Shown here piece by piece: positions 1 through 64,000 of a stretch of 64,000 nucleotides of DNA (positions within the stretch are counted from its first letter, which is position 1; each line of letters begins with the position of its first letter). A program made the translations under genes and the position numbers. Origin of the DNA: Octopus vulgaris. Lineage: Eukaryota. The notes under the pieces are model-generated. The model did not search any database, had not been told where the DNA came from, and worked only from the letters and a program-made list of their open reading frames with translations. The stretch is taken from contig OX597823.1 of the NCBI GenBank assembly GCA_951406725.2, positions 20,956,001 to 21,020,000 of the forward strand, written 5' to 3'.

Positions 1-611
1 ATCAGTAGTATAAATGACATGGCCTATTAAGTCAGAGATGTTGTGTGAAAGTGATAGCAAAGGTCACAAAAGAAGAACTGAACTTTAATAGAACGTTAGT
101 CAACAGGTAATGTTAATGTATAATAATGTCTTTGTTTAAAAAGAAATAATTTGCACTAAGCTGTTAGTTTTGGCCATAATATGTTGCAGTGTGGTGAATG
201 TATGTGAGAAATAAGTTAGAAAGATGAGAAAAATGTCGGTGGAGTAAGGGTGTGAGTTGCTTTATTTTATTTGGTTTTAGTTCTCTTGTTTCTGTTGTTT
301 GATGAGAATAACCTCTTGTAAGGTTACTGTGGTTGATGCTTTTAATGTCGTAACAGATTCTGTTGTTAAAACTATTATTTGTGGAGTTGTGTTTGCTATT
401 TCTATTTAGTTATTTTGTTATTGCTTAGTCCCAGATCAATCCACACTAAGTGCATACATGACTAAAAGAATTCGAACTGCGCTCTTTAAAAGCGAGTGGT
501 GCGATATATTATCCAGTGTGTTACTTTAAGACGATAGATTTTGATTTGAGAGAGATTTGGCTGTTATTTTCAGCAAGACGAATGACCGTACAGAGGCTCT
601 GTTATTATTTC

Positions 612-925
612 TTTTGCGTCATCCTTTCGGGGTCGGTAAATTAATTACCAGTTGAACACTGGGGTCGATGTAACTCCTTGTATGTCCCCACTATGTTTAG
701 CCCCTTGAGGGCAATAAAGAAATAAAAAACGTTAGCACGCCGGGCGAAGTACTTAGCTGTATTTTGTCTGTCTTTTCGTTTTGAGTTCAAAGTTCAACAG
801 AGGTCGACTTTGCCTTTCATCCTTTCAGGGTCGATAAATTAAGTACCAGCTGCGTACTGGAGTCGATCTAATCGACTGGCCTCTTCCCTCAACATTTCGG
901 GCCTTATACCTAGAGTAAAAACATA
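612..925 (+). mobile_element. tRNA-derived SINE family A, dimer (partial unit with tail 1 joined to a D-loop-truncated unit with tail 2)
   Basis: Matches the other family A copies: gagttcaaa B-box-like motif, core gcctttcatcctttc.gggtcgataaattaagtaccag, junction taaagaaata|aaaaacgttagcac. Confidence 0.8.
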
Positions 926-1538
926 TTGCTTTTGCGTCTGTTAGTGATCTTAAAGGTTTTGGATGTAGATGGTTTTTTGCTCCATTTTATTCCTTTCCAA
1001 CATTTAGAATGTTTGATCTTGGGCTAAGCGATAACCCCAACAACAACAACAGTACTAAAAGCACTATAGGTAGGGCTACAAAATGTAATACCGTACACAT
1101 CTGAAGAACAAAGAGCTAGCGTTAATAGCGTAGTGAAAAGCTCGCACGTAACCAATAAATAGATGTCATAATAATAGCCTTTCATCTAAATCTGTTCTAT
1201 CATTGAAGAACCTCCTTCTTGGCAGACTAGCTAGATTTTCAATGCATTAACATTATGACGTTACAAGTCTAGTATGATATTGTCACATTGCCATGTGTGT
1301 CCGTCGAACAATACAGTTGTTTACTTGTGTAGTTTTGTTGGCAAATTTGATTGGTTAAATGCTCTTGATTTAAATATCTGCATTAGCAATGGACAAGGCA
1401 AAAAGTAAATAGTTAATAATGAAAAGCAAAAACGATTTACGTGGAGAGAGAATGTGTGAATGAGAGATACGTTATTGTGCACGCGCATATTGTGAGAGAG
1501 GGAGAGAGAAATGTGCAGATAGAAGAAATACAAACATT

Positions 1539-1572
<34 letters not shown>

Positions 1573-1754
1573 GAAGAAGAGAAAGTGATAGGTAGAGAGT
1601 CGTAAAGACCATGCAAGAGAGATGCAGTGAGAGAAACTCAACGCGGAAGAAATTGAGAAATTTAGTGAGAGCGCTACATTCGTAAAGAGATGCAAAGAGC
1701 GCGAGATAGAGAAAGAGATAGAATCAGAAATGCGAGAGAAGGAGCATGAGAGAT

Positions 1755-1816
<62 letters not shown>

Positions 1817-2682
1817 TGAGAATATTTCTATGAGATACGAAAATGAAATTTTGAAATCAATTCTGTTGTTCTGAAATTTGTATTTTCTGGCTAGATTAAA
1901 CATTTCAGAATAGTGTTGAGAAGAATGAAACAAAATATTGGTTGTTTAGAGATTAAAATTAAGGCTGAACAAATGCAGAAACTATTGTGTTTAAGAAAAT
2001 AGATTTTTAAAAATTTCACTCTTTAACACTTTATATATATATCTACTATAGATGCACGGTGTATGACGGCGGTGCATTGTCAATGTTGATAAAATTCCTT
2101 TCCTTACGGATTTCGACTCCTAGGATCTGAGTTCAAATCGCATCTGTGTCAATTTCGCCATTAATTTTATTCGGGACGAATTAATAAATTGCCAGTACTG
2201 AGAGCGATTTATGGATTATACTCTCTGGATCTCACATTTGATTCAAAAAGTTCTGCCAATCCATCTTGAGAATTGCGCTAAAGGTACATTTCTCTATGGA
2301 ATACTAAAGTGGCTACAGCTTTATTTTATGAATAGAAATTCAGTTAAGTGCTCAACTGAATGTGCTTTGTGGAAACTGGCGGAGAATCCCACAGCACCAT
2401 ATACATTCATATTATAGTGTTGAACCGTTGGTGTAACCGTAATTTTTCAGTGATCTGCTAAGCTAGTTTCCTTTATTTCTATTGATTTACGAATATACTA
2501 ATGTATTGTATAATGCATAGCATGCATATTAATGTAAACATAAAACTATACCACACTGAAATTATTGCTACATGAATAACTCTGCGAAACGAGCGAAAAC
2601 CCTAAGGATTTCACGATGTTACATAAATGTAAACCATTTCCATGCTTCCTGACGTTTATGGTATACATACATACATACATAC

Positions 2683-2716
<34 letters not shown>

Positions 2717-2979
2717 ATAAAAGGCAGGATGTGTGTGAGTACGTAAATGTAATTTATGCACGTCCAGAAATTAGCACGCTTGTCGCTCTAATTTTAGGAG
2801 GACATTCGTCATGATTCTAGCTGTATTTTCGCTGACTTATTTTTACCAGAGGCACCATCGAATAGCAGTAAAAATAAATTTTCAACCAAAACTTTTAACA
2901 ATTTTCAAGTCGGAGAAGTCACCACTTTTGTTGGTATTTTTTTCCATCGAAGAAAAAAGTGTTTTGTCGACATACGAGC

Positions 2980-3023
<44 letters not shown>

Positions 3024-3080
3024 TACGAACATGCATGCGTACAAAAAAACATGTATGCAATAGGTGTACATACGTACGTA

Positions 3081-3167
<87 letters not shown>

Positions 3168-3405
3168 AAGAAAAAGTCAAGATAGAAAATGCTAAAATAA
3201 TTTTATAAAAACAACATTTCAGTACCGGTTTCAGTCATTGAGATTTTTCAACTGTAACAATTAAATAATTAAATTTAGAGAAATTAAAAGAAAATTTTTT
3301 TAAAAAGAATATTTGTATAGTATTCAAATACAAGTGGCATTTTCCTTGTTTCTGCCTGTCTCCGTCTCTAGTATACTCGTGTGGGTTCGAGGTCCTTGTG
3401 AATTC
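3168..3405 (-). mobile_element. Solo 3' terminal repeat (pLTR) of the Penelope-like element at 32608-34097
   Basis: Aligns by eye with 32608-32835 (aagtcaagatagaaaatgct...cagtaccggtttc...ttcgaggtc.ttgtgaat); abuts a (TA)n array, as that copy does. Confidence 0.8.
3218..3256 (-). ncRNA. Degenerate minimal hammerhead motif (UUGAAAA core)
   Basis: Minus strand cag-ttgaaaa-atctcaatgact-gaaa-ccgg-ta-ctg; stem II is damaged relative to the 32655 copy. Confidence 0.55.
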
Positions 3406-3819
3406 TTGGTAGGGAAGAAGAAGAAGAAAAGAAAAGGAATGAAGAAGAGGAGAAGGGGAAAAAGAAGAAAAATTTGAGAGTACCATGATAGTAGTATTTT
3501 GAATGGTCAGTGGATGGTAACAGTCGCTGTTCAATTTATGAAAATATTTCTTTAGAATGTTTTGTTTGTAGAATTTGCGTAGGTGTTATTCTAAAGAGCA
3601 TTAGTGATAAAGTTAGGAGAGAGAAGGGAGAAGGGAGAAGAAGAAGAAGAAGAAGAAGAAGAAGAAGAAGAAGAAGAAGAAGAAGAAGAAGAAGAAGAAG
3701 AAGAAGAAGAAGAAGAAGAAGAAAAATATCTTTATGGAATTTTTATTTACACAGATTTTTGGAAGATGCAAGTTACATGGGGCACTGTAGAACAATTCTT
3801 ATAGCAGTACCTTTAGCCT

Positions 3820-4041
3820 ATTTCTTTACTGCCCACAAGGGGCTAAATACAGAGGGAACAAACAAGGACAGATAAACGGATTATGTCGATTATATCGACC
3901 CCAGTGCGTAACTGGTACTTATTTAATCGACCCCGAAAGGATGAAAGGCAAAGTCGACCTCGGCGGAATTTGAACTCAGAACGTAACGGCAGACAAAATA
4001 CGGCTACGCATATCGCCCGGCGTGCTAACGTTTCTGCCAGC
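3820..4041 (-). mobile_element. SINE family A monomer
   Basis: Head tggcagaaacgttagcacgccgggcg, B-box-like gagttcaaattcc, core and tail 1. Confidence 0.85.
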
Positions 4042-4939
4042 CGTATAGGCCCTCCCATTGATATAGTTTGTTTTCTGTAGGGATAAAATCGTCTGAGAGT
4101 GAATTCCGGAGAGAGAGAGAGAGAGATGAAGATGTATGAGCAAATAGACTACAATGAGTTGTTTACCGGAGGAGTTACTTATGTGAAAGTTTGTTGAGAA
4201 GACCAAAGGAAATGTGGAGAATCACTTGATCCACAGGCTGCTGTTTTAGACACTTATGCAGTAAGTAGGAGAGAGGGGATAATTGATAAACGAAACAGAG
4301 AGAGATAGTGTGAGATGAGAGAGAATGGAAGTGCGAGGAGAGATGGAGTTGGTATGAAAAAATACATTAATGCAAAACGGAGAAGTTAATGAAAGTAAGA
4401 GAAAAAACTAGAGATGGAGAGAAAGAGAGAGAGCTGAGTAGTTTTGGAGATCATAAATTGTTGGTGAGTGAAGGCTTTAGTTTGTCAACCAATCAAATAT
4501 ATTTTCCTGGATGTCTCCTGCACTGCGCATTTTTCATAAAAATCTCCGCATCAACTGACGTGTGATTTCAAGAAAAAGCAGTGTAGGAGAAACTACATGA
4601 AGGTTCTACCTAACAGAAATAACCTGCAGTCATATGACATCCGACTGTCCTTTAGATAGAATTGTAAACTTTCGATAAGGTAGTCCTGCATACCTCTAAA
4701 ATTACGAGATGTTGAAACCTTTTATCAAAGATCTGTTCGATCCTGTTGATCTTGTGGCTTATAACAACAGCAACAATTCAATATTAGAGTTGACACATCA
4801 TACATCATCTTTGCTACTATGGTAATTTTTTCATCTTCACCTAACCATCAGCAATACCAAAACCAAAAACTGAACCAAATGAATCATGCTTTAAACTTAT
4901 TTATCTATTTATTTTCTTTTATTCTGTTATTTCTTATTT

Positions 4940-5310
4940 TATTTATTGGTCACAAGGGGCTAAATACAGAGGGGACAAACAAAGATAGAAAAAGGGATTT
5001 ATCGTCCCCGAAATGCTGAAAGGCAAAGTCGACCTCGGCGGAATTTGAGCTCAGAACGTAACCACAGACGAAATACCCATTTCTTTACTACCCAGAAGGG
5101 GCTAAACACAGAGAGGATAAACAAGGACAGACAAACGGATTAAGTCGATTATATCGACCCCAGTGCGTAACTGGTACTTATTTAATCGACTCCGAAAGGA
5201 TGAAAGGCCAAGTCGACCTCGGCGGAAGTTGAACCCAGAAGGTAAAGACAGACGAAATACCGCAAAGTATTTCGCCCGTCGTGCTAATGATTCTGCCAGC
5301 TCGCCACCTT
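4940..5310 (-). mobile_element. SINE family A dimer
   Basis: Full head unit plus a second, internally deleted unit starting at ggtatttcgtctg (junction ~5078). Confidence 0.85.
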
Positions 5311-5313
5311 ATT

Positions 5314-5738
5314 CTTTTATTTCTTTCAGTCATTTGACTGCGACCATACTGGAGTACCATTTTTAGTCGAACAAAACCACTGCCTGAATTATTCTTTGTA
5401 AGCCTAGTACTTATTCCACCGGTATCTTCTGCCGAACGGTTAATTTACGGGGAACGTACAGCCACCAGCATCGGTTGTTAAGCGATGTTGTTGGGGGGGG
5501 GGGGGTGTGACAAACACAGACATAGAAACATATACAGACACGCATATATATATATATATATATACATTTATATATACGACGTGCTTCTTTCGGTTTCCGT
5601 TTATCAAATCCACTCACAAGACTTTGGTCGCCCTGAGACTATAGTAGAAGACATATGCGCAAGGTGCCACACAGTGAGAGTGAACCCGGAACTATGTGGT
5701 TGGGAAGTGATCCAGTTACCACACAGCCACTTCTGCAC
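5314..5738 (-). mobile_element. tRNA-derived SINE family C (internal microsatellite, CR1-type tail)
   Basis: Same sequence family as 44791-45218 and 48212-48800; head gtggctgtgtggtaa...gggttcac, tggcaccttg.gca segment, tail ccagtatggtcgcagtcaaatgactgaaa. Confidence 0.8.
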
Positions 5739-5840
5739 CTATTTATTTATTTTATTTTATTCCATTCCCTTTCGTGGAAACTGACTTTATGCTAATCCTG
5801 ACTGTTCATTCGTGATTTAATCTGTGTTGACATGCATTAG

Positions 5841-5841
5841 C

Positions 5842-5887
<46 letters not shown>

Positions 5888-5907
5888 GGTGGTGGTGGTG
5901 GTAGTAC

Positions 5908-5946
<39 letters not shown>

Positions 5947-6040
5947 GAGGAGGAGGAGGAGGAGGAGTAGGAGTAGTAGTAGTGGTGGTGGTGGTGGTGG
6001 TGGTGGTGGTAGTAGTAGTAGTAGTAGTTGTAGTAGTAGT
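5841..6040. repeat. Compound trinucleotide microsatellite (TAG/TGG/AGG)
   Basis: Directly visible in-phase trinucleotide blocks. Confidence 0.95.
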
Positions 6041-6059
6041 AATTTTTGACGTTGCAACT

Positions 6060-6650
6060 TAGCCCTCGGTGACTTGCTAAGTTTCTATTGTTTAAGAAAT
6101 TACCTCTCTGACTAAGAAAAGACCTCTACGACCTCCATATCGAATAGAATATTCGCAGGTATAAAGCAGCAACAGTTATGATTCGGCTCTCCAGGCTGAT
6201 ACGAGAAAACACCATTCTTGTTCCCTAATGTAAGGTCTATCGGGTTGTGTACTGAACACTTTAATGTATGACAATAGTGACGGGCACTATACACACGCCA
6301 GGAGCACAGCTGAGAAGAAACCTTGGTGTTAAACGGCAGGAGAGCCACCATAACAATAATGTCCTGAAACCGACAGAAACGTCAAAGTATTTTCTATGCT
6401 TTCACAGCGACGTCTGAGATGATTTGGTCGACTTAGAGAATGAAAATGGCAGATTCCCTTAAGACAGCCTTTATCGGGCGCGTGACACTGTCACCAGATC
6501 TTCTAGAATGCCATAAGTTCATTTCAACGATGTATTCAAGTGAAACATGAAGGTCAGTGCTTGCGATATCATCCTAAAAAGCAGATAGATTTTGTAAGAT
6601 TTCAGCAAAGAAGGTATGATTTGAAGACAAGATGCTGAGAAACGTGGTCA
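6060..6650 (-). pseudogene. Heavily degenerate non-LTR RT fragment, possibly RTE clade
   Basis: Minus strand gives a YLLF.DDIA-like motif near 6575 and ILFDME near 6140, in the order expected for RTE ORF2; many frameshifts. Confidence 0.35.
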
Positions 6651-7347
6651 ATGGAAGGAGAAAAGGAATTAGACACCAAAAATCAACTACAACATAACCA
6701 TCTGCGAGAGAGATTTTTTATAGAATTTCTACAAGGGACGCTACTCAGAGAGATAGTGAGAGTGAGAGACAGCGCGTGTGTGTATGATAGAGAGTGTGTG
6801 AGTGAGATAGATAGATAGATAGAGTGAGAGAGAGAAGGAGAGAGAGAGAGAGAGAACAAGATTTAAATTCTCAGGGGGTACAGTAGCTCGACATTTGACT
6901 GACCAGTGATGTAAAATTACAGTCTCTCATGACAGACGGATGTGATTAGGAGAATTGAATTTTTACTAGTCTATATATTAGTGAGTACCTTCAAAAAGCA
7001 ATCGACCATAGCGTTGTATGATTTAGTTATGTAAAAGATTTGATATTCATTGTGTTGTTAAAACTATATTATTATCTACATTTTTATTGTTATAAGCTAT
7101 AACTAGCCTCTATCGGAAATTTCTGTAGCAAATCATTGGGAATTGTCGAACTGTCAATGTTCATTGATCTTACTATGATTAACGTCTCTCGCTTATGAAT
7201 TTACTAGAAATGCGGTTCAGCATTGACCTTTACCGATTTGCAGAAACATGTCGTTTCCTCAAAGTTTACATCTTAACAAAAGCAATCAAACGAAATGTAA
7301 TAATCTTAATGATGTTGCTGATGATAATGATAATGATTACGATGCAG

Positions 7348-7436
<89 letters not shown>

Positions 7437-7539
7437 GCTGCTGCTACTGCTGCTGTTACTACTACTACTACTACCACCACCACCACCACATTAATACTCA
7501 TATTAATGCTTTCAAGTATTTGCCGCATAGGATCTGTGG

Positions 7540-7899
7540 TAGGGGATTAAGTCGATTACATCGACCCCAGTGCGTAACTGGTATTTATTTAATCGATCTC
7601 GAAAGGATAAAAGGCAATGTCGACCTCGGCGGAATTTGAAGTCGAACGTAGCGGCGGGCAAAATACCTATTTCTTTACTACCCACAAGGGGCTAAACACA
7701 GAGAGGAGAAACAAGGACAGACAAACGGATTAAGTCGATTATGTCGACCCCCAGTGCGTAACTGGTATATAATTTATCGACCCCGAAAGGATGAAAAGCA
7801 AAGTCGACCTCGGCGGAATTTGAACTCAGAACGTAGCGGCAGACGAAATACGGCTAAGCATTTCGCCTGGGATGCTAACTTTTCTGCCAGCTCGCCGCC
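7540..7899 (-). mobile_element. SINE family A dimer
   Basis: Head ggcggcgagctggcaga at 7899; junction taaagaaata|ggtattttgccc at ~7668. Confidence 0.85.
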
Positions 7900-7955
<56 letters not shown>

Positions 7956-7959
7956 TAAT

Positions 7960-8492
7960 GAGGCTAATGCCCTGATGCAGTACCAGGCAGTGGCTCTCAT
8001 AGACTGATCTTAACTGATTGGAAGTGTTATCATGTACATTGGTTTGTCTTGGTATAAAAGATGGGCTACAGCAAATATTCAGCTCAATACCACAGATTTG
8101 CTTGTCAGTTGTTTGACAGTTGAACATGTCCCTTGGTGGCTGAGGATATGTGCATCTCTGATCACGAGCAGAAGTAGTGGGGAAGCATCATAGCCGTTTG
8201 TTGAGAGGAATTCTTTGGGGTTTGAATAATTCGCATCAGGAAACATGGGTGTTTCATTCACCATCATTAAACAACCCTTAATCAAGGCCCATTTGAGAAG
8301 GATGGGCTATTCGACCTGAAGAAATTTCTAAGTGGGCCCCCACCTCCAAGATAATGCGCTGTTTATCTTCATACGAGATCATAACGTCGCGTTGTTATGC
8401 ATGTGCCTAGTGTACCCTTATGAGATGGGTAGTCATGATGGATATACAAGGCTTCGTATATTTTATCCCAGTGTCACTTTGATGACATGCAC
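7960..8492 (+). mobile_element. Non-coding ~550-bp dispersed element embedded in (TAA)n
   Basis: Closely matches 55343-55893, 39083-39520 and 56381-56615; flanked by TAA/CAA arrays; a copy of its 3' terminus also sits at ~8970-9004. Confidence 0.8.
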
Positions 8493-8615
8493 AACAACAA
8501 CAACAATAACAATAATAATGATGATGATGATAATAATAACAACAACAATAACAACAATAATAATAATAACAATAATAATAATAATAATAGTAATAATAAT
8601 AATGATAATAATAAC

Positions 8616-8650
<35 letters not shown>

Positions 8651-8658
8651 TAATAATG

Positions 8659-8694
<36 letters not shown>

Positions 8695-8836
8695 TATTCT
8701 TTACTACCCAGAAGGGGCTACACACAGAGGGGACAAACAGGGACAAACAAACGGATTATGTCGAGTACACCGACCCCAATGCGTAACTGGTACTTAATTT
8801 ATCGACCCCGAAAGGATGAAATGCAAAGTCGACCTG
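8695..8836 (-). mobile_element. SINE family A, 5'-truncated
   Basis: Core and tail 1 only. Confidence 0.75.
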
Positions 8837-9104
8837 ATAATGATAATGCACCAACCAAAATCAGATGTAGACAGGATTTATCTCCCAAGAAAAATAAGTG
8901 GAAGGGGCCTGATAAGGCTCGATCATTCCTTCAAATCAAGAATAATAGACCTTGAAACCTACCTTAATACAACACTTTGATGGCGTGCACTACTCTTCCA
9001 CTCAATAATAATAATAACAACAACAACAACAACAGCAATAATAATAATTATTATTATTATTATTGTTGTTGTTGTTGTTGTTATTATTATTATTATTATA
9101 ACAA

Positions 9105-9957
9105 TAATGGACAATTTCACAGGGATGTTGAAGATAGGACAGACAGACAAAACAAAAAGATGTCTATGGATGACTAAAAGTGATTTAAAACTGGAAACGG
9201 AGGCTCTAATCAGTGATACTCAAGAGCAAGCACTAAGAATGAATTACCTCAAATATAGAATAGACAATACATCAGAAAGTGATAAGTGTATAATGTTTTG
9301 ACAAAATGGTGAAACCGTATGGCATATTACTATGGCATATTACCAGTCAAATTAAACCACTAGCCCAGAAGGAATATAAGAGACGTCATTATAATAGAGC
9401 AGGGATTGTCCATTGGACACTTTGCAACATGTATGAACTTGACAGAGCAAAAAGTGCTACGATCGTAAACCTGAAGGCATCATTGAAAATGATAATGCAA
9501 AGATCTTATGGGATTTTATGATTCAGGTCGACCATGAGACAGAGAATAGGAAGCCAGACATAGTCTTAATTGAGAAAGAAAGCAAACGATGCTGGATCAT
9601 AGATATAACTTACCCAGATAACAACAAGGTATGTGATAAGGAAGTAAGAAAAGTCGAAAGCTATGATAGGTTAGCTAGAAAGGTTAAGCATTTGTGGTCG
9701 ATGAAAAGGTGATAGTAGTAACAAAAATTGTCGGAACCCTGGGAACAGTTAGTATAGAACTTGAGAAGTACATGGAGACAAATAGGGGCTGCAATAAAGG
9801 TGGAGCACTTGTAGAAAAGAGCACTGCTTGGAACTGCTCGAATACTCCGGATGGTGCTCGAAAAAAATGGGGGGGGGTTACCTTAGTTCACTGGTAGCGA
9901 ACAGCAGATACAGTAGTACATCTCCAGCGTTAGAAGCTGTGCAAAGACAATAAAATA
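9105..9957 (+). mobile_element. Degenerate R4/Dong non-LTR retrotransposon, 3' part (RLE endonuclease)
   Basis: Frameshifted ORFs: LKLETEALISDTQEQALR, LAQKEYKRRH, RKPDIVLIEK..WIIDITYP (PD-(D/E)xK); flanked by TAA/TGA arrays. Confidence 0.8.
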
Positions 9958-10668
9958 ATGATGATGATGATGATGATGATGATGATAATGATGATGATGA
10001 TTTCTTTTGCCTGAGAGAAGGATGAGAGGGACAATACATTGACAGTCATGAAGTATGGGCGTTTACATATAATGAAATGTTAAAAAAAAAGAAAGGGAAA
10101 GAAAAGTAAGTATAGATGGTATTCTATTAACAAGGAAAGATTCATAGTATACAAAGATAATAATAACAACTCCAACACAAATGAAGCAAATATATTATTT
10201 TTATTTTTCCTATTGAGGTCGAAGTCCCAAGATATTCAGATACAAAACAAAGGCAAAATACAAACGAAAGAAGCAATTAAAACAAAACAGAAAAAATGAA
10301 GTCTATAGGTGTGGCTGTATTTATTGAGTATATCAAGTGAAACGGTGTGGCGAACAGTATAAAAGTAACAATAACGACCAACAGAACAATAGAAATGTGG
10401 AAAACAATAAATACTTTTAATAAATAGATAATAGATAAAAATAATACCAGAAGTGACAGATGACGGAAGAAACAAAATGGAGGGAAATCATGATAAAGAT
10501 ATGATCTTCATCTTGATACGACCTTAATTTTCTTTCTTGTCAGTTACTATTACTTTCTACACAATCTGGCTGACACTTAACTAAGTTTTATTTTTAACCT
10601 CAAGTCAGACACTATCGTGATGTGTCGCGAGATTTCTTCCACTAATCATGCAACCGCTGAAACCGGCA

Positions 10669-10762
<94 letters not shown>

Positions 10763-10912
10763 ATGTACATACACACATATATGCAGATATATGTATGTCT
10801 ACCTGTAAGTAAAAAATATATATATGTATGTGTATGCATATGTATGTATATATGTATGTATATATATGCATATGTATGTATATATATATATATGTATATA
10901 TATGCATATGTA

Positions 10913-10964
<52 letters not shown>

Positions 10965-11143
10965 CGCACACACACATATATGTAGACATAGACACACATT
11001 TATGTAGATGTATATATGTATGTATGTGTGTATGTGTGTTTGTGTGTGTATACACATACATACACGCAGGCACACGAACACACACATACCCATACACTCA
11101 TATATATGTATGTATACATAGATATATATATATATATATATGC

Positions 11144-11202
<59 letters not shown>

Positions 11203-12181
11203 CGTGAGCGTGTGTCCTCGCGTGGACTACTACTATGCATAACACCTCATAGATTAACTTTTCCAGCCGACGGATTTACTTCACCTGGCAACATGCTAGC
11301 TAGTGCGCTATGGTGATAATCCTACATTTGCGTCTTTGTTTTTGATTTCTGCCCCATCCCTTATCTGACTCACTGGAATGATGAAGAAGTCTACTGATGC
11401 TGTTTCTCTCGGGTAACAGTAACATTAAGCGGATGAACGATACTTGCTTGCAATGGATTATTTATGACCGAAAACAAGCATTTGTGCTCTCTCGCTTTCT
11501 CTCTGAATTCTCTCTGTCTCTCTGTCTCTGTCTTTGTCTCTGCCTGTCTGTCTCTCTCTCTGCCTCTTATTTTGTTACAGAACTCAGCAGATTAAACCAA
11601 AACTGAAACTCTCTTCACATCCTTGCTGCTGCATCTACTGCTTGATTTTATGCAGAAAATAAATGTTGAGCTCAACGTTGGAAGGAAAGAAATAAAGACA
11701 AGTCGCTTCCTTAATGCCACAACTATTTGTTTCTCTGCTATAAGAAACAAAAAACTTGATCGGGAGCTAAAAACATTAAAAGTTTTCTTATACAATTTCT
11801 ATATACAACCACGAGATACGTGTTATATGTCAAGCGTTTATAATCATTCTCCACGAACAACCTCCAAATTTTCATCTTCTCTGTGAGCCTTGTATACGTA
11901 TTCTTTCAACATAGATTCTGTATTCTGTCACTGTTCAAATAATGTTCCATAACCTTTAATACATAGGTTTGCACAAATTTATGCTCTCCTACTCTTAGAA
12001 TATCGTGTCTGCATCAGCGTGTGTATGTGTGTAAACGTGCTTGTGCGTAAGTGTGTGAATGTACGTCTACATAATATATACATATATAAATACACACACA
12101 GACAAGCACACACACGCACATACGCACACACATATACACGCATCTACATGCATATATATATACACATACAAACACAAACGC

Positions 12182-12227
<46 letters not shown>

Positions 12228-13701
12228 CACAGACACAAACAAACACATAACCCTTTCGAAATTTCATTTCAATAGGTTTGTGTCATTGTTTTTTCTAAGA
12301 ATTTTTAAATAGTTAATAACTTTTAAGAAAATCTTCAAATATGTTGACAGTTTCAAGTATTTTCTGTAAAAACACAGCACATTCACACACACACACACAC
12401 ACACACACAAACAACCCATCAAACACACGTACAAACGCACATATAGATATATATGTATATCTAGAATTATTCAGTTTCTTGTGTGTGTGTGTATGCATAT
12501 ATGTATGCATGTGTGTGTATGATGTATGAATGCGTGTATGAATGTATAATGTATAAAAGTATGCATGTGTGTGTGTGTATGTATGTAAGTATGTATCTGT
12601 GCGTGCGCGTGTGTATGTCTCTCTATATGTTTGTAAATATGTATATAAGTATGTATGTATGTATGTATGTATGTATGTATGTATATATGCATTTATGTAT
12701 ATATGTAGCCACCTGCAGAATCAATGCGTTGTTTCGATAACTTTCCATTGAGAAAGAAAAATGATGATATTTTGATGGATAACCAATCTAGATGCTGCGG
12801 AAACTTGTGTGATTATCAGTTTTAAAATTTTACATTTATTACATACTAAGCTGAAAAATTTACAGCGCAGTTTATATAGGATATGACAACATGACAAACA
12901 CGATAATATGCACCGCCTGCTGTTGGCCAGGAGCAACGGAAATAGATATACATTCGATCATACATACATCCATCCATGCATACATACATACACACACACA
13001 CATCCAGACATACTTATATACATACATACAAGCATACATACGTACGTGCATACATAGATACTTACACATATACATATATATATACACATGTATATACACA
13101 ACTATATGTTTACAAATACATATATGCATTACAAGTATATATCAGTATATATATATATGTATATATATGCATACAAAAGTATATATAACTACGGAGGAGA
13201 AAGAATGAGAGGAATACATATACACTCACACATACACACTTATACACACACATACACGCACTCACATGCATACACATACATTCTTGTCTGACTACACAGC
13301 ATGGAGACATTGCTTACAGCGATGACCTTTCCGATCCAGTAATTTTACATAACTCTCTATACAATGAGTTTGTGTTTATCACATTCATACAGTTAAGACT
13401 TAATTAAACAACAATATGAAATAGAAAATCTTCCAACAAAAGCTAGAAGGAATCAATAGCTTTGTTATCTAGAATTAATATTAAAGTCTACAGCCACTTC
13501 TATAAACTCCAGCATAGCAATCGTGTTAAGAGCGTTAGGAAGATTTAGCAAGAAATATGTCACCCATGGACTTTGGTCAATTAATATTCGCTAAAATAAC
13601 AATACAATTATGCAATTTTCCATTTACTAAAAACGTCTGATATAATTTCTTATCTGAAAATTCGCATGTATTTGTATATAGTTGTATATAGACATAAAAG
13701 T

Positions 13702-13702
<1 letters not shown>

Positions 13703-13797
<95 letters not shown>

Positions 13798-13804
13798 TTA
13801 TATC

Positions 13805-13849
<45 letters not shown>

Positions 13850-13872
13850 ATCTATCTATCTTTCTATCTATC
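13703..13872. repeat. (TATC)n tetranucleotide array
   Basis: Directly visible. Confidence 0.95.
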
Positions 13873-13904
13873 GTTGTATATATCGATTTATCTACCGAAA
13901 TAGA

Positions 13905-14640
13905 ATAGCAGGAGACCTCGTTCAGAAATTAGTATAAGCACTTAGAACTAGCATTGCGTCCAACCTACTGGCAGCGAGGTTCACCCTAGACCCACACTCC
14001 AACGCCAAACACGAAGAGCTAGATTGTGTGCTCTGAGGAACCAAGAGTTGGAGCCGCCCGAGGGGCCTGAGTAGAGGAGGCGCAACGAGGCAACAAAGCC
14101 ACCATTATGTCCTTGACAGATTAACAGGGGCGCGAATTACTCGAACCTGAAAGGATATGTGAGGCCTTTCAACAACACTTTGCCCAACTGTTCGGGACAA
14201 ATGGTATGTCGGGCCGCAGAGTGGACTTTAGTGCCTACCTGCATAGCCTGCCCCGACCCTCGGTAAGTGTAGCGAAAGACCCATTAAAAACGCGGATGTA
14301 TGGGATGCTATGACAGGCTGCGCGGGAGACAAGTCGCCAGGTTTGGATGGTCTGCCCTACGAACTTTATTGTCATATGCAAGACATGTTTGGAGACGACT
14401 CTGTAAAGCGAGGAGCGATGGCATTGCTAAATAAAGATACAAACAATGGGAACGTCATAGATAACTTCAGGCCCCAAAAGACATTTTAAGATATGCAAAG
14501 ATCAGGACTTAACTGCAGCTGTTGGTGGTCCAGATTAGATATGCAATCTATGTGGATGTCTTTTGAATGGATTGTCTGGTTTAAAAAGCCACATTAGACG
14601 CCATGATGAATCTAAAGTGTAGGCAAGGCATAGGAGTTGT
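13905..14640 (+). pseudogene. Degenerate L1/Tx1-like ORF2 fragment
   Basis: GC-richer island; aagtcgccaggtttggatggtctgccctacgaactttat = KSPGLDGLPYELY, followed by NFRP, the typical start of an L1-type RT. Confidence 0.6.
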
Positions 14641-14655
14641 TCAGACAACATACAT

Positions 14656-14757
<102 letters not shown>

Positions 14758-14803
14758 ATGTATACATACACACACACACATATATATATACATATATATA
14801 TAT

Positions 14804-14875
<72 letters not shown>

Positions 14876-14876
<1 letters not shown>

Positions 14877-15373
14877 GCATGGTCGGGTCGTCGGCGACTA
14901 AACCGGCAACCACACCATCCTTGCTTGGCGAGGAGGGTGTTTATTGCACACCCTGTGGGATGAAAAACAAAACCCATCAAAGAGAAGAGGAACTCTTGAG
15001 AGTCAACGGCCACCCAATAAATTCTTAAGGCTGGATCATGCGCCGAGACATAGAAATAATCGGACTGAATACCCGATCGCGCGGTTAAGCCATTGGGAGT
15101 GAACGACTCCTAGCCTTTGTTAGAGCATCCTTCTAGGGGAAGGTAACTCAGGTAACTGGGATAACTCCGATATAAAACCTGCGGCTTAGTGGTTACCGAT
15201 GATGTTGACTTGTTCTTCTTTTCGGATTATGGCTGGAGTTGCTTAGTGAGTGGGATTGACTCAGTGCACAGCTTTTCCCCACTTTAAAAAAATCTTCTTG
15301 CACAGGCATTGCACGATAACAACATTGATTAAGCTTCGTGCAATGGCCAAACTCGATAACGAGGGGGCAGCCA

Positions 15374-15376
<3 letters not shown>
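14876..15376. mobile_element. ~500-bp GC-richer non-coding insert in a (TA)n array, probably a non-autonomous element
   Basis: Sharp compositional boundaries, TA arrays on both sides, several hairpins, no credible ORF; single copy in the window. Confidence 0.45.
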
Positions 15377-15445
<69 letters not shown>

Positions 15446-15498
15446 TTATGTATGTATGTATGTATGTTTGTATGTATGTATGTATGTATGTATGTATG

Positions 15499-15541
<43 letters not shown>

Positions 15542-15689
15542 ATATATATTCAGTTTGAGGTTAAAATAGCCTCATTATGGGATAGTAATATCCAATGTAT
15601 TACTGGTTCATTGCCTAATATCTTTTTGAATAGTGATATTCATGATATAATACGTCTAAATACAAACTCTGGTTTATAAATAATCAAAA

Positions 15690-15830
15690 AAGAAAAACAA
15701 AAATTTAGAAAATGGAGATATAGCTTCAATATAATTTATTATCTACAAACATCCAACATATTCTCTTACAGCTGTTTCAATTTAGCTAAAAGATTAAAAT
15801 ACAGTAACTCAAGCATTATATTAGGCAATA
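15690..15830 (-). repeat. Inverted, diverged copy of 21075-21215 (pLTR-like, 3' half of a hammerhead motif)
   Basis: Reverse complement gives cctaatat..aatcttttagctaaattgaaacagctgtaagagaatat..atatctccattttctaaattt. Confidence 0.7.
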
Positions 15831-16266
15831 TGAAATAAACGCTCCTACTGGTATATTCAAGAGCCTTGAACAATCACGCCATGTTTAATTTATCTTTAAT
15901 ATAAGCATATTACATATAAGTAATGGTATGTATTCAACTAAAAACGTATATATATATATATATATAAATTTATAGATATAATTATGCCTGAAATACCCTA
16001 TTCAATCGTTGAAACGAGGAAAGCATTTTATATATTCACGTAGAAATATAAGTATCTTCAAAATATTAAGTAACTACTTTGTATATTCAATAATAATCTT
16101 TCTTTATCTCACTCACTAGATCGCTTGTACATACCCCTCTAATCCCATAGCTACTTTTATAAATAATCCCTCCGCCCTGACTTTTACCTAACTAATAAAT
16201 ATTTAACATATATACCTAAGTCTATTATTATTCCTTTACACATAAGTCCTAACGCTATAAGAACTA

Positions 16267-16514
16267 TTTGGTTGGTGCATATTATTGCGGCTTTTTTGCC
16301 AACATTTCATTAAAAAAAACAATAACAGTATGCAACTAAAACATCTTTTAATGATTATTCCGGAGCATATTCACCGTCTACTTCAATTACTGCTTCCGAT
16401 TTGCTTGGCAGACGGTCAGCCCATCATTTAAAGATGTTTTTGTTAAATATTGTTGTAGTTTTTGTTGAATAAAATTTGTTGAAAAAAAGCCACAATAATT
16501 ATGCACCGACCCAA
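16267..16514 (-). mobile_element. Mariner-derived non-autonomous DNA transposon (~250 bp)
   Basis: TIRs tt.ggt.ggtgcata.ttattg.ggctttt, TA on both sides; internal minus-strand LPSK.EAVIEVDGEY resembles a mariner transposase C-terminus. Confidence 0.8.
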
Positions 16515-16854
16515 TAATTTCTACTGATTAACGTATTGTACACATAATGATTAATTTTCTAATACTATTTTACCTTAAACCATTGCTAACCTTTATATCA
16601 GTTATCCAATATTCCAGAATGGAATTGCTACCCTTGATAATTTTTGTATCTGATATTTTCCACATAACTATTTTCATTAACTATTATAATAAATCTTCAA
16701 ATGCAAATCAGCATAAGATATGCACTCACATCATCATAATAATATATCTTCTGCATATATTTAATCCTCCATCATATATATTTACATATATATTTTTATA
16801 TAAATATCTTCGTATATCATTTGATATGTTATTTTAATGTTCTTTCATAATCTT

Positions 16855-17467
16855 TTTTTATCTACTCTAGGCACCAGGCCTAAAATTCCTGGAAGGGGGC
16901 TAGTGGATTAGATTGACCCCAGTACGCAACTGGTACTTAATTTATCGCTCCCGAAAGCATGAAAGGGAAAGTGGACCCCGGCGGAATTTGAACTCAGAAC
17001 GCAAAGACAGACGAAATACCGCTAAGCATTTCGCCCGGTGTGCTAACGTTTCTTATTTCTTTACTACCCGCAAGGGGCTAAACAAAGAGGGGACAAACAA
17101 GTACGGACAAAGGGATTAAGCCGATAACATCGACCCCAGTTCTTAACTGGTACTTAATTTATCGACCCCAAAAGGATGAAAGGTAAAATCGACCTCGACG
17201 GAATTCGAACTCAGAACGTAAAGGCAGACGAAATACCTATTTCTTTACTACCCCCAAGGGGCTAAACACAGAGGGTAGAAACAAGGACAGACAAACGGAT
17301 TAAGTCGATTACGTCGACCGCAGTGCGTAACTGGTACTTATTTATAGACCCCAAAAGGATGAAAGGCAAAGTCGAACTCGGCGGAATTTGAAATCAGAAC
17401 GTAGCGGCAGACGAAATACCGCTAAGCATTTCGCTCGGCATGCTAACGATTCTATCAGCTCGCCGTC
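16855..17467 (-). mobile_element. SINE family A trimer containing both junction types and both tails
   Basis: Three cores; junctions at ~17238 and ~17054; imperfect TSD ttaatg.tcttt at 16834 and 17468. Confidence 0.85.
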
Positions 17468-18057
17468 TTAATGCTCTTTAATACTACTGTATTACATCAC
17501 CAGAAAAAAATACATCCAGTATATTTCTATACTAACCAAATATGATAGATAGACTACTGTGCACACCAGGTGTATATTTCTAAAATATATAAATTAATAT
17601 TAGATTAAACACTATTCCTATATATAATATATTAGACTTCACCTTATATATATATATAATGAAAGTATTCGAAAAATTATATTTTGTAACACATATGCAA
17701 ATTCCATAATTATTCAGATAGCAATATCAATTTAATTAATAATCTTATTAATAGCTAAATATTAAATTATATGGCATTTTTCATAATACTATTAAATTTA
17801 ACACAAGCGTCCATGTCAATATCAACATATGTAGTGATTTGTGTGCAACGGGACTGTATATATATGAAAATTTTTATGCGCATTACATTTTCTGTAGTCT
17901 GATACACATATATATATGTGAATGGACGCGTAATTATACCTATGAATTTTTTGATATATATGCGTATTTAGTTGAATACATAAACTTACTTATATGTAAT
18001 GAGCCGATATAAATGTATATATGTATATATAGGTATACATATGCATATGTATATTTT

Positions 18058-18764
<707 letters not shown>

Positions 18765-19084
18765 ATATATATATATATGTAATAATTAATAATTACCTCC
18801 CTTTATATATTCAAATTTAACATTTAAAGTATTATTGATGTCACAAGCGACATTATCCCTAAATAATATTATTTTCAGTGATATAAGGGGCATTTCATTT
18901 TATAAACAAAGTACCTTTGTTTTCCGTTAGATCTACTTAATTATACAATACAAGAACGCTTCCTATTTTAAAATACTTCGCCAATCAAATTGTTTTTTGA
19001 CTTTGGTTGGTCGATATCAATATTTGCCAGCGGTGCGAGAATCATAATTTGCATATGTATGTAATTCTTGATTATATATGTATG

Positions 19085-19184
<100 letters not shown>

Positions 19185-19211
19185 CATGTACATATATATA
19201 TATATATATAT

Positions 19212-20377
19212 GTGGCTGCACAACTTCCTAAAAGACAGAAAACAGGCAGTTGTGAGCAATGGAGCCACCTCCAGGGAAACGCAAATAACAAGCGGTGTCC
19301 CACAGGGCACTGTCTTGGGGCCACTGATGTTCATAGTGGCCCTTTCAGACATGCCTTCAGTTGCTACGATGACCACCCTTGCTAGCTATGCAGATGACAC
19401 AAAAGTCTCCCACGCAATACAAAACCCTGAAAATATTGCGCATCTGCAACATGAGCTGGACACAATATACAGGTGGGCTGAGGACAACAACATGCAGTTT
19501 AATGCAGGTAAGTTCCAGGCCCTGCGCTACTGGCACACAAAGGTAAATGACGTGAAGACTGGATACACTGGCCCAGGAAGAATTGCAATCCCTGAGTCAA
19601 AATCAGTGCGTGACCTGGGCATTGACATGAGCAATGATGCATCTTTCCAAATGCATATTGCTAATCTGGTGATAAAATGCAGACGGCTAGCTGGATGGAT
19701 TCTCCGAACTTTCAGAACAAGAGAGAAGGAGACACTGATGGTCCTATGGAAAACATTTGTCCTCAGCCGCTTGGACTACTGCTCCCAACTTTGGTCACCA
19801 CACAATATAAAACAAACAGCAGAACTCGAAGCAACTCAGAGAAGCTACACAAAGAAAATCGTCTCAATGCAAAATGTCAGCTACTGGGAAAGACTGAAGG
19901 TATTAAACCTCTTCTCCCTGGAGCGGAGGCGGGAGAGATATGCAGTGATATACATCTGGAAAATCCTGGAGGGTCTTGTCCCAAACTTTGGCATTCAAAG
20001 TTACTCCAACCGCAGAACGGGGCGCCGCTGCGTGGTGCCAAGGATTCCAACATCACCATCAAAATACAGGTCCAGATACTGCAACAGCTTGGGTTTCAGA
20101 GGACCACAGCTCTTTAACATCCTCCCTAAATGCCTGAGAGACTTACATGGTGTGGATGTGGGTTTCTTTAAAACTAAACTGGATCTCTTCTTGTTGGGAG
20201 TCCCAGATGAACCTACCTCACGACAGGAGACACGGATGCGGGCAGCAGCATCGAACTCCCTTGTTGATCAAGTGCCACGTATCAGAGGTGGATTCACAAA
20301 CTAGTGTAGCTCATTCAGCGGTGGTGCCCCAGCATGGCCGCGGCCTTCGGGCTAAAACATTTTTAAGGATTTTAAGG

Positions 20378-20379
<2 letters not shown>
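19212..20379 (+). mobile_element. 5'-truncated CR1-group LINE; uninterrupted RT C-terminal ORF to 20304, short 3' UTR and (ttttaagga)2 tail
   Basis: [51 protein letters not shown]; inserted in (TA)n. Confidence 0.9.
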
Positions 20380-20427
<48 letters not shown>

Positions 20428-20805
20428 GTGTGTATGTGTGTGTATTTGTGTGTGTATGTGTATAATGGTGTAGAAGCTTTACGAAATAACGTGTGTTATG
20501 TATAATTGTTGACATATACATCTATAAGTGAGTATATATAAACGTAGGTACATGAATGCGTATGTATGTGTATATATACACATATGTGTGGTTATTTTTG
20601 TGGTTATGTATACGCATTCGTTCACGCTAATAAGTGTACGTGTATTTTCATGTGAGCGTACATTACATATATTTGTATCCAATATTTGTCTACGTGAGAT
20701 TTAAGTGTGTATATGTGTATGTATATTTACATATATGCATATATTGTTACTTAGATGTGCATTTATATGAATATGTACGTGCATATACACGCACACACAC
20801 ACACA

Positions 20806-20841
<36 letters not shown>

Positions 20842-21062
20842 ATGTGTTAAAAGATGTTTTATCTAATTTTTCACATTAATTTTCCTCAATTCTATGAATA
20901 AATTATTACCCAGATTTTATTCACATTATCCATTACCCACTAGAACAACCTATGAACCCCTGGTCCAAGTTTATACCAATATTAGCCACAAAATAATATT
21001 CAATCTGCCAAGATGATTCGAAAGCACAACATCTAATCATCTAACAGTATATCTTTTCTACA

Positions 21063-21143
21063 CCCTCTGATGAGATTTTGCCTAATATTATGATTCAATT
21101 ATTGTAATTTAATCTTTTAACTAAATTGAAACAGCTGTAAGAG
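21063..21143 (+). ncRNA. Type I hammerhead motif with long stem II and palindromic stem III
   Basis: ccct-CTGATGA-gattt...aaatt-GAAA-cagctg-TA-agag; one mismatch in stem I. Confidence 0.6.
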
Positions 21144-21211
21144 AATATTTTGGATTCTTGCAGATAATAAATTATATTAATGTTATATCTCCATTTTCTA
21201 AATTTTCTTTT

Positions 21212-21255
<44 letters not shown>

Positions 21256-21287
21256 ACGCACACACTTATATATACTCATATATATAC

Positions 21288-21319
<32 letters not shown>

Positions 21320-21479
21320 ATATGTATATATGTATGTATGTATGTATATACGCATGTATAATTCAACAATCATTGAGTAAACATATTACGAGCGAAACTA
21401 AGCATATTAAGAACAAAATAAGCAATCATATAAAATAATATATTACTTTAATGTATTTCAAATTTTGAGTAAAATATCT

Positions 21480-23085
21480 ATGACCTTAGATGAAAAGGTT
21501 TGACTTGCGTCTAAAGATAAAATACAATTTACAAAAGCAATATAACCACTACCACAAACATCGGTGTCACCACCATCGGTAACACAAAAAATGCAGCGAG
21601 CACCTCAGCTACTACCAAATGAATCATCCCATCTTCCTCTGAACCCCTATATCCCACTTACTTTCTTATAACCTTAGGAATAAAATTTTGCTCAGGCATA
21701 TTAATTCTATGCTTCTTTTGGTTTTTGCTATATCTTTGCTGTAGATAATTGATGTTTGTCTCCGCTATCGGATTATACTTGCCTAAAGTTATTTGGAAAG
21801 AAGCCATCAAGTAGAACTGAAGATTGAAGTGCGAAAAAGAGCAGCAGAGTAATTTCTCTAGATATCTTGATGTTTTAGAAAAGAGTTGACGCAAGTGAAA
21901 AGTCAGCCACATTGTTGACGTCCACAGAGCGAACAATACTTGAGAATGGAAAGGAAATTATGTTAAGTGCTCAAGAGGCTAGCCCTTTTATTGTTGCCAT
22001 CACATGTTTCCATAGATTTAATGGGAAATTCAAAATGGAACGGTCCTTGATTATATCGCTCGTAGATCACACTCAACGTAATGTGCCGATAAGCACGAGA
22101 GCAATTAAAAAAAAGCCAAATGTCTCTATGATGAGTTGCAGTAAAAAGAAGGTGAAACTTCTACTGAAAACATTTACTGACTTGTAAAGTCATGTAAGAA
22201 ACGTTTAAGCATATATTCAAGATGTTAGCACTGATAAAGAAGCTGTGACTAATTAGCTGAGCACCTGATTACTAAAGGGGACAGGATACCACAGTATGCA
22301 CTCAATGTTGAGAAAACTGCATTTTTCCAGAATCTCAAGTCTGTTAGCATTTTATTTCTCAAGAAGAAAAGTCAACAACATGATTTAAAAATTCCAAAAA
22401 TTATCTGACGCTTCCTTTGTTAAGAAATGCCGTCGGCGATATGAAATAAAAGGATCTACTCGTATATGGAAGAGCTTTGAAGAGCCATGCCATGTTTAAT
22501 TTATCTTTAATTTGATGTGGAAATAAAAAGGTATGAATAAAAAAGAGCCTTTCCGAAAAGTGATTTACAAATATTTTTTGGCTGCCGTAGAAACATAGGG
22601 TGTGAGGCACAATATTTTCAACAAAACGTTGCTCCTTGTATGCAATGCGCCAACTCACACGGTTAATAGCTCACACAGAAGATAAACAGTTAGAGAGACT
22701 CCTGGAAATAATTCACCGCAATGGATACTTTGCTGAAGAGTTTACTCGTCTCGTAACTCACACATAACATAGCTGAGTTATACTATAATTGTATTCCTCA
22801 ACTTTGAATGGTGCCTGGAAAAATATATGGCCAAACTGTACTCGCGACATTATAAGTTTTCCACAAGCAGAAAATCTACATCAATTTTGAGAAGGCATTT
22901 TAATAATTGCAAATGTTTTAGAGTTTGAGGAAATCATAGAGGGTGATTCAATTGAGCTTCTCATAGTGAAAGTTTATCGAACGAAGAGTTAATACTGCTA
23001 GAATAAGAGCAAGCAGACGACACGAATGTAAATATTGAGATTTCACCAACTCTATTTTAATTGATTTCAAAGAACATTGCAAAGG
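21480..23085 (+). pseudogene. Highly degenerate Tigger/pogo-like transposase remnant
   Basis: Scattered peptides TLDEK, CFHRF, NGAWKNIWP, FEEI.E.D..EL in plausible order; no intact ORF or TIR seen. Confidence 0.35.
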
Positions 23086-23641
23086 GATGGCATTTATAGA
23101 GGACTAAACAACATCATGTATAATCAATTATAACAACACTAGTACTAACACCTGCAATTAAAGACAAATTTCTTTTAATAAAAACTGCAACAACTAAAAC
23201 GATTCCAATTGTCATAACAACTTCTGTAGCTATTTTATGAAAAATGATATCAACCACAACACTGTAAAGAACATACACTATAACAATATGGACAACAACA
23301 ACATTAACAAAAGCAAAATGTAAAACAATAATAAAAAAGAAAACAGCATTAAGAAATACTTGACACAATCAATTATTCTAAGAAAATTGAATTAGTGTTT
23401 GTTGATTCTTTAATACACTCCATATGTCTGCGCATGTGAATCTGCGTGAATGTATATATGTGTGTTTTCTGCTTGTGTCTTCCACAACCTTCTACGCAGG
23501 TGTGTTTTATATGTCTATATGACTGTGTGTGATTACGTCTGTAACAGTGTGTAAGGTGTCCGTATCTTTGCGTATATATGCATATATTCTTCTCTCTCTC
23601 CATATATATATGGATGCACAACACACAGATGCACAAACACA

Positions 23642-23703
<62 letters not shown>

Positions 23704-24091
23704 ATATATATATATATACATAAAGTGTGTTTGTGCGTCTGTGTATTTATGTGTATATAACCTAATATAATAAAAATCCCACGGGCTCTTAAGCTATAAA
23801 GTCCCTGGCATTTAACCTATTCTCAATAGATTTGTTCTTCAAAGGTTGATCAAACACGTCAGTCATCATTAACCGATATTCAATTATATTTGTTTTCATT
23901 ATTTACCAAGATACGTTTATGCATTAATCATAACATTTCCATGGGTTCCTCGGTGTTTAATGTGGTAAAGGGTTTAAAAATTCACGTTTAAATAGTTAAC
24001 CAATAGATCGAACTTCTGATCGAAATGCTTGCAACATATCTAGACTCTGTGAAGGACATACAAGAACTATATGCTCTGAGCCGAGACGTAT

Positions 24092-24888
24092 TCTTATCTA
24101 TTTAAAGCCCAGAAGGGCTACACACAGAGGGTACAAAGAAGGACAGAAATACGGATTAAGTCGATTATGCCGACCCCAGTACGTAACTGGTACTTATTTA
24201 ATCAACCCCGAAAGGATGAAGGGCAAAGTCGACCTCGGCGGAATTTGAACTCAGAACGTAGCGGCAGACGAAATACCTATTTCTTTACTACCTACAAGGA
24301 GCTAAATACAAAGAGGGCAAACAGGGACAGACAAACGGATTAAGTCGATAATATCGATCCCAGTGCGTAACTGGTACTTATTTAATCGACCCCGAAAGGA
24401 TGAAAGGCAAAGTCGACCTCGGCGTAATTTGAACTCAGAACGTAGCGGCAGACAAAATACCTATTTCTATTTCTTTACTCCCCACAAGGGACTACACACA
24501 GAGGGGACAAACAAGGACAGAAAAACGGATTAAGTCGATTAATTCGACCCCCGTACGTAACTGGTACTTATTTAATCGATCCCGAAATGATAAAAGGCAA
24601 AGTTGACCTCGGCGGAATTTGAACTCAGAACGTAGCTGCAGATGAAATACCTATTTCTTTATTACCCACAAGGGGCTAAACACAGAGGGGACAAACAAGG
24701 ACAGACATAGGTATTAAGTCGATTACATAGACCCCAGTGCGTAACTGGTACTTAATTTATCGACCCCGAAAGGATGAGAGGCAAAGTCGACCTCGGCGGA
24801 ATTTGAACTCACAATGTAACGCAACGCAGACGAAATACCGCTAAGCATTTCGCCCGGTGTGCTAACGTTTCTGCCAGCTCGCCGCCTT
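24092..24888 (-). mobile_element. SINE family A tetramer within one 15-bp TSD
   Basis: TSD tgagccgagacgtat at 24077-24091 and 24889-24903; one head and four ~185-bp core-tail units. Confidence 0.92.
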
Positions 24889-26815
24889 TGAGCCGAGACG
24901 TATGCTACCACGCAAAAAGAAGTACAGTCCATTCTATGAGTGAATTTTCTTGCTCAAGATGCCACACAAAGGAATTATATTTGAAAAATGTGTTAACGAA
25001 AAAAACATCGAAGTAGCATTGCATGACCTGGAAAGGAAAGAGTGAAGAACAAAAATAGTGAAACAGGAGTTGAAAAGAAAATGAATGAAGATGCAGACGT
25101 AGAAAGAAAGGAGAGTTTGTACTACTTTCGCTGGTTGTATGCAGCCTATTCCCTGAACTATGATAATGATGGACACAATCATTTACGTTAATGTTATAGG
25201 TGGGAGGTGTATATTCATTAGGAACGTTTTAAGGTTTATGATTATCTAAAAGAAAGTAGGGCGAAAAAAGCGAGGAAGACGAATAAGATAGAATTACATT
25301 TGCATAAATGTTGAAAAATAACAAAAGGAAAAAAAGAGAAAAATGTTAGTTGTATAAAGAAGAGAAAGAAAACAAGGTTTATACGGAGAAAGAAATATAA
25401 TGACAGCACCGAAAAGATGAATGATCACTATGTAAATATAATGAGAGAAGATTTATTTTATCTAGATTAAAAAATCAATAGAAAAATTCAAATTCTTTCT
25501 TCCTTTTTACAAATTATGTGAAAAGAAAAGTCAGTATATTGAATTCTCAGATTTCTGCGAAATGCTTTGGAATAAAACAAATAAAAAATTTTTGATATAA
25601 AATGTGAGTTCAAAAGCAGAACTCTAAATAATGATGGAATAGGCTGTGTATAAAACACTAAGAAGCATCTTAGTAATTTCTGAAAAATGTAATTGACATT
25701 ATTTTGTTCCTGTCGCTAGAAGGTGATACGGGTCCTCTCCCCTGCTCGCAATATATCGGATGCGCGTTGCATAATTTTCCAGCTTGAGAAAATATCCTCT
25801 TGGGGTAAAAAAATCGCAGTAGCAGCTATTCGTACGGAACAGCTATGTTGAAGTGGCAACAAGCATTACTTGCATTTGACAGTCAATATTCCAAATTGTA
25901 ATAGAGAATTATGTCCCATATATTAAACTTAGTTTAGTGAAGTCAATTCAAATCTGGTTCCTTCCTAAAATTCTGTTTGTTGAGAAAACGCGTTATTATG
26001 AAGAATGTTTCGTAGTTATACGGTAGCAAACACGTTCACTTAGGCATAGAGAGGAGAGAAACACATCCCACTTTTGCAACACACCTAGATTATAAGGGAT
26101 GAAAACATTACAAAACATAAGCTATTGTGGTCTGTGATAGAATTAACCATAAACTTTTTATGGTTCTGCTCCTCTGTTTTTGAAAATATACATTCTTTTT
26201 AATTGCCGAAATTGAAGAATGAACAAATTTCAAAATATCATCACCAAATCAAATTAAGTCGCTAAATTTTATCCGACATACTGGTTAAATAAGCTATAAT
26301 TTCTTTTAGAAGTGCCTCGTTGATATATAAATAAATAACGTTTGAATGGTTACAGTTGTATTCATAACAAGCGTTTTATGATAACGATTCTTATAGCAGC
26401 TAATTGTTGGCCAAATCTGTTTCCCAGGAGGCTGAACAGTTTTATTAAACTTGTCTTCATAAAAGGAAATAAAATTCGAATTAGATTATTGAACCTTGTA
26501 TGTATTTTCGCTTCATTCATTTACTTATAGACCAATGGACTTCACGATGCATATAGTACCAATATAAAATTATACGTATGTATGTTTGTCGTCCATATAC
26601 TATCGAAGTAATAAATATGATTAGAATCGCCTATATAAGATTGTAAATTATAAATAAAAAACCATCATTCGTATCGAAAATTAAAAGGGAATACGAAAAA
26701 CTGTAAGAAATCCCTTTTGATTACCATAGTAATTGTTTTTGCTGTTGCTGCTCTTTTTCTTCATCTTCTTCCTATTAATATTATTATTATTGTTGGTGTT
26801 GTTGTTGTTGTTGTT

Positions 26816-26865
<50 letters not shown>

Positions 26866-26888
26866 TGTTGTTGTTGTTGTTGTTGTTA

Positions 26889-27330
26889 AGGCGGTGAGCT
26901 GGCAGAATTGCTAACACGCCGGAAAAATGCTTAGCAGTATTTTGTCTGTCGCTACGTTCTGACTTCATATTCTGCCGAGGTTGACTTTGCCCTTCATCCC
27001 TTCGAGGACAATATATTATATACCAGTTGCGAACTGCGGTAGATATAATCGATTGGCCCTTTCGCCAAAAAATTTTCAGGTCTTGTGCCTATAATAGAAA
27101 AAAGTATTGTTGTTATTGCTGTTGTTGTTATTAAGGCGGTGAGCTGGCAGAATCGTTAGCAGGTTGGGGAAAATGCTTAGATTGATTTTATCCGTATTTA
27201 CGGTCTGAGCTCAAATTCCGCTGAGGCCAACTTTGCCCCTTTCTCCCTTCGGGATCGATAAAATAAGTACCAATCTAGCTGTGGAATTGGTGTAACCTTC
27301 CCCGAAATTACTGGCTTTGTGCCAAAATAT
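26889..27330 (+). mobile_element. Two older SINE family A copies with tail 2
   Basis: Heads ggcggtgagctggcagaat at 26889 and 27135, separated by a short TTG/TTA tract. Confidence 0.75.
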
Positions 27331-27343
27331 GGAATCATTATTA

Positions 27344-27398
<55 letters not shown>

Positions 27399-27446
27399 CA
27401 TTATTATTATTATCATCAACATCATCATCATTATTATTATTATTAT

Positions 27447-28719
27447 TCTATGTTTGACTTTTGCTTTATATTTGTACAAGTTGGCTCCAAGTCTCACCCA
27501 GAGACCTCAAGAGACAACAGGGTTGGAAGTTCATGTTGTTGTTATGCCTAGTGTGCCATATATTTGGGGGGTAGGGATGTTGTACTAATGAATGTCTAAA
27601 AAAAAAAAAGTAATTTTTTTTTTTTTTTTTTTAAAACGAAAATTATGTTTGTTTTAAACCTTGAGATTAAATAGAGAGTATTTTGGGTAGGATATGAGCA
27701 GTTCCCATGAGCACTATCTTTTGAACTTCTGCCATTTTGGGGTTTCCTGGTATCTGAGTTAGGTAGCTATCAGCCCCTTTTGCTATCATTCCCAGGGCAC
27801 CTATGACAACAGGTATTGTTTTAGTCTTCAGCTTCCACATTTTGCTGAGTTCTATTTCAAGATCTTTATATTTGCTCAGTTTTTGGTAGGTCTTGACAGA
27901 TACGTTTATATCGATTGGGACAGTCATATCAATGAGGAGGCATGTTCTTTGTTTGAAGTCTTTCAATATGATGTCTGGCCTATTTGCATCTATCTTCCTG
28001 TCAGTTTGAATGGTGAAGTTCCAGAGGAGTGAGATGTGGTCATTTTCAAGCACTGGGGGTGGTTTGTGTTCCCACCAGTTTTTTTCATGGGGCAAATCCA
28101 GGTTTTTACAGATTACCCAGTGAATATATTGTGCAGCTCTATCGTGCCTGTTGAGATACTCTGTAGGCGCTAGAAGACTGCACTTGGAGACCACATGGTC
28201 AATGGTTTCATTTTGTTGCTTGCATACACGACACGTTGGACTGCTTCTGATCTTTAATATGTTGGCCTGGTAGTTTCTTGTTGGTAGGCATTGATCTTGA
28301 GCTGCTATGATAAACCCCTCTGTTTCAGATTTTAAGCCAGAGGCCATTAGCCATTGATGGGTCAGGGCTTTGTCGATATCTGCATTATTCGCTCTCTTTG
28401 GGTATTTGCCATAGAGAGGTTTTTCTTGCCATTTATTATTCAGAATATCTAAGGCCGCAGTTTTGGCACGGGTTTTCATGCGCCTAGCTTTTTCTGTGCT
28501 TGTTTCTTGTATATCTATCTCTAATTCCGAAATTGGTTGTATTCGGAATTCACTTAGATATACCTTTGCCTGTTTTGTGACTGAGTATGATGCTTTCTTG
28601 TTTTCATGTTTTGAGACAAGTTTTAACATCCAGTCCTCAGAGTTTTTCAGGTAGGTGTCTAGGCCAATTGTAGCAATCTTCATTGTTATTGCCAGTTGCA
28701 AAAGACCACGGCCTCTCAA
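27447..28719 (-). mobile_element. 5'-truncated R4/Dong retrotransposon; intact 350-codon ORF (27667-28719) plus 3' UTR
   Basis: GRGL, LKSETEGFIIAAQDQ, CRVC..HVVSKC zinc knuckle, RHD, RPDII..LIDMTVP..K; (TAA)n on both sides. Confidence 0.92.
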
Positions 28720-28799
<80 letters not shown>

Positions 28800-28831
28800 C
28801 ATTATTGTTATTATCATCATCATCATCATCA

Positions 28832-28901
<70 letters not shown>

Positions 28902-28959
28902 CATTATATTATCATCATTATTATTATTATTATTATTATTTACTATTGTCATGTTATTT

Positions 28960-29265
28960 TGATGGGTATGCTGGAAATTGTCACCAGACTAAGGTGACGC
29001 TTGTTTAATGATTATACTTCAAGAACCCTGCGGAGAATTCTTGCATTTCCAAGCAGTGATTATATTTATAGGTCTTCTCTCTTTACATTTGTACCTATGT
29101 TTTTGAGCCATGTTGGCAGTTGCGTGCTGATACTTCCAAGCGCACCAATTACTATGGGTCTCACGTCCACTCTCTTCATTGCTCACATCCAGCGTATTTC
29201 CCACTTCAAACCGTCATAGTTGTTTATTTTTTGTTCATTCAATTTGATTCTTTTGGCGATTATCA
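28960..29265 (-). mobile_element. R4/Dong RLE C-terminal fragment (another subfamily)
   Basis: Minus strand VRPIVIGALGSIS...LLGNARILRRVLEV; between TAA arrays. Confidence 0.7.
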
Positions 29266-29270
29266 TGCTA

Positions 29271-29342
<72 letters not shown>

Positions 29343-29499
29343 ACTGATGTTTCACACAACGCACAACAGATTATACAATTGGAAAAGAAGAATTCCTAAC
29401 ATCGAGTAACAAGTAACTTTAGATGCCAAAATCCCTCCTGAATATTTTAGCTTTCCATAATAACACTGTTTTTTGGAGCTGTACTGAACTAGATTTTTA

Positions 29500-30100
29500 T
29501 GCTTATTTCCTCTATCCATGTGTTCAAAATATTTATTTCCATTTCACTTCTCAGAACTCTCGATCTCACATGCTTCGGTTGATTCTGTAAGAGTGGACAG
29601 CAACCTGTTGGCAAAGGTCTCACAGACTTCCTTTCCACCATACTTACTAGCCAAGTCCTCGCTGTGAACAATTAAACAGCTTTCTGATCATGTTTTACTC
29701 TCAAGTTAATCTCAATTCCTCATACAAATTTCTCAAACCTGATTGTAAATATACTCTGCGTACCAACAGCTGCCGGGATGGCATTTTCTTCATTGCGCAC
29801 ATTTGTGCTATTTCATCTTTTAGTGGCTTGTACCTCTCAATCTTTGTCACCCACTCATACACCACCATGTTTGTTAATATCTATGATCATAGTTTCTTTC
29901 ATCCTTATATCCACTACAACAATGTCTGGTCTCCGAGCATCAGTCACAAAGACACACTGGATTGTAAAATCGTATATGATCTTACACACATTATTCTCGG
30001 TGATGCTCCAGTGTACTTTAACGGCCAAAAGGAATTCGTGCACTGCAAGACAAATTACCTTGCGCGATTTGTTCCAGCACTTTACTCCATTCTTACCGAA
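29500..30100 (-). mobile_element. Degenerate R4/Dong RLE fragment
   Basis: ITENNVCKIIYDFTIQC..RRPDIVVVD..TMIIDI, KIERYKPLKDEI. Confidence 0.7.
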
Positions 30101-30717
30101 GCCGAATTGATTCTCCGTCTTTCTTGGGTCGGTAAAATAAAGTATTAGTCAAATACTAGGTTCGATTTTGGGGCAGGGTGATACTCTCTCAAAATGTCAA
30201 GTCTTGTGCTTATAGGGGAAAGAAAGGATGAATAAATATCAAGAAAAATACTCCGTAAAATTTGTTCCGGATCTTTACACTCCCAATTAAATTTAACCAA
30301 AGTCAACTTTGTCTTTTATCCTTCAAGGATCGATGAAACAGTAACACTCAAGTATTCCGCTCCCACAAATCTCATGCTTTGAGCCTATGTTAGAAATAAT
30401 TATTATAATTTGCTTTATGCTTCCTTTACGTTTGCACGTATACATGCATGCACACATACACTCACATATTTGTATAAGTATGTATATATAGAAAGAGAGA
30501 GAGGGGGGCGAGAGGGAGCAAGGCAAATGTAACACTTACCCTCAAAAGTAAATTGTGATATCATTACTGCATTATATTATCTGTGTTAGAACCTTTGACA
30601 TATGACTAATGATATGAGAACACGAGTTCCTCGCTGCGTTTTCGTAAAAGATAAACAGTCGCTTTCACGCACACACACTCATACAAAACAAAGGTAAACC
30701 AAACATACTACATAATA

Positions 30718-31579
30718 CAGTGATCTCACGTTTATCGCGGTAGATTGGTTCCGAAACCGGCCGCGATAACTGAATTTCTGCGAAGTAGGGACACCATATT
30801 TACAGTATTTAATTAACATATGTTTGGACTTTTAAAACCCTCCCTGTACTGTTAACAACCCACCCATTACAGTAGTCTATTAATAACAAGGACAACTGTT
30901 AAGCAATAACACTTTAGATTTTAAAAAATAAATATTCTTACTGTACTCAACACGAAAGAAGTTGAAGTAAAATCAGAATGATGATGGTGATAAATTTGCT
31001 GTGCAGTAGAAATGATGATGATGAAGCTGATGGTGGAGCCCTTTCCTGGGACACCTCTTCTACTTCTTCCGAAGTGCAACCATAGTAGTAGCAGCAGGAA
31101 CTGGCTCTTTTTTTGCGAGGCTGCAAAAACATTGTGATAGGAAGTTGCTGTCGCTGCTTCTTTTTCCGTTCAAATTGCATCTTGTAGGGATTCATGACAT
31201 CATCGACCTTGTTGCAAAATTGCACAGACCGAACTATATCGTCGTCCCCTTCATGTGACCTCTCTTTCAATTCTTTAGCCAGGTTGCAGAGCTTGGCCAG
31301 CCGTCCCGAAAACAAGCCAGTTTGGTCGACAACTTCTTCCATTTCTAGCTGCGTTTCTTCTTCGTTTTCTTCTTCGTTTTCTTCGTCTTCTTCTTCGACT
31401 TCTTCTTCGTCTTCTTCTTCTTCTTCTTCTTCTTCTTCTTCTTCTTCTTCTTCTTCTTCTTCTTCTTCTTCTTCTTCTTCTTCTTCTTTCTTCGCTGGCC
31501 GACTTCGTCAAGTCTTCGCGGTCTGCGTCGGTTAGCGGCTGGGAGTGACAGTCTAATAATGCGTCGGTGTCTCCAAGTC

Positions 31580-31631
<52 letters not shown>

Positions 31632-31689
31632 AAATTCGCGAAGTCGTGAATCCGCGATAGTTGAACCGCGAAGTAGCGAGGGATCACTG
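30718..31689 (-). mobile_element. Tigger/pogo-like non-autonomous DNA transposon with transposase C-terminal remnant
   Basis: TIRs cagtgatc...tcgcgg, TA TSD at 30716-17 and 31690-91, empty site in the paralog at ~34330; ORF 30947-31342 contains KKKQRQQLPITMFL. Confidence 0.88.
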
Positions 31690-31905
31690 TATGAGTTTTT
31701 ATTATATCTTTACTATGGATGTTATTCTCGAAATTAAAAACTTTGACTACTCTATTCTATATACTTCGGTGTCACTTGAAAATTCGACTTGAAAACATTT
31801 TTCAATCCATGGGAGTAGATTGTCCATATCACGTATGTTTGTGATACCAGATCTCCTGATTTGAGAGTATGTACCTACAGACACACACAAACTCACGTAT
31901 ATATG

Positions 31906-31958
<53 letters not shown>

Positions 31959-31960
31959 GC

Positions 31961-32383
31961 TATAAATAAGGGCAAACGAAAAAAATTTCTAATGCCAAAT
32001 ATGCCGAAATTGGACACCTTAACCATAACCATATAATTTTTCACAATACGCACGCTACTCAAAGAAAGTCGACGGAAATTTCTAAAAAATTCCATTATTA
32101 CCATATCAGACCGATTTCAGGGTTAGTTCATAAGAATCCTCCCTCGTCAGTGATAAATCTGGCAAAGAAATAAATGGGATACTTACTCATACCCATAGAA
32201 GAAGCAAACACTAAGTCATGAGCACAATTAAGTATCCCAAATGGTAATGATGGAATTTTTTAGAAATTTCTGTCGACCTTTTTTGAGTAGCGTGCGTATT
32301 GTGAAAAATTATATCGTTATGGATAAGGTGTCCAATTTCGGTATATTTGGCATTAGAATTGTTTTGGTTTGCCCTTATTTATA
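31961..32383. repeat. Inverted repeat, ~143-bp arms (31961-32104 / 32241-32383), around a hammerhead motif
   Basis: Arms align in reverse complement with scattered substitutions; (TA)n arrays on both flanks. Confidence 0.9.
32104..32155 (-). ncRNA. Minimal type I hammerhead ribozyme motif
   Basis: tatca-CTGACGA-ggg...cct-GAAA-tcgg-TC-tgata; 5-bp perfect stem I, GUC triplet. Confidence 0.75.
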
Positions 32384-32473
32384 AGTAGTTTATAAATTTA
32401 ACCTTTAAAGGTATTTTTTAATATGCTGGCCATTGATAAAAAAAATTTTTTTCGAAAAAAATTTATCCTACAT

Positions 32474-34097
<1,624 letters not shown>

Positions 34098-34184
34098 CTC
34101 ACTCTACTAGTCTAGTTCTAGAAAGATATGGCGAAGCATTCACGCCAACTCTCTTACTATTCTGACAATCTGCGACCCTACGTT

Positions 34185-34411
34185 TTATTATCTGTGTTAG
34201 GCTCTTGACATATGAGTACTGATATGAGAGCAGGAGTTCATCGCTGCGGTTTCGTAAAAGATAAACAGTAGTTCCCTCAAGCACACACACTCATACAAAA
34301 CAAAGGTAAACCAAACATACTTCCATAATATGAGTTTTTATTATATTCAGGTTACTATATTTATTATGGATGTTATTCGCGAAATTAAAATCTTGGACTA
34401 CTCTATTCTAT
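34185..34411 (+). repeat. Diverged direct duplicate of 30575-30717 + 31692-31761
   Basis: Shared tatctgtgttag...cacactcatacaaaacaaaggtaaaccaaacatact...tgagtttttattatat...gactactctattctata. Confidence 0.85.
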
Positions 34412-35293
34412 AGATTGACGCAACTTCATATATTTTGAGAGAACAGGTAGATAATTAGAGCGATTACGGTACATGACTGGCATTTTATTTTATCGATTCG
34501 AAAACGTATTAATTATAAAAGAAAGATAACCTCAGATAGACTGAACTCTAAACCCCTATGTTGCAAATAAATACACCTATTACTTTTGTCTTACACTCTA
34601 CCGATTCAGCCAAATACAGTAACAAAAGAATTAGAATCGTAATAACATCCCAATGCAATGTGCAAGCGAAACAATGAATGAGGCTGTGAATTCTAATTAT
34701 ATAGCATAGTGGCTTCCCTATCGTTATATGTTAACAGATTTAAATAGCAACATCCATGAATTGATACAAAATTCGAGTGGGTGTGAAGCATTAGCAACAT
34801 ACAACTGCTTCTCTTCTAATTTGCATTCTCTTTGTGTAATGGAAAGATAGAAAGGTATGCCCTGTTTTGTTAATTATTTCTAAACAAAACACACAGGACA
34901 CTGAGCAGCTCAATGATACTTGAATATGTTATTTCTTCATTGTTAGAATATTTCCCACCGATTCATATAGAAAGTTCCTGTGGTGTTTGGAATATCTCTC
35001 CAGGCAAGTGCAATGCTTCTTATCAATACACGAAGTTTGTATTAAAAATGGAACTTAAAACAAATGAGGTTTCGCGATAGGTGTCAATAAATTGATGCAC
35101 CTGTGGGTCTTCCCAAAATATATGTCATATATATATATATATAATCTTTCTCTTTCGAGCATTCGAGGGGGATAAACAATAAGCGAACAGCTACAATATA
35201 CACAGATATATATTTAACACACACACATATGTTTGTATAGACGCATATATATATATATATACACGTATATATACGTACGTATATTCGCATATA

Positions 35294-35842
35294 CAGGGTG
35301 TTCCAAAAGAAACAGTGCAGTAGGAATATGCTAATAACCCAAAGAAACAAAACTCACAGAAAAATACTATTTATTGCAAATATTCACAAATTCAATACCT
35401 TATCAACTAAAGTACGATTGAGGATTGACTCGTGCAGTAAGATATGATCTACAATAACTGTTGAAAGTGTGCGCCATTCACCTGCAGACATAAACGAGCG
35501 CGACGCTGCGTGTTTTGAAAAACACACTCAAGTTCATCAGGTTTGATGTTTTGAATAACACTTGTTATTTTCTGCTTCAGTTCATCCGTAGTTCGAGGAT
35601 TGTCTGCATACACTGAGTCTTTCAATTTGCCCCACAAATAAAAGTCAGGAGGTGTTAAATCCGGTGATCGAGGTGGCCACAAACCACGAGAGATCACACG
35701 ATCCCCAAAGACATCACCAACTGCAGCCATACTGACACGAAAACATTTTCAACTATAAATATCCTTTCTTGTGTTCAGTGCACTGTTTCTTTATGTATAC
35801 CTATGAAAATGTTCAGTGCACTGTTTCTTTTGGAACACCCTG
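35294..35842 (-). mobile_element. Tc1/mariner-superfamily internally deleted transposon with transposase C-terminus (35449-35730)
   Basis: 26-bp perfect TIR cagggtgttccaaaagaaacagtgca, TA TSD; WPPRSPDLTPPDFYLWGKLKDSVY. Confidence 0.92.
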
Positions 35843-35853
35843 TATATATATAT

Positions 35854-35930
<77 letters not shown>

Positions 35931-36602
35931 CATATATATATACACCGTGCGTACACACACACACAAATAGACATGTGTACGTGTGTGTGTGTGTGCGTGT
36001 TTTATAAAATTGTCCAATACAGAACTATAGAGTGTAATAACTTTATTCACAGTCTGTTTCAATTATTTACTTCATCAATAAGTAAAACGAGCAAGATAAA
36101 GTTCCTGCACACTTTGAAATTTCGAATACCGAACAGTGGAACAGAAAGATAACAGGAAGAAAGATAGTTTCCAAACTACTGCTGTAGAAGAAGTCTAAAA
36201 TTAGCTGCATAGAAGTAGCATTTTCGCAGTAAGATGGAAATGAGTTGAATACTAAGTACACCAGATTCCAAACCAAAGATATAAATTGTAAAATAAACGT
36301 GTATATATATATATATATGTGTATGTGTGTGTGTGTGTATGTGTGTGTGTGTGTGGTGTATGTGTTTGCATGATGTATGCATGTACGTATGTATGTATGT
36401 GTGTGTGTGTGTGTATATATATATATAGAGAGAGAGAGATAGATACATACATACATACATACATACATACATACATGCATTCATATATATATACAGAGAG
36501 AGAGAGAGCGGGAGGGAAAGATATATAGATAAATAGATAGATAGATACGTAGATATATAGATTGATAGATATATAGATAGATACATAGATATGTAGATAG
36601 AT

Positions 36603-36675
<73 letters not shown>

Positions 36676-37216
36676 CATACATACATACATACATACATAC
36701 ATACATACATACATACATACATACATGCATACATACATACATACATATAGATAGATAGATGGATAGTTAGATTAGATGTATAGACGTCGACTTGCTGATA
36801 CAATAAATCTGTGTGATATGATAAATAATAATGATATCGATAACCATTCTTTCGTTGATATAAAGTAATCGATATTTATGAGTAGAAAGTCGTCAATTTC
36901 CTTGACATCCATACGTTAATTGTGTTTATCTTTTATAGCTTGGAATTTCACCTCAGCAAGTAAATTGACATAATTAAATACCTCTAGATTTGCCGGTGTA
37001 TCACACCAACAATATCATCAACAAAAATAACAACATCAAAAACAACGGCCACATCATGAATAACGTCAGCAACAACAACAACAACAACAACAATAATAAT
37101 AATAACAATAATAATAATAACAATAATAATAATGATGATGATGATGATGATGATAATAATTAAAAATAATAAAAATAAAAATAATAATAATAATAATGAT
37201 AATAATAATAATAATG

Positions 37217-37287
<71 letters not shown>

Positions 37288-37288
<1 letters not shown>

Positions 37289-39082
37289 CCTCAGAAAATA
37301 TAAACATCAACTGTGGAATTTTTCAAGGTGACTCACTTTCACCTTTAATATTCTGCATAGCCCTAATACCCCTTACAAGTGAATTAAACAGAATAGGGTA
37401 TGGGTATAAAATTGCCAATAAAAAAATAAGCCATCTATTTTATATGGATGACCTAAAACTTTATGGTAAAGACAATAATGAACTTGAAGGCCTATTGCGC
37501 ACCGTGAAAGCATTCAGCGATGACATCGGGATGGAGTTTGGACTTGAGAAGTGTGCCAAGGCCACTTTCCAGAAAGGGAAAGTGAAGACCACAAATTCAG
37601 TCGTGTTAGATGTTGACACAGTCATAAGAGAGCTTGAGCAAGAACAAACATACAAATATTTAGGGATAAATGAAGGCTCTGGTATTCAGCATGCAAGCAT
37701 GAAAGAGAAAATCAGGAAGGAATGTTATAGGAGAGTTCGTGCAGTCCTGAAATCTGAACTAAATGCACGTAACAAGGTGTTAGCTATAAATTCCTTAACA
37801 GTTCCAGTTGTTACTTATAGCTACAATGTGTTGAACTGGAATATGAGTGAAGTAAAGAATATAGATAGAAAAATACGCAAGCTGCTGAGTTGTAATAGGA
37901 TGCACCACCCAAAGGCAGACGTAGATCGCCTTTACCTTCCCAGAGCCCAAGGAGGTCGAGGCCTGATCCAATTTGAACTAGCTTACAAAACGATCACAAT
38001 TGGACTGGCCAAATATCTCGAAATATCGAATGACTGGATGCTAAAGCTCGTGGAAAATCACGAGACGAAAGAAGCTTCATTCTATCATAAAGGAAAGCAA
38101 AAAATTTGCTATTGATCTCGTGCAGGATACCCAAACTGAACAACCCGAGGGAAGTACGGCAACTATTGTTGCAAAGAAGGTGAAAATGATGGCAATGAAG
38201 AAAGCGCACGAGCAATTGGCTGATAGGCGGGAGGAGAAACCTCTGCACGGCAAATATGTGACCCGCAGCAAACAAGCTGATGTTGACCAGAAGCAAACCC
38301 ATCAGTGGCTACGGAGCTCAGGGCTAAAAGCAGAGAGCGAAAGTTTCATCCTGGCTGCTCAAGATCAAAGCCTATTAACCCGGAACTACCAGGCCAATGT
38401 GATGAAAAATGGGGCAGACCCAAAATGCCGATTCTGCAACGACATGATTGAAACAGTGGACCACCTAATCTCTGGATGTAAGGTCTTAGCACCAGTGGAG
38501 TATAAATTAAGACATGACAGAGTTGGCCAATATCTCCACTGGCTAATAAGTCGGCATTACAATATCAAAACTGCCGACAAGTGGTATAATCACCACCCTG
38601 AGGCTGTAACTGAAGGAGAAAATGTAACCATTCTGTGGGACTTTCCAGTACATACAGACCGAACCATCAAGGCCAATAAACCAGATATTGTTGTGAAAGA
38701 CCAAAACAATAAAGTTTGATTATTGATCGACATGAGCATCCCCTGTGATCATAATATCTCAGCGAAAGAGTTTGACAAGCTCAGAAAATATAAAAACCTA
38801 CTCATTGAAATTGAGAAAATGTGGCATCTCAAGGCGGTTACAATACCAGTGATCGTAGGAGCACTAGGAATGATCAAGAAGGGAACCGAAAATTATATGA
38901 GAATGATCCCTGGCTTACCATCCCTGCAAGAAGTGCAAAAGATTGTCTTAACTGGTACATCACACGTATTGAGAAGAGCATTGTCTATGTGAGAACTGTT
39001 GCTGCTCATGTATTTTAATTTAACTTAAAAAAAAAAAAAGAAAAAAGAGAACGAACTATTGAGTTTGGTTTAATGGCCTACC
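37288..39082 (+). mobile_element. 5'-truncated R4/Dong retrotransposon: RT, zinc knuckle and RLE, one frameshift (~38065) and one stop (38717)
   Basis: GIFQGDSLSP, YMDDLKL, YKYLG, RLYLPR..GGRGL, CRFC..HLISGC, RHD, KPDIV..IDMSIP; starts directly after (TAA)n. Confidence 0.93.
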
Positions 39083-39520
39083 AATACCACAGATTTGCTT
39101 GTCAGTTGTTTGACCTTAACCAGTTGAGCATGTCCCTTAGTGGCTGACAATATGTGCATCTCTGATCGCAAGCAGAAGTAGTTGGGGAGCATCATAGCCA
39201 TGTGTCGAGAGGGATTCTTTGGGGTTTGAATAATTCACCTCTGGAAACATGGGCCTTTCGTTCAACATCCTTAAGCAACCATTATTCAGGGACCGTTTGA
39301 GCGGGATTGGTTACTCAATCAGAAGAAAATTCTAACTGGGTTCCACCTGCAAGGACTTGCACTGTTTATCTTGATATGAGATCACTATGTTGCGCACGTA
39401 TGGTTGTGATGCATGTGCTTAGTGTATCCTTATCATACGGGTAGTCATGATGGGTATACTGGGCTTCGTATATTTTACCCAAGCGTCACTTTGATGGCAT
39501 TACACTGCTCTCTCACTCAA
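39083..39520 (+). mobile_element. 5'-truncated copy of the ~550-bp TAA-embedded element, fused to the Dong 3' UTR
   Basis: Matches ~55457-55893; ends ctctctcactcaataataat. Confidence 0.85.
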
Positions 39521-39533
39521 TAATAATAATAAC

Positions 39534-39586
<53 letters not shown>

Positions 39587-39594
39587 TAATAATG

Positions 39595-39646
<52 letters not shown>

Positions 39647-39656
39647 CGACGACGAC

Positions 39657-39688
<32 letters not shown>

Positions 39689-40129
39689 GGATGATGATGA
39701 TGATGATGATGATGATAATGATGATGATGATGATGATGATGATATTGTCTGAAAAATATGAAAAACTGGAAAGCATCACTGTATACGATTTCATAGTTAT
39801 AGTCTAAATGTTCAATGACACATGAATTCATTGCAGAAAAATTAATGAGATGCAAACGGAGGCAGAAACCACACTTGACTTGCTCACTGAGGAAAAGAAA
39901 AAAAAAACATTTTTTTTTCATATCTGAACTAACCACATAACCTCAAAACTGCAAGCAGTTTTGCAGTCAGAGGCAAAAAATAGAAGTTCTATAAAAGAAA
40001 CAAATTCGCTTTAGAATACCGTATGGATACACCTCTCCACTCTCTGCATGGTACTAATGCCTTTCACTGTTAAGTTTAACGGATCTGCACTCGAGTAAAA
40101 ATTCCAAAAAGAAGTACTGTTTTGTATTC

Positions 40130-40447
40130 GGATAATCAGAAGTTGTATGTCGCAAATAATAAACAACTAAAACACTACTATAAAAATGGATTTATATAGA
40201 AGAAATCGATATGAGATTTGGTTTAGTAAAACGAACCAAAGCAATTTGGAACAGAGGAAAATGGGTGAAGAACTCTATTATCTTACAGGATAAAGAAAAT
40301 GAGATCAGAGAATTAGACCAAACACAACTGTATGAATATTTAGGGGTCAATGAAAATCTATGTGCAACCATACATAAATTAAGCCAAAGATTGGGAACGA
40401 ATATTATAGACGCATCTGATTACAGCTTAAACCAGAGCTAAATGCAA
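40130..40447 (+). pseudogene. Degenerate R4/Dong RT fragment
   Basis: MRFGLVKRTKA...IRELDQTQLYEYLGVNE resembles MEFGLEKCAKA...IRELEQEQTYKYLGINE of the 37288 element. Confidence 0.65.
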
Positions 40448-40572
<125 letters not shown>

Positions 40573-40742
40573 GAGAACTGTTGCTGCTCATGTATTTTAA
40601 TTTAACTTAAAAAAAAAAAATGAACGAACTACTGAGTTTGGTTTAATGGCCTACCATTGTATACTATGAGTTTCTTTGCCCTAGGAGTCGGGAAGACACT
40701 CGGCAAGAAATGGAAGCAAATTTGAAAGAAGAAATAAAAGTA
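40573..40742 (+). mobile_element. Solo 3' UTR stub of the 37288 Dong family
   Basis: Matches 38991-39082 and continues to (TAA)n. Confidence 0.85.
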
Positions 40743-40761
40743 ATAATAATAATAATAATAT

Positions 40762-40929
40762 ATTTTTTTTAATCTATGTATTAGACATCCACTAGTACAA
40801 CACCAAAAAACCCAAATATATGGCACACTAGACATAACAACAACGTGAACTTCCAACCTGTTGTCTCTTGAGGTCTCTGGGTGAGACTTGGAGCCAACTT
40901 GTACAGACATAAAGCAAAAGTCAAACATA

Positions 40930-40932
<3 letters not shown>
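40762..40932 (+). mobile_element. Solo 3' UTR stub of the 27447 Dong family
   Basis: Reverse complement of ~27447-27600. Confidence 0.85.
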
Positions 40933-40981
<49 letters not shown>

Positions 40982-40982
40982 C

Positions 40983-41091
<109 letters not shown>

Positions 41092-41120
41092 TGATAATAA
41101 TAATAATAATAATAATGATG

Positions 41121-41160
<40 letters not shown>

Positions 41161-41195
41161 TAATAATAATAATAATAATAATAATAATCATAATA

Positions 41196-41254
<59 letters not shown>

Positions 41255-41358
41255 GGTAGTGGTGGTGGTGGTGGTGGTGGAGGTGGTGGTGATGGTGGTG
41301 GTGGTGGTGGTGGTGATGATGATGATGATGACGATGATGATGATGACAACGATGATTA

Positions 41359-41394
<36 letters not shown>

Positions 41395-42236
41395 TGATGA
41401 TGATGATGATGATGATGATGATAATAATGTATAAATAATGGAATTAATATCAATACTTTAGCCGAATGAGTACTAAGTTAAAGTTATAATTCTCTCGACT
41501 GAATTCTAAATGAAGTAGCAAGACTAGACAGGAAAGCAAAGACATTAATTATTGCATTTACAATCCCCCACCAGCATTAGAGAGTTTATAATTGCCAAGT
41601 TGTAATGGTCTTTTACGCTAAAATATCTAGTGTGGGACTACAAACGTATCGAGAACAGAACCATAGAAAATAGAAATAACCACGAACGACAAACAATAAA
41701 CAAAAGTTTTCTCAGCTGAAGAAAGCCACGAAACAGAAATACAAAACAATTATGATGAAAAAGGAGAAAAATCTACAAATATTGTTAAAAAAAAATCTAA
41801 TCTAATGTTGATTAAAAAATGGCGGTGCCCGAACATGGCCACAGCTTGTGAGCTGAAACTAGATAAAATAAAATTAAATTAAATTAAATTTAAAAAATCT
41901 ATAACTGAGGCCACAAAATGATACAATGAAGTGTTGGGGAGAAAATCTAAAGAATAAAAGTAGACAAAGAAACCTCCATGGCCATGAAAGACGAATACTG
42001 ACTGAGAAGTGCTAGGGTCAAAACAGAAGCCGAAGAATTCTTGACCCTTACAGACGTTCAACGTTCCTCAGCAGGAAACAGCGAGGATGTACGATGACAG
42101 GGAATACAATAACTCAAGAGTAGGTAAATATCGAGGAAGAAGCAATTGACCATAATGTTTCTAACTGTCCTGTCTTGACCAATACAGAATACATTTACAC
42201 GCATGAGAGAACAGGGACTTACACAGAACAAATGTT

Positions 42237-42643
42237 TTTCTTTTCTACCCAAAGCAGAAGGCCCGAAAGTTTTGGGGAGGGGGCCAGTCGATTAGATCGA
42301 TTGCAGTACGCAACTGGTACTTAATTCATCGACCTTGAAAGGATGAAAGGCAAAGTCGACCTCTGCGGAATTTGAACTCAGAACATAAAGACAGACAAAA
42401 TACCTATTTGTTTTATTACCCACAAGGGGTTAAACACAGACACAGAGGGGACAAACAAGGACAGACATACGTATTAAGTCGATAATATCGACCCCAGTGC
42501 GTAACTGGTACTTAATTAATCGACCCCGAAAGGATGAAAGGTAATGTCGACCTCGGCGGAATTTGAACTCAGAACATAAAGACAGACAAAATACCGCTAA
42601 GCATTTCGCCCGGCGTGCTAACGTTTCAGCCAGCTCACCGCCT
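42237..42643 (-). mobile_element. SINE family A dimer (tail 1 unit then tail 2 unit)
   Basis: Junction ...aata|ggtattttgtctg at ~42404; imperfect TSD agaacaaa.gtt at 42225 and 42647. Confidence 0.85.
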
Positions 42644-44004
42644 TATAGAACAAAAGTTACGCCAGCACTATGAAATAGCCAGAGATGAAATGACCAGAGA
42701 TGAAATGGCCAGAGATGATGTATACAGATTGCCCAACTCTTGCTGCCAAAAACTTCCGGATTATACACATTCGAAACGGTGTATCAGCACAAGCAAGTGA
42801 CAATGAAGTTCTCGGAAAAATGGAGAAACTCTTCCAATGAAAAACATGTGGAAATGAATCTACCCTGAATAGAAATAATCCCTATAATAATAGGTGATTC
42901 GCGAAACAGCTATCACCATCGTACTGACATACACTTAATCCAAACTGCAGAACTTACGAAGACGCGCATCACGCGGAAAGTAACACTATTTGACACTGCA
43001 CATATATCGCTTAGGATGATTTTAATACTGTAAAAATAACAAGGTCAAAACTAAACACTGTCACCACCCCAGTCACACAGAGCTGACCACGGTAATATAA
43101 GACAAGTGAATGATGGTGATGATGATGATAAGGAGGAGGAGGAGATGGAGGATGAAGAAGACGAGGAGACGGATGGCGGTGGTGGTAATGGTGATGATAG
43201 CGGTGGTGTTGGTGATGGTGGTGGTGGTGGTGGAGGTGACCAAACACAAGCGTATTGATATTTAGGGATCAATGAAAATCTATGTGGTGGTGGTAGTGGT
43301 GATGATGATGGTGATGATGGTGGTAGTGGTGGTGGTGGTGGTGGTGGTGGTGGTGGTGGTGATGGCGATAATGATGATGAGGAGTTGGAGTAGGAAGAAG
43401 TGGATGATGGTGGTAATGATGATGATGATGTTGGTGGCGGTGGTGGCGGTGGTGGTGGTGGTGGTGGTGATGGAGGCGGTGGTCGTCATTGTGATGGTGG
43501 TCATGATGATGATGATGATAATGGCCGGAAAATAAATGAATAAGTAATTTACTGAATCATTCGTAAAATATATTGATCTTTTGCAAGAGTTCATCCTGAC
43601 TAGCGACCGGATATTTTGTGTAAACAACCAATAAAGGACAACAACAACACCAAACGATTGAATCTTCTGAAGCAAAATGAAATGCATACTTTAAATTTTG
43701 TCCTAAAAATGCTTTTTTTCAAAACTCGGTGTCTCAACAGCAAAAATTTTCCTCATTGGCACGGTGGATTCTGTGCTTTAATGGCCCTGGATGAAAGTTC
43801 CAGTTAGGGCCTCCTATGTTAAACAGGTCAAAGACTAATATGGACTGCCACGTTCTGAGATTAAAAAAATGGGTTTGCGTAGGGCCAACACCCCTGCCAA
43901 GAAGAAAGCAAAGTTACAGAAACATGAATGAGAATACAAAACCGACGCGACCTGAGAGAGGATAACCTTCCGAAAGGACAAACCATTGTTGAAAACAGTG
44001 CTGA

Positions 44005-44200
44005 AAAGCCGTCGATAACCTGTGTTCTATAGGCCACTATAGCAACGTAAAATAAAGCCGTCAATAGCCTATGTTCTATAGGCCACTCTAGCAGCATGAA
44101 ATAAAGCCATCTTTATCCTATGTTCAATAGGCTACTCTAGCAAAGTGAAATAAAGCCGTTGTAGACTATGTTCTATAGGCCACTATAGCAACGTCAAATA
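44005..44200. repeat. 49-bp minisatellite x4
   Basis: gcc.t anchor at 44008, 44057, 44106, 44155; unit contains ctataggccactatag. Confidence 0.9.
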
Positions 44201-44790
44201 AGGTGTTCTGCACAATGGCAGAACACCAGAAGAATACTACTGGCCAATAGAAACAGAATAACACAAACAAAAATATGAATGAATCAGGAGATGAAACTGA
44301 TTCAAGAGGAGAAATTCCTAAAGATGGAAACAATGAATCGGATAATAATTTAAAGATAGAAATAATTAAAGAATTATAATCAATAGATCTTTATATGGAG
44401 AACGAAATTATGTCCAAGTAGAAAACGCGACAATGAAATAGTAACAATAAAAGATGTAAAATTGACCATCACAGATTTATCAAAAGTGGTTACAACTGAC
44501 AATGTTAGCAGATGAAAAGAAGTAATATATTTAGCAGTGGCAGAGTTAGTTACAAAGACAATTGGATGTCCCTCATATCTAACCATATGTGAATATCGAA
44601 AACAAAGCAAGTAATATTGTAAATATCATGCTGAAATAGAAAAATATGTTCAGAATAGAACAGAAAAAAACGTATAAGTACAAGAGAAATATAGCATAAT
44701 TCAGGGGATGGAAGAACACGTGAAGAAAGCTAAACAGTAAAGAAATCAATGACAAGAAATTTGGTGATGTTTCGAACAAACAAATCATTC

Positions 44791-45218
44791 TACTTTACTC
44801 TTTTACTCTTTTACTTGTTTCAGTCATTTGACTACGGCCATGCTGGAGCACCGCCTTTAGTCGAGCAAATCGACCCCGGGACTTATTCCTTGTAAGCCTA
44901 GTACTTATTCTATCGGTCTCTTTTGCCGAACCGCTAAGTGACGGGGACGTAAGCACACCAGCATCGGTTGTCAAGCAATGCTAGGGGAACAAACACAGAC
45001 ACACAAACATATACACACACATACATATATATATATATACATGTACATATATACGACAGGCTTCTTTCAGTTTCCATCTACCAAATCCACTCACAAAGCA
45101 TTGGTCAGCCCCAGGCTATAGCAGAAGACACTTGCCCAAGATGCCACGCAGTGGGACTGAACCCGGAACCATGTGGTTGGTAAGCAAGCTACTTACCACA
45201 TAGCCACTCCTGCGCCTA
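44791..45218 (-). mobile_element. SINE family C, full length
   Basis: Head ggcgcaggagtggctatgtggtaag..gggttcagtccc; tail ggcggtgctccagcatggcc..gactgaaac(aagagtaa)n. Confidence 0.88.
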
Positions 45219-45807
45219 TAAAGAAATTCTTAAAGAACTGCACCTTTAAAAGAAATTCTTAAAGAACTGAATAAAAAATAAAGAATAAATCAAGGACAAC
45301 ACCAACAGCAAAGGTATTAAAATATTCCTGGGTAAACATAAAGAACGTGAAAGAATCGTTATGACCCAGAATTGTTGAGCATAACACTTGAAAACGGTGG
45401 GAGATAATAACGAAATAATAATGAATCCAGACGCTTGAGAAACAAATACCTGAAAGGAAACAGCAGATAATGAAATCTGAGTAAACGGTTAAAATAGTTC
45501 GTCGGGATAATTAATAAAACACTGAAGGACACCGAAACAATACCTGACTGGTTTGCTGACTTCACTGATACCATATTATCTTAATCTCTAAGACTGAAGA
45601 AACAGCAAAATCTAAAGGTTAGAGATTAAAGATTTTCCGTGATACCTCTTAAAGCTTTAAACTGCCGTAATATGGTGGCGAACAAACACCCGAAAAAAGA
45701 AACAGTTTGTCTCCTAAGTCGGGCTGTAGAGCTCATTCGTTTACAAATATCAATTATTGATCAACAAAAACATACCCGAATGCTGTTGAAACACTGTTCA
45801 TCATATA

Positions 45808-46036
45808 TATTTCTTTACTACCCACAAGGGGCTAAACACAGAGGAGACAAACAAGGACAGACAAACGGATTAAGTCGATTACATCGACCCCAGTGCGTAA
45901 CTGGTACTTAATTTATCGACCCCGGAAGGATGAAAGGCAAAGTCGACCTGGGCGGAATTTGAACTCAGAACGTAACGACAGACGAAATACCGCTAAGCAT
46001 TTCGCCCGGCGCGCTAACGTGTCTGCCAGCTCGCCG
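45808..46036 (-). mobile_element. SINE family A monomer with 14-bp TSD
   Basis: TSD ctgttcatcatata at 45794-45807 and 46037-46050. Confidence 0.92.
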
Positions 46037-47193
46037 CTGTTCATCATATAGATTGCCTACCAGTCACGTGTTTTTGTAGAGTGCAACATATTTATATACG
46101 GGAAACGTTAATTAAAAGTAATGTAGCATCACCAATAATCAGGTACATTAAATACTTCATAAATAAATAACATGCAACACTGTAAGTACAGATAGAAAGA
46201 GGAACTATAATAATTAGCCCTAATCCTATTAGGAATATTTAATAGCCTTTTGTAAATGTTCTTCCCTTTTTACTGTATTGTATTCTGTCTAGGACATTTA
46301 TTCATAAGTATTTATAAGTTTATGTCTGCTGTAATCTGCTTCATTCTGTTTTTCTTTAAAATGATATTAATACTCTTAAGTACTTTCCTCCTTTCAATGT
46401 TGTCTCGGTACATATTTCATATTATTAACTTTAATAAATCTGTAAACTATCGGTAGTAGTCTCTTCTGTGGCTTATCTGCAAAGTACCACTTGCCGTTGC
46501 TCATATTAAAAGTTGAACAAACTTTTCCACAACAGCGTTTGTATTTGAATCTATTCTGGGTTAATTTCGCGTTTCACAGTGTTAGCGCCAGGAAGAAAGC
46601 GACTGGAAAGACAGTGTTCGCTCAGAATAAAATTTGTTTAATAGAGATCTGAGCTAATCTTTTTAGAAATCCACTTTCCTGTATCTAAGGAATAGTTGCT
46701 CTCCTCCCTTAGCTACAAAATAATGCACGCACAATCACGACAGTTACAGGGATTTCATACAATGGATATTATTGTCAGCATTTTGAAAATAGAACAGATA
46801 AATATTTGAGTGATTCACTGAAAAAACGAGTGTACACTGGGATAAGGCAATCTAAGCAGATCGGGGCAACTCTAAAAAGCTGGATATCGTTGTCAAGGAT
46901 CACGCAGATAATAAAGTATCTATCAACGAATAGGAAAAAATATTGATATAGAAGTGTCTTGAAATATAATAACTACCACAACTGGTAACAGGAACAACCC
47001 CTTTAAATAATAGTTGCATTGAGACTGAACGAAAGCATATGGAGAAATACATGTCTTAACGCCTAGTCCATACAAATATATCCAAAATAAGTCAGCGGAT
47101 TCTACACATATATTATATATGATAATTTCAATTGAACAGTAACAGCAAAACAAAGCCAATGCTCTACAGTTACTGAATGTATCATTTCAAAAA

Positions 47194-47430
47194 GGGCGGC
47201 GAGCTGGCAGAATCGTTAGCACGCCGGGCGAAATGCTTAGCGGCATTTCGTCTGCCGTTACGTTCTGAGTTCAAATTCCACCGATGTCGACTTTGCCTTT
47301 TATCCTTTCGGGGTCGATAAATTAAGTACTTGTTACGCACTGGGGTCGATGTAATCAGCTTAATGCCTTCGTCTGTCCTCGTCTGCCACCTCTGTGTTTA
47401 TCTCCGCTCCTGTGGGCAATAAAGAAATAC
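47194..47430 (+). mobile_element. SINE family A monomer
   Basis: Full head to tail 1; TSD-like tatcatt.caaaaa on both sides. Confidence 0.88.
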
Positions 47431-48211
47431 ATATATCATTACAAAAATTGCCTTTGTAACTATTCGTTTGCCTTCAAATAAGCCACATTCTACTAACACA
47501 AATTGCGACTATATCGGTATATAAATTGTAATTATATATCAACTGGAATAAATCTAGAGAAGAACATTAACGATATTACTCTCAATGTTACGGTTTTGTA
47601 TTTGATTAGAGAGATTCGTGATGCTAATTCTTGTGTTGAAAGTTAGTCTTTTGTCTCTCTTCATAGTGTTAATAATAAACACACGCACTGGTATTACTCA
47701 CTTTATTTCTCTTGATTTGTCTTTGTAACTTATATCGTTAATCAAATTTATTCGCTCTTTTGAAAGAAGTATCACGTCAGCATTGTAGTTGTGTGATTCC
47801 AAATTTTCTTTTAACTTGAAGCATAAACACACAATCAGCTTGGTTATGAGTCTTAGCCACAGAAATTCTAATAAGGATGTAAAATCTCACAATGTTTATA
47901 ATGCGAAATAGCTTCATCAAGATGTGTTAGACAGAATTAAATCAGAATCCCAACTAAATATCTCAGACATTAACACTGAAATGACTTAATCAATTGATAA
48001 TGTAACTCGGGATTCGCCCGGATCACTGCATAATACACACAGCTGAAATATCGAGACTGCCAATAGAAATAAATGAATGCAGTGGCTAAGGTAGAATAGG
48101 TGAGAGAATTACAGAAAATTCTGAAGGTAAAATTCATACCAACTAAAAAGAGTACAATATGATCGTAATCAATAGAAATGATCAACTGTGTACTTGAAAT
48201 AAATGTATTCA

Positions 48212-48581
48212 TTTATTCTTTTTCTTGTTTCAGTCATATGACTGGGGTCATGCTGGAGCACCACCTTAAAGAGTGTTAGTCGAAGAAATCGGCACTAGGA
48301 CTTATTATATCGGTCTATTTTGCTGAACTGCTACGTTATGGGCACACAAAACAAACTAGCATCGGTTGTCAAGCGATGGCGGGGGGATAAACGCAGACAC
48401 ACAAATATATACATACAGTCATATCTACACATATATAGATATACATACATACATACATGCATACATACATACATGCATGCATACATACATACATACATAC
48501 ATACATACATACATACATACATACATACATACATTCATTCATACATACATACATACATACATACATACATTCATTCATACA

Positions 48582-48617
<36 letters not shown>

Positions 48618-48800
48618 TAGAGAGAGATATATATACACACAACGGGGTTCTTCCAATTTCCGTCTACCAAATCCACTCACAAAACTTTGGTCGGCGCGAG
48701 GCTATAGTAGGGGACACTTGCCGGACGTGCCACGCACAGGGGCTGAACCCAGAACCATGAGGTTGGTAAGCAAGCTTCTTACCCCATAGCCACGCCTGCG
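48212..48800 (-). mobile_element. SINE family C with expanded internal (ATAC)n
   Basis: Same head and tail as the 44791 copy. Confidence 0.8.
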
Positions 48801-49025
48801 GTTATATATGAATGTAAATAACGAAATACATGCGTAAAACAACCCTACATGACATAGCGTATGATACAGTGTTTGTAGTAACTCGAGCCATCGATATCAC
48901 AATATTCAGGAAAAAACTAGATAACTCCTAGCCGATCCTCAGATCCTACAGAATATCAATCTTAAGGCGTTGTTCTTAAACGATACCATATTTGGTATTA
49001 TAGCAACAATAAATGTTAACCGCCA

Positions 49026-49370
49026 GGGACATGAAGGCCTGCAACATCAATATTAGCGGTTGGGAGGCAGTTGCCGGCAACCGTGGAGAATGGCGACGTA
49101 CAGTAAAAGAGGGAATACAAAGGAGTGACAGAGAGAGAGAGGAGAAATGGAAAGAAAGGAAGAGACGTAAACAAGAGACTATGGCACTACAACCAGCCAG
49201 GAACAGTCTTCGCTACATTTGCGGTACCTGCCAGAGGGAGTGTTTGTCCAGGATAGGACTACACAGCCACAGCAGGAAATGTATCAGGACATGAAATATA
49301 AAAGCCGGACTAGACTAATTCATGCGCAACTCCATTGTCTCCCGAGACAGAAAGGATGCCAATACAATAC
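49026..49370 (+). mobile_element. RTE-clade LINE 3' stub with C2H2 finger and 15-bp TSD
   Basis: WEAVAGNRGEWRRTV..YICGTCQRECLSRIGLHSHSRKC; TSD aaatgttaaccgcca at 49011 and 49371; (caata)n tail. Confidence 0.88.
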
Positions 49371-50289
49371 AAATGTTAACCGCCAATAGAAGCTCGTAAA
49401 CGCACCTGTCGATATTTAATTCAGTCTATCATCTCGTGTAGAAGTGGTGATGAGACGCCGGCTAGCTTCAAAGCTCCACTTTCATTTGCACCGCTACATC
49501 CATACAAAACACTTTGGAGCATTCATCGTTTTCTTAATAAATTGGCTTTGTCACGGACATTTCACGAAGTGAGTCCTATAGCTACCAGTGGATTTGTCGG
49601 TTGATTTATCCAGGCACGCTTTACATCGTATAGCGAGAAAGTGGGGAAGAGAAAGACTGAGAAAGGCAAGAGAAAGATACAGAGTTATCATATGTGATAC
49701 AGAATGAGTACAAATACTGAACCTAGTGGCATGTAATGAGTAAAGGCACGCTACGGGCGCACACACACACACACATACACACACATGTATGCATTATTAT
49801 TTATCTTAATCCAAGGGCATAAAGCACGCCAAAGAGTCTACTACTACTACTACTACTACTACTATTACTACTACTACTACTATTACTACTACTGTAGCTG
49901 TAAAATGCGAGAAAGAAAGAAATGTTTCGCAAGCTGAAATTCTATTGCTTGTGAAGAAAATTCTTCTTCGTCAACAACTAGGTGTAATTTGAACTCCATC
50001 ATCGTAACCTCTCATAAATCTGAACAGAATTTCATGTTACCGAGAAGGAGACTGGTAATATGAAACGACGATAATCTGATAAGTGGAAACCGGTTGCCAG
50101 CTTGAAATAAACAAACACACTATATACATAATTCATAGAAAATATCGATGGACCAATTACTGCAGTATTTGTCCCGAGAGAGCATTTTTTGAGCGCTTTT
50201 GTTTGAAAATCATAATAAATATCAGAAAGGGACGAAAGTGTTTTCCCCAGGAGTTGTCAGCGACAGAACATTTTGCGTTGCTGGCAACT

Positions 50290-50668
50290 GGATGGGAAGC
50301 ACTCCGTCGGTTACGACAACGAGGGTTCCGGTTGATCCGAATCAACGGAACAGCCTGCTCGTGAAATTAACGTGTAAGTGGCTGAGCACTCCACAGACAC
50401 GTGTACCCTTAACGTAGTTCCCGGAGATATTCAGCGTGACATAGAGAGTGACAAGGCTTTGAAATACAGGTACAACAGAAACAGGAAGTAAGAGTGAGAG
50501 AAAGTTGCGGTGAAAGAGTACAGCAGGGATCACCACCATCCCCTGCTGGAGCCTCGTGTAGGTGTTTTCGCTCAATAAACACTCACAACGCCCGGTCTGG
50601 GAATCGAAACCGCAATCCTATGACCGCGAGTCCGCTGCCCTAACCACTGGGCCATTGCGCCTCCACTA
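50290..50668 (-). mobile_element. tRNA-derived SINE family B
   Basis: A box tggcccagtgg, B box gtttcgattccc; TSD ctggcaact at 50281 and 50669. Confidence 0.9.
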
Positions 50669-51575
50669 CTGGCAACTAGTGACATGCACAAATGATAATT
50701 CATTGATTCCGATATAAAGAAAAGCGAATAAGAAATTCACTCATGTTGCAAATATTTGCCGAGACGATTCAAAATCCTGTATGTGAAATAGAAGTAGTAT
50801 TTAATGAAAATAGTCATCTTCATATCATACTTGTATGTACATGTATATACACCGTCAACGGGTCATTTGCTACAGTATTTGTCCCGATATGGAGGATTTT
50901 TTATGGATTCGCTATGTTAAAAAGACAATGAATATCAAAGAGAGTGAGCCTAACATTCGTCCTTCTATACACATAAAACTTATTAGCCACTATTGATTAA
51001 TATTTATCTCTATAATATGAAGATATATTAAGAACTAAAATAAGAAATATTAGAGTAATTCATATTGGATTTACATCATCACATATTTATATAGCATAGC
51101 TCTCCGACATTCTCTTCAGTATAAACGTTAATATATTGAAAATTATTCCTGTATGGGCGTCAAATGTTATTGAATTCTCTAAAGAACACGACCAATAAAA
51201 TTATGGATAGGACAGCAAAATTTAAGGAGAATCGAATAAATTATATTTAATATTAATGTTTGAGTATTTTGTTAAAGCATCTTTACATAGGTTTGTATGC
51301 ATACATACGTACACATAAACGCTTATATGTATATATGTGTGTGTGTGTATGAGGTTTATAATTATGAACAAATATGAACACCTATATATATATATATATA
51401 AATAATAAATATTAGGGAATAAATCCAAATTTACAGGGAAAAAAATCAGATTTAGGATTAAATCCAATTTTATAGTAAAATATTATAAAATATTATTAGA
51501 GACAAAACCACTATTTTGCAAAACAAACAAGGAAAGACTTAATCAATACATAAAATTTTAATAAATAGTCCAAAA

Positions 51576-51699
<124 letters not shown>

Positions 51700-52152
51700 G
51701 TTCATAAGTATGTATATTTATGTCCCCGCCTGTGTCTGCGCGCACGCGTTGTTTGTATTTCATAATGTCCGAAATTTCGTTCAGCCTTATAATATTCTTT
51801 GACATTCAGTTTTCTTCTCCATATTTCTTATATCCTGAGATGCCCGTGCGCGTGTGTGTATGTAGACATGTGTGTTACACTTACAACATATACGAGTATA
51901 TATTTATGAAAAGTGTACGTGCGTTCTGTTTTCTGTACCTGCTTATACATTCAATAAAATAGCTTTCGGATTTCATGTAACCAATATTCATCTTCAATGC
52001 AGAAACATAAGACGCTTATAAATAATTACATGCACAGAGATAAAATATAAACTTATATAAATATATCTCCATACATGTAAACAGACATACATTTACATTT
52101 ACGTATGTACGTCTGTTTGTATGTAGGCATGTATGTATGTATGTTAAAACTA

Positions 52153-52211
<59 letters not shown>

Positions 52212-53573
52212 CATATATATATAAACATATATATATATACATATATATATATATAAATACATATATATAAGCATATATATGTATATATATACACATATAT
52301 ATTCACATATATATGTATGTATATGTACATGTATATATTTATGTATATATATTTGTGTGTATATATATAATGTGCGTGTGTGTGTATATCTGTATCTGTA
52401 TACAGTTATATGTTTATATACATATATACATATATACATATATCAATTTATATATCTAGCTATATATATAAATACATCTTTATATAAACATACATATAAA
52501 CATAAATGTGTGTGTGTGTGCGTATTTGTGTATGTGTTTGTGTGTGTGTATTTTCACGGATATGTATGCATATATACACATGCATACAAACAAACAGAAC
52601 CCGTTATGTTTTAGGTATTCCGCTCAAACTAAGACAGGAGGTCAAATATATAGAGAAAGCTCAGGAAATTACTGCAATGATGCTTGATGAATAAAGACAG
52701 ACAGCTATGATAAACTTCACAATCAATATTTGGTGTGTGAGGAGGTGAGATCCCAGTGCAATATGGAATCTATATTGCTAACGGAAGTGACACACTCTAA
52801 AGAAGCCATGTTTAAACTGAACGGATGTTCAGCAAGTCAGCATTGAAACCTTGTAGCAAAGTAGTTTATATATGTGTGCTTCTGTGTGTGCATATATGTA
52901 TAAATGTGTATATATACATATAAATAAATATATATACATATATGAATATATGTATATGGATATCTATGCGTTTGTGAGTGTTAATAAATGTCATATATTC
53001 ATACACATATGTATATGCATGTATATATATGTGTGTGTGTGTGTGTATTCGTGGAAGTGTGTACAGATATATATGTATATATATATATATTTGTATATAT
53101 ACATATGTATATATATATATATGAATATATGCATATATATGTTTATCTATACGTTTATGAGTGTTAATACAGGTCATATACATATACATATATATATATA
53201 CACAAGCATATATATGTGTGAGTGTGTTTACACGCATAGACTTGTATGTATATGCAAGCATGTTTCCAGGTATGTTTGTCGCGTGTATATGTATGTAAGT
53301 ATATATGTATGTATGTTTGTTTGTAAGTGTATGTATATCACTGTGTTTTTGTATCAAAATATGTTTCTCTTCATAAAGGAAGGGGGACCGAAAAGAAACT
53401 ATAGCTAAAAAACTCAATACCTAATCTAAAGAATAGAATAAGAATAGAAATGGAGGATTATACTTTGTGTTTTAATTTAGAAGAAACGAAAATGTATCGT
53501 AGCTCTTCGTTTCGACATTCGAAACTCCGAGTACTATAACGATGACCTTTGACACTGTTCTGAATTATTATAA

Positions 53574-53626
<53 letters not shown>

Positions 53627-53655
53627 CGTTTGTGTGTGTGTGTGTGTGTGTGTAT

Positions 53656-53989
53656 TCGTGATGCCCTTCGGTCAGGAATGACCATGAGATTGTACTTAGA
53701 AAATTACCCTCCGAGGCACAAATCCGGGCAAGGTTGTTTATCGCTCGCCCGTGTATACCAGCCTCCTCTCTCCACACCAATGATGTTAAATCGAAAGGAA
53801 AGGCAAAGGAGCAGATACAGCTAAGTACCAGTGACGGCAGAATTCATTTCCACAGCTGAGTGGACTAGGGCAATGTGAAATGAAGTGTCTTGCTCAAGAA
53901 CACAACACGCAGCCCGCTCCGAGAATCGAAATCACAACCTCGCGATCGTAAACTCGATGCTCTAACCATTGAGATATGCGTCATCACAA

Positions 53990-53990
<1 letters not shown>
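53656..53990 (-). mobile_element. tRNA-derived SINE, fourth family
   Basis: Minus strand ctcaatggttagagca...tttcgattctc..ttgtgttcttgagcaagacact. Confidence 0.65.
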
Positions 53991-54028
<38 letters not shown>

Positions 54029-54174
54029 TGTGAAATATTTCAAAATATTTCAGGTAAAGCCGGAGTTTGTACATTTAAGAACAAGGAGTTACGTTCTTTT
54101 TACTTATGTGATATTTTGCCACCCAGGTAACTATTTATCTATTTTTCCCGTGTTAAATATTTACAAGGGAAAAG

Positions 54175-54255
<81 letters not shown>

Positions 54256-54409
54256 GCTTTGTTTATTTTCTCGTGTTCCTTTTTGTCGAAGAGCTTAGGC
54301 TCGAAAGGTAAAACGCTTTCTCATCTTCCCGAGCGTTAAACTAATACACATGTTTGTTGTTTATACATATGTCTCCGTCTTTTGTCTTTCTGTAAATTTC
54401 AGCTATGCA

Positions 54410-54466
<57 letters not shown>

Positions 54467-54592
54467 TATTTTCTATTTTCTGTAGCGTAGGCTCGAAACG
54501 TAAAAGACTTTCTCACTTCCCCAACGTTAAACTAATATATCTGTTTGCTGTTTACACTCCCATCTTCGTCTTTTTTTTTGTAAATTCTCACT
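54256..54592 (+). repeat. Two tandem ~140-bp pLTR-like units separated by (TA)n, each with a hammerhead-like 3' half
   Basis: gagc-ttag-gctc-gaaa-gg-ta and agc-gtag-gctc-gaaa-cg-ta-aaag, followed by shared ctttctca..cgttaaactaata..tgtaaatt. Confidence 0.6.
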
Positions 54593-54694
54593 ATATATGT
54601 GTGTGTGTGTGTGTATGTGTGTGAGTGTGTATGTATGTATGTATGTATGTATGTGCATGCATGCAAACTAGCGCTCTATCTTTCTCTCTATCTT

Positions 54695-54741
<47 letters not shown>

Positions 54742-55218
54742 TACATACTCTATACATACTGGTATGTATAGCACACAGGGCGCGCGCGAAAACAAGCTTC
54801 TTAAAATCATCTCATACCATATGTTGAAAGTACTATGTTACACATGTTACTGTGCACGTTGTTATTGATGATGATGATGATGATGATGGCTATGATTATG
54901 ATCACAGCGACGAGGTCGATGCTGAGTTCAACAAAACAGATGACGACGACACTGCGATGGTGTTCTAATGGTAGTAGTGGTGGTAGCGATGGTTGTCGTG
55001 GCGTCGATGGTATTGATGGTGATGGAGGAGTCATCGTTCTGATGCTTGTACTGAACTAGTGGCATAGATCGGATGAATATGAACAAAAATCGATTAATAT
55101 AGAGAAAGAAAATGAAAAAGATTCAATATGAGTACACATCTTCTAGGGAGAATAAAGAAGAAACAAGAATATTACTAAGAGTGATGACTAAAGAAATAGA
55201 GACACTAAATGTACTATT

Positions 55219-55268
<50 letters not shown>

Positions 55269-55300
55269 TAATAATAATAGTAATAATAATAATAATGATA

Positions 55301-55331
<31 letters not shown>

Positions 55332-55342
55332 TATTAATAATA

Positions 55343-55893
55343 GATGCAGTACCAGGCAGTGGCTCTCATGGCTTCTGATCTTAACTGATTGGAAGCGTTA
55401 TCATGTACGTTGTTTTGTCTTGGTATAAAAGATGGGCTACAGCAAATATTCTGCTCAATACCACATATTTGCTTCTCAGTTGTTTGACCGTAACCAGTTG
55501 AGCATGTCCCTTAGTGGCTGACGATATGTGCATCTTTGATCACGAGCAGAAGTTGTGGGGGAGCATCATAGCCATGTGTTGAGAGGGATTCTTTGGGGTT
55601 TGAATGGTTCACCTCTGGAAACATGGGTGGTTTTTTCAACATCCTTAAACAACCCTTATTCAGGGACCGTTTGAGCGGGATGGGCTACTCAACCTGAAGA
55701 AAATTCTAACTGGGCCCCACCTGCAAGGTCATGTGCTGTTTATCTTGATATGAGATCACCATGTCGCGCACATATGGTTGTGATTCATGTGCCTGGTGTA
55801 CCCTCATCAGACGGGTAGTCATGATGGTTATATTGGGCTTCGTATATTTTACCCCAGTGTCACTTTGATGGCATGAACTGCTCTCTCACTCAA
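55343..55893 (+). mobile_element. Full-length copy of the ~550-bp TAA-embedded non-coding element
   Basis: gatgcagtaccaggcagtgg...ctctctcactca between (TAA)n arrays. Confidence 0.85.
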
Positions 55894-55898
55894 TAATA

Positions 55899-55963
<65 letters not shown>

Positions 55964-56269
55964 CAAAATACAAAGACCTGGAAATAGATGTAACCAGAAT
56001 GTGGAATCTGAAAACAGAAACAATTCCTATCATAGTAGGTGCATTAGGCATGATAAAAAAATATTCAGACAAATACATAACAAAAACACCAGGACTTACA
56101 AACACATATAACATACAGGAAATTGCACTACTAGGCACAGCACACATCCTACGCAGAACACTTTCCATACAATAACCATCAGAGCATCACAACAAATCAC
56201 AACACATACCCAAGGCACACAGAGCTGCGCTCGGTAGTGAAGTGAAAGCACGCTATAAAAATAAAACTA

Positions 56270-56273
<4 letters not shown>
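55964..56273 (+). mobile_element. R4/Dong 3' stub (another subfamily): RLE C-terminus and 3' UTR
   Basis: KYKDLEIDVTRMWNLKTETIPIIVGALGMIKK..LLGTAHILRRTLSIQ*; (TAA)n on both sides. Confidence 0.88.
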
Positions 56274-56355
<82 letters not shown>

Positions 56356-56380
56356 TAATAATAATAATAAATATAACAAC

Positions 56381-56615
56381 AGTGACTCTCATGGCTTTTG
56401 ATCGTAACTGATTGGAAGTGTTATCATGTACATTGTCTTGTCTTGGTATAAAATGATGGGCTACAGCAATATTCTGCTGAGTACTACAGAATTGCTTCTC
56501 CGTTGCTTGACCTTAACCAGTTGAGGATGTTCCTTGGTGGCTGATGATAAGTGAATCTGTGATCACGAGCAGAAGTAGTGGGGGAGCATCATAGCCATAT
56601 GTTGAGAAGAATTCT
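56381..56615 (+). mobile_element. 5' part of the ~550-bp TAA-embedded element
   Basis: Matches ~55359-55590. Confidence 0.75.
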
Positions 56616-56859
56616 CTTAGCTAAGCCAGCAACGTGGGACCTCATTAATGAACAAATCTCAAAATATTTCGACGTGATTTTTCACCTAAATCAGAATTAT
56701 GGTTAAACAAGTTCACAATGTTAAATGCTTCATTAATTAGTCACTAAATGGCAAGTGCTAAACAACCAGACACTGTTTACGATGTTCAACTAGGAAGCTG
56801 ATAAAACGACTGAAATCAGTTTAATTTTATATCTTAGAATATTGCTCGTACCAAACGTC

Positions 56860-58200
56860 GATATTCTGACGGCGCAACTTGTTAAAAAGAATATCGCTGT
56901 AAATTGTTGAAGTGTTAGATCCAAATAAACACAAAACTTTATTTTTACGTCAGAGAGACGTTTCTCTCAGATCAATGTTGATATTGCAAGCAAAATGCAA
57001 AATGATTTTTAAAATTCCTTTGCACTCAGTTTAGTGATTGGTGAATAAACCGACATACAAGACAACCGACAACTAGCTGTGTTTGCTCGCTACGTCTCTT
57101 CAGAGTTAATTCTGAAATAAGTTGGACCTCGTGGAGTTAAAAGAAACAACTCGTGGCATTGGGATAATAAATGTGCTTGACTGTACTTTAGCAAACGCTG
57201 GCGTTCCACTGAATAAAGTTATCGGTGTTGCTATAGATAGTGTGGAGGCGCAATGGCCCAGTGGTTAGGGCAGCGGACTCGCGGTCATAGGATCGCGGTT
57301 TCGATTCCCAGACCGGGCGTTGTGAGTGTTTATTGAGCGAAAACACCTTAAAGTTCCACGAGGCTCCGGCAGGGGATGGTGGTGATCCATGCTGTACTCT
57401 TTCACCACAACTTTCTCTCACTCTTACTTCCTGTTTCTGTTGTACCTGTATTTCAAGGGGCCGGCCTTGTCACTACGTTAAGGGTGCACGTGTCTGTGGA
57501 GTGCTCAGCCACTTACACGTTAATTTCACGAGCAGGCTGTTCCGTTGATTCGGATCAACTGGAACCCTCATCGTCGTAACCGACGGAGTGCTTCTATCCA
57601 TATAGATAGTGCTCTTATAACAATCGGGGAAAACGAAGGATGAAATGCGTAATTAAAATGGATCTCGGATCTCCAGACTCTCTTCTTGTTCGTAGCATTG
57701 TTCTGTGTGAAGACATTGTAGCCAGGCACTTCAAGAATGAAGATGTAATAAAATGTGTACTTGATGTTCTGAATTACATACGTTTCAATGGGAAGACCCA
57801 CCATTGTGCAGAAATTCTATTGAAGAATTGAACTTAGAGAGAATAATATATCTTTATATTGTATTGCGTGACGGTTATCTGCCTGCAAGTTCTTGAGTAG
57901 GCTTGTGGAACTGTTGGCGCCTATTATTACATTTAAAGAAAAAGAAGTTCTACCCTTAACAGGAAAATGAATGGATGAAAAATCTGATATTCATTACCGA
58001 TACAAATGAATCATTTACAGCCTATCTACTTGGAACCCTAGAGAAACGATAGGACTATTTCTAAGCCCCTTCAGTTTGCAACTTTTAGAGTAAATTGAAA
58101 GATCAGAGAGACATATTGTTGAGAAATTTTACTCATTTTTCTAAACTCAGAGGAAGATTTAAGAAATTCTCTTATACTAAAATAAAAGACTAACACAATC
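56860..58200 (+). pseudogene. Degenerate hAT (Charlie/SPIN-like) transposase remnant interrupted by a SINE
   Basis: SLVIGE*TDIQDNRQLAVFARYV resembles the SL..DESTD....QLA.F.RY motif; VA(T)D-like motif at the SINE insertion site. Confidence 0.55.
57243..57600 (+). mobile_element. SINE family B with 11-bp TSD
   Basis: TSD tatagatagtg at 57232-57242 and 57601-57611. Confidence 0.92.
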
Positions 58201-58617
58201 TGAAAGAAAACAAATGTGAATTACCAAAATTTTTTGACAATTTCCTAACCAGTTTCGATGATTTATGAATATACGTTGGTGTTTCAAATTCATTTTTGAA
58301 ATCGAAATTTGAAAATGCAAACAAAACCAGATGCATTTGCACCTCCAAAGAATCTGTCTATTCAATTCACACACGCTTATCTCAAACGGTCAGGATTTTA
58401 GGGCAAGGGAGTTGGATTTTTAATTTTGTTTTGGTTTTGTTTTGTAAACTCTATGAGGTAGACATAGTCGATCACAAAAATTGAAAACATTTTGGAAAAA
58501 GACGAAAAAGTAAAATTTATAGTTGGATAAACAGCAGTGCTTCCATATGAACTACGGCCTTTCATTTCACTGGTTTCTGTCTGTAGATGACGGCTGTGCT
58601 GGTGCACTAATTACTAT

Positions 58618-58993
58618 GGTACTCCGTCGGTTACGACGGCGAGAGTTCCAGTTGATCCGATGAATGGAACAGCCTTCTTGTGAAATTAATGTGCAAGTGG
58701 CTGAGCACTTCGTAAACACGTGTACCCTCAACGTAGTTCTTGGGGAGATTCAGCCTGACACAGTGTGACAAGGCAGGCCCTTTGAAATATAGGTACAACA
58801 GAAACAGGAAGAAAGAGTGAGAGAAAGTTGTGGCGAAGAAGTTCAGTAGGGTTCGCCGACATCCCCTGCCGGAGCGTCGTGGAGCTTTAGGTGTTTCCGC
58901 TCAATGAACACTCACAACGTCAGGTCTGCGAATCGAAACCACGATCCTATGACCGCGAGTTCACTGACCTAACCACTGGGCTATTGAGCCTCT
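58618..58993 (-). mobile_element. SINE family B
   Basis: Aligns with the 50290 copy. Confidence 0.85.
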
Positions 58994-60256
58994 ACGATTT
59001 ATAGATACAGAACACCTGTCTCACAACTTGAATTCGCGCTTCTGAGATCTTCAGGCGAAAGATGTTACAACTTAGTGTAATTGCTCATTTATGGCCATTC
59101 GTATGAGTGTGGTCTCTTGCTTGTGTCAGGTAATTAGACTCTCTTTTACTATGCGCGCCTTTTGGCTGTAGTTTTTGCATATGTTCGTTGTTAACTAATG
59201 TTTATTTCCTTAAACTTGTTCATTACGAATGTATTTAGGTGTTTCTACTCGTTTGTAACTTATGTTTTTGTTTTACTGAATTTATGCGGAAATTTGCTTA
59301 TCTCAATACGAGTTATTTATTTGACGAATTTCCCAATCTCAGTAATGATTATGATGGTGATAATGATTATGATGTATGTGTGTGTGTGTCTGTGCGAATG
59401 TATGTGTATGTGTGTTTGTCGTTGTTTACTCAAGTCTGTTTCCTTCATTCAAATTAGTTAATATCTTTATGGGATAATTTTGCATTTTGGAGGAGCGTTT
59501 GTATTATGTTTCTTTGGTGCTGATATTATGATTCAATGGCTTAGTGATATCTTTTTATTGGTAAGCTTGGTAATGTGTGTCTATGGTGATTAATGTATTG
59601 GTGTGTGTGCGCGCGCTTGTTTGTTTCATGGGATTTGCCGTATCAATTATATATGGCTGAGTAATTTTGTTAATGTATTTTCCGAATGAATGATGCTCAA
59701 GATCCCCTTAAATACAAATGGTACACTGTTAAACAGAGGATACAGAAGAGCTTCTAAGCTTGACCATCCTGATAGCTGATATACTAGCCATTACTGCCAG
59801 GATTTATTAAATAGCCGAATCGCAACATACAACCAAGGAACTGCTGATAAGTAAACAAAGCCATACACACAAAAACGCACGCTCGCGTAAGTACTCTAGG
59901 TTTGTTAAGCAGTATTGGCTATAAATTACCTAATTTACAAACGCACCTTCTTGTAGCGCACCAATGTATTTATATAAGTATGCGCATCTAAGTAGGATGT
60001 TACATTTGTACGTACAGACCGGCATATCAAAACATATCTAGACAATTGACCACAGTTGTACATACAGATGGACATATACTAAAATCATTTACATATATAT
60101 TCTTATAACATCCAACGCTTGCGTAAAAAAAAATATGCACTCACACACAGGTACAAACACGCACACATACACGTGTACGTGTACATATAGACATATACAC
60201 GTGTATGTATCAAGCTATTTATATATATGCTTTAAGATGTATTTATATCCTCGAAA

Positions 60257-60316
<60 letters not shown>

Positions 60317-60751
60317 GAAATGAGGTACTCAGAAATTCGGATGGTTTTATATTTACAGATATTTATTTGTCTATTACATGTTTTTATACATCATATATCA
60401 CATATCATATACAGCGCTTTCGTCCATTCTGCTGGAGTTTTCAAATTGAATTAAGTTCTTGGAGAAACTTTGACAATTTGTATAGTATTATTGAGTGTGT
60501 AGTGGTGGGAAGGGATATAAGATAGTACAAGAGGGTGATGAATGGGGAGAAAGTGAGAGATAGCATGTGTGTGTGTGTGTGTGTGTGTGCGTGCGTGTGT
60601 GCGTGTGTGTGTGTTTTTGTATATGAAAGAGGTGTTAACGAAAAAGAAATAAAGGAAGAAAAGGAAGAGAAAGAAGAAAAAGTTGTTGTTGGTCTTTTTG
60701 TAGCTGGTCAGGATGTTTACTCCGGCGGGGGGGGCATGAGAGTGTGTTTGT

Positions 60752-60790
<39 letters not shown>

Positions 60791-61441
60791 TGTGTGTGTG
60801 TGTGCGTTTGTACCTGAAAGCGGTATTAAAGAAAAAGAAGGAAAGAAGGTAGAAGGGGAGAAATTTTGTTGATTTCCTTGCACTTGGTAGGTTTGTCAAT
60901 AAGAATTCTTGGCTTACAGTGATTGTAAATCCAGCTGTTTTCTCCAAGGTGGAGGGGGGCAAAGTGTCACTTTTCAATAAATTGTTTGTATTTCCTTTTT
61001 ATCATTGTCTTGTGAGAGTGTGTGTGTGTGTGTGTGTGTGTCTATGTGTGCGCGCGCGCGTGTGTGCATGAGTGTGTGTTTGTGTTTTTGTATCTGAAAG
61101 AGTTGTTAAGGAGGAATGGTAAAGTTGTTAAGAATAAGTCATTGGCTTTTAGCAATGGTCAAGCCAGCTGGGGGCCAGAATGTCACTTTTCAGAAAATTG
61201 TCTGGGTTTCCTTTTTATCTCCGTCTTGTGAGAGAGTGTATGTGTATGTGTATGTGCGTGGTTGTCTGCATATCTGAAAGGAGTGTAAAAAAAACCTTCA
61301 AATATAAATATTTTTCCACACACATCTTTGCCAGTATATACGCAGTGAAGCTTTACAATAGCGTCGTATTTGTATCGATTGCTATTTTCCAGTAAATATC
61401 GGTGCCTTGTTATCCCACTCATCTGTTTTAATAAGTATATG

Positions 61442-61765
<324 letters not shown>

Positions 61766-62172
61766 AATGTAGATACATGGTTGTTGTAGACTCATTAGAC
61801 AAGTATAACACTCAGAGACATATCGCATTTGCCTGTTTGTTTTTTCACTTAATACAGGACTTACCATTGCTTTAAAAGCCAACAAGTAACTTGTCCTTTT
61901 CGTTACAATTGAGTGCTCGTACTGTTTAGCACCTCTGTTGTGTGATTTCATGTGCTTCGTAAGTCGAATGGCTCTATTAAATAATACACCCAGATATCAG
62001 GAAACCAAATTGTATCACAACTAACAAAATATTATTCCTGTGTGTATTGCCCACATTCTAAAAGTCACTGTGATCAAGACAATATTTTAATCTTTTAGAA
62101 ATTTTTACGGTATCTTAAATCTTAGTCTTTGCATTCCTTTAACTAAAATATATCATTTGCTACTCACAAATA

Positions 62173-62551
62173 GTCGAGGCGCAATGGCCCAGTGATTAGG
62201 TAAGCGGAGTCGCCATCGTAGGATCGTCGTTTCGATTCCCAGATGGGAGCATTGTGAGTGTTTATTGAGCGAAAACATCTAAAGCTCCACGTAGCTCCTG
62301 CAGCGGGGTGGCGAATCCTGCTGTACTCTTTCACCATAACTTTCTCTCAATTTTTCTTCCTGTATCTATTGAGTCTGTATTTCAAAGGGCCGGCCTTGTT
62401 ACACATTTTGTCACGCTGAATCTCCTCGAGAACTACGTTAAGGGTACACGTGTCTGTAGAGTGCTCAGCCTCTTACACGTTAATTTCACAAGCAGGCTGT
62501 TCCTTTGATCGGATCAACTGGAAATCTCGTCGTCGTAACCGACGGAGTGCC
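62173..62551 (+). mobile_element. SINE family B
   Basis: Head gaggcgcaatggcccagtg; TSD-like actcac.aata at 62162 and 62552. Confidence 0.85.
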
Positions 62552-63906
62552 ACTCACGAATAACTCTCACAGCAAATTTTCTGTTTTCTAGGTCCCGGAG
62601 TGAGTCTAGGAACAACGTCTAGAAAACATATCAGTAACAATAACGAAAGCATATTGATCCTTTTATTCCGAGTTGGATACAAGGTCAGTAATTCAAAGAG
62701 GATGGGAAAATTGATTACAAAGACTCAATTACTTCAGTGGCATTTTATTTTAGCGAACTCGAAAAATGAAAAATGCCCTCGATAGAACACGGAACATAAA
62801 AACCCAGAGCAAATAGTACGAGGTATTTTTTCCGACTCTCTAACAACACTACCCATCCATTAAGTTAAACAATTTTTCATATAATTGCTATGATCAGAAA
62901 ATTTTATATTAACGCCAGGACTTGATTAATATCTATTCTATGAAGCCCCTAAATGATAGAAGACAGATTCGATATTGGCCAAATTCGAACTTAGAATGTA
63001 TCGTGTTGAAACTAAATACTGCAAAGTGTTTTGTCCAACGTTCTAACGACTATTCGTATCCAAAAATAATACTCTTGGTCAGATGAAGAATGTTCTTAAG
63101 TAAAAGCGGATTAAAATCCAGCTTGAGTCACGTGATTAGCTTAGCCATGTCGTGCATTGGAATAAGTTGGGATGCATCTTACCTAAGAAAACTAGGATGT
63201 GGCCGAGTTGAATTATCATTACATTGCTATGGTAATGTAATGGGGAGAGGATAAGTACAGGGATGAAGTAATAAGAAATAGGATTATTTAGATATGTTGT
63301 TAGTGCTATTGTATGTCTTCTTTCATCGATAAATCGATGAAACAGTAGGGAAGGTAAAATTCTGTCATAAGAACGTGCAGAATATGAACATTTCAATTTA
63401 TTACGATTGATATAACACAGGAGAGTGTAGAAGAGTGTGTGTATATATATTTGAGTCAACATTAGAGTGTATACATGTGGTGTGGATGTATCTTTGCCTT
63501 TCTATATTTACATGCATATAATGATCAACACATTTTGATACGATTGAAGCAATTACTCGAAATTTCATAACATGAGGTGAGTGTGAATCTACGACTCATG
63601 TAGTTAATCACGCGTATATCTATTTATTTATTTGTAGATGATTGAAGCAATTGATCCATTTTTTATCACCCAAGGTGAACATCGATTGAAACCATCCCAG
63701 TTAAAGAACCGATAGGTTACACAGCCTTACCTTTTCTTCAATAAGAAGCAATCTTTGGGAGCGTTGGCCATCCTCTTAAGACACTGCCAAACCGTTACAG
63801 GAATTTAAAAAGTCAACACCGGTGGTCAAGTACTAATTGTGGGACAAGCACAGAAAACAAACTCACCAAACACACAAGCACTTACACACGCATGCCCGCA
63901 CGCACG

Positions 63907-64000
63907 CACCACCCAAAGTCTGACATAGAAAGGCTATATATACAACGTATGGAAGGTGGTAGAGGCCTTATACAGCTGGAAAACTAATATAAATTAACCA
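63907..64000 (+). pseudogene. R4/Dong RT fragment running off the window end
   Basis: HHPKSDIERLYIQRMEGGRGLIQLEN* matches HHPKADVDRLYLPRAQGGRGLIQFE of the 37288 element. Confidence 0.75.

Follow-up and report, generated by a model that had tools for sequence, protein, structure and literature searches.

How does a SINE come to stand in a chain of several units, only the first of which has a complete head, inside a single target-site duplication? This question is raised by positions 24077-24903 of a 64,000-nucleotide stretch of Octopus vulgaris DNA (hereafter the window). An initial annotation had described this locus as four SINE units within one exact 15-bp duplication, with the full head on the 5' unit only, and the coordinates confirm this description. 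The four units lie on the minus strand, and the duplication (24077-24091 and 24889-24903) extends to 18 bp if one mismatch is allowed. The parts of the tetramer, in the direction of the SINE, are as follows.

24889..24903, no strand: outer target-site duplication, head-side copy (reaches 24906 with one mismatch)
24652..24888, minus: U1, full SINE unit of about 233 nt (tRNA-like head, body, and LINE-like tail)
24866..24876, minus: A-box-like motif in the U1 head, read from the sequence against the general consensus
24827..24856, minus: head hairpin of 13 bp (head positions 33-62), whose 3' arm (positions 50-62) is the probable insertion site and the start of the later units
24799..24810, minus: B-box-like motif of U1, read in the same way
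24652..24696, minus: 3' tail also present in an L1-group LINE and in ORF1-only derivatives of it (by eye, 32 of 35 columns of the alignment are identical)
24468..24651, minus: U2, beginning at head position 50
24278..24461, minus: U3, beginning at position 50
24095..24277, minus: U4, beginning at position 50, with a worn tail like that of the older CA subfamily
24077..24091, no strand: outer target-site duplication, tail-side copy (reaches 24094)

A 6-nt extra tail repeat follows U2 at 24462-24467. From U1 to U4, the units differ from the consensus at 7/184 (positions 50-233), 18/184, 16/184, and 21/183 sites, U1 being the least diverged. As had been noted, the units of the chain also differ from each other; all six pairs show 21-27 differences in about 184 sites, and there is no close pair.

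We consider that such chains arise as young copies insert one after another, by target priming, into older copies of the same SINE, with fusion of the 5' ends, and we put the probability of this reading at about 80%. Chains would grow by single units. A partner LINE would supply the enzyme that nicks an existing genomic SINE at head position 50 (position 17 for a second subfamily), a new SINE RNA would be copied into the nick, and its cDNA would anneal to the matching head of the host. One head would remain, the body of the host would be pushed to the 3' end, and the outer duplication would be that of the founding copy. In the tetramer, U4 is likely the founding host copy.

The other SINE loci in the window are listed below; family A has the young tail, and family B has the same head and body up to about position 172 with other tails and is older.

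619..921, plus: A unit truncated at the 5' end, then a family-B unit starting near position 19 (missing from the initial annotation)
4938..5310, minus: dimer, second unit from position 50 and with an internal deletion
7543..7901, minus: dimer, second unit from position 50, 3' end cut
16858..17469, minus: trimer of a full A unit, an A unit from position 50, and an older family-B unit from position 17
42240..42644, minus: dimer of an A unit and a family-B unit from position 50
45808..46037, minus: A monomer with a duplication
47195..47429, plus: A monomer (CA subfamily) with a duplication

The claim of seven junctions at one point of the head in five loci (4940, 7540, 16855, three in 24077, and 42237) held, as all seven are at position 50 and three of them are letter-perfect; the position-50 motif occurs 17 times in the window against 1.1 expected. 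Duplications were likewise found at both reported monomers (45808 and 47194). The trimer at 16855 does have three units, but its third unit, which makes an eighth junction in the window, starts at position 17 and belongs to family B. In the dimer at 7540 the second unit begins at position 50 as described, but its 3' end is cut and no clear flanking duplication was seen. The last units at 16855 and 42237 are from a different, older family with another tail. In the 42240..42644 dimer, positions 50-72 are common to both units, including two private changes, and this shared tract is the trace expected from a fused target duplication. In contigs from four sequencing runs (DNA-type or unlabelled), no piece spanned the 16855 chain, the signal being swamped by other copies. 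Two other repeats were observed in the window, a 49-bp tandem repeat in four copies at 44005-44201 and one at 16320-16560 that is high-copy by contig depth.

The SINE is non-coding, short, dispersed, and present in high copy number, and its target-site duplications have a median length of 16 bp. In the 2.8-Gb genome, an exact 22-base junction of the tail with position 50 has 34,787 matches, the 26-base context of the intact head has 18,115, and the junction of the tail with position 17 has 3,665. We parsed a 1.73-Mb sample, partly picked for junction richness, and counted 527 units at 323 loci. The unit that follows an A tail starts at positions 49-54 in 152 of 178 cases and at 17-19 in 14. 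A blind subset of 1.06 Mb (five 200-kb stretches and the window; 237 units) gave a start at 50 in 46/61 and at 17 in 8/61, and its clean loci had 1, 2, 3, 4, and 6 units in 26, 13, 4, 3, and 1 cases, respectively. Extrapolation from 43 junctions per Mb gives roughly 10^5 junctions genome-wide, and head-to-tail chains of the SINE number in the tens of thousands. The longest chain in the sample has eight units. A route from SINE to satellite had been proposed, and it stands as far as unit number varies within one outer duplication, small arrays exist, and there is some local homogenisation; long homogeneous arrays were not found in the sample, where loci had 1-8 units and adjacent units differed by a median of 8.5%.

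The order of the units carries much of the argument. Divergence from the consensus is 4.0-4.3% in the main class of A, 5.6% in the CA class of A, and 8.4% in chain-terminal B. At mixed junctions of clean chains the younger class precedes the older one in 40/43 cases (8/8 in the blind subset), and the order is old to young in 3/43; with loci enriched for position 17 included, it is younger to older in 57/61. Because clean chains exclude internal B units by definition, units following B were tested separately. In the 1.73-Mb sample, 0 of 14 family-B tails were followed by position 50, and a genome search for this combination gave 168 matches, of which the ten that were read were all mutated A tails. 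Divergence is higher in the last B unit (8.5%) than in the unit next to it (5.2%), and this holds for 23 of 29 chains (p = 4e-4). In chains of A units only, the last unit is no more diverged than its neighbour (4.8% and 4.9%, p = 0.9); among chains with at least three units, last and middle units do not differ significantly (p = 0.14).

These data bear on the possibility that ready-made multimers are retrotransposed from read-through RNAs of chains, or that one multimeric master copy changes its unit number by recombination, as the initial annotation had suggested in part. Such multimers would fit some A-only chains, in which the units are nearly identical and the outer duplications clean, and also the unit consensus, which (by eye) lacks a long run of T that would terminate Pol III. 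A single master, however, predicts one inherited last unit, and the last B units are all different, by 17.6% on average and by 7.3% at least. The bases just past the position-17 junction vary by host type, and no strict position-specific subfamily was found. We regard this explanation as very improbable. Mismatches between the two copies of the duplication number 14/165 in B-ended chains against 14/305 in A-ended chains; the direction is that expected from self-insertion, but the difference is weak and we do not count it as support. An outer duplication was found in 11/23 B-ended and 19/25 A-ended chains.

Some neighbouring units are nevertheless close relatives. Adjacent A pairs less than 6% apart make up 31%, against 2.9% between chains, and the nearest neighbour of a unit lies in the same chain for 33/134 units where 1.5 are expected, so a second process acts. 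Local duplication or conversion later reshaped about a quarter of the units, and the majority of neighbours are independent copies. That tandem duplication or unequal crossing-over after one insertion made the chains by itself is hardly credible: the excess of close pairs and an eight-unit chain that is a mosaic of two variants agree with it, but it cannot fix a one-base junction over tens of thousands of loci or yield mixed-family chains, and for most adjacent pairs the difference is about that between two units chosen at random. The fixed junction and the mixed-family chains refute it as the main route, and it stays as a secondary process. The eight-unit chain (L157:585-2100) resembles an early satellite-like state. 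At L111:6319-6959, the last 48 nt of the SINE tail stand alone in tandem between two full units.

If a SINE inserts at position 50 of another by ordinary target priming, the expected product is the host head, the duplication, a full new copy, and then the host body. We found such unfused insertions. The motif of positions 51-62 followed by 0-10 nt and a new full head has 89 exact matches in the genome, 28 when the context of the host head is included. Seven loci were read, of which two overlap, and all six distinct loci have a host head (1-63/68), a full A copy, and then a unit from position 50. They keep a 14-19-bp duplication and a full-length insert. In two of them (L262 and L267) the hosts are old family-B copies, and in a third (L261) a private variant is present in both copies of the duplication and a 17-bp outer duplication surrounds the host. 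Unfused cases amount to about 0.3-0.4% of the junction counts, and this rarity means that one head is the usual outcome and that either fusion is very efficient or duplicated heads are lost later. The SINE head alone, 64-65 bp, also occurs in tandem arrays (G000:C10:17996024-17996501, and L263, with eight matches in a row), which probably grew from unfused self-insertion.

The single head is likely explained by annealing of the cDNA to the homologous head of the host. A comparable cDNA-target heteroduplex has been proposed for R2, where RNAs that keep upstream 28S sequence give mostly uniform 5' junctions and a minority of direct duplications (available text of PMC3774820). A head marker found only in A is present in 5/41 heads of chains ending in an older class against 22/45 monomers (p = 4e-4), and the B-like T21 is present in the heads of 12/29 B-ended chains against 8/45 monomers (p = 0.03). 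By these markers, the heads of chains ending in an older class are mosaic and lean to the host. The A-only marker is present in 4-5 of 29 B-ended chains; thus, the head does not always come from the host. A long shared private tract was seen by eye in only 2/29 B-ended chains. Shared rare alleles at positions 50-62 were found in 2/46, a number too small for judgement.

A match to the tail alone led to a candidate source of the enzyme, namely to a 1.78-kb element that has only ORF1, with a zinc knuckle, and to LINEs with ORF1 and an ORF2 for endonuclease and reverse transcriptase (RT). The SINE tail is on all four LINE 3' ends that were followed. The LINE has the domains zf-CCHC, Exo_endo_phos, and RVT_1, with PF13966 in relatives, and the best solved relative of its RT is L1 ORF2 (E = 2.5e-31, against 2e-19 for R2). 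The partner LINE belongs to the L1 group by its ORF1 and ORF2, its APE endonuclease, and an RT closest to L1. It is probably from the Tx1 clade; the 120 matches listed for its RT include no named Tx1 protein, and the Protein Atlas gave generic RT clusters only.

The LINE and its ORF1-only derivatives lie at a single fixed site within a host repeat, flanked by a duplication of about 13 bp. They form stacks of up to 22 tails in a row, in which a different family or an autonomous LINE is often last. Stacks of the 1.78-kb element, head to tail and often before an autonomous LINE, were seen at G000:C7:100087405-100126293 (L246, L247, and L260) and at L221-L256. These derivatives are very young (protein identity 98-100% among the top matches), and a second family with a 504-aa frame builds 1.9-kb arrays. 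The host repeat, seen in the flanks of L221, L223, L226, and L237, has a 5' end with a GTCT microsatellite that resembles a non-autonomous Helitron, and the downstream half of the repeat looks like a degraded remnant of LINE ORF1. The LINE arrays follow the known pattern of Tx1 and R1, whose tandem copies are ascribed to sequential insertion at a regenerated site (available text of PMC4494074 and PMC2718515).

What sets the position of the putative nick can be approached from insertions at ordinary sites. At non-SINE sites, GGT follows the terminal tail of the main subfamily in 17/56 cases (background 1.0%), and AGA follows that of the CA subfamily in 13/29. GGTA and AGAA are the starts of head positions 50 and 17, and their use is subfamily-specific at SINE and ordinary sites. 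Genome-wide, the tail GCAAT precedes 2,142 of 3,665 position-17 junctions but 520 of 34,787 position-50 junctions. Pairing of the last bases of the RNA with the nicked DNA likely helps in the choice of the site. At mismatches between product and target within the first six bases, the CA class carries the RNA-type letter seven times (in 5/7 loci) and the target letter never. In the main GGTA class the RNA letter leads by 8 to 3, or by 3 to 2 without two loci of doubtful register; these counts support RNA pairing for the AGAA class only. A-family insertions were also seen at nearly one site in the 5' part of another SINE-like repeat (L044:7015, L047:354, and L146:9072), which suggests that one siting rule acts on a second family too.

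Within the same explanation by self-insertion at the DNA level, the site could be set by the preference of the LINE endonuclease alone, with different LINE subfamilies cutting before GGTA, AGAA, or TATA. The single fixed site of the partner LINE and its derivatives fits this variant, as do the near-even count in the GGTA class and the statement, in the available text of PMC4494074, that target choice in Tx1 depends mainly on the endonuclease. Against it stand the RNA-type letters of the CA class, LINE insertion sites that, as far as seen, do not resemble GGTA or AGAA, and matches at non-SINE sites that vary from 3 to 8 nt (by eye). We consider the variant possible but rather doubtful.

A more far-reaching proposal, which we offer tentatively and at somewhat less than even odds, is that the SINE homes to itself. 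Transcription of a chain would continue beyond the tail for a few bases of the next unit, and the RNA ends would pair with head position 50 of any genomic copy and steer the LINE enzyme there. Chain RNA would in this way give rise to more chains, a change in the last bases of the RNA would have moved the target from 17 to 50, and the 3' end of the template would program the target of an L1-group enzyme.

The head itself had suggested a different origin, in which SINE RNA is cut or ligated at a hairpin loop and the RT joins the 3' halves, by template jumping or through a circle, into a chain inserted in one event. The hairpin that had been reported is real, but has 13 bp rather than 11 (positions 33-45 paired with 50-62, z = -3.4), and its 3' arm begins with the junction base, which was the last base of the 6-nt loop as first drawn. 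A cut there would be in the anticodon-arm region, at the loop's 3' edge, and single outer duplications are often intact (exact in 8/19 A-ended chains), as insertion in one event would give. A junction hairpin in RNA is not stable (z = +1.5), and Rfam gave no ribozyme match, nor was a self-cleaving motif found at the junction. The second junction, at position 17, is outside the loop. A circular intermediate predicts identical units, which the median difference between neighbours contradicts, and template jumping accounts neither for the order from young to old and the greater age and diversity of the last units, nor for the unfused insertions with their duplications and the GGTA and AGAA starts at non-SINE sites. 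Joining at the RNA level is thus very improbable, and we keep sequential self-insertion as the explanation of the chains. The head has A- and B-box-like motifs and pairing between its 5' and 3' ends; ARAGORN and Rfam gave no tRNA match for it, and its putative tRNA-like nature is read from the A- and B-box consensus. Motif searches in the searchable supplements of PMC4824008 and in those of PMC11481361 gave no match to a central domain or family (CORE or Meta superfamily, OR1/OR2).

The chains trace a path, driven by retrotransposition, from a dispersed SINE to tandem arrays, and each chain, as a dated stack, places the subfamilies in temporal order. By inserting into its own copies the element may be following a safe-haven strategy. 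In repeat libraries, such chimeras will end up divided into false families. If the end of the RNA sets the site, the system would offer a natural example, open to testing, of an APE-type LINE enzyme whose target is chosen by RNA.

Octopus tRNA-derived SINEs named OK, OR1, and OR2 were reportedly described by Ohshima and Okada in 1994. They are probably from the same host group and possibly of the same family as the SINE studied here. A literature search, which most subscription papers and Repbase fell outside, found no description of the chain structure or of a SINE targeting its own head, and the available main text of a 2026 octopus repeat annotation (PMC13282606) mentions no nested or tandem SINEs.

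Nested self-insertion is already known, and a SINE that targets its own head with a fused 5' end would be a variant of it. Zepp and ZeppL, L1-group LINEs of green algae, likewise form tandem arrays by nested insertion into their own copies (available text of bioRxiv 10.1101/2020.06.13.149070), but Zepp is autonomous, varies in its 5' truncation, and has one cluster per chromosome, whereas the octopus element is a 233-nt SINE whose junction is fixed to one base and whose short chains are dispersed. In crocodilians SINEU-3 with Tx1-Mar, and in Drosophila tandem R1, also combine site-specific machinery with sequential insertion (available text of PMC4494074 and PMC2718515); there, full copies sandwich a duplicated foreign target, whereas here the target is the head of the SINE itself and the 5' end is usually fused. 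The uniform 5' junctions and the minority of direct duplications are shared with R2 elements that keep upstream 28S sequence (available text of PMC3774820), but the homology of R2 is co-transcribed rRNA, and here it is the element's own head, with an APE-type endonuclease. SINE-derived satellites of squamates (PMC10702118) and tandem SINEs of bivalves (PMC11481361) likewise have units shorter than the SINE and distinct leading and trailing monomers. In the available parts of these papers the arrays are ascribed to unequal recombination or to insertion at the same locus, and that of the squamate paper contains no TSD analysis; in the octopus, self-insertion can be traced, and the arrays are short and dispersed.
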